A DNA stretch of 64,000 nt. Source: Candidatus Sericytochromatia bacterium. Lineage in GTDB: Bacteria; Cyanobacteriota; Sericytochromatia; S15B-MN24; VGJW01. The stretch spans positions 83,508 through 147,507 of the forward strand of contig JAYKHS010000007.1 in NCBI GenBank assembly GCA_035285865.1, given 5' to 3'. Shown in pieces: positions 1 through 64,000 of this stretch. Numbering within the stretch: the first letter of the stretch is position 1; each line of letters begins with the position of its first letter. The notes beneath the pieces were generated by a model. That model ran no database searches. It was not told the DNA's origin and saw only the letters and a program-made list of their open reading frames with translations. The translations under genes and the position numbers were made by a program.

Positions 1-2
1 CA

Positions 3-584
3 GCACTGACCCTCGCGCCCCTCGCAGGGTGCGCCAGCGCGAGCCTCGCACCGCCCCCTGCAACGACTGGCGAGATCCGCGTGGCGGCAGCGGGAGCGGA
101 TGCCGTCGAGAGCAAGCTTGGGGTGACTCGCGTGCTGGTCTCGACGGCCGGTGGCACGCACCTCGCTTGGCGTATCCAGGGCGACGACAGGCCGGTGCTG
201 ACTGAATTGTTGACCAATGACTCCCGGACCGACGAACTGGCTTCCGGACTCGCGCTGCTCGCGGCGGACATGTTGATTGCCGGGGCGCGGGCGTGGCTGG
301 TCTACGCCGCGACGCATCCCGGTAAGGAGTTCGATCGCGAGGCCTGCGTCCGTGCCATCGTGGCCGCCATGGTCGCGCAGGCCGTTTCGACGATTCCCGT
401 CGTCGGGGGCGTCCTGAGTGGCCTTTTGCTGCCGATCGTCTTCGCCTGGATCGCGCGGTCTGGCAAGTGGCCGTGGCAGGTCAGGATGCGCGGCCTGCTC
501 GAGATCGGCGCCCACCTGCACGCGGCCATCGTGAAGGCCCTTGCGGGAGCTGACGCACGTCCTCGTCCCGTGCCCGCCTCGTGA
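3..584 (+). CDS. Hypothetical lipoprotein/membrane protein, 5' end truncated by window edge
   Basis: Frame of ORF 81..584 is open from base 3 and reads ALTLAPLAGC (lipobox-like); hydrophobic C-terminal helices; stop overlaps next start (GTGA). Confidence 0.55.
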   Translation, partial: ALTLAPLAGCASASLAPPPATTGEIRVAAAGADAVESKLGVTRVLVSTAGGTHLAWRIQGDDRPVLTELLTNDSRTDELASGLALLAADMLIAGARAWLVYAATHPGKEFDREACVRAIVAAMVAQAVSTIPVVGGVLSGLLLPIVFAWIARSGKWPWQVRMRGLLEIGAHLHAAIVKALAGADARPRPVPAS

Positions 585-1351
585 AGACCAACGTCAATCG
601 GTACCGGACGCTCTGGCTTTCGGACATCCACCTTGGCACGCGCGCCTGCCGTGCGGAGGCGCTCAAGAGCTTTCTCAAGACGCACCACGCCGAGACCATC
701 TACCTTGTCGGGGACGTGATCGATGCGTGGATGCTCAAGGACAAGTGGCACTGGCCCACGGCCCACAGTGACATCCTCCGGATGTTGGTGAAAAAAGCCA
801 AGAAGTGCCGCATGGTTTATGTCCCCGGCAATCATGACAGCCTGCTGCGCCCGTTCCTGCCGCTCGACATCGGTGCCATCGAACTCCGTCACGAAGCTGT
901 CCACGTCACGGCGGACGGCCGTCGCTTGCTGGTGATGCACGGCGACATCTTCGACGGTGCACTCTCGCGCGGCAAGGTCCTGACGACCGTGGGCACCTGG
1001 ATTTACGACGCCCTGATCGAGATCAACGGCTGGCTTCATCGATTGAACGCTCGGCTCGGTCGCCCCCACTTCTCCCTGGCGCAGTTCCTGAAGGAGAACA
1101 GCAAGGATGCCCGCGTCATGATCGCGCGCTTCCGCGAGCTGGCAATCGCCCACGCGGCCCGGCGGGGCTTCGACGGGATCGTGACCGGGCACATCCACCA
1201 CGGCGAGTTGGCCATCGTGGACGAGATGCTCTACGCCAACTCGGGCGATTGGGTCGACGACTGCACGGCCATTGCCGAGACGTGGACGGGCGAACTCGTG
1301 GTGCTGAGACAGACCGCGGAAGCGGTCACCGCCGAGACCGAGACCAGTTGA
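581..1351 (+). CDS. UDP-2,3-diacylglucosamine diphosphatase-like metallophosphoesterase (LpxH family)
   Basis: Calcineurin-like motifs SDIHLG, VGDVID, PGNHD, MHGD, TGHIH, NSGDW. Confidence 0.85.
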   Translation: MKTNVNRYRTLWLSDIHLGTRACRAEALKSFLKTHHAETIYLVGDVIDAWMLKDKWHWPTAHSDILRMLVKKAKKCRMVYVPGNHDSLLRPFLPLDIGAIELRHEAVHVTADGRRLLVMHGDIFDGALSRGKVLTTVGTWIYDALIEINGWLHRLNARLGRPHFSLAQFLKENSKDARVMIARFRELAIAHAARRGFDGIVTGHIHHGELAIVDEMLYANSGDWVDDCTAIAETWTGELVVLRQTAEAVTAETETS

Positions 1352-2034
1352 TCGGAGCCCCCTGGGCCGTAGGCGGTGTGGACGGCTGCAAGTCCGGCTG
1401 GGTCCTGGCCGGGATGGGGCCAGACGGCTCGCTCGGACTCGAGCTCCACTCCGCCATCGACACTGTTTTGGAACGGGTTTCCGGGGTGGTCGCCATCGAC
1501 ATGCCGATCGGGCTTCCGGAAGCTGGCCCCAGGGCGTGTGACCTTGCGGCCCGCGGCCTTCTCGGTGCGCGGCGCCACAGCGTGTTTCCAGCGCCTCTGA
1601 GGTCGATGCTGGAGGCCAGAAGCCATGCCGAGGCCTGCGCCTTGGGACGTCGGACGGACGGTCGGGGCCTGTCGCTGCAATCGTGGAACCTGATCCCCAA
1701 AATCAGGGAAGTCGACGAATACGCCAGTCGGGTTCCCGCAGGACGCCTCATCGAGGTCCATCCGGAACTCAGCTTCAGGGGCATGCAGGGCGGGCATCCC
1801 TTGTTCGCGTCCAAGAAGACAGAGGAAGGCCGTCAGCAGCGCGCCAAGCTTCTGCGTCAAGCCTTTGCCGATTGGCTTCCCCAGCGGGCGCCCGCAGGAT
1901 CCGGTGTCGACGACGTGCTGGACGCGTTCGCCGCCCTATGGACGGCGCTCAGACATCGCGACGGCTTGGCTGTCCCGACGACAGCAGCCGAAGAACGGGA
2001 CGCACGAGGCCTGCTCATGCAAATCCACTGGTGA
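1348..2034 (+). CDS. DUF429 family predicted nuclease (RNase H fold)
   Basis: GVDGCKSGW, AIDMPIGL, R.CD..AR, IEVHPELSF, DDVLDA motifs; TTG start overlaps upstream stop (TTGA). Confidence 0.8.
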   Translation: MIGAPWAVGGVDGCKSGWVLAGMGPDGSLGLELHSAIDTVLERVSGVVAIDMPIGLPEAGPRACDLAARGLLGARRHSVFPAPLRSMLEARSHAEACALGRRTDGRGLSLQSWNLIPKIREVDEYASRVPAGRLIEVHPELSFRGMQGGHPLFASKKTEEGRQQRAKLLRQAFADWLPQRAPAGSGVDDVLDAFAALWTALRHRDGLAVPTTAAEERDARGLLMQIHW

Positions 2035-2144
2035 CGGAGGACCACGAAGCCACATTTTGCCAAGAAGAAACATTCCGCAAGAACGCGTATTTCCAGCGAT
2101 GACTCGATTTAGCAATCAGACGGGCAGCAGAGAGGGAATGGATC

Positions 2145-2984
2145 GTGAGCAGCAGGCACGCCGCGCATCATCACGGTAGGCACCACGGCAGCCACAGGTC
2201 GCATCACGGCCATCACCACGGCTCGCACGGCCATCACAGTTCGCACGGCCACGCCCACGGACCCCATGCGGCCCGCTCGGCCGCCCGTCACGCTGCGGAT
2301 GCCGCCCACCGGAAGGCCGAGGCCGCGCGCATCGCTCGAGAAGCCGCAGACAAGCAAGCGAAGCGCGAAGCAGCGCGTCACGCCGAAAAAGGGCACGGCG
2401 ACCGGCACCAGCACGCGACGCCCCGGGGCCTGCGCTCGTCGGTCAAGCTGGATGAAGGGCACCACACCCGCCACTCCGAGCCCCACGCCCTCAAGGCTGC
2501 CTCGACGCCCTCCGGCCACGGGAGCAGGGACGTGTCCCCGAACGCCAAGGCGCAGATGGATCGCCTCACCGAGACGGCCGGACGGTCGGCTGCCCATCGC
2601 CGTCCCGGTGGCTGGTGCTATCGCGCGGTCAAGAAATTCATCGCCTCGACCCCGGGCGGATACGGCGGCCTGAACGCCGGCAACATCTACAAGATTCCAC
2701 AGGCCCGGGCCCGGGACTTCGCGGACTTCATGAACCGGGACGGCAACGCCGCCAAGTACGGCCTGCGTAAGCTGGATATTTCCAATCCCTACGACGCGCC
2801 CAAGGGTGCCCTGGTGGTGGTGGCCCCGGGGACTCCGGGGACCCGCCATCCGACGGCGGGCGACATCACCATCGCCGCAGGCGGCGGGCGATTCTACAAC
2901 GACGGCAACATGGGTTACGGGGGTCCGAGGAACTTCCCGCCCGGCAACCGGCATGTGCTGGGCATCTACGTTCCGGCGAACTGA
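2145..2984 (+). CDS. His-rich N-terminal protein with C-terminal CHAP/NlpC-P60-like (amidase-like) domain
   Basis: Very His-rich first ~40 aa; C-terminal GWCYRAVK...APKGALVVV...HPTAGDITI; SD-like AGAGGGA upstream of GTG. Confidence 0.55.
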   Translation: MSSRHAAHHHGRHHGSHRSHHGHHHGSHGHHSSHGHAHGPHAARSAARHAADAAHRKAEAARIAREAADKQAKREAARHAEKGHGDRHQHATPRGLRSSVKLDEGHHTRHSEPHALKAASTPSGHGSRDVSPNAKAQMDRLTETAGRSAAHRRPGGWCYRAVKKFIASTPGGYGGLNAGNIYKIPQARARDFADFMNRDGNAAKYGLRKLDISNPYDAPKGALVVVAPGTPGTRHPTAGDITIAAGGGRFYNDGNMGYGGPRNFPPGNRHVLGIYVPAN

Positions 2985-2990
2985 CGCGGC

Positions 2991-4538
2991 TCAGGCCTCG
3001 GCCACCTCGAACGCCACCACGTTGCGTTCGGCCCGGCCGAACTCGATGCCGACCAGCGTGACGTGGGTACCGGGCTGGCGAACCTTGTCGGCATAGCCTC
3101 TGGCCAGAATCTGGGCCAGCGCTTGGCCCTCTGGCTGGTCGTCGACCACCTTGAATTCGAAGACATACGCGCGTCCCGGCACACGCAGCGTCAGGTCGAT
3201 GCGTCCCTTGTTGGTGGCGTCCTCGACCCTCAGGTCCAGGCCAAGGGCTGCGAGGTGGCTGTAGAACACGCTGGCGTAATACCCCTCGAAGCGGGCGATG
3301 GGATTGTTGCGCAGCCAGTCGTGCGGGATGCTGGCGAACAGCCGATAGGTCGCGTCACGCAAGGCATCCAAGTTGCCGGCCAAAAGAGCTTCGGTAAGCT
3401 GTATCGTCAGGTCGCTCGCAGCACCGGCAGTCTGGCCCAATGCGGGCAACAGGCTGAGGTTCAGACTGGCTTCGACCTCGCGATTCGGATAGCCCAAGGT
3501 GTAGACCCAACTGCCCGTGGCGATTTCGCGCGCGTCATGAATGGTCAGGTACCCCGTCTGCCAGAGCAGCGCCTCGGGCTCGATATGGTCGACATCGAAG
3601 GCCGACATGATCTCCGCACGGGTGCGGCGCTTGGCCAGATCAGGCGAGAAGAACCCTCGTCGCGCCAGCAAGGCGACCAGAAAGCTGGGCGTCCCTGTCT
3701 CGAACCAGTACGGCCTGAACTGCTTGCTCTCGAGGAACAGCAGGACGTCAAAGGGATTGTAGACGGCCGTCCCGAGCCAGTTGTAGCCGTTGTACCAACG
3801 CCGGACGGCATAGAGGTCCACGGCGTCCAGTTCCGGCGCAAAGACGGTCTCGAGGTCCTCCTGCGTGTAGCCGCACAACGCCGACCAGCGGGCATCCAGC
3901 GTGATGTCGCGCAAATGGTTGAGGCCCGAGAACAGGCTCACCTTGCTGAACTTGCTGACGCCCGTCAGGAAGACGAACTTCAGGTGGGCATCGGCGTCCT
4001 TGAGGACGCCATAGATGTCGCGCAACGCGTCACGCATCTGGCGTGCCAGATCGGGCTGTTCCAGATGGTCCAGGATGGGCTTGTCATACTCGTCGACCAA
4101 CACGACCACCCGCTGGCCGGACTTTCGGTGAAGTGCCTGAATGAGCTGGTGCAGACGCCCTCGGGTATCCTGCGCCCGGCCAATCAGGCCGCATTCCGTC
4201 TCGACTTCTTCCAACTGCCGCAGGATCCAGCCCTGAAGGTCTTCACGCGAGAAAGCCTGCCCACCCCCAAAGCTCAGGCGAACGACGGGGTAACGGACCG
4301 ACCAGTCCCATCGGCTCTCCGCCGCAAGGCCCGTGAAGCGTTCGCGGTTCCCCTCGAACAAATCCTTCAGGGTGTCGAGGAAAAGGCTCTTACCGAAGCG
4401 GCGAGGACGGGACAGGAAGAACGCCTTGCCGGACTGCACCAGATCCACGGCCATCCCCGTCTTGTCGACGTAATAGCAGCCGTCCTCGCGAATCTCGCGG
4501 AACGTCTGGATGCCGATTGGCAGAGTCTTGCGGGTCAT
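2991..4538 (-). CDS. AAA-ATPase-like protein with C-terminal PD-(D/E)XK nuclease (PDDEXK_9 family)
   Basis: LPIGIQTF, YYVDKT, RPRRFGKS (Walker A), VDEYDKP (Walker B), GRIDL...FEFK. Confidence 0.9.
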   Translation of the reverse strand: MTRKTLPIGIQTFREIREDGCYYVDKTGMAVDLVQSGKAFFLSRPRRFGKSLFLDTLKDLFEGNRERFTGLAAESRWDWSVRYPVVRLSFGGGQAFSREDLQGWILRQLEEVETECGLIGRAQDTRGRLHQLIQALHRKSGQRVVVLVDEYDKPILDHLEQPDLARQMRDALRDIYGVLKDADAHLKFVFLTGVSKFSKVSLFSGLNHLRDITLDARWSALCGYTQEDLETVFAPELDAVDLYAVRRWYNGYNWLGTAVYNPFDVLLFLESKQFRPYWFETGTPSFLVALLARRGFFSPDLAKRRTRAEIMSAFDVDHIEPEALLWQTGYLTIHDAREIATGSWVYTLGYPNREVEASLNLSLLPALGQTAGAASDLTIQLTEALLAGNLDALRDATYRLFASIPHDWLRNNPIARFEGYYASVFYSHLAALGLDLRVEDATNKGRIDLTLRVPGRAYVFEFKVVDDQPEGQALAQILARGYADKVRQPGTHVTLVGIEFGRAERNVVAFEVAEA

Positions 4539-4616
4539 GCCACCCCATCGTGGCCGACTCATCGGTGGTGCGCAAGCCTGCGGGCTGGCAAGGCTGGCAC
4601 GCCTCGGCGACAGCCC

Positions 4617-5675
4617 TCAGAAGCCCTGGACCATCCCCAACGTCAGCGTGTCCTGGACGGGCAGGCGCGCCCCGCCAGCACCGGGATAAAGGGCAGCCGC
4701 CGCCTCGTCATGCCGGGCCTCGAGCCGCCAGAGCCAATCCCGATGGGCCCGCCAGGAAGCCGTCGCCGTCACGGACCGGACCCAGGGCACGGGCCAGAAA
4801 ATCGCACCCGGCACAAGGGCGCTGGCCGCCAGAGCTTCCTCGCGGAAGCCATCCACCCGCAACGCCAGGTCCAGCCGTTCCAGGGGCGTGGCCCGGACCG
4901 TGACAGCCGCCGCCTGCCACTGCGCGAGGCCGGTATCCCCACGCTCGGAACCGATGTCGACATGGGCCTGCAGCGCCCAGACCCGGTCCAACTGCCACGT
5001 CGCATGGGCATCGAGCAAGTGACGCCAGGGCCGCCCCTCCGGAGCACCGAGGGGCCTTTCCTGACTGCCGGCCCACAACACCGAACCCGACAGGCCCTCC
5101 CGCAGCTCCCACGCCCACTGCACCATCGGGGACAACCCCGGCACCCCATCCGTCGCCGCGTTCCAGCCATTGGTCAACCAGAACGCCAAAGCATGGCCCG
5201 GCGCCAACGACCACGTGGTGCGCACGCCCGAGTGGTAGTAAGGCAGGGCATAAAACAGGTTGGATCGGGACCACGTCCAGTTCTGGCGGACAGCCACGGT
5301 CTCTGGCCCGATGGGTGACAGGAACAGCCCAGCATCGACCGCCCAGCGGGGAGCCACCGTACCCCCGGCCCACGCTTCGAGCAGATGCCTCCAGAGCGTC
5401 GCGTCGCTCGCTCCCTCGCCGGCCGCGGCGCGCCATTCGGGTTCGGACCCGTAATAGGCGGACGGCATCAGGCCCGTCTGCAGCGCCAGTCGTCCCCGCA
5501 GGGCACCGCGATCCCACGGCAGGTCCAGCACGGCATTCGCCACGCTGAAGCCTGTCCGCCCGTCCACCACGCGGTACGCGTTCACGAGGCCGTCGGGCGC
5601 GGTCAGGTTGGCCGAGGCCTGGACCTCCATCCAGCCCGCGGGCGCTACGGGTGGCGTGTAGGGGAGGTCGGTCAT
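4617..5675 (-). CDS. Outer-membrane beta-barrel protein (DUF1597/BBP2 porin-like)
   Basis: VDAGLFLSPIGPE, NWTWSRS.LF..LPYYHSGVR, NGWN, WRLEARHD, terminal Phe; TACGAT 8 nt before ATG 5675; no clear signal peptide. Confidence 0.7.
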   Translation of the reverse strand: MTDLPYTPPVAPAGWMEVQASANLTAPDGLVNAYRVVDGRTGFSVANAVLDLPWDRGALRGRLALQTGLMPSAYYGSEPEWRAAAGEGASDATLWRHLLEAWAGGTVAPRWAVDAGLFLSPIGPETVAVRQNWTWSRSNLFYALPYYHSGVRTTWSLAPGHALAFWLTNGWNAATDGVPGLSPMVQWAWELREGLSGSVLWAGSQERPLGAPEGRPWRHLLDAHATWQLDRVWALQAHVDIGSERGDTGLAQWQAAAVTVRATPLERLDLALRVDGFREEALAASALVPGAIFWPVPWVRSVTATASWRAHRDWLWRLEARHDEAAAALYPGAGGARLPVQDTLTLGMVQGF

Positions 5676-5710
5676 GGGCGGTGATCGTACCAAGCGAGGA
5701 GCATGGGCGA

Positions 5711-5779
5711 ATGGCCAGCGTGACCAAGCGCTTCTGCGAGCCTCTGCCAGGAAGAGAAACTGCTCCCCGGGAGTCCTGA
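5711..5779 (+). pseudogene. Remnant C-terminus of a Phd/VapB-type antitoxin
   Basis: RFCEPLPGRETAPRES* resembles the FFEPLPEEELAAWE tail of antitoxins and sits directly before the PIN remnant. Confidence 0.4.
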
Positions 5780-5784
5780 GCCGC

Positions 5785-6168
5785 GTGCGGTTGTTGCCGG
5801 ATCCGCACGTCCCGTCCTGGTGGCCTGCCGGGGATGCTTTCCTGTCGTCGGTGGCCATGGCATCTACCCCCGACCGCAGACACGAAGGCTTCGTCAGCGC
5901 AGCCTCGGCTTGCGAGACTTCAACCAAGCACCGGATTGGCAAACCTTCGGGCGCCGGCCCACTTGTCCTGGACCTGCGGTGCGAAGTCGTAGCGCATGGA
6001 TTCATGCCGCTTCCGGTCACGCTTGAGCAGGGGCAGTCGGCAGGTTCTCTGGATTGGGCCCACCGAGAGCCGTTCGATCGCCTGCTGGTGGATTAGGCAC
6101 GCGATGAGAGACTCGCGTTGGTTTCCAGCGAAACCGCCTTTGACGGGCTTGGCAGCGTGCGGATCTAG
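5785..6168 (+). pseudogene. Degenerate VapC/PIN-domain toxin
   Basis: VRLLPDPHVPSWW (cf. LLLDTH.LLWW), VSAASACE (cf. SAASAWE), HREPFDRLLVD* then ARDERLALVSSETAFD; internal TAG at 6094-6096. Confidence 0.75.
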
Positions 6169-6504
6169 TCGGTGGGGGGTCAAGGCAGGCCAACTCCCGG
6201 TCTCACGGGATTGCGCCTCTGGCCGCCACCGGCTGGGCACTGAGATCTCCCGAGGCGAATCTGTCCGGAACCACGTCCACCGCAAGCGACCGACAGAAGC
6301 GACAGGCTCACCTTCATCGCCCCTGAACCCACCGCCATGAGGGACATTCTCTTGCACGAGTAAGTGCTGCGCGATGTCCAGGACGCGATGGGTGTCCCTG
6401 AACGTCACCAAGGCCCGGGTTTGCTGCGCCTCGGCTGTGGTTCCGGATCGGATGCGAACCCAACATGGACAAAGGGTTCCAGAGTCACGGGACAAGCCCT
6501 CGCC

Positions 6505-7386
6505 CTATGGCATCGACCTGACAAGGCGGAAGCCAAGGTTGCCGTAGCGGAGGCTCGGGACGTTGAAGTTGCGATTCGCCGCACGCGTGCTCGCGGCATC
6601 GTGGAGCCACGATCCACCCCGGATGACTCTGTATCGAGTCGGCCCCAGAGGCTCAGCGAGCGATCCTGGATAGCTGCCGTACCAATCCTGGCACCACTCC
6701 CAAACGTTGCCCGCCATATCGTACAGGCCCCACGGATTACATTGCGTCAGGCCGACCGGATGGGTCGTGCCGTCGCTGTTGCCGCCGAACCACGCATGGG
6801 TCCCCAGCAGGTTGCTGTCCGCTCCGAAGACCCACGCTGTCGCGGTACCCGCCCGATACGCATACTCCCACTCGGCCTCCGTCGGCAGACGCCAACCGGT
6901 CGTGCTGTCGGGCGCGGGCGACGTCAGCGTTACCCTGCTGCAGTTGTAACTGCCCGTCCCCGGCTTGCCGGTACAAAACGACAGGTCATAAGCCTTGGGC
7001 AGGCCGTCCTTGGCCGACAGGGCGTTGGCGTAGGCCACGGCGTCGAACCAACTCAATGTCTCAACCGGGCGATTGTCATCATCTGCAAAGGTCGAGGGAT
7101 TGTTGCCCATCAGCGCACGCCACTGGCCCTGCGTCACCTCAGTCGTCTGCATCCGGAAGGTACGGGTCAAGGTCACCGGATGTTGCATCTCGTCCGAGGA
7201 GCGGCCCGATTCCGATGACGGGGAGCCCATCTGGAAGGTACCGGCAGGCAGGTCGACAGACTGCATGGTCGCGACTCCGGGGAGCGTCAGGTTCTCGCCC
7301 AAGTGGCCAGCATTCGCGACACCAGCAACAGAGCCTGCCGCGACCAGACTGGCCGTGAACAATATTCTGGCGCGCCAAACCCGCAT
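6505..7386 (-). CDS. Secreted formylglycine-generating-enzyme family (FGE-sulfatase/SUMF1 domain) protein
   Basis: GTFQMGS, TEVTQGQW, WRLPTEAEWEYA, NPWGLYDMAGNVWEW, RGGSW, GFRLV; SD GAAGGAG; signal peptide. Confidence 0.9.
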   Translation of the reverse strand: MRVWRARILFTASLVAAGSVAGVANAGHLGENLTLPGVATMQSVDLPAGTFQMGSPSSESGRSSDEMQHPVTLTRTFRMQTTEVTQGQWRALMGNNPSTFADDDNRPVETLSWFDAVAYANALSAKDGLPKAYDLSFCTGKPGTGSYNCSRVTLTSPAPDSTTGWRLPTEAEWEYAYRAGTATAWVFGADSNLLGTHAWFGGNSDGTTHPVGLTQCNPWGLYDMAGNVWEWCQDWYGSYPGSLAEPLGPTRYRVIRGGSWLHDAASTRAANRNFNVPSLRYGNLGFRLVRSMP

Positions 7387-7572
7387 CACATCATCTCCTT
7401 CAACCATCATGGAAACATGAATCCGTTCGAACCCAGGATTCGCACGCCATAGGATCGCCACGGGTACCGCGACCTTGCCCTTGGGGTCTTTCCCCTTGGC
7501 CAGAGTGTGGCGCCACGTGGCCAGATCAGGCGGCCACAGCGGCTGTGGAGTCCGAATCCATCAAGCCAGTGA

Positions 7573-7809
7573 TGGCAGAAACCGGAACATCCGGAGAAGC
7601 ATCACGCCCAGGCAACGGCGGTCATCGATTCCGACCGCAGCCAGCGGCTCTTCACATGGCATCTGGTCGACGCCCTGCTCTACGGAACCCGAGACCTCGG
7701 CTCCCTCGCCAACCGCGTCCGGGAAGGCGTCGCACGGGCCTCACGCGCGCGCGGGCCGATCTACGAACAGACGCCGGCGATGGAAGGACGACGGGACGGG
7801 AATTTCTGA
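7573..7809 (+). pseudogene. Possible C-terminal fragment of a caspase-like (peptidase C14) domain
   Basis: Startless frame reads ...LFTWHLVDALLYG.RDLGSLANRVREGVARAS...EQTP...G...GNF*, resembling the end of bacterial caspase domains. Confidence 0.35.
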
Positions 7810-7836
7810 CGCTTCCGCGTCAGTGCCCCGCTGCCG

Positions 7837-9543
7837 TCAGTCCCCCTCGTCCAGCAGCTCCATCGTCTCGTCCGGTTGCCCGTCCTCGTCGGTATCCACG
7901 TGGACCGTCATCGGGCCCGAGCCGTCCCACGCCGCATAGTCCAGCCAGAGCGTCGCGGTCTTGTCGAGCGAGTTCGTGAAGTTCCGGAAGACGTGGTCGC
8001 CCGAATCGTCGATCCGGTGCACCACCACGTCGAAGCCGGTCTCTCCCGTGACGCCGCGAGCCTCGACGCGCAGGCGCCCCTTGGCCTGTTCGATCTCCAC
8101 CTCGACCTCATGCCCGTCGCTGTCGCCGCCGGCGATGACCGCGAAGGCGTAGTCCGCCTGCTCGGTCTGCAGACCCAGCGTCAGGAACGGGGTCTCCGAG
8201 GTGCGGGTCACGTAGCACAGACGCCGACCGTTGGCATGAAACTTCACCTGATCCTGCTGTCCGGGATCCAGACGGATGTCGTCCACGCTCATCTCGTAGC
8301 CGGGGCCGACCACCGTGATGCTCGAGTCCTCGTCGTCCGACAGGGTCCGGCCATCCAGCGTGACCGTGAGATCGCCCTGTCCGGGGACCAGGAACACCGG
8401 GGGCGTGTCCTGCCGCCAGAGGTCTCCGCCCTTGGGCGACATGACCTGGCTGCCCGGGAAAGTGTTCACGAACTGGCCGTCCGCGAAGCCGACCTGATGG
8501 CCGGCATCGTCCTCGACCAGCGCCCGACCCTTGCCATGGGTGAAAACCTGTCGCCCCCGGGCGGCCGGAGGCTGTTCGTCGGCGCCCAGGTCCTCGCAGA
8601 ACGGGCACTCCTGCGTTTGCTGGCGCACCGACAAGGGCGTCAGCGTCAGCGTGCCCGTGGTCGCGTCACCCTCATAGACGCTGTCCGGCTCGTCCGGATT
8701 CGTGGCCGCCATGTATGACCAGGTATTGGCGCCCGTATCGACCGTCACCCGGCGCTCCTGACCGGGATGGTTGTTGTCGTAGACCTGCACGTAGCGGAGC
8801 GCACCCGCACCCGCGGCGACGCCCCACGGCGTGATGGCGTGACCGGCCTGGTACCCCCGCTTGTAGATGCCCATCGTGTAGGCCTCGGCAGCACCGGCCC
8901 TGAAGCTGTCCAGCAGGGCGCGCATGACCTCGACCGGCGTCAGGTCCTTGCGTTCGGCCGGCTGGGTCGGGCTGACGGCCTGCTGGGCAAACCAGTAGGC
9001 GATCTCACGCTGCAGCCCGGCATTGTTGGCGAACGGCAAGGCGTAAGTGGTGTCGACGGCGCCAAAGTCCGCCGGACTGGCAAGCCCCTTGTGGAACATC
9101 AGGCTGAGCACGGCCATGCCTTCGCAATGCCCGCCGGACATGCTCTGGTTGGTCTCGTCCATCCACGACTGCGCAGCCGGCGTCAGCACGCAATCGTCCC
9201 CGTTACCCGAACCACAGACACCCGTCCCGAACAGCCGCACCATCTCGGCCGCCGTCAGGTTGACCACGCCCGCCTCACCCCCGTAGTTCTCGAAACCGAA
9301 GCCGTCACGCCCCGGATCGAAGGCCAGGGCCCCCACCATCGGGTCGGGCGTCTTCCCCGGCGAGGCCGTCACGACGGGCGTCGGCGCGGGCGAAGCTGTC
9401 GGCTGGGCAGTTGCGGTCGGTGAGGCCGTGGGCGTTTCCGCCAAGGTGGCCAGCAAAGTCTGCGCCGCAGGTGTGCACGCGGCGAGGGCCAGGGTGGCCG
9501 CAACGGGTGCAAGGGCCGGAATCCATCGTTGATGACGCTGCAT
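7837..9543 (-). CDS. Lipoprotein with putative papain-like Cys-His-Asp domain
   Basis: Lipobox LAAC, P/T-rich linker, DGFGFENY, GGHCEGM, GHAITP, VYDNNHPG. Confidence 0.7.
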   Translation of the reverse strand: MQRHQRWIPALAPVAATLALAACTPAAQTLLATLAETPTASPTATAQPTASPAPTPVVTASPGKTPDPMVGALAFDPGRDGFGFENYGGEAGVVNLTAAEMVRLFGTGVCGSGNGDDCVLTPAAQSWMDETNQSMSGGHCEGMAVLSLMFHKGLASPADFGAVDTTYALPFANNAGLQREIAYWFAQQAVSPTQPAERKDLTPVEVMRALLDSFRAGAAEAYTMGIYKRGYQAGHAITPWGVAAGAGALRYVQVYDNNHPGQERRVTVDTGANTWSYMAATNPDEPDSVYEGDATTGTLTLTPLSVRQQTQECPFCEDLGADEQPPAARGRQVFTHGKGRALVEDDAGHQVGFADGQFVNTFPGSQVMSPKGGDLWRQDTPPVFLVPGQGDLTVTLDGRTLSDDEDSSITVVGPGYEMSVDDIRLDPGQQDQVKFHANGRRLCYVTRTSETPFLTLGLQTEQADYAFAVIAGGDSDGHEVEVEIEQAKGRLRVEARGVTGETGFDVVVHRIDDSGDHVFRNFTNSLDKTATLWLDYAAWDGSGPMTVHVDTDEDGQPDETMELLDEGD

Positions 9544-9596
9544 CGCCGAATGCTACGCCCCGGCGAGGATGCCTGTCCAACTCGGCCCAGCCGGCG

Positions 9597-10847
9597 TCAG
9601 GGAAGGGCTCCCCGAAGCACCCGCGGATAGGGCCCCCCGGGCCCGGTCCAGGCGCGCACGTCCTCGCGCTGGGCCAATCGCGCCGCCACGACGAGCGTGC
9701 CATCCGTCTGGACGACCACCCAGCGCTCGCCGACCTCCCGCGCGAGCAGCCACGAGCGGCCACTGACCGCCACGACATCCGGGGCATCCACCGCAGTAGC
9801 CAGATCATCCAGCCGGACACCGGGGGCCTCCATGCGAATGCGCCGCCAGCCATAGCCCCCGCCCGACGCAGACGGTGCCACGCCCAGCCTCAGGACCAGC
9901 AAGTCGCCGATACCTGCGAACCCCGGGCGCATCGCGGCGACGTAGCGATCTCCGGCGGGCAGCGCCGGCAGCATGGCGACAGGCGGCGGGGCGGACGGGG
10001 TCGGGGCCGCCACCGATCGAGGCTGGACGGTCGGACGCGGCAGGCGCGCCTTCCGTGCGGAACCGGAGAGGGAAATGTAGGCAATCTCGCCGGGAGCGGG
10101 CGAGGCCGTGGGCCGGGGCCTGGGCGAGGCCAGCGGTCGCGGTGGGGCAGGCGAGGCCACGGCCGTCGGCACGGGGCGGGGTGCGGGCGTTGCCGTCGGT
10201 CTGACGACAGGTGGACGAGGGACTGCAGTGGCAGCCGGGGCAGGGGTACGCGGGACAGCCGCCACGAGCGGCGTCGCGGAGCGGGCCAAGACCGCACCGG
10301 AACCGGTGGCAGCCGCCTGGCCCGACGATGCGGGGCCCGTTGCTGACCGAGCCGGACGCGCCGGCAGGGGCGGAACCAACGCTCCTGTCCGCTCGAAGGC
10401 CACCTGCGTCGCCTCGGAGCCCGGCGCATCCAGGAGAATGGCCGCCTGCCGGTACGGACTGCGCGCCTCGCCAATCACGAGCAAGCCGGGCCTCGTGCCC
10501 TTGGGCAGGAAGAATGAGACCTCCCACGACCCCGTCGCGAGGGGTGACAACTGTCGGAAGTCGGTCGAGGGCGCCTGACGATTGCGGGGGGGCAAATAGG
10601 TATACGTCTGGGGGTCCCGCTCCTCCGGTGCGTGATGCACGAACAGCCTGTCGCCTTCCGAAAGGTTTTCGACCTCGAGCCTTACGACGAGCCGATCTCC
10701 TTCTCGGGTCATCTCGATCAGAGTCGCGCCGACGGCATCGTTGCCGAACGAACGCCAGACACCGGCGGCCCAAGCGGGAGCCGCGACCAGGGCAGGAAGC
10801 AGCAGCCCGATCGCGAGGCCCCGTCGACGCCACGCCATGCCACGCAT
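9597..10847 (-). CDS. Hypothetical secreted protein with long Pro/Ala/Thr linker
   Basis: Signal peptide ending APAWA; two globular regions joined by a low-complexity linker; start uncertain (10838/10847/10889). Confidence 0.55.
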   Translation of the reverse strand: MRGMAWRRRGLAIGLLLPALVAAPAWAAGVWRSFGNDAVGATLIEMTREGDRLVVRLEVENLSEGDRLFVHHAPEERDPQTYTYLPPRNRQAPSTDFRQLSPLATGSWEVSFFLPKGTRPGLLVIGEARSPYRQAAILLDAPGSEATQVAFERTGALVPPLPARPARSATGPASSGQAAATGSGAVLARSATPLVAAVPRTPAPAATAVPRPPVVRPTATPAPRPVPTAVASPAPPRPLASPRPRPTASPAPGEIAYISLSGSARKARLPRPTVQPRSVAAPTPSAPPPVAMLPALPAGDRYVAAMRPGFAGIGDLLVLRLGVAPSASGGGYGWRRIRMEAPGVRLDDLATAVDAPDVVAVSGRSWLLAREVGERWVVVQTDGTLVVAARLAQREDVRAWTGPGGPYPRVLRGALP

Positions 10848-10942
10848 CCTGACATGCCCACGACCCCGGACGCCGTGACGACGGTCCATGTCGTGCAGGC
10901 ACCCCTTCCAACGGCTACGCCTCGGCCCCTACAATACCGGAC

Positions 10943-11725
10943 ATGGACGAGACCCTCTCCGTCGCCCTCGCCGCCGCGAATGCAGCAGGGGCCTTGCACC
11001 TCGAGGGCCTTGGCCGGGTCCGGCAGGTCCGCACCAAGGCCCATAACGATCTGGTCACGGATGTGGATGTCGCGGCCGAGGCCGCCATCAAGGCCATCAT
11101 CCGCGAGGCCTTCCCGGACCACGCCATCGTCGGCGAGGAGAGCGGCGGCACTCTCGTGGACGGTCCCTGCTGGGTCATCGACCCGCTCGACGGCACGACC
11201 AACTACGCGCACGGCTTCCCGTTCTTTGCCGTGTCGATCGCCCTGTGCAAGGACCGGCAACCGGTGCTGGGCGTCATCCACCAGGCGACCAGCACCGAGA
11301 CCTTCTGGGCCCTTTCTGGCCGCGGGGCCTTCCTGAACGGCCAGCCCATCCGCGTCAGCACGGTGCCCGAGCCGTCGGGGGCCCTCGTCGCGACGGGCTT
11401 CGCTCCAGACGTGGGGCGCGACCCCAAGAACACCGCCGAGTTCCTCGCGGCCCTGAAACAGGTCCAGGCCGTCCGGCGTCCCGGATCGGCCGCGATTGAC
11501 CTCGCGGCCGTCGCCTGCGGGCGCTTCGATGCCTTCTGGGAATACGGCCTCGCAGCGTGGGACGTGGCAGCCGGCGCCCTGCTCGTCACCGAGGCCGGCG
11601 GACTCGTCACGGCCGTCGATGGTGGCCCCTTTGCCCTCGACGCCCGCACGATCCTCGCCAGCAACGGCCTGCTCCACGAGACCTTCCGCGAGGTTCTGGC
11701 AGGCAGGACCGAGGCGCGCCCTTGA
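10943..11725 (+). CDS. suhB: Inositol monophosphatase family protein
   Basis: DLVTDVD, GEE, WVIDPLDGTTNY, GSAAIDL, WDVAAG. Confidence 0.9.
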   Translation: MDETLSVALAAANAAGALHLEGLGRVRQVRTKAHNDLVTDVDVAAEAAIKAIIREAFPDHAIVGEESGGTLVDGPCWVIDPLDGTTNYAHGFPFFAVSIALCKDRQPVLGVIHQATSTETFWALSGRGAFLNGQPIRVSTVPEPSGALVATGFAPDVGRDPKNTAEFLAALKQVQAVRRPGSAAIDLAAVACGRFDAFWEYGLAAWDVAAGALLVTEAGGLVTAVDGGPFALDARTILASNGLLHETFREVLAGRTEARP

Positions 11726-11736
11726 AGAGCCGATCG

Positions 11737-13908
11737 ATGAAGAGGCGCAAACCCGTCGACCGAAAGTCCCGGGCCTTTCCCGTGGGCTGGGTGGCCGGTC
11801 TGCTGATCGTCGCGGGTCTCGGCGCGGGCGCAGCGACCTTGCGAGCGCAGGCGGGCACCGGCATCTCGGGCCATCCGGCATCCGCCGGGGCGACACCCGT
11901 GGTCCCGACCGACCCCGAGGATGCCTTGGTCGCCTTCCATGCCGCCCGACGCGACCTCACCGAGGGCGACCCGAGCGGGGGCGCTTCCGTGGCGGGCGCT
12001 TCCCCGGCACGCGTGCGCCTCGAAGGCCTTGCCGAACGGGCACCGGGTCGTGCCCGGACACTGGCGCGCATCCTGCTCTCGGACCTCGATCGACAGACCG
12101 GAACGGCCGGGGCCGCAAGGTGGCTGGAGCAAGCTTCCCGCGAGGGACCCGACCTCGAGGCCTGGTCTGCCGTCGTTGCCGGTGGCGCCACGCTCGAGGC
12201 CAAGGCGCGGAGCATCCCTGCGGATGATCCCCTCGCCACGCTGGTATGGCTCGAGGCTGCGCGGTCCCTCAAGACTGTACCTGCGGCCGACCGCCTCGGG
12301 TGGCTGAAGCGCGCCGCGGCGAGCGGTCCGGGTGATCTGGCGGGTGCCACGCTCGCCCTGCGGTTGGAACTCGGGGATCCGGACGCGCTGGATGAGGCCC
12401 TCGGCCGACGGGACCTCGCCAGCCAATGGGTGCCGAAACTGAGGGCGATGGCCCCCGCCAGCCGTTCCCCGGAGGCCCGCATGCGGGTAGCGGGTGCGCT
12501 CATGGATCAGGGCCAATACGGACCAGCGGCACGCTGGCTGGAAGGCCTGCCCGATGCCCTCGCCCGCTATCGACTCGCGCGGTGCGCCTGGAAGACCGGG
12601 GACCTCGCCCGTGCGCGCCGTGGCCTCGACGAAGCCCGGCGCCTCGACCCGTACCTCGCCCCCCGAGTCCGGATGACCGAGGCCGAAATCCGGGCCTCGG
12701 AAGGCAAGGGCGACGAAGCGGTCCGACTGGTCCGGGAACTGGCCCGGGGTTCGGGCAAGACCGCCCGGTACGCGCTGGTCTTCCTGCTGAAGGCGCATCT
12801 TCGGGCCGACCGGCTGGACGAGGCGGCGGCCGTCGACGCCGAGATGATCCGGCGATTCCCCGACGACGACGTGGCAGATGACGCCCGCTGGCGGTCGTTG
12901 TGGCGCGCCCACGACGCGGGACGAATCGCAGACGCCCGCCGCTGGGCCTCCGCGCTCGCGGCCCGGAGTGGCGGCTACCGTCCCCCTGCGACCTTCTGGC
13001 TGGGCCGCATGGCCGAGGACGCGGGAGACGCCGCCGCGGCGCGGCGCCACTACTCCGAGGTGGCCCGACTCACCCCGACCGGCTATTACGGCTGGAGGGG
13101 CCGCATGAGGGGCCTCGCGCTCGACGGCGGCACGGACCCCGGCTTCCGGATGCTGCCCGGAGACCTGCGCGAGCCGGCAGACCCTCTTTCTTCGTGGGTG
13201 CCTGCCACCGGATCGCTGCCCGCCCCATCCGGGCCGGATACCCGGGCACCTGCCGGCTGGGCGCCCGCCGTGCGCCTGCTCGCGGCGGCCGGCGTCTATC
13301 CCCCCGGCCTGCTGCCCGAGGGTCAGGCACGCATCGGCCTGGCCTATGCCCGTGGCCAGTGGGCCGAAGGGGCATCGTGGGCCAAGGACGACCCGGCGAG
13401 CGGCTTCCCGCTTGCCTACGCCGCACCGCTGTTCCGCGCCGCCGGCCGCGAAGGCCTGGACCCGCTGTACTTGCTGGCTTTGGTCAAGCAGGAGAGTGCC
13501 TTCGATCCGCTATCCCGCTCTTGGGTCGGGGCGATGGGCCTCGCGCAGCTCATGCCCTTTACCGCCGAGTGGGTCGGCAAGCAGTTGCCGGGACCACCGC
13601 GGCCGCTCACGGACCCGGACTGGAACCTGCAGCTGGGTGCCTGGTACCTGGCGCATGCCGGTCGGGAAATGACGGGGGACCGCATCCTGCAGACGGCCGC
13701 CTACAACGCCGGCATCGGAGCCGCCAAGCGCTGGCGCGGCATGCTGCCCAAGGATGCCGAGGTCCGCATCGAGCACATCCCCTACAAGGAGACCCGCCAC
13801 TACGTGAAAAAGGTCTTCGGGTACTACTGGACCTACGCAGCCCGGTACAGGATGCCCGACCTCGCTTCGTGGCCCCGCCAGGAAGGCACGTCCGAAGCCA
13901 GCCGCTGA
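11737..13908 (+). CDS. Soluble lytic murein transglycosylase with TPR repeats (Slt70-like)
   Basis: N-terminal TM segment, helical repeats, SLT motifs KQESAF, GAMGLAQLMPFTA, AAYNAG, ETRHYVKKV; alternative TTG start at 11722. Confidence 0.9.
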   Translation: MKRRKPVDRKSRAFPVGWVAGLLIVAGLGAGAATLRAQAGTGISGHPASAGATPVVPTDPEDALVAFHAARRDLTEGDPSGGASVAGASPARVRLEGLAERAPGRARTLARILLSDLDRQTGTAGAARWLEQASREGPDLEAWSAVVAGGATLEAKARSIPADDPLATLVWLEAARSLKTVPAADRLGWLKRAAASGPGDLAGATLALRLELGDPDALDEALGRRDLASQWVPKLRAMAPASRSPEARMRVAGALMDQGQYGPAARWLEGLPDALARYRLARCAWKTGDLARARRGLDEARRLDPYLAPRVRMTEAEIRASEGKGDEAVRLVRELARGSGKTARYALVFLLKAHLRADRLDEAAAVDAEMIRRFPDDDVADDARWRSLWRAHDAGRIADARRWASALAARSGGYRPPATFWLGRMAEDAGDAAAARRHYSEVARLTPTGYYGWRGRMRGLALDGGTDPGFRMLPGDLREPADPLSSWVPATGSLPAPSGPDTRAPAGWAPAVRLLAAAGVYPPGLLPEGQARIGLAYARGQWAEGASWAKDDPASGFPLAYAAPLFRAAGREGLDPLYLLALVKQESAFDPLSRSWVGAMGLAQLMPFTAEWVGKQLPGPPRPLTDPDWNLQLGAWYLAHAGREMTGDRILQTAAYNAGIGAAKRWRGMLPKDAEVRIEHIPYKETRHYVKKVFGYYWTYAARYRMPDLASWPRQEGTSEASR

Positions 13909-13921
13909 GCTTTCCGGACGG

Positions 13922-13950
13922 TTGCCCGCAAGCGCCGGAACCAGTATCCT
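13922..13950 (+). promoter_or_regulatory. Sigma70-type promoter for a leaderless transcript
   Basis: TTGCCC, 17 nt, TATCCT, then 6 nt to ATG 13957. Confidence 0.6.
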
Positions 13951-13956
13951 TGCGCC

Positions 13957-16860
13957 ATGTTGTCCGCTGCGACACGCGCCCGCCTCGGCGTTTCCGCGGG
14001 TCCCGACGTGGCCCGCCGCTGGGACCGTGCGCTTGCCGATCATCCCGCCCTCCTGGGGCGTATGACGACGGCCGAGCGCCTGTTCCTGTCTGAGAAGTTC
14101 GTCGCGGCTGCCCTCGAACTGTCGGACATCCCCGAGGCCGAGGTCGCCGACGCCTGGCTCGCGACCCCGGAAGTGGCCGCTTTGCAGCACCTGGTCTCGG
14201 ACTGGCGGGATCGCCTGCCCATCGACCACTTCCACCTCGCCGTCTCGACGTTGCAGTTCGCCGTCCGGACCCACGTCGCCGAGGATGCCGCGACCCAGCC
14301 CGAAGAGGCGCTCTCGCTCTACGAGGCCATCAACCGCATCCTCGATGCCGTCATGCGGGAGACAGCCCAGGAGTGGGCCTTCCAGCAATCCGAAATCCGC
14401 CGCCTGAAACTGGAACTCGAAGGCCTCTACCGTATCGCCGATGCCGCGACCGGCGACATCGAAGCCTCGGGCCTGCTCGAAGTGGTGGCCCGCGAGGTCG
14501 CCACGGCCCTCTCCGCCGATCTGGTCGCCATCCTCGTGCCCGACACGGACGACGAGGAACCGGACACGGCCAGCGTGACGACCCTCGCCATCCGCGCGAT
14601 GAAGGCACCCGAGGGCATGGATCGCCTGCTCGCCGGGATGACCTTCCGGCTGGCGGACGGTGGCGCTCTGGCCGAGGCGTGGAAGTCCGGCAACCTGGTC
14701 GTCAGCACGACACCGGCGACAGACCTCCATGTCACCCTGCGGCGACGCCAGACGCTGGAAACCTTGGGCTTCCATCACATGCTGGTGGCCCCCCTGCGCA
14801 TGCAGAACGAAGTGCTGGGCCTCGCCTTCGTGGCGAACAACGCACCCGAGCGCACCTTCGATTCCGAGGCACGGCACCTCATCGGCACCATGGGAGCCCA
14901 GGCTGCCTCCGCCATGCGCAACGTGTCGCTCATCGCCCGCAACCGCGCCCTGTCCCGCGACCTGGTCTTCGCGCTGTCGCAGGCGCTCGATGCCCGGGAC
15001 TCATACACGCACAACCACTCGGCCAACGTCGCGACGCTGGGCCGCCGCATCGCCGAGGAAATGGGCCTGTCCACGCAGGAGTGCGAGGACATCTACATCG
15101 CGGGCCTGTTGCATGACATCGGCAAGATCGGCATCGCGGACTCGGTGCTGCACAAGCCGGGTCCACTGAACCGTGCCGAGCGGCAGTTGATGATGCTGCA
15201 CCCCGTCAAGGGCGCGGACATCCTCGGGCCCGTCCGGGGCCTGGGCCACCTCGTGCCCTGCGTCCGCCACCACCACGAGCGCTGGGATGGCAACGGCTAT
15301 CCGGCCGGACTCAAGGGCGACGAGATTCCGCTGGGCGGGCGCATCCTCGCCATGGCCGACGCCTACGACGTCATGAACAACCACCGCGTCTATCGCCGCA
15401 GCAGGAGTCCCGAGGAGATCCTGCGCGAGATCAAGGCGATGAGCGGCAAGCAGTTCGACCCTCGTGTCGTCGAGGTCATGCTGCGGCTTGTCGAGCAGGA
15501 GGGCATCACCAACCTGACGCCGAACTCCGGGTCGGTCATGCCCGAGGAAGGCACCTACTACCCCGTCCGGGGCAACGAGATCGAGGGCGAGCATGACCTG
15601 TTGCCCGTCAACCGCCTGCTGGAGCAGATGACCCGCTTGGGCGCCCCGGACATCCGCCTCGAAAGCCGGGGCAACGCTGCCGACACGCCCGACGATCCGT
15701 GGCGAAGGGTGCCCCTGACGCTCGGGCGCGCCTCCATCGGCGAGATGTGCGTGCCCCGCCAATTGGACAGCGCGACCGTCGAGGAGCTGACGCATTCGGT
15801 GCAGGACCTGGTGGGTCGCCACGGCAGTCTCGAGACGCAGCTCCGGCAGTTCCGCGAGCTGGCGGCGGTCTCGGCGCGCATGAACTCGGCCAGCTCGGCC
15901 GAGCAGGTGCTGCAGTACGCCGTAGAAGCCGCCAAGAAGCTGGTTGGGGCCGACACCGCCGCCTTTTGGGAGGCGCGCGACGAGCACCACCTGCAGTGTG
16001 CGGCCGCCGTCGGCAAGAGTCGCTGGTCATGGCAGGGCACGGTGCCCCTCGGCCACGACGGGGGGATCGAGGCCTACGTCGCCTACCGCCGCATCACGAC
16101 GGCCGTCGTCGACTACCTGACGGAAGACCGCTTCAAGGTGCCGTCGTGGGTGCAGGAGGACGGCATTCGCTCCGCATTGGCCACCCCCGTCGAGCTGGGC
16201 CTTCGGCTCATCGGCATCCTGTCGGTCATGACCTACGAAGAGACGGCGTTCTCGAACGAGGAGATCGAGTTGCTGAACGCGCTGGGTCACGCGACGGCCT
16301 CAGCCTACGAGAACGCGAGGCTGCGCAACCAGGCCCGACATCTTGAAGCCAGCGACCCACTGACGGGCTGGCTGAACCACCGTGGCCTGCAGGAACGCCT
16401 CGCCCGAGAAGCAGCCCAGGCCTTGGACCGCAATGCCGTGCTCGCGTGCGTGCTCTTTGACGTCGACCACTTCGCGGGCCTGAATCTCCAGCACGGCTTT
16501 GCCGTCGGCGACGAGCTGCTGCGTCAGGTCACGGGCATCGCCGCGCACCACGCCCCGCCCAAGGCCGTGCTGGGCCGGGTCGGCGGTGTCGAGTTCGCCA
16601 TGGTGCTGCAGGGGGCCAATCGCTCCGAAGTCTTCGATGCAGCCGACAAGCTGGCGGATGCCTTCCGGCAGTCCATCGCCACCAGCCACTTCCCCGGACC
16701 GCAGTCGTCGGCCGTCCGGCTGACCATCTCGCTCGGCATCGCCGTATGGCCCGACTGCGGGGCAGACATCCAGTCCCTGCTGCTGGCTGCCCGTTCGGCC
16801 ATGCGCCAGGCCAAGGCCAGCGGCCGCAACCAGACAGCGCGCTGGCAACCCCGGAACTGA
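13957..16860 (+). CDS. GAF / HD-GYP / GAF / degenerate GGDEF c-di-GMP signalling protein
   Basis: LLHDIGKIG, HHHERWDGNGYP; two GAF-like regions; DPLTGWLN and RVGGVEF. Confidence 0.9.
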   Translation: MLSAATRARLGVSAGPDVARRWDRALADHPALLGRMTTAERLFLSEKFVAAALELSDIPEAEVADAWLATPEVAALQHLVSDWRDRLPIDHFHLAVSTLQFAVRTHVAEDAATQPEEALSLYEAINRILDAVMRETAQEWAFQQSEIRRLKLELEGLYRIADAATGDIEASGLLEVVAREVATALSADLVAILVPDTDDEEPDTASVTTLAIRAMKAPEGMDRLLAGMTFRLADGGALAEAWKSGNLVVSTTPATDLHVTLRRRQTLETLGFHHMLVAPLRMQNEVLGLAFVANNAPERTFDSEARHLIGTMGAQAASAMRNVSLIARNRALSRDLVFALSQALDARDSYTHNHSANVATLGRRIAEEMGLSTQECEDIYIAGLLHDIGKIGIADSVLHKPGPLNRAERQLMMLHPVKGADILGPVRGLGHLVPCVRHHHERWDGNGYPAGLKGDEIPLGGRILAMADAYDVMNNHRVYRRSRSPEEILREIKAMSGKQFDPRVVEVMLRLVEQEGITNLTPNSGSVMPEEGTYYPVRGNEIEGEHDLLPVNRLLEQMTRLGAPDIRLESRGNAADTPDDPWRRVPLTLGRASIGEMCVPRQLDSATVEELTHSVQDLVGRHGSLETQLRQFRELAAVSARMNSASSAEQVLQYAVEAAKKLVGADTAAFWEARDEHHLQCAAAVGKSRWSWQGTVPLGHDGGIEAYVAYRRITTAVVDYLTEDRFKVPSWVQEDGIRSALATPVELGLRLIGILSVMTYEETAFSNEEIELLNALGHATASAYENARLRNQARHLEASDPLTGWLNHRGLQERLAREAAQALDRNAVLACVLFDVDHFAGLNLQHGFAVGDELLRQVTGIAAHHAPPKAVLGRVGGVEFAMVLQGANRSEVFDAADKLADAFRQSIATSHFPGPQSSAVRLTISLGIAVWPDCGADIQSLLLAARSAMRQAKASGRNQTARWQPRN

Positions 16861-16867
16861 GGGCCTC

Positions 16868-17842
16868 ATGTCCATCCCGCAGGTCGATCTGCATCTCCAT
16901 CTGGACGGCGCTCTCCGGCCCGCAACCATCGTCGCGTTGGCGGAACCGCTGGGTCTCGACGGCGCGGCCATCCTTGACGGCCTTGCCGCCATCGGCGCCG
17001 GCAGGCTCGATGCCTACCTCGCCCACTTCGATGCGGTGCTGCCCCTGCTGCAGACCCCGGAAGCGCTCGCCCGCGTGGCGGAGGAAGCCGTCCTCGATGC
17101 CGCTGAACAGGGGCTGGGCCACGTCGAGATCCGCATCTGCCCCTGGCAACACCTGAAAGGCAACCTCACGCTGGAACGGGCAACCCGAGCCATCCTCGAA
17201 GGCCTCGATGCCGGCAGCCGCAAGTCGGGCATCCCGGCCCCGATGATCGTCTGCCTGCTCCACGGGATGTCCGAACAGGAGGCCGAGGATCTCGCGACGC
17301 TCGCGGTGCGCCTGCGTCCGGAAGGCGTTGCCGGCCTCGACCTCGCCGGGAACGAGGGCGGGGGCTTCCGCATCGAGTCGTTCCGCCGTGCCTTCTCCAT
17401 TGCCGCCGAGGGTGGCCTGCGCCGCACGGTGCACGCCGGCGAGGCGGGACCGGGCCTGCACGTCCGCCGCGCCATCCTCGAACTGGGCGCCGAGCGTATC
17501 GGCCACGGCACCGCCATTCTCGAGGACGAGGAGGCCATCGCGCTCGCCCGGGACCGGGGGGTGCTGCTCGAGTGCTGCCTGTCCAGCAACCTGCACACGG
17601 GTGCCATCGCCCGCCTCGAGGACCACCCCTTGCGCGCCATGATGGAGCGCGGCCTGAAAGTCTCCCTGAACACCGACAACCCGACCCTTTCACGCACCAC
17701 CCTGGCCCGCGAATGGGAGCTCGCACGCACCCACCTGGGCCTGACCGAAGACGAGGAAACCCGGATTCGGCAGTGGGCGTGGGACGCGCGCTTCCAGGCC
17801 GCGCCCCGCCTGCACCGGACCGGTCCCCTGAAGGAGGCCTGA
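16868..17842 (+). CDS. add: Adenosine deaminase family protein
   Basis: [34 protein letters not shown]. Confidence 0.9.
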
Positions 17843-17844
17843 AG

Positions 17845-18264
17845 ATGGAACGGTTGATCCTGAGCGATGCGCAGTGGCGGGCCCGGCTGACACCCGAGCA
17901 GTACGACGTGCTGCGGCATGCCGGCACGGAACGCCCCCACACCGGCTGTTTCGTGGGCACCAAGACCCCCGGTACCTACGTCTGTGCCGGCTGCGGCAAT
18001 CCGTTGTTCCCGAGCGGCACCAAGTTCGAGTCCGGCACGGGCTGGCCGTCTTTCACCCAGCCGGTTTCGGATGATGCGCTCGCCACCGTCGAGGACCGCA
18101 GCCACGGGATGGTGCGCACCGAGGTGCGCTGTGCCCGCTGCGACGGCCATCTGGGCCATGTCTTCCCGGACGGTCCGCCGCCCACGGGCCTGCGCTACTG
18201 CATGAACTCGGTGGCGATGAATCACGTGCCCGAAGGCGCCCCGCTGACCCTGGCCCAGCCCTGA
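17845..18264 (+). CDS. msrB: Peptide-methionine (R)-S-oxide reductase
   Basis: [48 protein letters not shown]. Confidence 0.95.
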
Positions 18265-18287
18265 ACCACCCGGTCGAGATCCCGAAC

Positions 18288-19070
18288 ATGCTGCCAACCC
18301 GTCGCCTGCGCCTGCCGTCCTTCCTGCCCCTCGTGCTGCTTGCCGGGTGTACAGGGGCGGGTGGCGCGACGGTTTCGGCCCCGACGCCCGGACCCGCCGG
18401 TGAACTTGTCGTCGAGATCAGCAACTTCGCCTTCAAGCCCGAGTCCGTCACCCTTGCCGTCGGGCAGTCCGTCCGCTTCGTGAACAAGGACTTCATGGCG
18501 CATACCGTGACGCCGCTCGATGCTGCGGCGTTCCCGGCCGAGGATGACATCCGCCCGGGTCAGGAGCGTCTGGTCACGCCGAAACGCGCCGGGTCGTGGG
18601 CCTTCCGCTGCGACTATCACCCCTCGATGAAGGGTGGCCTGACGGTGACGGGGGATGCGGCACCTGCAGCTTCGCCGACCCAGGCGCCCCTGCAGACACC
18701 GACACCCCAGCCAACGGCCATGCCGAGTCCTGCCGGCAGTGTCACGCTTTCACCAGCCATCCCGCCGCCATCGCCCTCCCCCTCGCCGACGCCAATCCCG
18801 ACGGACTTCGTCGAGGTCAAGATCAGCGCCTTTGCCTTCGTGCCCGCAACCATCCTCGCGCGCCCCGGCCAGACGTTGCGCTTCACCAACGTCCACACCG
18901 GTGTCCCCCATACCGTGACATCGGTCGTGACGGGTTCCGAGGCACGGGTCTTCGATTCGGCGCGGCTCGAGACCGGACAGACCTACACCGTCTCGGTCCC
19001 GGCCACCGGCAGCTATCCGATCGTCTGCAACTTCCACCCGAGCATGACGGCGACGGTCAGGGTCGAGTAG
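18288..19070 (+). CDS. Lipoprotein with two cupredoxin (plastocyanin/amicyanin-like) domains
   Basis: Lipobox LAGC; AHTVT...CDYHPSM and PHTVT...CNFHPSM type-1 Cu sites; Pro-rich linker. Confidence 0.85.
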   Translation: MLPTRRLRLPSFLPLVLLAGCTGAGGATVSAPTPGPAGELVVEISNFAFKPESVTLAVGQSVRFVNKDFMAHTVTPLDAAAFPAEDDIRPGQERLVTPKRAGSWAFRCDYHPSMKGGLTVTGDAAPAASPTQAPLQTPTPQPTAMPSPAGSVTLSPAIPPPSPSPSPTPIPTDFVEVKISAFAFVPATILARPGQTLRFTNVHTGVPHTVTSVVTGSEARVFDSARLETGQTYTVSVPATGSYPIVCNFHPSMTATVRVE

Positions 19071-19091
19071 CACCGGAGCCTTCCCCTCGCC

Positions 19092-21176
19092 TCAGGGATA
19101 GCCCTCGGGCACCAACCGCGCCAGATGCCCGCCCACCTGCTCGAGGCGCGCCGAGGCCTCTTCGGCCGAAAGCCCCAGCAACCCCATCGCGGCCGCCAGG
19201 CGGACCTTACCCCCGGCCGCATCCAGCAGGCGTTCCGCTTCGGGCATGCCCTTCATCACGATCTCGTCGATGATGCGGATGGCACGGTCGCGCAATTTGC
19301 GGTTCGAGACGTTCACATCGACCATCAGGTTGCCCCATGTCTTGCCCGTGAGCACCATGATGCCGGTGGATAGGGTCCCCAACACGACCTTGGTCGCCGT
19401 GCCGGCCTTCAGGCGGGTGCTGCCCGTCAGCAATTCGGGGCCCGTGACGATCTCGATCAGGTGGTCGACCGGGGGCTTGCCCTCCGGCCATCGGCCCTCC
19501 TGCGGCACGCACGTGACGAGCGCCGTCAGCGCTCCTTGGGCACGGGCGTGGGCGAGACCGGCACGGACATAGGCAGCCCCCCCTGAAGCCGACAGGCCGA
19601 CCACGATGTCGTCCGGCCCGACGCCTGCTCCCTGCAGATCGGCCACGCCAAGTTCCCCACGGTCCTCGGCCCCTTCGACGGCACGCGTGAGCGCCGACGG
19701 ACCACCGGCCATGAAGCCGAGGACGCGCTCGGGAGCCGTCGAGAACGTCGGCGGACATTCCGCCGCATCCAGCACGCCCAGTCGTCCCGAGGTACCGGCC
19801 CCGAGGTAGATCAGCCGGCCCCCGCGCCCGAACCGCTCGGCCGCATCGGCCAGCAGGCTCGCCAAAGGCGCCCGGGCACTGCGGACGGCAGCCGTGACGC
19901 TGTCTTCCTCGGCCGCGAAGTGCTCGACGATGTCCCCGGCGGAGGCTCTGTCGAGGTAAAGCGTGCCCGGATGACGGCGCTCGGTCGGCGGCAGGTGGGG
20001 ATCCAGCCTCACCCACGGCATCTCGACCAGCAAGCGCTGATAGTTGGCGCCCGGGGCAATCGTCCCGAGGATGGTGGCGCGACGGGCGCCCGTAGCCTCC
20101 GGAGCATGGTTGAGGCGACCGAGGACGGCTTCGTAGGCAAACAACGCAAAGGCCACAGCTTCGCGGGCCGCCGCCTCGGGCAACTTCTCGAGCACGAGGC
20201 CATGCTCGGCGATGAGGGCCTTCAGGCGACGCATCAGCGTCCTGTTGCGCACGCCACCGCCGGCAACCCTGACCCGCGAGGGCCGGAACGACCGATTCGG
20301 GGGCTGCTCCATCCACTGCACCAGCCCCCGGACGACCGTCCGGGCCGTCAGTTCGGTCGCCGTGGCCAGCACGTCCTCGACCGACAGCTCCAGTTGCATG
20401 GCCCGCTCCAGAAGACGCGCGACATAGGGCTGGCCAAACGCTTCGCGTCCCGTCGACTTGGGTGGAAGCTGCCCGAAGTAGGGGTTGTCCAGCAGCGCCC
20501 CGAGCAACACCGGATGCACCTGGCCACGGGCCGCCACCGCTCCGTCCCTGTCGCAAGGCAGGTTCAGCAGTTCCTGAGCCAGGCCGTCGAGGACCATGTT
20601 GGCCGGACCGGTATCGAAGCCCGCGGCCGGCCCCTGCCGCGGAAGCAGCGTGAGGTTCGCGATGCCGCCCAGATTGAGCAGCACCTCGTCGGCCTCTTCC
20701 GAGCCGTACAGGATCTGGTCCGAGTGGGGGACCAGCGGTGCCCCCTGACCGCCCAGCGCCAGATCGGCCACGCGAAAGTCCCCGACGGTCGTCAGCCCGG
20801 TCAAGGCCGCGATTCGCGATGGCGATCCGAGCTGCACCGAGGCCACGCCCGGCAGATGCAGCACGGTCTGGCCGTGGCTGCCCACGAGCTGGATCGTCTC
20901 ATCGGGCGTCTTGCGCCACGGCAAGGGCACATCCGCGACGGCGGTGGCAAAGGCATCGGCCACCTCCACCTCGAGGCGCGCGACCTCCTCGAGGGGCGTA
21001 CCGGGGCCCACTGCCCGGATGCGCGCGCCCAGTCCCTCCGGGTAGCGGACGGTCATGTGACCTTCGACGCGATGCCGGATGCGTCCCCCCGCCGTCCAGA
21101 AGACCACCTGCGCCACGTCGATCCCGTCGGCCGACGTGCCGGACATCAACCCGAGGACCCGCATCCTGTAAGCCAT
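19092..21176 (-). CDS. anmK-murQ: Fused anhydro-N-acetylmuramic acid kinase / N-acetylmuramic acid 6-phosphate etherase
   Basis: AnmK motifs GLMSGTSADGID, GSHGQT, GGQGAPL, FDTGPAN, PKSTGRE; MurQ motifs GAGTSGRLGVLDAAECPPTF, VEGAED, GSTRLKAGTATK; one ORF. Confidence 0.92.
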   Translation of the reverse strand: MAYRMRVLGLMSGTSADGIDVAQVVFWTAGGRIRHRVEGHMTVRYPEGLGARIRAVGPGTPLEEVARLEVEVADAFATAVADVPLPWRKTPDETIQLVGSHGQTVLHLPGVASVQLGSPSRIAALTGLTTVGDFRVADLALGGQGAPLVPHSDQILYGSEEADEVLLNLGGIANLTLLPRQGPAAGFDTGPANMVLDGLAQELLNLPCDRDGAVAARGQVHPVLLGALLDNPYFGQLPPKSTGREAFGQPYVARLLERAMQLELSVEDVLATATELTARTVVRGLVQWMEQPPNRSFRPSRVRVAGGGVRNRTLMRRLKALIAEHGLVLEKLPEAAAREAVAFALFAYEAVLGRLNHAPEATGARRATILGTIAPGANYQRLLVEMPWVRLDPHLPPTERRHPGTLYLDRASAGDIVEHFAAEEDSVTAAVRSARAPLASLLADAAERFGRGGRLIYLGAGTSGRLGVLDAAECPPTFSTAPERVLGFMAGGPSALTRAVEGAEDRGELGVADLQGAGVGPDDIVVGLSASGGAAYVRAGLAHARAQGALTALVTCVPQEGRWPEGKPPVDHLIEIVTGPELLTGSTRLKAGTATKVVLGTLSTGIMVLTGKTWGNLMVDVNVSNRKLRDRAIRIIDEIVMKGMPEAERLLDAAGGKVRLAAAMGLLGLSAEEASARLEQVGGHLARLVPEGYP

Positions 21177-21289
21177 GGCCCTAGCATAACCTTTTCTTAT
21201 CCTCCGCCTGCCGATTTCATGGCAAACTGAAAATGGCTCGCACCTGACCGCATCATCGCCGCCCGTTGCCGGGCCAACCCCTTTTTGCG

Positions 21290-23098
21290 ATGAGCACGCT
21301 GCGTACCTTCGACCTCGAACTGAGGCCCCTCGATCGGGCCCAGCGCGAAGGCCTGCGCCGAATCCGCACTCAGGTCGAGTCCTGGTCGGCCCTCTGGAAC
21401 GAAGCCCTCGCCCCGCTCGGCTGGGTGGATCTGGCCCAGTCCGTTCGGGATGAAGGCCTCGCCCGAGCCCGCACGATGCTCGACAGCGCCCGCGCGGGTG
21501 TCGAAGCCCTGCCCGAGCCTTTCCGCGGCACGCTCCTGGGCGCCCTCAGGACCCAGTACCGGGCGCTCACGGCCGGTGTCGCGGCCACCCGGGGCGAAGC
21601 CTGGACCTGGGCCGTATTCGCACCGGGCACGTGGACGCTCGTGCCTGCCGGGGATGACACCCTGCGCCTGCACCTGCCGCTGCTGGGCCGGGATCTGCCT
21701 GTCCACGCCCGCCTGCCCCAGGGCCTGGACACCGAGACGTTCCGGCGCCAGACGGAGGGTGCCCGCTGGCTCGAGGCGCGCATCGGCCGCAGGCAGGGCC
21801 GCTGGGTGCTGCGCATCCGTTGCCGCCTCGCTGTCCGCACGCCCGTGGGCGTGGATCTCGGCATGCGCCACCGGGCGGTTGTGGCCGATGCCGACGGCCG
21901 ACTCCTGCTCGATGCAACCGGTCGCCGTGAACGCGGCAAGGTTGCCCGGATGGAGCGCGTGATGGCCTCGATGCAGCGCAAGGGCGCCCATCGGGCCGCA
22001 CGACGCCTCGCCGCCCGGCGTGACCGCTATCAGGCCAACTGCGACCTCGCGGTGGCCGGGGCGGTGGTTCGCGCCGCCAGCAAGGTCGCAACGCCGGTCC
22101 TGCATCTCGAGAACGAGGCCACCTTCGCGACCTTGCCCGACGCCATGCGTCGCCGTCTGGTCCGCACCAGCCGGGCCATTCGCCGCAGCGCCAGCCGCGC
22201 CGGCGTGCCCGTCCGCTTGCTGGACGGTCGCCAGTCCACCCATCGCTGCGAAGCGTGCGGGACCCACGTCCCCGCTTCGTCTGCCCCCCTCGTGTCCTGC
22301 CGGTGCGGTTCGCGCCCGCGGGATCTGCAAGCGTCGCGCAACCTTGCGCGTCTCGCGTCGGCACGGGTTCGCCCGTCCGGCGAAGCTCCCCGACCGGATT
22401 CGGGGAGACAGGCCGTCGGCACGGCTGCATCCCCGCCTCCTGCCCGTTACAAGGGCGTGCAGGAGCGCGCGGGAAGGGGCACGCAAGTCCCCCATGCCTG
22501 GATGAACAACATCCCGTCCCTTGGTGCGCCCGCAAGGCGCCAGAAGGAGAAACCCCTCATGACGACCATCGTCAAGGATCTCGGCGAGACCACCCAGAAG
22601 CTCGTCGTCCACTCGCTCGACAACCTCAAGACCTATGTCGAGAAGACCTCCCAGGAACTGGGCGGCGTCAACCTCGTTGGCGCGACCCGGAACGTCCTCG
22701 ACACCGCGATTGACGGCGCCAAGAACGTCGTCAAGGCGGCCGAGACCCTCTCGGACGATCCCTTCACGGCCATCAAGGTCGTGGCCGATCGCTCCGTCGA
22801 GGCCACCCGGGAAGTCCTCAACACCATCGCCGAGGAAGGCCGCAAGGCCGATCTCGTCGGGGTGTCGAGCCGCATCGCGATGGAAGGGCTCAACACCCTT
22901 CGCTCCGAAGTGGATTACGGCCTCGAGACGGGCAAGGCGCTCGTGAACCGGCTTCAGGCCTCGGCCACGCCGACCCAGCCGGTCGTGACGCGTCCGCCTC
23001 AGGTGACCCGTGTCGAGATCGAACACGAGAAGCCCGCGAGGAGCAGCGCCAAGAGCACCGAGAAGGCCGCCGCGGCTGAAAAGCCCGCCAACGCCTGA
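21290..23098 (+). CDS. tnpB: TnpB/Cas12f-like RuvC protein (to ~22360) with no stop of its own, reading in frame into the downstream helical protein
   Basis: IS605 OrfB-like N-terminus; RuvC-I GVDLG (D at 21854), RuvC-II HLENE (E at 22109), Zn finger CEACG...CRCG, RuvC-III RDLQASRNL (D at 22322). Confidence 0.75.
   Translation: MSTLRTFDLELRPLDRAQREGLRRIRTQVESWSALWNEALAPLGWVDLAQSVRDEGLARARTMLDSARAGVEALPEPFRGTLLGALRTQYRALTAGVAATRGEAWTWAVFAPGTWTLVPAGDDTLRLHLPLLGRDLPVHARLPQGLDTETFRRQTEGARWLEARIGRRQGRWVLRIRCRLAVRTPVGVDLGMRHRAVVADADGRLLLDATGRRERGKVARMERVMASMQRKGAHRAARRLAARRDRYQANCDLAVAGAVVRAASKVATPVLHLENEATFATLPDAMRRRLVRTSRAIRRSASRAGVPVRLLDGRQSTHRCEACGTHVPASSAPLVSCRCGSRPRDLQASRNLARLASARVRPSGEAPRPDSGRQAVGTAASPPPARYKGVQERAGRGTQVPHAWMNNIPSLGAPARRQKEKPLMTTIVKDLGETTQKLVVHSLDNLKTYVEKTSQELGGVNLVGATRNVLDTAIDGAKNVVKAAETLSDDPFTAIKVVADRSVEATREVLNTIAEEGRKADLVGVSSRIAMEGLNTLRSEVDYGLETGKALVNRLQASATPTQPVVTRPPQVTRVEIEHEKPARSSAKSTEKAAAAEKPANA
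22360..22545 (+). ncRNA. Candidate structured RNA (omegaRNA-like scaffold or structured leader)
   Basis: Seven hairpins read by eye: 22363-22376 (UUCG loop), 22386-22407, 22411-22426, 22432-22473, 22476-22492 (GCAA loop), 22500-22514, 22526-22540; lies directly after the RuvC-III motif. Confidence 0.5.
22559..23098 (+). CDS. Amphipathic all-helical protein, phasin/apolipoprotein-like, with Lys/Ala-rich tail (179 aa)
   Basis: Own SD AAGGAG before ATG 22559; strongly biased codons; amphipathic periodicity; tail KPARSSAKSTEKAAAAEKPANA. The function label is inference. Confidence 0.7.
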   Translation: MTTIVKDLGETTQKLVVHSLDNLKTYVEKTSQELGGVNLVGATRNVLDTAIDGAKNVVKAAETLSDDPFTAIKVVADRSVEATREVLNTIAEEGRKADLVGVSSRIAMEGLNTLRSEVDYGLETGKALVNRLQASATPTQPVVTRPPQVTRVEIEHEKPARSSAKSTEKAAAAEKPANA

Positions 23099-23111
23099 TC
23101 GACGGCTGCAG

Positions 23112-23153
23112 CCGCCGGGTCCGGACCAGTCCGGGCCCGGCGGTCCGCCTTTT
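23112..23153. terminator. Intrinsic terminator between convergent genes
   Basis: CCGCCGGGTCCGGAC-CA-GTCCGGGCCCGGCGG hairpin followed by a short T run. Confidence 0.65.
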
Positions 23154-23157
23154 GAGG

Positions 23158-23811
23158 TCAGGCGAGGTCGGCGAGCGCCACCCCTGCCGCTACGAGAACC
23201 GCATCCGGATCGGCGGTGCCATCAACCCGAACAATGCGTGCGCCATGTTCACGTGCAAGCACGGCAAAGCCTTCGCGCACCCGCTCGTGGAAAGCCACCC
23301 CGGCACCCTCGAGCCGGTCCGGACCACGCGAGGCGGCGGCGCGGCGCAGACCTTCCGCAACAGGCACATCCAGCCAGAGGGTGCGATCCGGCACGAGCCC
23401 GGCCGTTGCCCACGCATTGACCTGCTCGACCATGGCGCGGTCGAGCCCTCGACCGAAGGCCTGGTAAGCCACCAGCGAATCGACGTGGCGATCGCAGAGC
23501 ACCCACGCACCCCGCGCCAGAGCCGGACGAACCACCTCGGCCAGATGCTGGGCACGGTCTGCGCCATACAGCAACAACTCAGCCAACGGGTCCACATCGT
23601 GCCCCGGTGCCAGCAACAACTGGCGAATCGCACCCCCAAGACCCGTTCCTCCGGGCTCGCGGGTGACGACGACCTCCCTGCCCTCGCTGCCCAGCATCTC
23701 GGCAAGCGCGCGGATGAGCGTCGTCTTGCCCGCGCCCTCCCCGCCCTCGAAGGTCACGAAACGGCCCTTGCCGCTCCGAGGCAACGGGGATAGCCGGTCC
23801 ACGCCGCTCAA
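23158..23811 (-). CDS. tmk: Thymidylate kinase
   Basis: FVTFEGGEGAGKTT, TREPGGT, ADRAQH, LCDR..DS..AYQ. Confidence 0.95.
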   Translation of the reverse strand: MSGVDRLSPLPRSGKGRFVTFEGGEGAGKTTLIRALAEMLGSEGREVVVTREPGGTGLGGAIRQLLLAPGHDVDPLAELLLYGADRAQHLAEVVRPALARGAWVLCDRHVDSLVAYQAFGRGLDRAMVEQVNAWATAGLVPDRTLWLDVPVAEGLRRAAASRGPDRLEGAGVAFHERVREGFAVLAREHGARIVRVDGTADPDAVLVAAGVALADLA

Positions 23812-25913
23812 GGGACCGCTCCCGGAAGACGTGGGCGCAAGGGCGCTTCAGACGGCGACCAGACGGGCATCGGCAGCACCTGGGGCGACGACGACGCAGG
23901 CGACGACGCAGGCGACGACGCAGGCGACGACGCAGGCGACGACGCAGGCGACGGCGCTTCCGTGGCCCCTTCCGAAACACTGCTTTCCCGCGCGCCTGGC
24001 AACACGACGGGTTCCGCATCCTGGAAGGGATCCCAGGTGGGACCAGGTGACGGCAGACCCGGTGGGGGGCTGGCCTCGGGGAAGTTCCGCACGGGCAGGC
24101 CGGAGTGCCAGTCCTTCATGACCTTGCGCCAGATGCGGGCGGCCACCCTCCCCCCGAAGGCCCCGTCCTTCATCGGTGCGCGATCGTCGTTGCCGACCCA
24201 CACGGCCAGGCTGACCTGCGGCGTGAATCCTGCGAACCAGGCATCGCGGAACGCACTGGTCGTCCCCGTCTTGCCCGCGGCCGGCCGACCGATGCCCTGG
24301 CCCTTGGCCGTGCCGCGCTCGAGGACGCCGGAGAGCACCGAGACCAGGCGGGAAACGGCATGGGGCGGGGCTACCTCGGCCCGACGGGGTGCCGGACGCT
24401 CGTCGAGGCCGCCGCCCACGACCCGCACATGCAGCTGTGGCTGGACCCACTGGCCCTTGTTGGCGAACGCCGCGTAGGCGGCCGCGAGCTCGATGGGGTT
24501 GGTGGCTCCCGAGCCCAGTGCAAGCGTCAGGTCCCGGGGATGCGGTCCCCGCATGCCGGCCGCCTTGAGGATGGCCTCGACCGGCTGGCGCCCTACCTCG
24601 GCATAGGTCCGGACCGCCACCGTGTTGACCGACTGCTCCAACGCGGCGCGAAGCGTCAGCGCACCATAGATGCGCCCGTCGTCGTTGCGCGGCTGGTACC
24701 AGCGCCCGTTGCCGGCCGGGTAGCGCGCCGCCGCGTCCACCACCACGTCCTCCGGCGTCCGGCCGGAGGCGAAGGCCGCAAGGTAGACGAACGGCTTCAT
24801 GCAACTGCCCGGCTGCAGGTTCGCCATCGTCCGGTCGTAGTCCGTCGCCCCGACGCCACCCACAAGGGCCAGCACGTGGCCCGTGCCGGGTTCGACGGCC
24901 GCCATGGCCACCTGTCTGAAGCCCATCCGGGCACCATCCGTCCGCACGGCCTCCTCGGCCGCGGCCACCGCCAACTCCTGCAACCGGGCATCCAGCGTCG
25001 TCTGGACCACAAGCCCGCCCTCCTGCACGCGCGCCGGCCCGAGACGCGCCTCGAGCACGCTCTGCAGGCGACGGCGGAACCAGCCGTGGTCATCCCGGGG
25101 CGAACGCTTGATGCCAAGGTGCCGACGCAGACCGTGTCCATCGATCTCTCCGGCACGCCAACGGGCCACCTGTCGGGTGCGTGCCTCGCGAACCAAACGA
25201 TCCGCCTTGAGATGACCGGCATTCACCATGCGGCCAAGCACGAAACGCTGGCGATCGATGAGTCGGTCGAGTCCATCGTCCGAGAAGGGATCGTATTGTG
25301 ACGGTCCCTTGAGCATGGCGACAAGCACGGCCCCTTGGCCGGGATCCAGTCGGCTCGCCGGCTTGCCGAAGTAGACCTCCGCCGCTGCGGCAACGCCGTA
25401 CGCACCCCGCCCCCACCAGACCTCGTTCAAGTAGCGTTCCAGAATCTGGTCCTTGGTCATGCCACGCGTGAGCTGGACCGTGACCATGGCCTCGCGCAAC
25501 TTGCGGTCCAGGGTCTTGCGTCGGTCCTGGATCAGCGTCTTGGCCAACTGTTGCGTCAGCGTCGACCCGCCCTCCCGAGCCTCTCCCGCGAGCAGGTTCT
25601 TGAACATCGCCCTTGCGAGGCCCTTGGGATCGAAACCGACATTGCCGTAGAAGCCGGGATCCTCGGTATCGATCAAGGCCTGCCGCAGGGACTCCGGCAC
25701 GTCGGCCAGAGCCACGGCGTGCTGATGGCGTTCGCCCCGGATCTCCCCGAAGACCCGACCGGCCCGATCCCGAAGGATTGAGGGGGGACCGGGAAAAGGA
25801 CGCAGCAAATCGGCCAAGGTATCGGCCGCGAGGCCCGGGCGGGCCAGGACCAGCATGGCCATCGTGGCGACCACCCCGGTCAGAGCCGAACGGCTCCGTC
25901 CGAAGGACCCCAC
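23808..25913 (-). CDS. Class A penicillin-binding protein (PBP1A family)
   Basis: Transglycosylase TED..FY, GGSTLTQQLAK, RKLRE; transpeptidase SCMK, SVN, KTG; start uncertain (25913 GTG or 25862 ATG). Confidence 0.9.
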   Translation of the reverse strand: MGSFGRSRSALTGVVATMAMLVLARPGLAADTLADLLRPFPGPPSILRDRAGRVFGEIRGERHQHAVALADVPESLRQALIDTEDPGFYGNVGFDPKGLARAMFKNLLAGEAREGGSTLTQQLAKTLIQDRRKTLDRKLREAMVTVQLTRGMTKDQILERYLNEVWWGRGAYGVAAAAEVYFGKPASRLDPGQGAVLVAMLKGPSQYDPFSDDGLDRLIDRQRFVLGRMVNAGHLKADRLVREARTRQVARWRAGEIDGHGLRRHLGIKRSPRDDHGWFRRRLQSVLEARLGPARVQEGGLVVQTTLDARLQELAVAAAEEAVRTDGARMGFRQVAMAAVEPGTGHVLALVGGVGATDYDRTMANLQPGSCMKPFVYLAAFASGRTPEDVVVDAAARYPAGNGRWYQPRNDDGRIYGALTLRAALEQSVNTVAVRTYAEVGRQPVEAILKAAGMRGPHPRDLTLALGSGATNPIELAAAYAAFANKGQWVQPQLHVRVVGGGLDERPAPRRAEVAPPHAVSRLVSVLSGVLERGTAKGQGIGRPAAGKTGTTSAFRDAWFAGFTPQVSLAVWVGNDDRAPMKDGAFGGRVAARIWRKVMKDWHSGLPVRNFPEASPPPGLPSPGPTWDPFQDAEPVVLPGARESSVSEGATEAPSPASSPASSPASSPASSPASSSPQVLPMPVWSPSEAPLRPRLPGAVP
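23890..23949. repeat. 12-bp tandem repeat (GACGACGCAGGC x5) encoding (PASS)n in the PBP tail
   Basis: Five perfect copies, frame-preserving. Confidence 0.95.
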
Positions 25914-25914
25914 C

Positions 25915-27453
<1,539 letters not shown>

Positions 27454-28440
27454 CTACCGGGCCTCCAGGGGTTCGAGGGCAGAGGCCACCAGCTTGCGGG
27501 CGCGGGAAAGGCCTTCGGACATGCCTGCGTTCGGGTCGCCGAGCCCGCGGATGTCGCGAACCAGACGGCGGGCAAAGCTGCCGATGGCCACGCCGGCAAG
27601 GCCCAGCCCCATCTCGCGGGCCAGCTTGCCCGTGAGATCGTTGGTCCCGCCGGCCACCTGGACATGCGGCACTCCCGCCGCCATGAGGGCCTCGGCAAAG
27701 GTCAGCGCCGGCCGGGTCGAAGCCTCGCCGGCCGTACCGCTGATGGGCTTGCCGTCCGCCTGCAGGAGCAGGGGCCCGTCCACCCACCGGGAGGCCGTCC
27801 GCCACGCCCCGACAGCCTGGTCGACCGTCATCTGCACCGCGTTGACCGACAACGAGAAGACTCCGCCCTTGGCCGTCCAGGCCCGGACCTGCCCCTCATA
27901 GGCCTCGAGTCCTGCACCGGTCCCGGCATGGAGCTCGAGCGCTCGGGCGCCGGCATCCCACAAGTCATCCAGTGCGGCAGGAGGCGCCGCGGGCACCATC
28001 TGCACGGCCTCTTCCGGGCAGGCCGCCACGCACTGGCCGCAGCCGACGCAGCGCTGGGCCACGATCTTGAACTGAGCGTCGATGGCGCCGTGGGGACAGG
28101 CATTGAGGCAGTGCGGGCACTCCCAGGTGCAGCGCGCGTCGATCTTCTCGGCAATCTGCACATGCGGGTCGTCCTCGGGACCGATGGACACCATCACGAG
28201 CGGCACGGGGGCCTGCGGCAGCCAGGCCGAACCGAGGCGTCGGGCCCGGCGGACGCCCGACAACGCGGCGTCCACGGCGTCGGGGCGCGCGGCGACGTCC
28301 ACGAGGCGTGCACCGGCCAGCGTGAAGATGGTCGCGAGGTGCGCGAGTTCGGAGGTGTCCTCGAAGGTGGCTCCGCACACCAGCTTGAAGTACGGTCCCT
28401 CCGCGACGAGTGGCTGTATGAGCTTGGACAGCGTGGTCAT
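27454..28440 (-). CDS. ldpA: LdpA-like 2x[4Fe-4S] protein
   Basis: FKLVCGA, DDPH/EDDPH, C..C...CP..AI and CVGCGQC...CP, LELH, QADGKPISG, AGGTN, GVAIGS; SD AGGAGG. Confidence 0.8.
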   Translation of the reverse strand: MTTLSKLIQPLVAEGPYFKLVCGATFEDTSELAHLATIFTLAGARLVDVAARPDAVDAALSGVRRARRLGSAWLPQAPVPLVMVSIGPEDDPHVQIAEKIDARCTWECPHCLNACPHGAIDAQFKIVAQRCVGCGQCVAACPEEAVQMVPAAPPAALDDLWDAGARALELHAGTGAGLEAYEGQVRAWTAKGGVFSLSVNAVQMTVDQAVGAWRTASRWVDGPLLLQADGKPISGTAGEASTRPALTFAEALMAAGVPHVQVAGGTNDLTGKLAREMGLGLAGVAIGSFARRLVRDIRGLGDPNAGMSEGLSRARKLVASALEPLEAR

Positions 28441-28548
28441 CGCGGCGAGCGCCTCCTGGACGGGACGTGATCAAGGGCACGGCCATGATACAAAGGTTTC
28501 TCCTTAACCGCCAGATAACCCTCGCCCACCTGCCGGAGTCCGTCCATC

Positions 28549-29529
28549 ATGTCCGCACCCGAAACCCTGCTCGGCATCGACCTTGGAGGCACCAAAGTCC
28601 ACCTACGCCTCGCGGGCCCGCAGGGCGTGGTGCTCGATCGGCGCCTGCCCACGGCGGATCATCCGGATCTCGAGACGCTGGTGCTGTCGGCCCTGGGGGA
28701 CAGGATGCCCGACGCCACGGCCGTCGGCATCGCCGGCCCCGTTCAGGGCGATCGGGCCCACGTCACCAATGTGGGCTGGAACATCGAAGCCGGTACACTT
28801 GCCCGGGCCCTCGGCGGCGGCAAGGTCGTGCTGGCGAACGACATGGCCATCGTGGCCCATGGGCTGGCGACCCTGCGGGCGGAAGAAACGATCGTCCTGC
28901 AGGAAGGGAGCCGCGAGGAGCGTGGCCCGATCCTGATCGTCGGGGTCGGCACGGGCATGGGGACCGGCCTGCTGGTGCCGGAACTGGGCGGAGCGGCCGA
29001 TCGCTATCTCGCCGGCGAGGGCGGGCACGCGACGTGGGCACCCCGGACGGAGGAAGATCGGGAATTGCAGGCCTGGCTGGCGGAACGCCATGGGCATGTG
29101 TCGCTCGAGCGCGTGGTTTCGGGAACGGGCCTCGCCACCGCCGCACAGTGGGCCGACGGTTCGGGAAGACCGCTGGCCGAGGGCGTCCGCGAGGCACTCG
29201 CGTCGGGCGAGGGGGTTGCCGCCGCCGTCGTGGCCGCGGCCGAATCCGGCACGTGTCCGACGAGCGCGGGCATCCTCGGGCGCTTCGTCTCGACGCTGGG
29301 AGCAGCCATCGGCAACGCCGCCCTGACTACCCTGCCGACCGGCGGCATCTTCCTCGCCGGCGGAGTCGCCCAGAAGCTGGCCGGGCATCTGGGCCAAGGC
29401 AGCCTCTTCCTCGAGAGCATGCGGGACAAGGGGAGGATGCGAGGCCTTGTCGCCGGCCTCCACGTCGCGGTGGTCAAGGCCGAGGACGTCGCCATCCGTG
29501 GGGCGCTGGCGCTCGCTGCCCGGGCCTGA
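28549..29529 (+). CDS. glk: Glucokinase
   Basis: GIDLGGT, IAGPV, TNVGW, LAND, GTGMG, GEGGH, ERVVSG.GL, GGIFLAGG. Confidence 0.9.
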   Translation: MSAPETLLGIDLGGTKVHLRLAGPQGVVLDRRLPTADHPDLETLVLSALGDRMPDATAVGIAGPVQGDRAHVTNVGWNIEAGTLARALGGGKVVLANDMAIVAHGLATLRAEETIVLQEGSREERGPILIVGVGTGMGTGLLVPELGGAADRYLAGEGGHATWAPRTEEDRELQAWLAERHGHVSLERVVSGTGLATAAQWADGSGRPLAEGVREALASGEGVAAAVVAAAESGTCPTSAGILGRFVSTLGAAIGNAALTTLPTGGIFLAGGVAQKLAGHLGQGSLFLESMRDKGRMRGLVAGLHVAVVKAEDVAIRGALALAARA

Positions 29530-29566
29530 ATCGAGGGCACTCCGCTCCGGGCGGTATACTTGGGTC

Positions 29567-30520
29567 ATGCGCGGGTTCCCGGCGGTGTGCGCGGCCATCC
29601 TCGCGATCTTCCTCGCCGGACCGCGCACGGGCCCCGTCGCGCCCGTACCTGCTGCCGAGGCCCAGGTGCTGTACTGCGCCTACTGCGGCCGGCAGATCGA
29701 GGGGCGATACCTGCAGGACCAGGGCCGTGCCTACCACCCGAAGTGCGCCGCCCAGGTCGCCCCGCGCTGCGTCATCTGCACCAAGCCGATCCTGACCAGC
29801 GCGCGCGTGGACATCTGGGGCTTCCACGCCCATTCCGACCACGGCTGGGACATCGACTGGTGCACCTATTGCGGGCGCATCATCGGCCAAGCCAGCACCG
29901 GTGGCGGAGTGACCTACACCGATGGCCGGGCGGTCTGCAACCTTTGCCGCAAGACGGCCATCGACACGCCTGAAGCCGGTGCGCGGGTAATGGCCCGGGT
30001 GCGCAAGCGCTTGGTCGAATGGGGTATCGTGCTGGACTACCCGCCCATCCCGCTGCAAGTGGGGATGAAACCATGGTTGCGGCAGGTCCAGGGGCAGGGC
30101 AGCAGGCACATCGGGGAGACGGCCGAGGGCCTGATGGAGGCCGAAGTGACACAACGGGTAAAGAGGGGAAAGGGCCTCGGCCGGCGGGTGGTCCTGTCCA
30201 TCTACGCACTGTCCGGCATGCCCGAGGAGAAATTCGCCAGCGTCATGGGCCACGAACTGATGCACGCGTGGGGCTATCTGGCCGGCAGCCAGCGGCGACA
30301 TCCCCAGCTCGAGGAGGGAGCGGCCAGCTATGTCGAAGCCCTCATCCTCGCCGAGGCACGAAGCCCTGAGGGGGCCAAGCGACTCGAAATGATCCAGAAC
30401 GAGCGCGATTACACCTACGGCACGGGCTTCCGCCGGGTCAGGCGCTTCGTCGAGACTCGGGGATGGACCGCCCTGCTGGACGTCCTCAGAACGCAGGAGG
30501 ATCTGCCGCCCGGCTATTAG
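29567..30520 (+). CDS. Secreted LIM-like zinc-finger / DA1-family metallopeptidase, copy 1
   Basis: Signal peptide; CAYC...HPKC...CVIC...H..H...CTYC...CNLC; GHELMHAW, EEG, YGTGFR. Confidence 0.8.
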   Translation: MRGFPAVCAAILAIFLAGPRTGPVAPVPAAEAQVLYCAYCGRQIEGRYLQDQGRAYHPKCAAQVAPRCVICTKPILTSARVDIWGFHAHSDHGWDIDWCTYCGRIIGQASTGGGVTYTDGRAVCNLCRKTAIDTPEAGARVMARVRKRLVEWGIVLDYPPIPLQVGMKPWLRQVQGQGSRHIGETAEGLMEAEVTQRVKRGKGLGRRVVLSIYALSGMPEEKFASVMGHELMHAWGYLAGSQRRHPQLEEGAASYVEALILAEARSPEGAKRLEMIQNERDYTYGTGFRRVRRFVETRGWTALLDVLRTQEDLPPGY

Positions 30521-30702
30521 CCGGTGGGTCGTCGGACTCTCCCTGCTGCTGGGCCGGACCCTGCCGTCCGTCAGCACCTTGCGGGCCAAGGGCCGCATGG
30601 AGGGCCTCGTCGCCGGGCTGCATGTCGCCGTGGCCATGGCAGAGGATGTCGCCGCGCGTGCCCAGGGCGGCCAGGAGCGTGCCGGGCGGGTATCCTTGGA
30701 TC

Positions 30703-31659
30703 ATGCTCAGGGTCTTACTCGTGGGGTTGGCCATCCTCGCGACGATGTTCGGCGGCCCGCGCACGGGCCCCGTCGCGCCCATCCCTGCTGCCGAGGCCCA
30801 GGTGCTGTACTGCGCCTACTGCGGCCGGCAGATCGAGGGGCGATACCTGCAGGACCAGGGCCGTGCCTACCACCAGGCGTGCTACGCCGGCAACGTCGCC
30901 CCGCGCTGTGCCGTCTGCAGCCAGCCGGTCCTGACCAGCTCGCGCGTGGACCGCTGGGGCTTCCACGCGCATGTCGCCCACGGCTCGGCCATCAACCTCT
31001 GCAGCTATTGCGGGCGCATCATCGGCCAGGCCAGCACCGGGGGCGGCGTGGCCTACACCGATGGCCGGCCGGTCTGCAACCTTTGCCGCAAGACGGCCAT
31101 CGACACGCCTGAAGCCGGTGTGCGGGTGATGGCCCGGGTGCGCAAGCGCTTGGCCGAATGGGGGGTCGTGCTGGACTACCCGCTCATCCCGCTGCAACTG
31201 GGGATGAAACCGTGGCTGCAGCAGGTCCAGCGGCAAGGCAGCTTTGCCTTCGGGGGGGAGACCGTAGGCCTGACGCGGGCCGTCGTGAGTCAACGGGTAC
31301 GAGGCCGGGAGATCCTCGACCGGCGGGTCGACCTGTCCATCTACGCGCTGGCCGGCCTGCCCGAGGAAGTCTTCGCCAGCGTCATGGGCCACGAACTGAT
31401 GCACGCGTGGGGCCATCTGGCCGGCAGCCAGCGGCGACAGCCCCAGCTCGAGGAGGGAGCGGCCCGCTACGTCGAGGCCGTCATCCTTGCCGAGGCAGGC
31501 AGCCCCGAGGGGGCCAAGCGACTCGAGATGATCCATTATGATGACGATCCCACCTACGGCAGGGGCTTCCGCCGGGTAAGGCGCTTCGTCGAGACCCGGG
31601 GATGGACCGCCCTGCTGGAAATCCTCAGAACGCAGCATGATCTTCCGCCCGGCTATTAG
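30703..31659 (+). CDS. Secreted LIM-like zinc-finger / DA1-family metallopeptidase, copy 2
   Basis: Same motifs as copy 1 (CAYC, HQAC, CAVC, GHELMHAW, EEG, YGRGFR). Confidence 0.8.
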   Translation: MLRVLLVGLAILATMFGGPRTGPVAPIPAAEAQVLYCAYCGRQIEGRYLQDQGRAYHQACYAGNVAPRCAVCSQPVLTSSRVDRWGFHAHVAHGSAINLCSYCGRIIGQASTGGGVAYTDGRPVCNLCRKTAIDTPEAGVRVMARVRKRLAEWGVVLDYPLIPLQLGMKPWLQQVQRQGSFAFGGETVGLTRAVVSQRVRGREILDRRVDLSIYALAGLPEEVFASVMGHELMHAWGHLAGSQRRQPQLEEGAARYVEAVILAEAGSPEGAKRLEMIHYDDDPTYGRGFRRVRRFVETRGWTALLEILRTQHDLPPGY

Positions 31660-32959
31660 CCGGTGGGTCGTCGGACCCGCCCTCTTGCTGGGCTGTGCGC
31701 TGCTGTCTCCCGTCGCCGAGGCCGCACCGGACGATACGCTGGACGCTGCCGTCCGTCAGCATGGCCGGGTCCGGGCCGGGTGGCAGAGACTGGACGAGGC
31801 CCGCGCGGCCGCCGGACAGTCGCTGGCCGCGCTGCTGCCGGCGCTCAGGCTGGGTGGCGATGTCCGCTGGGCCACCCCCGAGGATCACCACGGTGGCCCT
31901 CCCGAATGGATGTGGGGTCCGCTCGGCGATCTCGACTTGCCCTTGCCCCTGCCGTGGACGGTTTCCGGGACCCTGGCGGCAGCATCGGGTGAAGTCGAGG
32001 TGGCGACGGCACGCTGGGCTCAGGACGTCCGGGCTGTCGGCCGGGAGCTGACGCAGGCCCTGCTCGACCTCGGGCTGGCGAGAGTCCGCCTCGCCGCCCT
32101 CGAAGATGCCGAGTTGCGAGCGGGTGAGTTGTTCGAAGCCGTCGGTCAGCTGGAGCGACAGGGACTCGCGACGACGGCGCAGCGCCTCGAGGTGGCGACG
32201 GCGCGGGATCTGGTCCGCGCCGAGCGGCTGATGGCCGATCCCGAGGTCCGCAGGCAGGAGGCCAGGGTCCGCTCCTGGCCGGGCATGCAACCGGCCGCAG
32301 GCCGTTGGCCCGGACCCGCGTGGGCTGCGGAACTGACGCTGCCGGCCACGGCCGACGTGTCTCTCGTGACGGCGCTGGCCCCGGAACTGCTCGAGCCGGC
32401 GGCAAGGGTGCGGCGCGCAGCGGCACAGGGCGAGGTGGCCCGGTCGCGGGTCTGGCCCCGCCCCGAACTGTTTGCGCGGGGACAGGCCATGAGCTATGCG
32501 GGCCAACTGTCCAGCGGCCGCTGGGTGTCCGGACAGGCACCCCTCTATGCCGTCGGCGGGCGCCTCGTCTGGGAACCGCGCGAAGCGCTGGTGCAGACAC
32601 TCGCCGACCAGCGGAGCGGGGCTCAGCAGCAGGCCGCGGAAGGGGACCTCGATGCGGCGAGACGGCAACTGGGAGCCGATGTCGCGGCCCGGCTGGCCGA
32701 GGCCGAAGCATTGGCCATCGCAGGCCAGCGAGCCGGCGAGGCGCTCGAGGCCGCCGAAAAGCGCGAACGCCTGCTGCGGGCGGCACTGGGCACGGGCCTC
32801 GCCACGGTCCGGGACACCGTGGACGCCCTCTCGGGCATACGCCGGGCGAGACAGGCCCGGGACGAGATCGAGGTCCGCCAACTGGCCCTGCGTCTGGATT
32901 GGTGGTGGCGAACCCGCACGCTCGAGGCACTCGTCCCCACGGGAGGAACCTTGCCATGA
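31637..32959 (+). CDS. TolC-family outer membrane efflux protein (divergent)
   Basis: Signal peptide; two OEP-like repeats (ALLPALRL / VWPRPELF; GLATTAQRL / GLATVRDT). Confidence 0.65.
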   Translation: MIFRPAISRWVVGPALLLGCALLSPVAEAAPDDTLDAAVRQHGRVRAGWQRLDEARAAAGQSLAALLPALRLGGDVRWATPEDHHGGPPEWMWGPLGDLDLPLPLPWTVSGTLAAASGEVEVATARWAQDVRAVGRELTQALLDLGLARVRLAALEDAELRAGELFEAVGQLERQGLATTAQRLEVATARDLVRAERLMADPEVRRQEARVRSWPGMQPAAGRWPGPAWAAELTLPATADVSLVTALAPELLEPAARVRRAAAQGEVARSRVWPRPELFARGQAMSYAGQLSSGRWVSGQAPLYAVGGRLVWEPREALVQTLADQRSGAQQQAAEGDLDAARRQLGADVAARLAEAEALAIAGQRAGEALEAAEKRERLLRAALGTGLATVRDTVDALSGIRRARQARDEIEVRQLALRLDWWWRTRTLEALVPTGGTLP

Positions 32960-33258
32960 GCCGCCTTCCCGACACCACGCGCCTCGAGATGATCCGGGAC
33001 GAGTGGTTGCGCGCGCTGGGTCTTCCGGCTGGAAGCCTGCCGCTCGACTCCCAGGGCCGTCCGACGCTGCCCGAGCCGCCCTGGCAGGACATTCTCGCTG
33101 GCGATCTCGAACTCTGGCAGGCCCGGTGCTATGGCCTGTACGAGCGCCTTGGCATGATCGACCCCGCCGCCCTCGGCCCGGAGGATGCGGCGTGCCTTTC
33201 CGTCCTCCTGCCCCACGTCCGGACCACTCTGCAGCGGCTCCACACCACGTCCTGCTGA
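32956..33258 (+). CDS. Hypothetical protein (100 aa)
   Basis: ATGA overlap with tolC stop, SD GGAGG, normal codon bias. Confidence 0.65.
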   Translation: MSRLPDTTRLEMIRDEWLRALGLPAGSLPLDSQGRPTLPEPPWQDILAGDLELWQARCYGLYERLGMIDPAALGPEDAACLSVLLPHVRTTLQRLHTTSC

Positions 33259-33278
33259 ACGGCGCCCCAAAGCGCGAA

Positions 33279-33300
33279 GCCCCGGGGAAATCCCCGGGGC
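33279..33300. terminator. Hairpin between convergent genes
   Basis: GCCCCGGGGA-AA-TCCCCGGGGC inverted repeat. Confidence 0.6.
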
Positions 33301-33316
33301 ACGCGGTGGCTTCGTG

Positions 33317-33871
33317 CTACTTCTCGCCGAAGACCTTGGCGACGTTGTCGCTGATGGTCTTGCGGAAGCCGAACTTCTCGTCGAGCTTGTTCAGGCCGCG
33401 GTTGACGCCCCAGCTTACGGCCATGGTGCCGATGATGGCGGGTGCACCCAGCAGGACGGGAGCAGCAGTCAGGCCTACCGCGGTGATGGCCATGGTGGCG
33501 CCGGTGACGGCGAGACCGGTGACCACACCGTTGGCCGTGCCGATGGCGAGGTCAGCCGCCACGTTGCCGACGGCGCGAGCCGGGGTCTGCTGGTGCTTGG
33601 CGAGGGCCACGACGTTGCGGACCGTGGAACCGACGCCGTTCCAGAGAAGGTTGCCCTTGAGATTGCCCTTGAGCGTGCTGAGCCCCAGCTCCTTCCAGAA
33701 GGACCCCTGGGCGACGGCCTTGCCGGTCTCGCGAACCACGGCGGCGACACCGGGGACCACCACGGCCTTGATGTCTTCCATCAAGGGATCCGGACGGGTG
33801 AGATCCTTGGGGGCCACGGCCGGACGGACGGCCTTGGGTGCGACGACGGGCTTCAAGCTCTGGACGGCCAT
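33317..33871 (-). CDS. Hypothetical protein with Gly/Ala-rich hydrophobic C-terminal hairpin
   Basis: SD GAGGAG; strongly biased codons; 184 aa. Confidence 0.75.
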   Translation of the reverse strand: MAVQSLKPVVAPKAVRPAVAPKDLTRPDPLMEDIKAVVVPGVAAVVRETGKAVAQGSFWKELGLSTLKGNLKGNLLWNGVGSTVRNVVALAKHQQTPARAVGNVAADLAIGTANGVVTGLAVTGATMAITAVGLTAAPVLLGAPAIIGTMAVSWGVNRGLNKLDEKFGFRKTISDNVAKVFGEK

Positions 33872-33969
33872 CTTTGGACTCCTCTTCCTGCGGACGGCTG
33901 GGTGACAAAGAGGTCATCGCCAGCTCCGCCGCCCGGGATTCTTAAGGACGGCTCAAGCTTCCCCCAAGA

Positions 33970-34338
33970 TCAAGGGGCCACTGCCACGGCTTCCCAGTGC
34001 GACCCGCGAATCGGCCCGAAGGCCTCCACGCCCTTGCCCGCATCGAGGAACAGGAACTGCCCGACCAGGATGAACGCATGCTCGCCTTCCATCATGCCGC
34101 CGGCCTCGGGGACCGAAGACACGCGCAGCATCCGATTCGCATCCCAGCGCGGGTAGGGACCGAAGCCCACGAGGGCGGCCCCCAGTGGCGGCAGGGAACG
34201 CCTGCGACCGAAGTCGGGGCTGGCTTCGAAACGGACCAACCGGAAGGCCTGCCGGGCCGGTTCGCGCTCGAGCCACGCCGTGCTGCCGCAGGCAAGCGAC
34301 AGGCGCAGGTGGGAGGGGGTGGAAACGTTACCGGCCAT
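33970..34338 (-). CDS. Hypothetical protein (122 aa)
   Basis: Start overlaps the end of the peroxiredoxin gene; SD-like GAGG. Confidence 0.55.
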   Translation of the reverse strand: MAGNVSTPSHLRLSLACGSTAWLEREPARQAFRLVRFEASPDFGRRRSLPPLGAALVGFGPYPRWDANRMLRVSSVPEAGGMMEGEHAFILVGQFLFLDAGKGVEAFGPIRGSHWEAVAVAP

Positions 34339-34870
34339 CTTGCCTCGCAGGAGTCGTGACAGGGGTGGGACGAAGATTCGGTGAGGACGTCGCGGCGGCA
34401 GGCGCCAGTTCGGTGACGGCAGCCAGAAGTCGATCTGCCTCCGGCATGCCCTGAAGAACGTGCCGGATCCGGCGATCTCCGTCGAGGACGAAGGTCACCC
34501 GATCGGCCATCGGCATGAACCCCAGCCATCTGGAGCGGTAACGGTCGGCCACCCGCGCCCCCGGGTCGGAGAGCAGGGGGAAGGGCGTGGCACAGTGCAG
34601 GGCAAATCGCCCTTGCGTGGAGGGGTCGTCGGCGGAGAGGCCCAGCACCTGGGCCCCCAGCGCTCTCAGCTTCGGATAAAGGCCGGAGAGCAGCTTCATC
34701 TCGGCCTCTCAGCCGGGGGTGAAGGCCTTGGGGAAGAAGGCCAGGACGATGGGACGCCGCGGCAGGGCGGAGAGGCGCACGGGCTTCTCGTCCTCGGCCA
34801 GCAACGTGAAGTCGGGCGCGAGGTCCCCGATGGCCAGTCCGGCGAGCAGGACCGCAGCGTGCAACAGCAT
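34328..34870 (-). CDS. BCP/AhpC-TSA peroxiredoxin, probable selenoprotein (in-frame UGA at 34709-34711)
   Basis: GDLAPDFTL...FFPKAFTPG-UGA-EAEM...VLGLSAD...PFPLLSD...RVTFVLD in one frame; UGA occupies the peroxidatic Cys position; selAB nearby. Confidence 0.85.
34681..34706 (-). promoter_or_regulatory. Candidate bacterial SECIS element
   Basis: GGCCGAGAUGAAGCUGCUCUCCGGCC starts 2 nt after the UGA; GGCCG/CGGCC and AGA/UCU stem. Confidence 0.6.
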
Positions 34871-34950
34871 GCCGCCCATCATACCAAGGCCGGTCAGGAG
34901 GTCGCCCGTTTGCCGCCCCGGGCCGGGGGGGCTAGACTGACGGGACACAC

Positions 34951-35994
34951 ATGTTCGTCGTCATGCGCCCTCACGCCACCCCCGCCGAAGTCGGCGAGGT
35001 CATCGCACACGCGAGGGCGATGGGCTACGAGGCACGCCAGATCATCCAAGGCGAGCGCGTCGCGGTGGGCCTCTGGGGTGGACCCGACGGCCAGCCGTCC
35101 GGCCGACTCGCCAGCCTGCCGGGCGTCGTCGATCTGGTTCGCGTCTCCTCTCCCCACCCGCTCGCCAGCAGAGCCCTCGACACGGCGACCACGCATGTGA
35201 CCGTCGCGCCGGGCGTGGTCTTCGGCGGCCCCTCCATCGTGGTCATGGCCGGCCCGTGTGCCGTCGAGAACGAGGACCAGTTGCTGGCCGCGGCGCGGGG
35301 CGTTCGGGCAGCCGGTGCGACCGTGCTGCGCGGCGGGGCTTTCAAGCCGCGCACCAGCCCCTACAGCTTCCAGGGCCTCGGAACCGAGGGGCTCGCCATG
35401 CTGGAGGCCGCCCGTCGGGAGACCGGGCTCGCCATCGTGACCGAAGCCGTCGACGTGGCCAGTTTCGATGCCGTCGAGGCGGTAGCGGACATCGTCCAGA
35501 TCGGCGCGCGCAACATGCAGCACTATCCGCTGCTGCGCCGTGCCGGCCGCAGCACGCGCCCCATCCTGCTCAAGCGAGGCCTGTCGGCGACCCTGAAAGA
35601 GCTGCTGCTGGCCGCGGAGTACATCCTTGCGGAAGGCAACATGAATGTCATCCTGTGCGAACGGGGCGTCCGGTCCTTCGAGGACTACACGCGCAACATG
35701 CTGGACCTCGCCGCCATTCCGGCCCTGCACGAACTCTCCCACCTGCCTGTCGTCGCCGATCCCTCCCACGGCACGGGTCGTCGATCGCTCGTCGGCCCGA
35801 TGGCCCGGGCGGCCCTTGCGGCAGGTGCCGACGGCCTGCTGATCGAGGTTCATCCCGAACCCGGCATGGCCCTGAGCGACGGGCCGCAGTCGATGGATCT
35901 CGAGGCCTTCCACGCCCTGATGGCAGACTTGCCCGCGGCTGCGGCGTCCGCAGGTCGCGACGTCGCCGGCGGGAAGCCCTCGGCCGTGAGCTGA
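34951..35994 (+). CDS. aroF: 3-deoxy-7-phosphoheptulonate (DAHP) synthase, class I-beta
   Basis: AGPCAVE, RGGAFKPRTSPYSFQG, QIGARNMQ, LLKRG, CERG, DPSHGTG. Confidence 0.95.
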   Translation: MFVVMRPHATPAEVGEVIAHARAMGYEARQIIQGERVAVGLWGGPDGQPSGRLASLPGVVDLVRVSSPHPLASRALDTATTHVTVAPGVVFGGPSIVVMAGPCAVENEDQLLAAARGVRAAGATVLRGGAFKPRTSPYSFQGLGTEGLAMLEAARRETGLAIVTEAVDVASFDAVEAVADIVQIGARNMQHYPLLRRAGRSTRPILLKRGLSATLKELLLAAEYILAEGNMNVILCERGVRSFEDYTRNMLDLAAIPALHELSHLPVVADPSHGTGRRSLVGPMARAALAAGADGLLIEVHPEPGMALSDGPQSMDLEAFHALMADLPAAAASAGRDVAGGKPSAVS

Positions 35995-36037
35995 ACGGAG
36001 TCACCGGGCTCGCACGAACCCGACGCTCCCGAAGACC

Positions 36038-37177
36038 TCAGGGGGCCGAGACCACCCGCCCCGTGACGACAAGGCCCTCGCCCGTCACGCGGGCTTCCAG
36101 ACCCTCGAGACGCGGCGCCGACTCCACGAAAGCGTGCCCGAGTCCGCCCACCAGCGAGGGCGAAGCGGCCCCCCCGAGCAACGACGGGTGCAGGAACAGC
36201 ACCAGACGGTCGACCAGACCGGCCTCGAAGGCGGCATCCGCGAGCGTCCCGCCTGCCTCGACGAGCACCGAGGCCACGTTGCGGCGCCCCAGCAGCATCA
36301 GCAGGCGATCGAGGTCGATGTTGACAGCCAGCGGATCGCCTGTGGTCGGAACCTCGAGAATCTCGGCCCCTGCCTCGCGCAGGGAAGCGACCCGATCCTT
36401 GGGCGCATAGCGGCTGGTCACCAGCAGGGTCGATGAGCGTTGGCCAGCGATCTGAGGGCGCGAGAGAATCCGGGCACCCAAGGGCAAGCGCGCCATGCCG
36501 TCGATGACGACACACAGCGGGCTGCGCCCGCGGGAGCGGGTGGTCTCGGGCAACACGTCCTCGGCCACCAGGTCCTGCACGCCCAGCAGGACGGCATCGT
36601 GTTCCGCACGCAGGTCATCGAGCAGGGAGGCCGGCGCGGGCGGGCGCTCCCCGATGCTGGTCGCGGTCTTGCCATCGACGCTCATGACGGAAAAGACCGT
36701 GACGAAGGGGCGTCGCGTCCGCAAAAAGACCTCATGGGCCTCGTTGAGGCGGGCTGCAGCCTCTGTAAAGGGGCCGTCCTCGACCTTGACGCCGGCCTGG
36801 ATCAAGGCATCTCGGACCTGACCCCGGCTGGCCGGGTTGGGGTCAGGGGCCGCCATGACGACTCGGGCAATCCGGGCGCCAAGCACGGCCTCGACGACCT
36901 GTCCGGGGGTACCCCCGGGCTCCGTCGTCAGCACCAACGTGGCACCCCGCGCGGCGTCGCCCGCTGCCGCGAGCGCGTGGAAGATGGCGTGACGTCCGCC
37001 GGCATCCTGCGTGAAGCCCTCTGCCAAGGGCACGCCGTCAAGCAGGACCACGGCCCCGGCCAAGGGTGAGGGGGACGTCCATCCCCGGCCCAGCTCGGCA
37101 AGCTGCAGCGCCCGTTGCATGGCGTCGGCGACCGAAGCCCCGAGACCTCGCCCCTCCGACTCCGTCGCGCTGGACAA
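36038..37177 (-). CDS. RibD-like deaminase/reductase with degenerate catalytic motifs
   Basis: MQRALQLA..G.G.TSPSP, DPNP, RPFV, MSVDGK, SVLVEAGG; HAE replaced by HAI and both Zn cysteines absent; TTG start after SD GGAGG. Confidence 0.8.
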   Translation of the reverse strand: MSSATESEGRGLGASVADAMQRALQLAELGRGWTSPSPLAGAVVLLDGVPLAEGFTQDAGGRHAIFHALAAAGDAARGATLVLTTEPGGTPGQVVEAVLGARIARVVMAAPDPNPASRGQVRDALIQAGVKVEDGPFTEAAARLNEAHEVFLRTRRPFVTVFSVMSVDGKTATSIGERPPAPASLLDDLRAEHDAVLLGVQDLVAEDVLPETTRSRGRSPLCVVIDGMARLPLGARILSRPQIAGQRSSTLLVTSRYAPKDRVASLREAGAEILEVPTTGDPLAVNIDLDRLLMLLGRRNVASVLVEAGGTLADAAFEAGLVDRLVLFLHPSLLGGAASPSLVGGLGHAFVESAPRLEGLEARVTGEGLVVTGRVVSAP

Positions 37178-37235
37178 GCTTTGCCGTTCCTCCCGAATGA
37201 AGGTACCCGGTCCGGGCACGGGCTAACCTCTCGGC

Positions 37236-38159
37236 ATGGACATCGCGTGGTGCACGGACGGCAGTCCGACGGCCAATCGGGCCCTGCGGGACGCACCACG
37301 GCTGCTTCGGGACGAGGATCGGTCCGACCATGTGCTGGTCGTGGTACCCCCGATCCAGAGCACGGGCATGAGCATGACCTTCGGCAGCCCTTACCTGCCA
37401 GAAGCAACCCTCCTCGAGGCTGCCGAGGTAGAAGGACGACTGCAGCTCGCCGAGGGCATCGGCGTGCTGGAGGAGCAGGCCGCGGGGCGTCTCCCTGTTC
37501 CGGAAGGCCATCTGCTGCACGGTGATCCCGGTGCTGCGCTCATCGCGTGGATCAGGTCCATGCATCCGGCACTTGCGGTCCTCGGCACCCACGGTCGGGG
37601 AGGCCTCGGGCGGCTGCTGCTCGGCAGCGTTGCGGACCACCTGATCCGGCACGCCCCGTGTCCGCTGCTGATTCACCCGGCGAAGGCACCGGAAATGCCG
37701 TCAGCAGGCCCGATCAGCATCCTTGCCGACAGTGCTGCGATGGCCGGTCGGTTGCTGGCGCAGGCCGCCCCCCTGATCCGTCTCGCAGGCCACGACCTCG
37801 AGGTCGTGCTGGCTCTGCATCCCCCTCCGGGGCCGCTACCGGGCCAGATGCTCGGGGACCCGCTGGTGGACTGGGCCGAGTTGGAGGCCCTCGAGCATGC
37901 GAGGGCACGCGACGAACTGGCAGCGGCAGCGCGAATGGCCGGGCCCGGCACGGCCACCCACCTGCTCGTCGGCCATGTCCCCGACACGCTGGCCGAACAC
38001 CTGCGTCGCACAAGACCGGCCCTGGCGGTCCTCGGCACGCACGGACGCAAGGGCATCGAGCGCGCACTCCTCGGGAGCGTCGCCGACCACCTCATCCGCC
38101 ACGCCCCCTGTCCGATGCTGCTCATTCCGGTGCACGCGCGGTCCGATGAGGCAGACTGA
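37236..38159 (+). CDS. Universal stress protein, tandem USP domains
   Basis: Two VLGTHGR.G..R.LLGSVADHLIRHAPCP motifs. Confidence 0.92.
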   Translation: MDIAWCTDGSPTANRALRDAPRLLRDEDRSDHVLVVVPPIQSTGMSMTFGSPYLPEATLLEAAEVEGRLQLAEGIGVLEEQAAGRLPVPEGHLLHGDPGAALIAWIRSMHPALAVLGTHGRGGLGRLLLGSVADHLIRHAPCPLLIHPAKAPEMPSAGPISILADSAAMAGRLLAQAAPLIRLAGHDLEVVLALHPPPGPLPGQMLGDPLVDWAELEALEHARARDELAAAARMAGPGTATHLLVGHVPDTLAEHLRRTRPALAVLGTHGRKGIERALLGSVADHLIRHAPCPMLLIPVHARSDEAD

Positions 38160-38223
38160 GGCATCCGGGCGGCAGGGTGCAGCCGACACTGCCTCGTCCC
38201 CGGGCGCGTGCCATGCTCCCTGC

Positions 38224-39408
38224 ATGTTGCCCAAGGCCACGGTCCAGGCCATCTGTCACGACGAGGCGGCTGCTGCCGTGCTCGTGCCCGTCCTGCGTGG
38301 CCTCTCGCCGGACAGGACGCGGCCCGAGATCGTCAGCCTCCATCGTTGGGGCAGGCGGCGCGGCATTCCGAGCGGCCCCGGGCCCCTGCTGCGCTCGGCC
38401 TTCCTGAGGGCGGCCGGCCCGCGTCCGGACCTGCTGCTCATCCACGCCGATCCCGGCCACCCCTTGCCGGACTGGGCCCAGACGCAAGTGGACCGCGAGC
38501 GGGGACGCGGCGCCCTCGTGCTGGCCGTCCAGCGCGGCAGTTTTCATCCGCCGGCCCATGGTGGCATAGACCCCGACATGGTCGTCGAGGGACAGGTCCC
38601 ACCGCCGATGGCTCGCCCCGCAGATCCGGGCTGGGATGCCCTCGCCATCTGGGGTGAGGGCTTCCGCGAGGCCCTTCCCGCAGGCAGTCGGGCCGTTGTC
38701 ACGGGATCGCCGGCCCTCGAGGAGTTGCTGGCGGCCGTCGACCCTGAGGGGGATGGGCTGCCGGCGCGCCACAAGGAGCTGCGCTTCAAGATGGCCCAGG
38801 CGGTCAATCGCGCCGTAGGCCTCGCCCCGCGAAGCCCCGTGGCCCTGCTGCATCTCGGGCTTAAGCCGCACTGGTGGCCCGAGGCGCGCATCCAGATCCT
38901 GATGGGCACCATCCTGACGACCTTGCGGGACAAAGGCCTGCATCCGGTCGTCTGGCCCACGCCCGGGGAGGACGCCACGGTGATCCGCCTCTACCGCGAG
39001 GCCGCGTCGGGCATCCTGCCCGCCGGGCTGCCCGTCCTGAAGCCCCGCACCCTCGCCAGCCTGCCGCTCGGCACGTGGCTGCTGGGCAGCCACCTCATCC
39101 TGACCGGGGGACACACCCCAGGCCTTCAGGCCGCAGCGCTCGGCGTCCCGGCGGTGGCCATCGTGCCGCCGGACGCCCCCTATGCTCCCGACTTCCTGCA
39201 CGCCACGGGGCATCCGGTCCTCCGGGATCCGCTCGCCTATCTGGGCGAGGCCCTGGGCTCCCGGATCGAACAGCTGCTCGAGATGCCGCCGGACCCGGTG
39301 CCGTTCCGCGACTTCCTCGCCCGCATGGACGGTGGATCGTTGCCGCGGCTGCTTGCGGCCGCCTCGTTCCTCCTCGAGCAGGTCACGGGTCCAAGATCTC
39401 CCGCATGA
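38224..39408 (+). CDS. Hypothetical GT-B-fold protein (glycerophosphotransferase/capsule-synthesis-like)
   Basis: AIWGE, VVTGSP, SHLILTG..T...[10 protein letters not shown]; start 38224 (or 38146). Confidence 0.55.
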
Positions 39409-39433
39409 CGCCGCTTCGTGCGATCATGGCGAG

Positions 39434-39838
39434 ATGACGAACCTCTCCGCACTGGGCCAGCAGGTCCCCACCCCGACGACGCCATCCGTCTCGATCCTCG
39501 AGCGTTTCGACAACCCGCGGCCCGGCCGGGACTACACCATCCGCTTCGACTGCCCCGAGTTCACCTGCATGTGCCCGATCACCGGCCAGCCAGACTTCGC
39601 GACCTTCACCATCACCTACGTCCCGGATCGGCATTGCGTGGAGCTCAAGTCCCTCAAGCTCTACATGGCGAGCTTCCGCAACACCGGCGCCTTCCACGAG
39701 GATGTCACGAACCGCATCCTCGACGATCTGACCGCGACCGTGTCGCCGCGTGCGATGCAGGTCGTCGGTGATTTCGCGGTGCGCGGCGGCATTCGCACCG
39801 TGGTCACGGCCCTGCACGGCGACCGCACCCTACTCTGA
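39434..39838 (+). CDS. queF: NADPH-dependent preQ0 reductase
   Basis: [32 protein letters not shown]. Confidence 0.95.
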
Positions 39839-39933
39839 CGACGGTCTTGCCGGCGGGACATCAACAGGCCCTTGCCGTCCGCTCAGACTCTGTTAATATA
39901 CTGTTGTCTGATTATTTTTTGGAGGTCCAGCCG

Positions 39934-40116
39934 ATGTCTCCCGCACCGCTGCCGGCCCCTGCCGGACTCGAACTCCTGTTGACCCCCGAGAACCTGCTGC
40001 GTGCAGGTCACGACGAGCTGCCCGTCTACAGCCAGCCGGAAGATCTGTCGCAGTTCACGGACGAGCCTCGCCCGGTCCGTGAACTGCGTCAACGCCAGGC
40101 ATACCACTGGTACTGA
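39934..40116 (+). CDS. Small hypothetical protein (60 aa)
   Basis: SD GGAGG, upstream TTGCCG-16-TAATAT with TG extension, GC3-biased codons. Confidence 0.6.
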   Translation: MSPAPLPAPAGLELLLTPENLLRAGHDELPVYSQPEDLSQFTDEPRPVRELRQRQAYHWY

Positions 40117-40135
40117 CCCGCGCGGAGAGCCCGGC

Positions 40136-40855
40136 TCAGCGGGCCTCGGAGCCCGTCCTGCGCGTCCTGCCCACCAGTGCCGCCACCAGACCGGCCTCGT
40201 CCGGTGCGAGCGGCAGGCGGTCCAGCATCCTGCAAAGCAGCATCGTCTTGGCGCGGGCCGAATCCTCGTCGGTCGCGAGGTAGCGGGCCAGCGCCCCGGC
40301 AAGCGCCCTCCGCGTCGTTTCGTCAGCCCAAGGAACAGCTGCGTGATTCGGCCTCACGGGTGAAGGCTCGGGTGCCGGACGCTCCCGTTCCATGGCCACC
40401 AGCGTGATCAGGGCCGTGACGGCCTGGGCGAGGTTGAGACTGGGGCCCGGAGCCGGTAAGCGGACCAGCCACGGCAGGTGCGCGCGCTCGGCCACGCCGA
40501 GGCCCGTCCGCTCGCTACCGAAGACCCACGCGACAGGGCCGGGCACGGGTGCCATGGCGAGCGCCTCGGCCGGACCAATCGTGACGCCGGCGGGACGCAC
40601 GTAAACTCTGGCCGTCGTCCCGAAGACCCGCCCCGTGCCTTCGAGTGCCTCGGGCAGGGAGGCCACGACCCGGGCGCTCCGGAGCACGTCTTCGCCTCCG
40701 GGAGCCGCAGCGAGGGCCAGCGGGTGGGTCGGAGCCACTCCCCCCACGAGCACCAGGTCCGTCCATCCGTATGCCGCCATGGCCCGCGCCACCATCCCGA
40801 CATTGTCCGGCAAGGTCGGATGGACGAGGACGACGCGATCCGTCAGCCCACCCAC
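40136..40855 (-). CDS. trmJ: TrmJ/TrmH-family SPOUT RNA methyltransferase
   Basis: VVLVHP...NVGMVARAM, GTTAR, VFGSERTGL, SLNLAQAV. Confidence 0.85.
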   Translation of the reverse strand: MGGLTDRVVLVHPTLPDNVGMVARAMAAYGWTDLVLVGGVAPTHPLALAAAPGGEDVLRSARVVASLPEALEGTGRVFGTTARVYVRPAGVTIGPAEALAMAPVPGPVAWVFGSERTGLGVAERAHLPWLVRLPAPGPSLNLAQAVTALITLVAMERERPAPEPSPVRPNHAAVPWADETTRRALAGALARYLATDEDSARAKTMLLCRMLDRLPLAPDEAGLVAALVGRTRRTGSEAR

Positions 40856-42699
40856 TGGCGCAGGTCCCCCTGACGTCGGGTGTGGCCTCGGGCATCGAGC
40901 GCTTCCAGCAACGGCACGATGAACCGTCGGCTCAGGCCGAGGGCCTCGCGTATGGCCGCCGTCGAGGCCCCGGCAGCATCCGGGATGGCGGAACGCACGC
41001 GCTCCTTCCAGACATCCCAATCCTCGGGACGGACCATGATGTCCTGTCCCAGATCCAGCCATTCACCCAGGACGGCAGCCTCATCGAGCAGGTCCGACCA
41101 CTCGGGCGGCTGGCCCCTGAGGACCTCGCCCCGGTCGACCAGTCCCTGCTGCGTGCCCGCTGCCGCGCGGATGCTGCCCCAGGCCGCGCCGACCCAGTCG
41201 GGTGCCGTTCGTGCCTTGCCCCCGGGCACCAGCCAGCGACCGACGGCGGTCCAGCCCGGAATCCGGGCCAACACCTCGCCCAGGACCCCCGCCTGCGCGG
41301 GGATTCTGGCCTGAATCTCCTCGCGCCGAAGCAGGCGACGATGCGCGGGCAACTGGTCCCACAGACCATCGAGCACCGCGGCAAGATCGCCCATCCTGTC
41401 CGGATGCAGCCCGCCCGCCGAAACCGGCAGCCACTGGCCAGCCCCGATGAGCTGCGCGAGGACCTCCCCGCGGGCATGCGCCGGCACCATGGCGCGTGCG
41501 GAGGCTTGGGACAGCGGCTCCCATCCCCCCTCCCCGAGCGTCAGCGCGATGCGTTCCGGCCAGCGTTCCTCCGCCGCGGCGGCAAGGCGCGCCCATCCCG
41601 TCCGGTCGCGACGGCGCAGCCGTTGGCCCATCGGTGCCACGACCGTCGCCCCGGCCTTGACGTAGCCCGGATCGTAATGACGCAGGACCACGCGATCGCC
41701 GAAGTCCGCCCACAAAGGCTGCTCGAGCAGCAGTTGGGCAAGACACGCCCCACCTTGCGCCAGGACCTCTCCCTCGTGCAGGGCGACACGCGCCAGCACC
41801 TCGCGCGTCCCGTGGTGCACGCGTACCCGCTCGCCGTGACGGACCTCGTGTCCGGCCGCAGACAACCGCACGTCAAGGACTTCCGAAGGCCCCAGCGTAT
41901 CCGGGTCCAGCAGCCAATGGCCGCGCGCGACCTCGGGATTGCCGGTCACGGCCAGGTTGACCGCCACGCGATGACCGGCCGGCACCTCGGGCATCGCGTC
42001 CCCATGCACCTGCAAGCCGCGCACGCGCACCCGATGGCCGCCCGGCTCGAGCACCAGCGCCATGCCCTCCCGAAGGGTCCCCGCCGTCAGCGTTCCCGTC
42101 ACGACGGTGCCGAAGCCCTGGCGGACGAAGACACGATCCACGGCCAGCCGGACCGGAGCAGCGGCCGGCCGCGACGAGGGCCGGGCAGTCCGGGCATCGA
42201 TGGCGGCCACCAGCGCCTCGAGGCCCTCGCCCGTGACGCTGGAAACCGGCAGGATCGGGGCCTCCGACCACGCCGTGCCCGACAGGCCCTCTCGGATGTC
42301 GGCCTCGGCAAGCTCGACCAGCTCCGGACCGGCCAGGTCGATCTTGGTCATCACGATCAGACCGGGTGGCAGCCCGAGCAATTCCAGGATGGCCAGATGC
42401 TCGCGGGTCTGGGGCATGACGCCGTCGTCGGCCGCCACGACCAGCAGCACCAGGTCCATGCCGCCGACGCCTGCCAGCATGTTCTTGAGGAAACGTTCGT
42501 GCCCGGGCACGTCGATGACACCGGCGACCCTCCCCGATGGGAGGGGGAAGGCTGCAAAGCCCAGATCGATCGTCAGCCCCCGGCGCTGCTCCTCGGCCAG
42601 GCGATCGGTGTCCACGCCTGTCAGACGGCGGACCAGAGACGTCTTGCCGTGATCGACATGACCAGCGGTGCCGATGACTACGGGCACGAGACCGCTCAC
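40843..42699 (-). CDS. selB: Selenocysteine-specific translation elongation factor
   Basis: GTAGHVDHGKT, DRLAEE.RRG.TIDLGF, DVPGHE, TKID; C-terminal WH GLSRRFIVPLLEALD. Confidence 0.95.
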   Translation of the reverse strand: MSGLVPVVIGTAGHVDHGKTSLVRRLTGVDTDRLAEEQRRGLTIDLGFAAFPLPSGRVAGVIDVPGHERFLKNMLAGVGGMDLVLLVVAADDGVMPQTREHLAILELLGLPPGLIVMTKIDLAGPELVELAEADIREGLSGTAWSEAPILPVSSVTGEGLEALVAAIDARTARPSSRPAAAPVRLAVDRVFVRQGFGTVVTGTLTAGTLREGMALVLEPGGHRVRVRGLQVHGDAMPEVPAGHRVAVNLAVTGNPEVARGHWLLDPDTLGPSEVLDVRLSAAGHEVRHGERVRVHHGTREVLARVALHEGEVLAQGGACLAQLLLEQPLWADFGDRVVLRHYDPGYVKAGATVVAPMGQRLRRRDRTGWARLAAAAEERWPERIALTLGEGGWEPLSQASARAMVPAHARGEVLAQLIGAGQWLPVSAGGLHPDRMGDLAAVLDGLWDQLPAHRRLLRREEIQARIPAQAGVLGEVLARIPGWTAVGRWLVPGGKARTAPDWVGAAWGSIRAAAGTQQGLVDRGEVLRGQPPEWSDLLDEAAVLGEWLDLGQDIMVRPEDWDVWKERVRSAIPDAAGASTAAIREALGLSRRFIVPLLEALDARGHTRRQGDLRQWVG

Positions 42700-44102
42700 G
42701 GACGCTCACCCTGCAACTGCCGGAAGGCCGCGACCACGTCGTCCGCATCCCCGGGCAGCAGGGTCCGGACATCCAGCCACCACGCCCCGTCGCGCAACCG
42801 CCCGATGACCGGGCGCGCACCAAGACGCAGGGCCGTGGCCAGCGCATCCGCCGACCAACCGCCCGCAGGACAGGGGACGCGCACGGCCCAGCTTGCGACC
42901 TCGGTCGCAGGCAAGGCCCCACCACCCGGCATGGAGACTGTTGCCACGGCCTCGGCAGGCCAGCCGGCCTCCAGCAGGCGCGAAGCAAGGTCCCGGGCGA
43001 GGGGCTCGAGCTCCTCGGCCGTCGCCGACAGCATCGCGAGGGCCGGCAGGGCCTGCTCGGGCGGGATGCCCGTGCCGTATCGCCGCAGCGTGGCCTCGAG
43101 CAGGGCCAGCGTGACCTTGTCGCAGCGGAACGCACGCAGCAGGGGGCGACGCCGCAGGCGATCGATCAGGTCCTTGCGTCCGGCGATTATGCCCGCCTGG
43201 GGGCCACCCAGCAGCTTGTCCCCCGAGAAGGTCACGAGGTCCAGACCGTCGGCCAGCACGCGCGGCACGGTCGGCTCGTCCGGAAGTCCGAGGGGCCCCA
43301 GCGGCACCAGGGAACCGGAACCCAGATCCTCGACCACGGGCAAGCCATGCCGGCGTCCGAAGGCCACCAGGTCGGCACGGGGCACCTCGGCCACGAATCC
43401 GGTCATGCGGTAGTTCGATGTGTGGCACTTCAGGACGAGCCGGGACTGCTCGGAGACGGCCGCTTCGAAGTCCGCGAGACGCGTGCGGTTGGTCGCTCCC
43501 ACTTCCCGGAGCACGGCGCCGGAGGTCGCCACCACCTCAGGAATGCGGAAAGAGCCCCCGATCTCCACCAGCTCCCCGCGCGAGACGAGGACCTCGCCCG
43601 ACCGGGCCAGCGCGTCGACGACCAGCAGGACGGCTGCGGCGTTGTTGTTGACGACCAGCACGGCTTCTGCGCCCGTCAGTCGTCGCAGGTGTTCCTCGAC
43701 CACGAGATGCCTGTCTCCCCGGGAGCCGGTCTCGAGGTCGAACTCGAGGTTGCAATAACCCGTGGCCTCCGCCAGAGCCTCGCGGACCACGTCCTCGGAA
43801 AGTGGAGCCCTTCCGAGATTCGTGTTGAGGACCACGCCCGTTCCGTTGACGACCCGACGCAGGCGGGGTGCCCACGTCCGGGCCAGTTGCTCCTCGACGA
43901 GGGCCACCCAGTCGGCGGCTTCGTCCGGCACGGATGTCCCGGCCTGAAGGGCGGCACGGGCCCCGGCGATCACGATGCGGACCGCCTCGGCAACCGCCTC
44001 GTCCCCGTGGCGTGCGCGACTGGCCGAGAGCGCGGGCGAGGCCATCAGGCGACCGACGGCAGGCAGCGCCCGCAGGGATCCTGATGCAGAGGGGTCGGGC
44101 AT
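42696..44102 (-). CDS. selA: L-seryl-tRNA(Sec) selenium transferase
   Basis: VNGTGVVLNTNLGRA, VVNNNAAA, ELVEIGGSFRIP, EDLGSG, FSGDKLLGGPQAG. Confidence 0.95.
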   Translation of the reverse strand: MPDPSASGSLRALPAVGRLMASPALSASRARHGDEAVAEAVRIVIAGARAALQAGTSVPDEAADWVALVEEQLARTWAPRLRRVVNGTGVVLNTNLGRAPLSEDVVREALAEATGYCNLEFDLETGSRGDRHLVVEEHLRRLTGAEAVLVVNNNAAAVLLVVDALARSGEVLVSRGELVEIGGSFRIPEVVATSGAVLREVGATNRTRLADFEAAVSEQSRLVLKCHTSNYRMTGFVAEVPRADLVAFGRRHGLPVVEDLGSGSLVPLGPLGLPDEPTVPRVLADGLDLVTFSGDKLLGGPQAGIIAGRKDLIDRLRRRPLLRAFRCDKVTLALLEATLRRYGTGIPPEQALPALAMLSATAEELEPLARDLASRLLEAGWPAEAVATVSMPGGGALPATEVASWAVRVPCPAGGWSADALATALRLGARPVIGRLRDGAWWLDVRTLLPGDADDVVAAFRQLQGERP

Positions 44103-44157
44103 GACCTGCCCATTCTATCCCTTGACACCGGGAATGCCGAATGCACACGATGAATCC

Positions 44158-44619
44158 GTGCTTCTGGACGTGCTTGCCTGGGTCGCCCGCCGCGAGGGTG
44201 CGCGGATGACCGAGATCCGCAGTGCCTTCGGCCTGAGCCCGTGGATGGCGGGCGCGCTGGTGGTGCAACTGCAGGATGCCGGATGGCTCGAGGACCCTGT
44301 CCTCGGTACCTGCCATCATCTGGGACCGGATGCCGACGCCGGTTCCTGCGGCAACTGCTCGGGCGGGGGCTGTTCGTCGCAACGGAGTGTCACGGACGAC
44401 CACGGCGCCCTGCTGGGCACGGAGATGGCCTTCGAGCAGGGCTGCTGCGGCATGAACCAGCCCTACAGGGTCACGGCAGCAGGTCGCTCCGTGCTCGAAA
44501 CGGCCACGCCCACCCCCGCGGACGAGGCCCGGAGCGAACGGCCCACCGCCGAGCATGTGGCCGCTGCCTGGGTGGCCCGGGCGCAGGCGCGCTCAAGGCT
44601 GGACCGCCCCGGAAGCTGA
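44158..44619 (+). CDS. Winged-helix protein with Cys-rich wing (FeoC-like)
   Basis: HTH...LQDAGWLE, then CHH...CGNC...C...CC, then YRVTAAGR; TTGACA-18-CACGAT 6 nt before GTG 44158 (alternative ATG 44134). Confidence 0.55.
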   Translation: MLLDVLAWVARREGARMTEIRSAFGLSPWMAGALVVQLQDAGWLEDPVLGTCHHLGPDADAGSCGNCSGGGCSSQRSVTDDHGALLGTEMAFEQGCCGMNQPYRVTAAGRSVLETATPTPADEARSERPTAEHVAAAWVARAQARSRLDRPGS

Positions 44620-44637
44620 CGCTCGGGATCCTCGGGC

Positions 44638-46137
44638 TCAGTCGAGGCGCACGGGCAGGCGGCCCGGGAAGCGCCCCTCTTCCCAGAGGGCGTCCACCAC
44701 CGCCTGCTGCTCGGCAGCGCCGGCGCCGTAGGCGCAGATGTAGGCGGCTGCTGCCGGGCACTGCTGAACCAGATAGGGACTGGAGAACGAGACTACGGTC
44801 GTCGGGACCGCCTCCGTCAGCTCGCGCGCCACGGCAGCGAGGTCGGCCCCGAGGTTGCTGCGGTCCTTCCACGCCTTGACCAAAGAGAAGATCGCGAGGA
44901 GGGCGGCCCCCTCCTCGCGGGCCGCGGCCACGATGGCCGCCCGGGCCTCATCCGACACGCCGGGTGCCACGAAGGTCGGCGCGAAGCCCCGTTCACGCAA
45001 AGCTGCCACGAGGGGGGCCGATTCCCCGATCTCGCCATCGTCGTCCAGGATCACGACCTTGCAGGCACCGGCCAACGGCGGAATGGGCGCGCCATGAACC
45101 AGTGTCAGGGCCTGGCGGGAGATCCGCTCGGCCACGGCACGTCCCTCCTCCGGCGAGGGCGCCGGCAGCATGGGCAAACGGGCCAGCCCTTGCCGGAAAC
45201 GTTCCACGCGGCGCAGAGCATCGGCGACGCGTGCCTCCGTGACGCGACCGGAAGCCACCGCACGCTCGAGGGCAGCGAGTGCCTTCTCGGGATCAGGCGG
45301 CATCAGCAAGACGTCACAGCCCGCCTCAAGTGCCGCCGTGACGGCATCCTCCTCGGACCAGGTCTCCGTCACACCACCCATGATCAAGGCGTCCGTGACC
45401 ACCAGCCCGTCGAAGCCCAGCTCTTCCCGCAGCAGTCCCGTCACGATCGGCCGGGAAAGCGTCGCGGGCAAACCCTGCGGGTCCAGCGCCGGAACAGCCA
45501 GATGCCCGACCATGACGCTGTCGACCTCGGCCTCGAGGGCCGCACGGAACGGGGGCAGTTCGATCGCCTCGAGATGGGCTCGGTCCACGGACAGGGTCGG
45601 CAGGGTGGTATGCGAATCCACCTCGGTGTCGCCGTGGCCGGGGAAGTGCTTCGCACAAGCCATCAGGCCAGCCTCACGGGCTGCCGTCACCCAGGTGGCG
45701 ACGCAGTCCGACACGGCCGCGGGCTCGCTGCCGAAGCTGCGCATGTTGATGATGGGGTTGCGCGGGTTGCTGTTCACGTCAGCGACCGGGGCGAAGGCCC
45801 AGTTGACGCCGCGCGCCCGCGCCTCGACAGCCGTGAGGCGCGCCGCAGCCCTGATGGCCTCGGCATCCCCGGTGGCCGCCAACGCCATCGCACACGGCAG
45901 AACCGTGGCACCCGCCAGTTGCTGACCGGCCCCGTACTCGATGTCCGAGGCCACCAGCAGCGGCAGGTCACTGACGGCATTCAGGCGCGCGATGAGTTCG
46001 GGAAGCACCGCGGTGGCCCGGAAGATGATGTAACCGCCCCAGCCAAAGCGCCTGTGGCTTTCGATCAAGAGCTCGAGGTTCCCGTCCTCCGGCAGGCGGA
46101 GGACGGGACAGATCAGGGAGGCGAGCGATGAAGGCAC
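44638..46137 (-). CDS. nagZ: GH3 beta-N-acetylhexosaminidase
   Basis: SDIEYG, FAPVADV, RSFG, KHFPGHGDTEVDSH, VTDALIM. Confidence 0.9.
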   Translation of the reverse strand: MPSSLASLICPVLRLPEDGNLELLIESHRRFGWGGYIIFRATAVLPELIARLNAVSDLPLLVASDIEYGAGQQLAGATVLPCAMALAATGDAEAIRAAARLTAVEARARGVNWAFAPVADVNSNPRNPIINMRSFGSEPAAVSDCVATWVTAAREAGLMACAKHFPGHGDTEVDSHTTLPTLSVDRAHLEAIELPPFRAALEAEVDSVMVGHLAVPALDPQGLPATLSRPIVTGLLREELGFDGLVVTDALIMGGVTETWSEEDAVTAALEAGCDVLLMPPDPEKALAALERAVASGRVTEARVADALRRVERFRQGLARLPMLPAPSPEEGRAVAERISRQALTLVHGAPIPPLAGACKVVILDDDGEIGESAPLVAALRERGFAPTFVAPGVSDEARAAIVAAAREEGAALLAIFSLVKAWKDRSNLGADLAAVARELTEAVPTTVVSFSSPYLVQQCPAAAAYICAYGAGAAEQQAVVDALWEEGRFPGRLPVRLD

Positions 46138-46154
46138 GGGCTAATCCGGCGGCA

Positions 46155-47129
46155 CTATCGGGAACGACGGATGAGGCCACCCGACGGCTCGGCAGGCGTC
46201 GGGGCTGAACCGGGCAACATCGGAGCCATCGGGACATAAGGCTCCACCGACGAGCCCAGCGAAGGCGTGAAGCCGAACCCGGCCATCACGGCCTGGCTGC
46301 GCTGGCCGTAGGCGTCACCGGGCACGGTAATCCAAGTTGCCGTGAGGTAGGCGCTGTTGCCCAGAATCAGGCGTCCGCCGACGCCCCACTGGCTCTCGAG
46401 AGGATTCTGGGACTGGCCCGCAGTAGTCGCGGTCGCAAGCGCCCCGTTGTAATTCCAGCCGAGGACCAACTGCCCAAGGTCCAGATCGGACCCGACACCA
46501 AGCCCGACCCGCGTGCCGTGGGACATCATCCGTAGGCTGGGCACCCCGTAGAAGCGCATGTTGCCCACGTTCTGCATGAGATCGACGCGAAACTCCACAC
46601 CCTGGCTGGCCCGAAAGCCGGGCGCACTCACCAGCCCGAAGAACGGCGCCACCAACTCGGGACGCTGGGACTCCTCGGCCGCCGTCGTCAGGTAGGCATC
46701 ACTTCGGTACAGCATCGCGATGCCGGTCGACCCCCAGATTGATTGGGAGATTCGGGCACGCACACCCGCGAGCGTGACGGGACCGAGCAGAGCCGCCAGC
46801 TCGACGCCATCCTGAGGTGCCAAGCGCAGGCCGCCAACAGGGGCGATGCTGCCGGCAGGAGCGGTCGACGGACCACCCAGCAGCGTCATGCCGCCCGCAC
46901 CGAACTCGACCCCGCCCTGAGCAAGGTAGCGCGGCGCGAAGAGCAGACCGCCGCCCGTCCAGATGTCACCGGGACGTTCCGGCATGGCAACGGGCATCAG
47001 GGCCGACCCGACCGCGGCGCCTGCAGGAGCGGAACCGATCGGACCGGCCACGACCTGCGCGACCGCGGGCATCTGGACCAACGTGGTAAGACTGGCCGCG
47101 GTGGCGGCCGTAGCGAGCAAGCGTGCCAT
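46155..47129 (-). CDS. Hypothetical secreted/outer-membrane beta-strand-rich protein
   Basis: Signal peptide ending PAVA; alternating beta-strand patterns; SD GAGGAG. Confidence 0.6.
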   Translation of the reverse strand: MARLLATAATAASLTTLVQMPAVAQVVAGPIGSAPAGAAVGSALMPVAMPERPGDIWTGGGLLFAPRYLAQGGVEFGAGGMTLLGGPSTAPAGSIAPVGGLRLAPQDGVELAALLGPVTLAGVRARISQSIWGSTGIAMLYRSDAYLTTAAEESQRPELVAPFFGLVSAPGFRASQGVEFRVDLMQNVGNMRFYGVPSLRMMSHGTRVGLGVGSDLDLGQLVLGWNYNGALATATTAGQSQNPLESQWGVGGRLILGNSAYLTATWITVPGDAYGQRSQAVMAGFGFTPSLGSSVEPYVPMAPMLPGSAPTPAEPSGGLIRRSR

Positions 47130-47270
47130 GGCTGGAACCGACTCCTCATCGTGGACGGGGGAACGGAGGAAGGACGGACACCCATTGTCCGCAGGCAACC
47201 TCCAGACCATCATGCCACGCTTAGGGGGTCCCGAGCGGACATCAGTCCCGGCCATGGTAGGCTCATGACC

Positions 47271-48581
47271 ATGAAATCAGGTACCTTCAGGCGCTCGGTC
47301 GCGGCCCTCGCCACGTGGGTCCTTTCGGGGACCGTAGCACTGCCGGCCTCGGCCCATGTGGTCGAGGAAGCCTACAAGGACGTGCCGGGAGGGCACTGGG
47401 CAGCCGATGCGGTGGCCGAGATGAGCATCCGCCGGGTCCTGATGAAGGGCTTCGAGGACAACACGTTCCGTGGTGAGGCCGCCTTCTCACGCGGGGACCT
47501 AGCCTGGGCGCTCGAGGACCTCGTGCAGGAACTGGAACTGCTGTCGAAGACGTCGTGGGCGCTCGAGAAACCTCGGGAAAAGGTCTTTGGCGACCTGCGC
47601 GGCAGCGAGGCCAGGACAGCCGGCGTCCAGAAACTGGCCAACCGCTACGGACTGTGGGATGGCGTGCCCGGCATCGAGGACGATCGCTTCCACCCGGAAG
47701 CCCAGGTGACCCGAGCCGAGATCGCGATGGTCGTCAGGAATCTGCTCGCCGCCGGAGAAGCACGAGGCGTGGTGCTGCCCCGAGATCCCCGGTCCCCCGA
47801 CAATCCCTTCAAGGACGTGCGCGAGTCCGAGTGGGCCTATCACGCCATCCTCGAGGACAATCAGCGCTACAGGGTGATGGTGGGCTTCCCGGACATCACC
47901 TTCCGTCCGGACGGTCTGCTGGACCGCTTCCAGTTCGCCGCCATCGGCTCGGCCAGCTTCGGCATGATCCGGGAGTTGATTCGGCGCTCTGCCGTCGAGC
48001 GCGCCGCCATGGCGGAGAAAGGCCAGACCGAGCGCTACCTGGAGAAGCTGCCCCTCGTGGTGGCCGGAGGCGCAGGCCTTGCCGAAGGGACGACGCCGGG
48101 CACCGCCGGGGACCTCTTCCTCAGGGCGGGCCTCCACGGCGCCTTGCCTGAGGCGCTCGGGGGGACCAAGTGGTTCCACTATCTGGATGCAAGCGTGGGC
48201 CTGGCCCCGACTGCCGGTGCCTTCTCCCTGCTGGCATGTACCGGCCCTGCCGGCCCGATCTTCTCCGACGTGCTCTCCGGTTCCCTGCAACTGCAACCCT
48301 ACGCAGGCGTGCGCGCGGCCATGGCCGGAGCCTTCTCGGCAGCCGCACCCGTCGTGGGCGGCTTTGCCTACTGGCGCCGCGACGCCATCGGCCTGCAGTT
48401 CCAGACCGACCTGGCAGCACTGGAGCCCGTGGGCCAGCCCTTGGGGCTGCTTGCCGCGGCGGGCGTCCAGGGAGACTGGCGCTTTGGTGAGAAGCAAGCC
48501 CTGGTGCTGGGTGCCCACTGGGACAGGCGGCCGGGCACCAACGCCGTGCGCGGTCTTGCAGGCTTGCAGTTCGGCCTCTGA
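47271..48581 (+). CDS. S-layer homology (SLH) domain protein with probable C-terminal beta-barrel
   Basis: YKDVPGGHWA, GFEDNTFRG, FHPEAQVTRAE, FKDV..SEWA, GFPD.TFRP; ends GLQFGL. Confidence 0.85.
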   Translation: MKSGTFRRSVAALATWVLSGTVALPASAHVVEEAYKDVPGGHWAADAVAEMSIRRVLMKGFEDNTFRGEAAFSRGDLAWALEDLVQELELLSKTSWALEKPREKVFGDLRGSEARTAGVQKLANRYGLWDGVPGIEDDRFHPEAQVTRAEIAMVVRNLLAAGEARGVVLPRDPRSPDNPFKDVRESEWAYHAILEDNQRYRVMVGFPDITFRPDGLLDRFQFAAIGSASFGMIRELIRRSAVERAAMAEKGQTERYLEKLPLVVAGGAGLAEGTTPGTAGDLFLRAGLHGALPEALGGTKWFHYLDASVGLAPTAGAFSLLACTGPAGPIFSDVLSGSLQLQPYAGVRAAMAGAFSAAAPVVGGFAYWRRDAIGLQFQTDLAALEPVGQPLGLLAAAGVQGDWRFGEKQALVLGAHWDRRPGTNAVRGLAGLQFGL

Positions 48582-48669
48582 GCGAACGGACGGTCCACGG
48601 ACGGGGGCAACCGGAAACGGTTGGCCCCGTCGCTCTTTGGGAGTTGCGCGCCATCACCCGGTCGGCCTG

Positions 48670-48708
48670 AAAAAGACCGAGGACCGGACAACAAGTGTCC
48701 GGTCCTCG
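48670..48708 (-). terminator. Intrinsic terminator after the tRNA pair
   Basis: GAGGACCGGACA/TGTCCGGTCCTC stem followed by a T run on the minus strand. Confidence 0.8.
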
Positions 48709-48712
48709 ATGA

Positions 48713-48788
48713 TGGTACCCCCTAGGGGATTCGAACCCCTGTTACCGCCGTGAGAGGGCGACGTCCTAGGCCTCTAGACGAAGGGGGC
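48713..48788 (-). tRNA. tRNA-Glu (CTC)
   Basis: Cloverleaf GCCCCCT...AGGGGGT-A-CCA, anticodon loop CT-CTC-AC, T loop TTCGAAT. Confidence 0.97.
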
Positions 48789-48800
48789 CTGGCTAAGGAG

Positions 48801-48872
48801 TAGCCCCAACGGGATTCGAACCCGTGTTACCGCCTTGAAAGGGCGATGTCCTAACCGCTAGACCATGGGGCC
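48801..48872 (-). tRNA. tRNA-Glu (TTC), CCA not encoded
   Basis: GGCCCCA...TGGGGCT-A, anticodon loop CT-TTC-AA, T loop TTCGAAT. Confidence 0.97.
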
Positions 48873-48888
48873 ACGGCCTGAGAGCTTC

Positions 48889-48918
48889 AGTATCCCAAAG
48901 CCCCCCCGATGCCGTCAA
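48889..48918 (-). promoter_or_regulatory. Promoter of the tRNA-Glu pair
   Basis: TTGACG, 18 nt, TGn-GATACT. Confidence 0.65.
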
Positions 48919-48943
48919 GAGGAAGCGCCTCGGTCCCGGAGGA

Positions 48944-49750
48944 TCAGTATTGGTTGAGCGTGCCCAGATCCCGCGCCTTGCGCTCCGCGAAGGCAAAGAC
49001 GACCAGGCCAGCAACCAGCCAGGTGGCGGCACCCGCCAAGAGGCCGGGCAACTGCCCCGCGGCCCAGAGATGACCGAGGCTGGTACCCCCTACGGCCACG
49101 GCCCGGAGCTGTTCCAGGGCATTGGTGAATGGAAAACCCGCGACCAGTGGACGGGTCCAAGCCGGAAGCTCCGCAAGCGGCACGATGGCCAACCCGAAGA
49201 CCAGCATGACGGCGAACTGAGCCAGTGTCGTGATGCGCTTGGCGATCAGGCCCGCACCACCCAGCATCAGGCCGATACCCTCCATGCCCAGATACATCAG
49301 CGTCAGCAGGACGATATAGGCCGGCACGTCGAGATGCAGGCGGACTCCCGTCACGAGACAGGCTATGGCAAGCACCAGCGCGAAGCGCAGCAGCATCTCG
49401 ACATAGCTCGCGAGGTCCCGCAAAAGGACCACGACGACCAGAGGCGGGGGGGAGAGCGCGGCCTGCTCGAGCGTCCCGGTCTGGACCTCCTCGGCGATGA
49501 GTTCGGCCGCGTTGCCGAGGCCGTTGATCGCGATGTAGGTCGTCAGCAGGCCGAGCAGACGGCCTACGTTGCCCTCCTCGAAGCCCGGAAGGGAGGAGGC
49601 CTGGCTGCCAACCGCCGCCGAGAACCCGAAGAAGATCAGCAGGGCAAAGCCCAGGTTCCAGACCAGTCGGGAGACGGTCTCCAGGGGATAGCGCACCAGC
49701 AGGATGGCCTCGCGACGAAGCTCGGCCACGAAGAGACGCCAGAGATTCAT
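48944..49750 (-). CDS. ABC-2 type transporter permease
   Basis: About six TM helices; EEVQTGTLEQ motif; coupled to the ATPase gene. Confidence 0.88.
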   Translation of the reverse strand: MNLWRLFVAELRREAILLVRYPLETVSRLVWNLGFALLIFFGFSAAVGSQASSLPGFEEGNVGRLLGLLTTYIAINGLGNAAELIAEEVQTGTLEQAALSPPPLVVVVLLRDLASYVEMLLRFALVLAIACLVTGVRLHLDVPAYIVLLTLMYLGMEGIGLMLGGAGLIAKRITTLAQFAVMLVFGLAIVPLAELPAWTRPLVAGFPFTNALEQLRAVAVGGTSLGHLWAAGQLPGLLAGAATWLVAGLVVFAFAERKARDLGTLNQY

Positions 49751-50703
49751 GCCGCAGCCCCCGTCACGATGCGCAGGTACAAGGCCTCGAGATCGACCTC
49801 GCGGGCACGGACCCAGGCCAGCTCCAGCCCCGCCTCGATCAGGAAGGCCACGACACCGGGCAGGTTTTCCGGTGAGGCCACCACCCCCTGCCAGGCCCCA
49901 TCGCCCTGGACCATCTCTTCGAGACCAAGCACGCGCAATCGCTCGGGGACATCCGCATCGGGTTCTCCCCGGAAGGCCACGAGATGCCCCGGCGCCCGGT
50001 AGGCCGCGCGCAAGGCCTGCAAGCCATCGAGTGCGCGCAGATTGCCTGCGGCCATGATGGCGATGCGGTCGGAGAGATCTTCGGCCACCTCCATCTGATG
50101 CGTCGTCAGGACGATGCCGCAGCCTTCGCGTGCGATGTCCCGGACCACGCCCCTGAAGGTCACGGCCGCCTCGACATCGAGCCCCAGCGTGGGCTCGTCC
50201 AGCAACAGGGTGCGCGGGCCCCCGAGGAGCGCGACGGCGATGGCCACGCGTTGCTGCAAGCCGCGCGACAGCTCGCCGACCCGCTTGCGGACGTGCGGCC
50301 CCAGACCGAGGCGCTCGATGAGGGCCTCGCGACGCCCGGCGATGCCGGACACACCCTTGAGGGCGCCGAAGTAGTCCAGGTTCTCGCGTGCCGTCAGCTT
50401 CCAGTGCAGGTTGCGGTTGCCCTCAAGGACAGCACCCAGACCGCGTACGGCACGCATGCGCTCCGTGGCGACATCCTGGCCATCAATCAGGATGCGGCCC
50501 TCGGTCGGCCGGACGAGCCCGGCGATCATCTTGAGCGTGGTGGTCTTGCCCGCGCCATTGGGACCCAGCAGCCCCAGGATTTCTCCCGGTCGCACATGGA
50601 AAGAGACGTCCTCCACGGCGACATGCCGAGCGCGCCCGGCACGGGCCGGAAACACCTTGGAGACGCCGGAGACGTCGAGGCCGGGGGGAGAATCCTCTAT
50701 CAC
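49747..50703 (-). CDS. ABC transporter ATP-binding protein
   Basis: GPNGAGKTT, LSRGLQQR, LLLDEPTLGLD, TTH. Confidence 0.93.
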   Translation of the reverse strand: MIEDSPPGLDVSGVSKVFPARAGRARHVAVEDVSFHVRPGEILGLLGPNGAGKTTTLKMIAGLVRPTEGRILIDGQDVATERMRAVRGLGAVLEGNRNLHWKLTARENLDYFGALKGVSGIAGRREALIERLGLGPHVRKRVGELSRGLQQRVAIAVALLGGPRTLLLDEPTLGLDVEAAVTFRGVVRDIAREGCGIVLTTHQMEVAEDLSDRIAIMAAGNLRALDGLQALRAAYRAPGHLVAFRGEPDADVPERLRVLGLEEMVQGDGAWQGVVASPENLPGVVAFLIEAGLELAWVRAREVDLEALYLRIVTGAAA

Positions 50704-51611
50704 GTGGCGATCGGCTCCAGACGGGTGGTGGCGTCAAGGCGCCCCCGGAGCGCATCGGCCTCCGGCAGCAATCCTACACGATACCCCATGGCCCACCTCA
50801 GCCACGACCGGGCATAGCGCCGGAAACCGACACCCGTGAAGGCACGCAGGAGTCGCAATACGCCCACCCACACCGGCAGGTCAGGATGCACGACCAGAAG
50901 GGAGAGCTCGAGGTCCGGGCGGAAACGACGCTTGAAGGCTGCCAGACCAGCGAAAGGGAAAAGCCCCTCGAGCGCAGGCCGGACACGTGCCAGCAGCGGG
51001 GGCACGGGGCCCTCGAGCGGCATCAGGCCGAGGGTGACCCACCTGGCTCCGTCGCCAGCCAGGGCGCGCATGCCCTTGTCGACCAGCAGTTCAACCGTAC
51101 CCTGCGGTGCCTCAGGGTCGCGGACGAGATGCACCAGGCACCAGACACCCGGCGCACGCGGCAAGGCCAGCGCTGCACCGACGAGACGCTCCCCGCACCA
51201 CGCCAGCCCCAGCCACGCGCACGCATGCGGCTCCTCCCAGCGGGAAGAAGCCGCAAAGGCCATCGGCGGCATCCGACAGGCAGCACGCCAACGGGCCAGC
51301 AGCGCGGCCAGTTGCTGTCCTGCCGCATCAAGGGATGTCTCATCACGCAACCACGACCAGCTCACGACGACACCGCAGCGCCCAGCCCTCCCGAGCTGGC
51401 GACGAAGGCCCCGCAAACTACGGGCGTGCGCATCCCACCGCGTGACGTCCCACCACGGCTCGAGCCCGGCAACCCACGCACCTGCAGGCAGACGGCCAGG
51501 ATCCCCCAGCAGCTGGCCAAACACCAGCCCTGCGGTTCGAAACTCCTCACCAGGCAAACCCCCACCCGACCCGTCGGATGCGAAGGGCAGGGGGGCTTCA
51601 GCGTCCGTCAT
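50700..51611 (-). CDS. Stand-alone DUF2156 / MprF C-terminal (aminoacyl-phosphatidylglycerol synthase-like) domain protein
   Basis: LVRDPEAPQGTVELLV, VTLGLMPL, F.GL..FKRRFRP. Confidence 0.7.
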   Translation of the reverse strand: MTDAEAPLPFASDGSGGGLPGEEFRTAGLVFGQLLGDPGRLPAGAWVAGLEPWWDVTRWDAHARSLRGLRRQLGRAGRCGVVVSWSWLRDETSLDAAGQQLAALLARWRAACRMPPMAFAASSRWEEPHACAWLGLAWCGERLVGAALALPRAPGVWCLVHLVRDPEAPQGTVELLVDKGMRALAGDGARWVTLGLMPLEGPVPPLLARVRPALEGLFPFAGLAAFKRRFRPDLELSLLVVHPDLPVWVGVLRLLRAFTGVGFRRYARSWLRWAMGYRVGLLPEADALRGRLDATTRLEPIAT

Positions 51612-52827
51612 CGTCCCACCAAACATCCTCGAACCACGAATGGCACCTGCCCTCATGATAGGCCACGACCTCAAGCCGGCATCCGATCGGCCCTCGAACT
51701 GTTCTGGTGCGCCACAAACGCACCTGACCGACGGGAGCTACCCCGGACTCCACGAGCACGGTGCCAAGCTCGATCTCAGGTTCCGACAGGATGATCGCGG
51801 GGTCCCGACTGCGGGCCCGAATCACCACCCGCGTCAGGAGGACCTCCTGACCGACGGCCAGCCCGACTGGCAGCGTGGCCAGCCGCCCTTCAGCCCGATC
51901 CTCGAAGGCAGGCGGCTCGAGCACCACCGCACGAGGACAACCCGCAGGCGGCGTGGCAAGCGGAGTCAGGTCCACCATCCCGAGCGGCCAGCTGCCCCCG
52001 CGCGCCTCCTTCAGGCTGGCCCAGGCTCTCAGGTGCCCGCCATCCTGACGCGGCAGCGGCCAGCGCGCCACGACGGCATCCCCTGAAGCGAGCCGCTCCC
52101 AGACCTGCCCCGGGCCAGCCATCTCGGGCGGCGGCACCATCGTCCAGGCCAGATCCACCCCGACGTCCCGGACGGGCCGTCCCCCTGCGTGCACGACACG
52201 CACCAGGACCGCATCCGAGGCCGTCTCCGTCCCGAACGACCAGACAGGAAACTGCTCCGGCAGAAGCGGTACTCCACGCAGCCCCCGAGGGAGGCTCCAA
52301 TGTGCCATCGCGCGACCATCACGCAGCAAGGTCACCGAACGGGCCCCGGAGACGCGGTGGGCCGAGGCCGGGAAATGGGCGTCCAGGGCGCCATCCGCCT
52401 GGGCCACGAGCGGCCGGAACTCCGGTCCCTTGTCCGTCGCGAGCATCAGGGCGTCGCCACGCACCTCGTGCAGGCCCGGAAGGCTCTGCAGAAGAAACCC
52501 GGCCAGAATAGCATCAAGCGCCATCAGCGGGCCTGCATGCGCGAACAACGGCAGTCCCGTCAGCCACTGCACGCCCCCAAGCAACAGGGGCTGTCCCAAG
52601 AGGGCATAAGCCGACAAGGTCCCCTCGGCACCACGAAGAACGCCTGTCTCGCCCGGAAGCACGCGCATCCGGACGGACTCCGTGCTCTCGGAAACCTGCA
52701 GATGCGGGGGTTGCTGCCACGCCCTGTCGGCGATGGCGGCGACGCTCATGCAGCCGCCCAGCAAAGCGAGACAAAGGGCGGTCAACAAACCTCGCCAGAG
52801 GTTCATCCGAAGCGACCAATGCTGCAT
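51598..52827 (-). CDS. Hypothetical lipoprotein
   Basis: Lipobox LGGC; TATGCT 7 nt before ATG 52827 (alternative 52806). Confidence 0.65.
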   Translation of the reverse strand: MQHWSLRMNLWRGLLTALCLALLGGCMSVAAIADRAWQQPPHLQVSESTESVRMRVLPGETGVLRGAEGTLSAYALLGQPLLLGGVQWLTGLPLFAHAGPLMALDAILAGFLLQSLPGLHEVRGDALMLATDKGPEFRPLVAQADGALDAHFPASAHRVSGARSVTLLRDGRAMAHWSLPRGLRGVPLLPEQFPVWSFGTETASDAVLVRVVHAGGRPVRDVGVDLAWTMVPPPEMAGPGQVWERLASGDAVVARWPLPRQDGGHLRAWASLKEARGGSWPLGMVDLTPLATPPAGCPRAVVLEPPAFEDRAEGRLATLPVGLAVGQEVLLTRVVIRARSRDPAIILSEPEIELGTVLVESGVAPVGQVRLWRTRTVRGPIGCRLEVVAYHEGRCHSWFEDVWWDDDGR

Positions 52828-52907
52828 GAGCCCAAGCATAAGCTGTATGGCCATCCGAAGGCCAAGTCGCCATGCCACACGAAGCCTCAGGGAGTACCAT
52901 GCAAGAC

Positions 52908-53915
52908 ATGGCTACACCCATTCGTCCAGGCGTCGGCCTCTGGGCCTGCATCATGGGCGTGCTTGTCGGCATGACGGGGTGTGTGACACCGCGAATCCAG
53001 CCCTTCACGGGGACCCGCATCCTCACGACGACTCTTCTGCCTACCCCCGTCCGCGCACGTTGGCGCGAGCCGGAGGGTCTCATCGTCGCCATGTTGGCGG
53101 CCGGTTCCTCCCGCGTGGCCATCGGTCGACAGGACGGGCGGGTGACCCTGCACGCCCTGAACACGGGCGAGGCCTTGCGTGAGTGGACGATTGAAGGCGA
53201 ACTCACGGCGCTCCTCCCACTGGACGGGCCGCGGACCGAGCTGGCTGCCGTCACATCCGAAGGGGGCGTGGTCCATCTCGATGTGGACGAGGACGAGCCT
53301 GTCGCGACCCTCTCGACAGGATTGACCGTGGAACGCGCAGGGCGATGGTTCGGTCCGGCCGAAATCTGGGTTCGCCAAGGCGATACCGTTGTCCTGCTGG
53401 ACCTCGATACGGCGGAGTTGCGCACGCCGCCGCTGGCCGGCCCCTGGTGGGCGACGGCACTGAGTCCCGATGGGGAAAGGCTGATCCTGACTCGTGAGGA
53501 TGCCCCGCCCTCATTCGTGGTCTTGCCAACCGATGCAGCAAACGGCTCCACACCCGAACGGACCACCATCTGGGAAGACCTGCCCTTTGCCTTGATGCCT
53601 GCGTGGAGCAGCGACGGGCAGGGCTGGACGTTGGCTGGCGAAGGCAAGGTCTGGGTTGAGACGCCCACGACGAACGGCGAGATGTTCGCGTACGTGGTAG
53701 GTATCCCCGAGCCACAGTCGGTCGCTTTCCTGCCGAGTGGGCGCACGATTGGCGTGGCCGGTGAAAATCGCCTCCAATTGGTCAGCGCGCGCAGCGGCAG
53801 GGTGCTGCACTCCTTGCAGGGCTCGGCAGCACCGGTTTGGCTCCCCGTGAAGCATGAGGTCGTTCATGCCCTTACTCCGGGTCTGGTTTCCATCGTTGAC
53901 GCAGGGGCATACTGA
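52908..53915 (+). CDS. Beta-propeller (WD40-like) lipoprotein
   Basis: MTGC lipobox; ALSPDGERL, AWSSDG, VAFLPSGRTI blade motifs. Confidence 0.7.
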   Translation: MATPIRPGVGLWACIMGVLVGMTGCVTPRIQPFTGTRILTTTLLPTPVRARWREPEGLIVAMLAAGSSRVAIGRQDGRVTLHALNTGEALREWTIEGELTALLPLDGPRTELAAVTSEGGVVHLDVDEDEPVATLSTGLTVERAGRWFGPAEIWVRQGDTVVLLDLDTAELRTPPLAGPWWATALSPDGERLILTREDAPPSFVVLPTDAANGSTPERTTIWEDLPFALMPAWSSDGQGWTLAGEGKVWVETPTTNGEMFAYVVGIPEPQSVAFLPSGRTIGVAGENRLQLVSARSGRVLHSLQGSAAPVWLPVKHEVVHALTPGLVSIVDAGAY

Positions 53916-53964
53916 CCGACCGAAGCCCCCCGGTGCCAAACCAGCAGAAGGCATCATCGGACGC

Positions 53965-55320
53965 CTAATCAGCCAAGGGTAGCTCCACCTGTTCCTCGCG
54001 CGTCACCACCTGGCTGCCACGCTTCAGGGACCACTTCACGTCCAACAACACGGGTTCGTCGAGGGATACGTCGGGGGCAGCCACGAGGGTGCCCCGGAAG
54101 ACCATGTTCTTGCCTGCCGCCAACTCCGTCGGCATCGGCCCTCCAGATGCATCGAGAATCAAGATGCGCGGATCACGCGAACGCACGCGAAAGTCGAGAT
54201 CGGAAACCTGGAGCATCTCGGGTGAGACGAGGCCCATCCTGAACCCGCAGACGATCTGCCCAGAAGGCTGCTGAAGCACCGGCTGACCATCCAGCATCGG
54301 CATGGCCATTTGAACCCGCTCCAGCAGCGATGCGCGGACGCGAACACGCAAGGCCACGGGGGCACTGGAGACACCGGCCACCTCGTGTGCCCGCAGGCGA
54401 TATTGAAAAGCACCGGCAGCGGCGTATCCGGGAATCTGGAACTTGAGCGACAGGCGATGCGTGCTCCCCGACGGCAGGCTCTGCAGGCGCTGCGGCCAAG
54501 CAACCAGCCAATCCCGATGCGGCCCCGACAGAACCGGCTCGATGGCAAGATCCACATCCGACGCCGAACCGCCCCCAGCGTTGCCAACGAGCAGGTCGAG
54601 TGTCACGCTCGCGCCGGAATCCACATCCAGATACCAGCCATCCGCCTCAATCTTCAACGCTCCCTCGCCATCGCTGGCCTGGCGTGAAGTGGGAGCGAGG
54701 GTCAATCCAGGCAGGCGAAGCGGATCGCGAGGATTCAGAGGCGAACGGCGCCGCAGGGCACGCCCTACCAGCGGTGCTTCCTCCCGACCCATCCAGAGTT
54801 TCAGATCTTCAACGGCCTCATGCGGATACATCGGGATCTCAGCCACGAGTCGACCATCGGTCGTCGGCTCGAAAGGGCGGGCCTTCCAGCCCAAAGAGCC
54901 CTCCAACCACGCCTCGGCCGGCATAACTGGCATCACTTGCCTCGCCCGCCACGCACCGACCAGACGCTCGCCCAGCAGGTCGAGGGCCAGGAGACCGACA
55001 CCTCCCAGCACACCGCCAGCGGCTGCATCCAACACGTGGCCCCAGACGAGCGCACCCATCAGGGCGTTACCCCCAACCCAGGCCGACACGACCGGGAGCG
55101 TTCCGAGCAGCCCATCCGGTAGCGGAAGGGCGGCGTCACCGGCAGGAGGAATCACCTCGATACGATAGCCAGTCGGGCGTTCTTCCACCGTATACCGGAC
55201 GGCATCGGAGGGCTGTGCACGAACCACAGCGGCCAACGACGCGCAGGAGGACAGCGTGGCCGCCAGAGTCAGACCGGCCACCATCCTGCTTGCCGGACCC
55301 GACGGGGTCCACGGATTCAT
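53965..55320 (-). CDS. Hypothetical lipoprotein with Ig-like (CARDB/NEW3-like) C-terminal domains
   Basis: Lipobox LSSC; L.V.N.G...A.DV and L..G.T..L...F.IP..A.AG.F patterns; ATGA overlap with upstream stop. Confidence 0.65.
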   Translation of the reverse strand: MNPWTPSGPASRMVAGLTLAATLSSCASLAAVVRAQPSDAVRYTVEERPTGYRIEVIPPAGDAALPLPDGLLGTLPVVSAWVGGNALMGALVWGHVLDAAAGGVLGGVGLLALDLLGERLVGAWRARQVMPVMPAEAWLEGSLGWKARPFEPTTDGRLVAEIPMYPHEAVEDLKLWMGREEAPLVGRALRRRSPLNPRDPLRLPGLTLAPTSRQASDGEGALKIEADGWYLDVDSGASVTLDLLVGNAGGGSASDVDLAIEPVLSGPHRDWLVAWPQRLQSLPSGSTHRLSLKFQIPGYAAAGAFQYRLRAHEVAGVSSAPVALRVRVRASLLERVQMAMPMLDGQPVLQQPSGQIVCGFRMGLVSPEMLQVSDLDFRVRSRDPRILILDASGGPMPTELAAGKNMVFRGTLVAAPDVSLDEPVLLDVKWSLKRGSQVVTREEQVELPLAD

Positions 55321-56900
55321 TGCTGGAAGTCGACCTTGGTGGTTGAGATGGATTCGGCAGAACTGAGCGGCGTCACCGACACCGTGGCATCCGTACGTGC
55401 GAAGCGAGTCCAGATATAGAGCGTCTCGGCCATCTCGCTGGCGTACAGGAAGGAGCCGCTGGCTGCGTCTGCGCCCAGGATCTGGGTGCCATCCGCACGG
55501 AAGACGCGGACGGCGGATTTGCGACCCCAACTCTCATCGTCATTACACATGTTTCCGATGCAGCCATACTCCGAATAGATGGAGTTGAAGTGGCTAAGCC
55601 GGAAGATCGTGCTGTCGGCCGTGGTCACACGCCAGAACTCGCCACTTTTCGGGTCGTCCCAGATGCGATCCGAGTAGGGGGTTGAGGAGAAGGTTGCCTG
55701 CCCCGCGCCGGTCAGCACCAGTTTGGACATGTCCGCGTCGCGCCAGACCAACTCGGCCTTCCCTCCCTCCTCAACCACAACGCTCGAGCCGTCAAAGACA
55801 CTTGATGAAGCAGGAAGCATTACACGAACCCAAGGTAGTGCAGTCACGCCCGGATAGACACTGATACTCCAAACACCGGGTTCAACTGCCACCGATTGAC
55901 TGGATGAACCTTGCAGATAAACAAACTCAGGAGCTAGTGGAGAGCCCAGATTAAGCTGGCAGTAATCGGAATCACTAGGAATTAGGACAATACGACGACT
56001 TAGATAAGAACCATCACGAACCGCCAGAGAGGCATCTCTGTATCCAGGATAGCTATTGAATGGCCGCACATCCCCATTCAGATCCACAACCGAAACCTTC
56101 ACAGATCCCTTCTCGATCTTCTTGCTCTTGCCATAGAGCGCAGCAGCCAACACCGCCCCATCGATCTGTTCGGGCGCCTTACCGGCATTCAACTGTGCCG
56201 TTATGGCATCGACAAATGCGGACTTCCGCACCAGCATCGGATGTGTCATATAAGAAGAAGGCGTGCCAGCTGGACGCGTGACGTCTTCAATGGCCGTCTG
56301 CAACGCCGCCAGGTTAATCCGCGGCACCACCTCGACAGGAAGCGCCTCGAGAATCTCGGCCGCAGGCGTGCTACCGTACCGGACGACAACCTCGCTGACC
56401 TTGCCCGCCTGCGACGTGGATGCCGCCTTCACCGTTGCGATGACGTTACCCTGCGCATCCCGCCCGGTGGCGGTGATGATCTGGTTCCGACCCGCAGGCA
56501 GGATGATCGTCCCAGCAGCAGAGCTGCCGCCTGAAATCTCGACGCTGGTCGCGAGGGGCGCCGGAAGATTCTCGCCCTTGACCTCGATGTCCACCTTTCG
56601 GATGTTGCCGAACGGGATCGCCTGCGTCGTCCGGTTATTGGACTCGGATACACCACCCGGCAGACTGACCAGGACGGTCACCGCAGCCTTACCCGGCGAC
56701 AGCCGAACGGGCTTGCCCGGTTCCACGAAGGCCACGACTTCAGGCCGCACCCCCTGATAGGCCGAGGCAAAGGACTCCCCTGCTCCTCCGGGCATTCGCG
56801 TGGGCACGACCACATCTGAGGAGACGTGGCAGGCCGACACACTGATCGCCACCGCGCACGCCGCGAACAGCCAAGACATTTGCACGGGTACTTTACTCAT
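55317..56900 (-). CDS. Hypothetical surface lipoprotein (527 aa)
   Basis: Lipobox VSAC; beta-rich; translationally coupled on both sides. Confidence 0.7.
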   Translation of the reverse strand: MSKVPVQMSWLFAACAVAISVSACHVSSDVVVPTRMPGGAGESFASAYQGVRPEVVAFVEPGKPVRLSPGKAAVTVLVSLPGGVSESNNRTTQAIPFGNIRKVDIEVKGENLPAPLATSVEISGGSSAAGTIILPAGRNQIITATGRDAQGNVIATVKAASTSQAGKVSEVVVRYGSTPAAEILEALPVEVVPRINLAALQTAIEDVTRPAGTPSSYMTHPMLVRKSAFVDAITAQLNAGKAPEQIDGAVLAAALYGKSKKIEKGSVKVSVVDLNGDVRPFNSYPGYRDASLAVRDGSYLSRRIVLIPSDSDYCQLNLGSPLAPEFVYLQGSSSQSVAVEPGVWSISVYPGVTALPWVRVMLPASSSVFDGSSVVVEEGGKAELVWRDADMSKLVLTGAGQATFSSTPYSDRIWDDPKSGEFWRVTTADSTIFRLSHFNSIYSEYGCIGNMCNDDESWGRKSAVRVFRADGTQILGADAASGSFLYASEMAETLYIWTRFARTDATVSVTPLSSAESISTTKVDFQQ

Positions 56901-58302
56901 CGAAGCGTACCTTGATGGTGATGGTCGCGTTGCCCATCGGGCCGGGACCAGGGGCTAGACTTGTCATCGTTGGACTGGGTTCAGGAGTCGCGGCACCAGG
57001 TGTCGCAGCTGGCATTGGTGTCTCAATGGGCGCTAACGAGGGAGTGGGCGATGGAGGAGCAAAGGGTGTAGGCGTGAGCCAGCCCCCACCATTCCCGGGT
57101 GCCGGGATCACGGTAGAGGTCGGCGATGGACCCGGAACCGGAGGAATGGGCACCGGCGTGCCAACCGGAGTCTGATACGGTGCCGGCGTACTGGACGGCG
57201 CCAGCGGCAAGGGTGACGCGGGAGGCAACGTCCCTAAAGGTACCGGCGTCGCCCCGGCCCAGGCGGACCAATCGAAACCCGAAGGATAGGGAACCGGGGC
57301 CGGAGTCTGAAGCCCCTCGGGACCACCGAAATCCCCTCCCACCGCGGAGGCCACCGTCACGTCCACTTCCATCGACACCGTAGCACCGGCCGCGAAAGGC
57401 ACCACCACAACACGATCAGCACGACCCGGTGCCGAAAGCCAGACCCTCCACGTCCCGGGCAGAATCGGGCCCAACGCAAAGGCCCCGTTGTCCATGCCGG
57501 CATAGGGCAAGCTCGCAGGGTCATGAATCCGCAGCAGCAACTCCTCGCCCGGCCCCAACCCGCGGACACCGACGACCAGAGCGGACGGCTTGTGCAGGGG
57601 AACCTCGACCTGCCCGGAAAGATGATGCGAACCCCCAGAAGCGAGGATCCGATCTGCCCATGTGACGTGATCCACGAAGGAGCCATGCAGCCCCGCCGCC
57701 AAAGCCGCATCCAGCTTCCCTTGGAGCGCCACGAGGTCCAGCGACGCCACACGCTGCCGACCTTCGCTGCGATCACGACGATGAATCTCCCCCACCATTC
57801 GAGCCAGAGCCGTAGCTGACCATGCCAGCCGAACCTCGCGACCCTCACGAGCGACATCGACAATCGCGGCGAGAACGGCACCCGGAACGTCTCGACCCTC
57901 GGCATCCAGCCCGACGGCCTCGACGACGCGACGAGGGCCAGGCACGAGTCCCGATAGGGAGACGGAGAACTGGCCGTCCACGACAGGAGCTACGACAGCG
58001 GGGAGATCGAACTGGCCAGCCCCCACGATGGAGACCCGAACGGAACTCACCTGGTTGAGGTCCAGACCCTGCACGGTCCTGCCCTCGACCTTCACGCGGG
58101 GCGCGAGTCGCTCCCCCGTGACCAAGAGTGTCGCAGTTCCGGCAGCAAGCCCCGTCAACGAAACCTGAACGCCGGCCTTACGTGGCATCGACGGAATCAT
58201 CGCGTCGGATGTCAGAGCGCCGACGACCTGGCCCAAGACACCGCAGCCGGGAAGCAGAAGGGCTGCCGTGACAGCAAAATGACGCCATCGCGAGGTCGAC
58301 AT
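56893..58302 (-). CDS. Hypothetical surface lipoprotein with Pro/Thr-rich tail
   Basis: Lipobox LPGC; TATGAT 6 nt before ATG; PTP-rich C-terminus. Confidence 0.7.
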   Translation of the reverse strand: MSTSRWRHFAVTAALLLPGCGVLGQVVGALTSDAMIPSMPRKAGVQVSLTGLAAGTATLLVTGERLAPRVKVEGRTVQGLDLNQVSSVRVSIVGAGQFDLPAVVAPVVDGQFSVSLSGLVPGPRRVVEAVGLDAEGRDVPGAVLAAIVDVAREGREVRLAWSATALARMVGEIHRRDRSEGRQRVASLDLVALQGKLDAALAAGLHGSFVDHVTWADRILASGGSHHLSGQVEVPLHKPSALVVGVRGLGPGEELLLRIHDPASLPYAGMDNGAFALGPILPGTWRVWLSAPGRADRVVVVPFAAGATVSMEVDVTVASAVGGDFGGPEGLQTPAPVPYPSGFDWSAWAGATPVPLGTLPPASPLPLAPSSTPAPYQTPVGTPVPIPPVPGPSPTSTVIPAPGNGGGWLTPTPFAPPSPTPSLAPIETPMPAATPGAATPEPSPTMTSLAPGPGPMGNATITIKVRFDE

Positions 58303-58348
58303 GATCACATCATAGCCGACAATGACCCGCAGGCATATGGATAGCAAC

Positions 58349-58379
58349 AAAAAGTCCCCCACCCTTGCGGGCGGGGGAC
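58349..58379 (-). terminator. Intrinsic terminator of the act operon
   Basis: GTCCCCCGCCC-GCAA-GGGTGGGGGAC followed by TTTTT. Confidence 0.85.
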
Positions 58380-58392
58380 CGTCAGACCAACG

Positions 58393-58914
58393 CTACTTGA
58401 TCAGCTCACGCTTCACGTAGCTGACGAGCGCCCAGCGCTCCTTGATCGTCAGCTTCTTCTGGTACTTCGGCATGATGGGCTCGATACCGGGACCGAACGG
58501 GTGACCATTCGTGATCCGGAGGTACCATTGGCCATCCGACATGGCCTTGTACATCGGCTGCTGCAAGTTGAACGGCGGGATGAGGAGAGCCTTGCCCACT
58601 TCACCGTCACCGTTGCCACCCAGGCCGTGGCAGGAACCGCACTGAGCCTCGTACTTGCGCTTGCCCAGCGTCAGCAGCTCCTTGGAAGGAGTGCCAAACG
58701 GGTTGGCCGGGCCGCCATTGATGTCCATCGGATAGTCCAGGTTCACCTCTTCGTCGTTCTGCGCGACAGCGGAAGCCGGCACCGGAAGCGGACTCTCCTG
58801 GGCACGGTAGCTGATCTGGTCACGCATCTGACCCTGGCAACCGGCCACCACGAGTGCGGCGGGCACGATGCCGGCGACGGCAGGAATCAGGTTCGACAGG
58901 CGGCGGCTAGACAT
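58393..58914 (-). CDS. actE: Alternative complex III monoheme cytochrome c lipoprotein
   Basis: Lipobox VAGC, M.DQ.SY..QE, CGSCHG..G.GDG, MP.Y, ERWALV.YV. Confidence 0.85.
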   Translation of the reverse strand: MSSRRLSNLIPAVAGIVPAALVVAGCQGQMRDQISYRAQESPLPVPASAVAQNDEEVNLDYPMDINGGPANPFGTPSKELLTLGKRKYEAQCGSCHGLGGNGDGEVGKALLIPPFNLQQPMYKAMSDGQWYLRITNGHPFGPGIEPIMPKYQKKLTIKERWALVSYVKRELIK

Positions 58915-59419
58915 GACGAAGAACCTCATCGGCGTTGCTGGCCTTGAGCACCTCGTCGACCTTGGAGGCCGAGGACTCGTCGGCGCAGCGCACCGAGAGG
59001 ACCACGTGACCATCCGAAACGGCGGGATGATAGGGCAGCTTCTTGAAGTTGGGCAGCTTGCTCTCGATCAGCGTGGCAACCGCCACCGAGAAGATGCCCA
59101 TCAGCATCGACATCTCGTAAATGATGACGGAGGCAGTAGGCAGGGAAACAATCGGCTTGCCGCCGGTGGGCAGGGGGTACAGCCAAGCCGTGCCGGCCGC
59201 GAGCGTGAAGCCGCAGCAAGCGCCGATGACCCAGAACATCGCGGCGACCTTGCGGATGTTGCTCTTGCTCTCGGGCAGGCCCCACACCTCTTCGGGGTAG
59301 GGAACGCCCGTCATCACGTCGATGTCCTCGGGCTTGACGCTTGCACCCAGCAGGCGCTGGATGCCGGCGGCGGCAGGGTCGACCTCGCGATAGCGGGCCA
59401 GGACGTACGTATCGGCCAT
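58907..59419 (-). CDS. actD: Alternative complex III subunit D (DUF3341)
   Basis: Two TM helices, YPLPTGGKP, YE..ML; operon position. Confidence 0.8.
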   Translation of the reverse strand: MADTYVLARYREVDPAAAGIQRLLGASVKPEDIDVMTGVPYPEEVWGLPESKSNIRKVAAMFWVIGACCGFTLAAGTAWLYPLPTGGKPIVSLPTASVIIYEMSMLMGIFSVAVATLIESKLPNFKKLPYHPAVSDGHVVLSVRCADESSASKVDEVLKASNADEVLRHV

Positions 59420-59428
59420 GGTTCTCTC

Positions 59429-60795
59429 CTACTCCGCCACGATTGCCCGCAGCTTGGCCTGGCCCATCGTCTTGTAGGCCTCGGCCACGCGATCCTCGCG
59501 GATCTCCCAGATCGAGATGAAGGGCGCCATCTTCACGAACAGCACGTACAGCATCACGAAGCCCGCGAAGGGATAGATGCTCATCATCAGCTCGACCCAG
59601 GTAGGCGAGTAGGTCGTCCAGGTGTAGGACGGGCCCTTCTGCACGAGGGTCGGGACCGCGATCAGGTAACGCTCGAGCCACATGCCGACGTTGATGAAGA
59701 TCGTCAGGAACATCAGCGCCCACGGGCTGGTGCGCACCTTCTTGAAGGCCAGCATCGGAATCGCGACGATCGTGTTCGCCAGCATCATCGTCAGCTGGTG
59801 CCAGAAGAAGGGACCACCGTTCTTGATGTCGATGATGACCTTTTCCTCAGGCAGACGGCCATACCAGGTGATCAGGTAGTCGCCGCACCAGAGGTAGGTC
59901 CAGAGGATGGCGGCCACCAGCATGATCTTGCTGAGCTTGTCCAGGTGGAAAGGCGTGATGTAGTCCTCCCACTTGAAGGCCCAGCGGATGAGGACCGTCA
60001 GCGTCACGACCAGCGCCATGCCGGAGTAGATGGCCCCGAGCACGAAGTAGGGTCCAAAGATCGTGGTGTGCCACTGGGGCGCCAGAGCCATCGCGAAGTC
60101 CCACGACACGATGGTGTGGACCGAAACGGCGACGGGCAGGACGAGCACGGCCAGCATCAGGATGGCCAGATTCATCCGGTGCCACTCCTTGCGGGTGCCG
60201 CGCCAGCCCAGCGCAAGCATCGTGAAGAGCTTCTTGCGGACAGGGGTGGTGGCGTAGTCACGCGCAATGGCGAAGTCGGGAACCGTGGGCAGGTAGAGGT
60301 AGATGAGCGACCCGGACAGGTAGGTCAGGATGGCCATCAGGTCCCACGCCAGCGGCGAGCGGAAGTTGCCCCACATCTCGCGCTGGTTGACGTACGGAAT
60401 GATGTAGTAGAAGAACCACGTCCGCCCGAGGTGAATCAGCGGGAACTGGGCCGCCATCAGCACCGTGAACACCGTCATGGCTTCGGCGGCGCGCGTGATG
60501 GGCCTTCTCCAGTCCGCCTTTGCCAGGCGCAGGATAGCCGAGATCAGCGTCCCGGAGTGGGACAGGCCGACCCAGAACACGAAGTTGGCGATGAACACGC
60601 CCCACATGACTGGACGGTGCAGGCCAGTCACCCACATGCCGGCGCCCAGCATCCACATCCAGGTCACGAAGCCGGCACCGAAGCCGGTCAGGCAGAGGCC
60701 GAACAGGGCCCACCAGCGCCAGCTCGTCTCGAAGAGCGGACGCAGGATGTCCCGGTTGATCTTGTCGTCGCCGTGGACGAGCGGAGGATGCAGCT

Positions 60796-60799
<4 letters not shown>
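59429..60799 (-). CDS. actC: Alternative complex III NrfD-family membrane subunit
   Basis: WG..I.NFVFWVG..H.GTLISAIL, R.AEAMT, HLGR.W, NFRSPL.WD, SVHTIVS.DF, WHTTIF.PYFV.GA. Confidence 0.92.
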
Positions 60800-61571
<772 letters not shown>

Positions 61572-61587
<16 letters not shown>

Positions 61588-63914
61588 ACCTTGAACTCCT
61601 GCTCAACGCGCGCGGGAACCGCGGGCGACTCCTGCGGCTGGATGCTCTTGGACACGAGCACCAGACGCTTAGACTTGGCACCGGTCGGCGTGATGGACAC
61701 CCGGAACGAACCCCAGGCAAGCCCGCCGCCAGCCTGCTCGGCCTTGGCACCAAGCAGAGCGCGGGCATCCTCACCGCGACCCGGATCCTTCTTCATCGTG
61801 GCTTCCCACGTGCTGCCGCCCTCGACGCTGTCGTAACGCGTACCGTTGCGACGGCTGAAGTTCAGGGGCATGCCGACGACATCCTCGGGCAGACCGGGGT
61901 ACGGCACGACGCCGACCTTGACCTCGCCGTGAAGGCTCTTGACGATGACCTCGTCGTACTGGGCAAGGCCAAGCTTCTCCATGGTGTGGGGATTGACTTC
62001 GAGCCAACCACCCCACGCCGCGGCCGACATCGGGTCCGCCATCTCCTGAAGCCAGGGAAGATGAGCACCCTGGCCCTCGCGATACTTCATCGACTTGACG
62101 GGCTGCAGGACGAAGGGGAAGTCCTTCTCCTCGCCCTCGAACCGGGGCGCGGGCAGAGCATTGGCAGGCATGCGCGCCGCGAGCGGTGCGCCCAGTGCCG
62201 GCTTGTGGATGCCTCCGTTGCGCAGAGCCTTCTTCCATGCGCTCTGCGCGCCGGGCACCTGGTTGTCGTTGGCCACGCCGGCCCACATCGCCTTGAAGAA
62301 GGCATCGGCCGAAGCAAAGCCGAGGTCCTTGCCCGCAGCCTTGGCCGCAGCAAGCAGGACGTCTTCGGCGGCACGCGTCTCGAAGAACGGCACCACCAGA
62401 GGCTGCATCAGGGTCGCGACCGACGAACCGGACCCGACGGCCGGCGTCGCATCGCCCCAGCGCTCGAGGAAGGTGCTGTCGGGAAGGACCATCGTGGCCA
62501 AGGCGGCCGTGTCATCCGGCACCGTCGCGAACGAAACGACTTCGGGGACGGCCTTGAGCGCGTCTTCGAGACCGGCATCGCCGGGCAGAGCCATGAACAG
62601 GTCCACGCCAGCCACCACCAACGCCTTGACCTGACCGGCCTTCATGCGATCGACCAGAGCGAGCAAATCCTTGTAACCGATCGGCTCAGGCGGCGCCATC
62701 CCGGCAATGGGGGCGGGCGCTGCCGGCAGGATGCCACCCTTGCGACCGACCATGCCTGCCGCGACATTGACACCGTTGACCAGCGAGAGCGTCTCGACCG
62801 CGTTGGTGTGCCCCAGGACCTCGCCGCCACCGAAGGCAACCTTGAGCTCGGTCCCGGCAACCCAACGCACGAACTTCTCGAGGCGCTCCACAGGGGCACC
62901 CGTCTTCTCGTGGGCCTCGGCAACCGTCACGCCACCCTTGCCCAGGGCATGCAGGGCCAGCTGGGCGATGACGCCGTGGGTGCCGGGGCGGACCGGGATC
63001 CAGAGATCGGCGACCGCAGCCGCCTCGCCCATGCGGGTGCTGACGACGACGAAGAGGCCGCGGACCAGTTCACGACCCCGGCGCATCTCGCCGAAGCCCC
63101 AGTTGAACAGCGTGGGCGCCGGTCCCGTGGTGAAGGGCTCGTCGCCGAAGCACATCGCAAGCTGCGTGTTGGCGAGATCGACATGCGGCATCTCCGGACG
63201 ACCGTAGACAGCCTTGTTGGCCGCGCGAAGCGCCTCGTGACCGAAGGGTTCCACGATGACGGGAGCCGGTGCGCCGAACGCCTTGGCCGCCTTGGCGAAC
63301 AACTGGTAGCGATGACCCCGGACCTGCGGACCCAGAACCATGACCGCACCGGCACCGGCAGCCGCCAGGGCCTTGCCAAGCCGGTCGGAAGCCTGAGCCC
63401 ACAGCTCGGCACCGAACTTGCGGGCCTCGGCTGCCTTTTCGTCAGCCAACGCGAAGTCGGGAGCGGCGAAGCTCGTCAGGCCGACCTTGAAATTCTCGGG
63501 GACGGTCGTCGGCCGCTTCTTGGCCTTGAACACGTCATCGAAGAGCATCTTCAGCTTGAGATGATCCGGGCTGACTTCGCCAGCCTTCGCCCGCAGGTCG
63601 GGCCCGCGGAAACGATCGGGATGGTACTGATGCTGGACGCCGGCCTGGCCGAGCGCACACAGGCCTCCGTGGCTCAAGGGGTGACCCTCGAGACCCTCGA
63701 CCTTGACCGAGCGGCCTTCGACCACCCGCACCGACACGCCGCACCCGGCGGAGCAGAGGTCGCAGGTCGTGGCGAAGTGGTTGCCCTCACCGGGCTCGAG
63801 GGCGATCGGGCGCTCCACATAGGCGATCAACTGGGAGCTGTAATCTTCGCAGCCACCCAGGACCATGGCCGTCCCGGCCAGCCCCGAGAGCTTCAGGAAT
63901 TCGCGGCGTTCCAT
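61572..63914 (-). CDS. Molybdopterin-oxidoreductase-like subunit with Tat signal (ActB1/QrcB-like)
   Basis: ERREFLK Tat motif plus LGGC; CDLCSAGC...GLC; LP....LERWGD; PWLQE..DP; W..W.EVNP. Confidence 0.88.
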
Positions 63915-63930
63915 CGGGGTTCCTCGGCAA

Positions 63931-63999
63931 TCAGTAGTGGCAGGACCAGCAATCCTTGCTGGCGCCGTACTTGTCGTGACAGGAGAGACAGGTGCCCAT
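63931..63999 (-). CDS. actA: C-terminus of multiheme cytochrome c (ActA/QrcA-like), truncated by window edge
   Basis: MGTCLSCHDKYGASKDCWSCHY* contains two CxxCH motifs. Confidence 0.85.
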   Translation of the reverse strand: MGTCLSCHDKYGASKDCWSCHY

Positions 64000-64000
64000 G

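Follow-up and report, generated by a model that had tools for sequence, protein, structure and literature searches.

What does a gene for a TnpB-like protein do for its host when it has no stop codon and reads on, in frame, into the gene of a small amphipathic protein? The question is raised by a locus in a 64,000-nucleotide stretch of a Candidatus Sericytochromatia contig (the window), carried by genome G000, which is 83% complete. A preliminary description of the window offered two ideas for the fusion: a DNA binder tethered to granules or membranes, or a regulator of the partner protein. Regulation of the partner is the better supported of the two; the tethered DNA binder fares worse, with no target found and REC helices lost in some genomes.

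The Fused Locus and Its Neighbors

The locus is a single 602-aa open frame, stop-free throughout, with a second start at 22559. Both the uninterrupted frame into a 179-aa protein and the separate SD and ATG of that protein had been described before and were confirmed. Its main features are as follows.

19092-21176, minus strand: anmK-murQ fusion, the divergent neighbor; taken as a synteny marker only
21290-23098, plus strand: long isoform, 602 aa, with a TnpB/Cas12f-like domain, an omega-RNA-encoded linker, and an amphipathic domain; weak SD
22544-22549, plus strand: SD of the short open reading frame (ORF), AAGGAG; strong and conserved in 18/18
22559-23098, plus strand: short isoform, 179 aa, with four amphipathic helices and a TRVEIE tail
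23111-23153, plus strand: probable terminator, a 15-bp hairpin followed by TTTT; the terminator scan made no call

The neighboring genes are anmK-murQ, which is divergent, and tmk, as previously noted. AnmK is the divergent neighbor in all 11 loci scanned from families f1 and f3. The anmK and murQ-like (SIS) genes are themselves joined in one ORF of about 690 aa, and the same arrangement occurs in f1 and f3 relatives. The terminator proposed for both ORFs holds in part: the 15-bp hairpin is present at 23111-23144, but just four T follow the stem.

The tnpB-like gene is present in one copy in G000. A Y1 tnpA was not found in G000-G003 (G000 being 83% complete), nor was a CRISPR-like array at 14-30 kb of the window, in agreement with the preliminary description. 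Elsewhere in the window, a 12-bp tandem repeat at 23877-23969 (seven overlapping matches) encodes the Ser/Pro/Ala tail of a penicillin-binding protein on the minus strand.

The TnpB/Cas12f-Like Domain

Residues 1-355 of the long ORF are TnpB/Cas12f-like by HMM, by profile search of PDB sequences, and by fold. Matches to NCBIfam guided_TnpB (E=1.4e-9) and Pfam Cas12f1-like_TNB (E=3.5e-5) lie below the respective cut-offs yet are consistent in family. Cas12f entries are the best hits in the PDB profile search (E 7e-26), and Foldseek with an AF2 model of this part places AsCas12f and OsCas12f at the top (E about 1e-10), with TnpB next. The domain has the WED-REC-RuvC-TNB fold with a split RuvC that characterizes the TnpB/Cas12f superfamily. 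The three RuvC acidic residues and zinc finger of the preliminary description were verified as D189 in GVDLG, E274 in HLENE, D345 in RDLQASRN, and a four-Cys finger spanning C320-C339.

21290-21840, plus strand: WED/REC part; REC helices deleted in G006, G013, G023, and G026, and the whole part absent in G008
21848-22350, plus strand: RuvC and four-Cys finger, with D189 (21854), E274 (22109), finger (22247-22306), and D345 (22322)

The D-E-D triad and the four cysteines are kept in 23/25 sequences, the only exceptions to D-E-D retention being G002 and G008. These two genomes have lost catalytic residues (a dead or truncated RuvC) and still keep the RNA and the reading frame, so RuvC cutting is not universal.

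REC is deleted in four of the 18 fused genomes, which represent two lineages (G006 and genus g8), and G008 is without WED and REC. The TnpB part of the REC-deleted genus g8 has a dN/dS of 0.17 and is still under selection. In ISDra2 TnpB, the scaffold follows WED and RuvC, and recognition of the TAM takes place where WED meets REC (PMC13639567). All four REC-deleted genomes, again two lineages, are without a PhaC hit (G006 is 64% complete, G013 99%). This coincidence can be read in two ways: REC may be dispensable, or it may be needed where the system fully works, and the latter keeps a DNA-binding role for the long isoform alive.

Conservation of the Fusion

The TnpB part is in frame with the helical protein in 18 of the 19 genomes of families f1, f2, and f3; in the odd one, G007, the locus is broken by a contig end. 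Family f4 has the helical protein alone, with no TnpB part, in 8/8 genomes. Beyond GTDB, the TnpB part is present in 12/12 long proteins that bear the helical domain, and five of six metagenome loci keep the frame, among them a match to the G004 protein and a locus truncated at its 5′ end. The earlier suggestion of a layout for a long plus a short protein is supported at the level of sequence. Two loci depart from the pattern. A 1,631-bp contig (L091) carries the omega-RNA and the short ORF with an upstream region that is not tnpB and a broken first hairpin, which makes it either a chimera or a true loss. The f4 genome G022 carries an ordinary IS605 tnpB with an HTH (L077:6582-7706), two genes upstream of the stand-alone helical gene; its architecture places it outside the fused clade.

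In-frame stops are found in 0/21 linkers, compared with 16/21 in each other frame, over eight linker lengths; the 21 linkers include kin and hence are not independent. A single linker would be stop-free by chance with P 0.17-0.53. The TnpB part has dN/dS of 0.12-0.37 in 10/10 pairs. Linker dS is lower than TnpB dS in 10/10 pairs, linker dN/dS reaches 1.4, and third codon positions of the linker are invariant in parts. In a quick tree that left out G008, the fused TnpBs group together, separate from 44 stand-alone relatives (SH-aLRT 100), and a single clade also unites the fused helical domains (98; 24 rows). Close homologs carry the label Ca. Sericytochromatia.

A further reading is an IS1341-like element, ordinary or in decay, that reads through by chance; for G000 taken alone a stop-free linker is plausible (P=0.53). 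Across orthologs, chance read-through is ruled out by the absence of in-frame stops at all eight lengths and by the 18/19 fused genomes, and the preliminary description's reservation on this point no longer holds: the read-through is real and selected. The element itself is refuted as mobile or ordinary, with next to no probability left, by one omega-RNA copy per genome in 18/19 f1-f3 genomes, the single fused clade, purifying selection, the frame kept in 21/21, and anmK synteny. An ordinary element would show near-identical copies at unrelated sites, whereas here there is one copy per genome, and no Y1 tnpA was found in G000-G003. Single copy, vertical inheritance, and purifying selection thus point to a real, lineage-wide domestication, as the preliminary description had proposed.

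The Linker as an Omega-RNA

By its structure and its ends, the linker is identified as the omega-RNA of the transposon. The preliminary description missed it and reported no obvious IS ends; an IS200/IS605 right end and an omega-RNA sit within the linker. The predicted elements are listed below.

22386-22407, plus strand: hairpin H0 of the omega-RNA; compensatory changes at 8/8 pairs
22411-22426, plus strand: hairpin H1, an invariant stem; possible pairing of loop 22418-22421 with the right-end motif (pseudoknot 1)
22431-22473, plus strand: inner stems with covariation; the loop motif at 22450-22455 and the anchor form pseudoknot 2
22473-22500, plus strand: remnant IS200/IS605 right end, with GAAG, a subterminal hairpin, and the end motif at 22493-22500
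22501-22517, plus strand: guide slot, 17 nt; length fixed in 17/18 aligned orthologs, with an anti-SD hexamer in family f3
22518-22523, plus strand: anchor, which pairs with 22450-22455 of the scaffold and has a compensatory change in G005; in f1 the SD is an alternative partner

The structure contains 34 pairs, with 94% of cells paired and 19/34 pairs compensatory, compared with 32-44% in slid controls; it was derived from the same 18 sequences on which it was scored. As in TnpB and Cas12f systems, a cognate structured omega-RNA lies 3′ of the protein domain and ends at a transposon right end.

The nearest mobile relatives are 52 loci (L093-L144), mostly from Bacillota and multi-copy. They occur as near-identical copies with differing flanks, and their right end consists of GAAG or GAAT, a hairpin, and an ATGTCA(C/A) motif. 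Because the copies differ in their flanks, the right end is fixed, and the guide slot is therefore placed at 22501-22517. The mobile relatives share this right end and two upstream hairpins with the linker, as motifs read by eye, and G017 retains the exact mobile end motif. Model R1 finds one omega-RNA per genome in 18/19 f1-f3 genomes and 0/8 in f4. R1 gave no score to the mobile omega-RNAs and no Rfam family matches the linker omega-RNA, so its homology to the mobile kin rests on the eye-read motifs. The loci L094-L106 have a TATAAT-like word 3′ of the tnpB stop, in the loop of the first omega-RNA hairpin, a possible internal promoter for the omega-RNA.

The Guide Slot and DNA Targets

The guide slot has the length of a TnpB guide and a fixed size, which would suit DNA binding guided by RNA. 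A search of 15 genomes gave no conserved DNA target, with pattern matches staying at control level; genome-wide it covers seeds of about 12 nt and longer. Guide seeds are about as frequent as in shuffles at 14 pha loci and at 18 own loci. G000 has nine sites with at least 14/17 guide matches, compared with three for shuffles, and a T-rich flank at none of them. The guide slot of G011 is matched at 17/17 positions by one other site of that genome (L209, G011:C32:51860-51876), with TTT before it. The site falls within a long coding sequence, and the ortholog in G009 differs from the G009 guide at four positions, so the site was rejected as a target. A 14-nt match in G019 was also rejected; it lies in a coding region and is absent from G021 and G025. 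The slot is tied to the scaffold by the anchor and pairs with itself in genus g1.

These results bear on the rival view that the long isoform is an RNA-guided DNA binder, resembling TldR or dCas12f or tethering the granule to the chromosome as PhaF does, with a short seed or a guide from elsewhere and the short RNA as a by-product of maturation. PhaF ties granules to the nucleoid according to the portion of PMC9049629 consulted, and WED plus a variable-length REC are kept in fused genomes with a full PhaC hit while REC is lost where PhaC was not found; the guide length and the G011 match can be counted on the same side. Weighing more heavily are control-level matches, a G011 site that its ortholog does not preserve, and a slot occupied by the scaffold or by itself. 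An intact D-E-D triad with a chromosomal target would moreover risk self-cutting. The DNA binder suggested in the preliminary description, which also has to accommodate REC deletion in 4/18 fused genomes, is consequently regarded as unlikely.

Start of the Short ORF and RNA Evidence

The ATG at 22559 has an SD duplex of -8.1 kcal/mol, compared with -1.5 kcal/mol for the first ATG. In 18/19 MFE folds, the partner of the short-ORF SD is the guide slot in f3 and the anchor in f1 and f2, and the f3 anti-SD is built from two proline codons seldom used in these genes (29 and 4 of 305). SD opening energy beats composition-matched shuffles in 1/12 and is equaled by them in 11/12, and in G000 it lies at the 23rd percentile of that genome's genes. 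With neither the shuffle nor the gene control significant, a riboswitch-like SD switch was set aside and survives as a possibility only.

RNA runs that contain part of the locus number 11, from eight studies, and four of these runs were examined, the remaining seven having small shares.

22362-23070, plus strand: stretch covered by RNA contigs from four studies, a candidate processed omega-RNA-led mRNA; the contigs carry no strand

Contigs start at 22380, 22362, 22364, and 22372 in the four runs, which is 6-24 nt upstream of H0 and 121-139 nt before the right end, and in two runs they extend to 23065-23070. Two of the starts bear adapter-like loose ends. The region 20900-22360, including the tnpB coding part, is without contig cover in these four runs; at 4/11 runs, this is not proof of silence. 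The contigs, which hold no strand, level, or true ends, give a weak hint of a short omega-RNA-led transcript. AmaTnpB RuvC trims its own mRNA 5′, not 3′, of the omega-RNA, and the 3′ sequence stays attached, according to the accessible text of PMC10278001. Trimming of this type would give RNA like the contigs seen here, and as weak evidence the contig starts fit RuvC-type 5′ processing. A promoter scan over 21000-23300 returned none at all, not even for the long ORF.

Proposed Mechanism

The proposed mechanism builds on four features established at the level of sequence: the in-frame fusion, the two starts, the omega-RNA fold, and purifying selection. An IS200/IS605 tnpB element would have inserted once, just 5′ of a host amphipathic-protein gene, in the ancestor of the three families; the inserted tnpB would then have lost its stop codon and been retained by the host. 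The locus would yield a weakly translated long protein consisting of TnpB, linker, and helical domain. Its TnpB part would bind the omega-RNA in its own mRNA, and the RuvC, like that of free TnpB, would cut just 5′ of the omega-RNA. The cut would end long-form synthesis from that mRNA molecule, a negative feedback, and leave a stable omega-RNA-led message of about 720 nt for abundant short protein. The guide slot would no longer be aimed at DNA; it would be tied to the scaffold and adjoin the short-ORF SD. The shared helical domain may bring the long form to the same surface as the short form and couple output to it. The view that the long isoform, itself scarce, acts on its own mRNA by binding and cutting it, and so frees an omega-RNA-led message for the short isoform, is given slightly better than even chances.

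The omega-RNA fold may instead be only a stabilizing 5′ leader, produced through an internal promoter or host RNases, with the TnpB part protecting the RNA uncut and no feedback through the helical protein. Retention of the RNA in G002 and G008 beside a dead or truncated RuvC speaks for this account, as does the TATAAT-like word in the H0-homolog loop of the mobile relatives. A promoter scan that is silent even for the long ORF leaves room for an internal promoter, which counts against the cutting model. The RNA contigs start upstream of H0 and not past its loop, however, D-E-D is kept in 23/25 sequences, and a passive leader leaves the frame into the helical domain over eight linker lengths without explanation. 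It is accordingly judged improbable, slightly more so than the DNA binder.

The Amphipathic Domain and PHA

The 179-aa domain is found in 27/27 genomes of the order and 0/20 other genomes of the class. A phylum search at E<=1e-6 detects it in 26/301 genomes, all 26 from the order, with no detection in the 274 phylum genomes outside it. The helical protein is strongly amphipathic (hydrophobic moment z=3.0-5.6), and its AF2 model has a pLDDT of 48. The domain has no Foldseek match at E<=0.001, no phasin HMM match, and no meaningful PDB or NCBIfam match. The named Atlas neighbors of the protein belong mostly to PHA-granule families, with scores of 0.80-0.89, and serve as leads only; among those shown, 4/5 Pfam families are PHA-granule, all below 0.9. 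Sequence and fold matches to the phasin families PF09361, PF05597, and PF09602 are lacking, while the protein is, as expected of a phasin, small, amphipathic, and all-helical in a PHA producer (PhaC is present in G000). The label "phasin-like" is therefore only a lead, drawn from the amphipathic character and the nearest named clusters and from no HMM, PDB, or fold match; a PHA-granule role is suggested.

A PhaC hit is present in 20/27 genomes of the order, and the helical gene persists in the seven without one. PhaR is found in 0/27 genomes of the order compared with 19/20 in sister orders; its absence is one evolutionary event and includes f4, which is without the fusion. The longest end branches of the helical domain belong to G014, G010, and G013, all without a PhaC hit, and the domain is accelerated in G013. 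The helical-protein gene is not linked to pha genes. The pha operon (G000:C30 about 21300-23200, L263; also L264 and L269) consists of a PhaE-like ORF, a helical ORF of about 95 aa, and a class III-type PhaC. The 95-aa ORF has a weak PhaP_Bmeg match in G015 and is a candidate phasin of the order; it shows no profile match to the helical domain and is unrelated. PhaR of the sister orders (L265:5712-6320, L267:5984-6562) has a C-terminal part with a weak match to Pseudomonas-type phasin (PF05597).

The sensed surface is proposed to be the PHA granule, in a lineage without PhaR. This is the least certain step, with a chance somewhat short of even. The same RNA mechanism could operate with the helical protein on membranes or another lipid inclusion, a reading that is possible though doubtful. 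It would account for the missing phasin HMM and fold matches, for a gene unlinked to pha and present in seven genomes without a PhaC hit, and for a pha operon with its own small candidate. It sits less well with the PHA-granule families, which are four of the five Pfam families shown among the named Atlas neighbors (all below 0.9), and with the fact that the longest helical-domain branches occur where PhaC was not found.

Taken to its full extent, the granule reading would make the locus a transposon RNP that replaces PhaR as a post-transcriptional, granule-sensing autoregulator, in which a TnpB-phasin recognizes the omega-RNA of its own mRNA, cuts and caps it, and so frees the phasin message, while its phasin domain links this output to the PHA granule surface. 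This composite proposal is tentative and rather unlikely to hold in all its parts. Within it, and with the same reserve, one sequence would serve as omega-RNA scaffold, mRNA leader, and protein linker.

Relation to Known Systems

IS200/IS605 TnpBs (AmaTnpB, ISDra2, and the Bacillota kin L093-L144) share with the fused locus the RuvC D-E-D triad, the Cys4 finger, and an omega-RNA 3′ of RuvC-III with a right-end hairpin and end motif. In contrast to them, the fused locus is immobile, single-copy, and stop-free; its omega-RNA is translated as a linker with a host ORF next, its guide slot is tied by a conserved anchor, and REC is dispensable in some lineages.

TldRs (fliC-, oppF-, and csrA-associated) are also domesticated TnpBs with a retained RNA and a stable partner gene, and are defined by at least two D-E-D mutations and guides matching promoters, as far as the consulted part of 10.1101/2023.11.30.569447 goes. 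The analogy drawn in the preliminary description fails at this point because D-E-D is intact in 23/25 sequences; further, a conserved, TAM-flanked promoter site for the guide was not found, and here TnpB and partner are one fused protein (10.1101/2023.11.30.569447; 10.64898/2026.09.22.753285). dCas12f-sigmaE is likewise a Cas12f-like fold exapted for gene control (PMC13472631, in the portion seen). The fused locus differs in having no array at 14-30 kb, no linked sigmaE, no sigma factor among 82 neighbor proteins scanned, kept catalytic residues, no DNA target, and a covalently fused partner. Intact D-E-D in 23/25, REC deletions, and the lack of a conserved target in 15 genomes therefore set the locus apart from TldR, dCas12f, and IS elements.

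GATase-TnpB and other immobile active TnpBs (Altae-Tran 2023) resemble the locus in being immobile with an active-looking RuvC, and GATase-TnpB is reduced to wedge plus RuvC (PMC10691335, in the sections consulted). Those proteins are from archaea or other lineages, unfused, and uncertain in RNA binding, whereas the RNA of the present locus is conserved and covaries. In the part of the PMC10691335 exaptation list that was covered, no comparable fusion was noticed.

The granule-sensing circuits PhaR/PhaP, PhaF/PhaI, and PhaQ/PhaP also combine a nucleic-acid-binding domain with a granule-type helical domain and a scarce regulator with an abundant short partner. The phaQP transcript is thought to be differentially degraded, as stated in the accessible part of PMC9049629. 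Those circuits act on DNA and no homology to them was detected, while granule binding here is putative. By analogy, the fused locus would combine self-processing by a TnpB with a logic of the PhaR/PhaQ type (PMC9049629).

TnpB exaptations in the literature searched, as far as the sources were available, either locate DNA through an RNA guide or have no known function. A counterpart to this architecture was not found in that literature, which left most subscription papers outside its scope: the mostly non-subscription papers covered hold no description of such a TnpB in Sericytochromatia, with a phasin, as a fusion, in translation control, or with an internal start. Control of a partner mRNA rather than cutting of DNA is likewise a use without description there. 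If true, the RNA-binding and RNA-cutting half of TnpB was kept and the DNA-reading half let go, and an omega-RNA became a host-mRNA leader. By a new route, a selfish element would have turned into a host regulator, and the result would be a compact module for RNA processing and stabilization. It would also be a candidate for granule-protein control in an order that makes PHA without PhaR.

Further Observations

Two of the loci compared contain SpoIIIAA/R3H-type ATPase genes of about 650-690 aa (L068:9052-10995 and L071:7734-9797). The G015 copy of this gene has LAGLIDADG matches, which suggests an intein or homing element.
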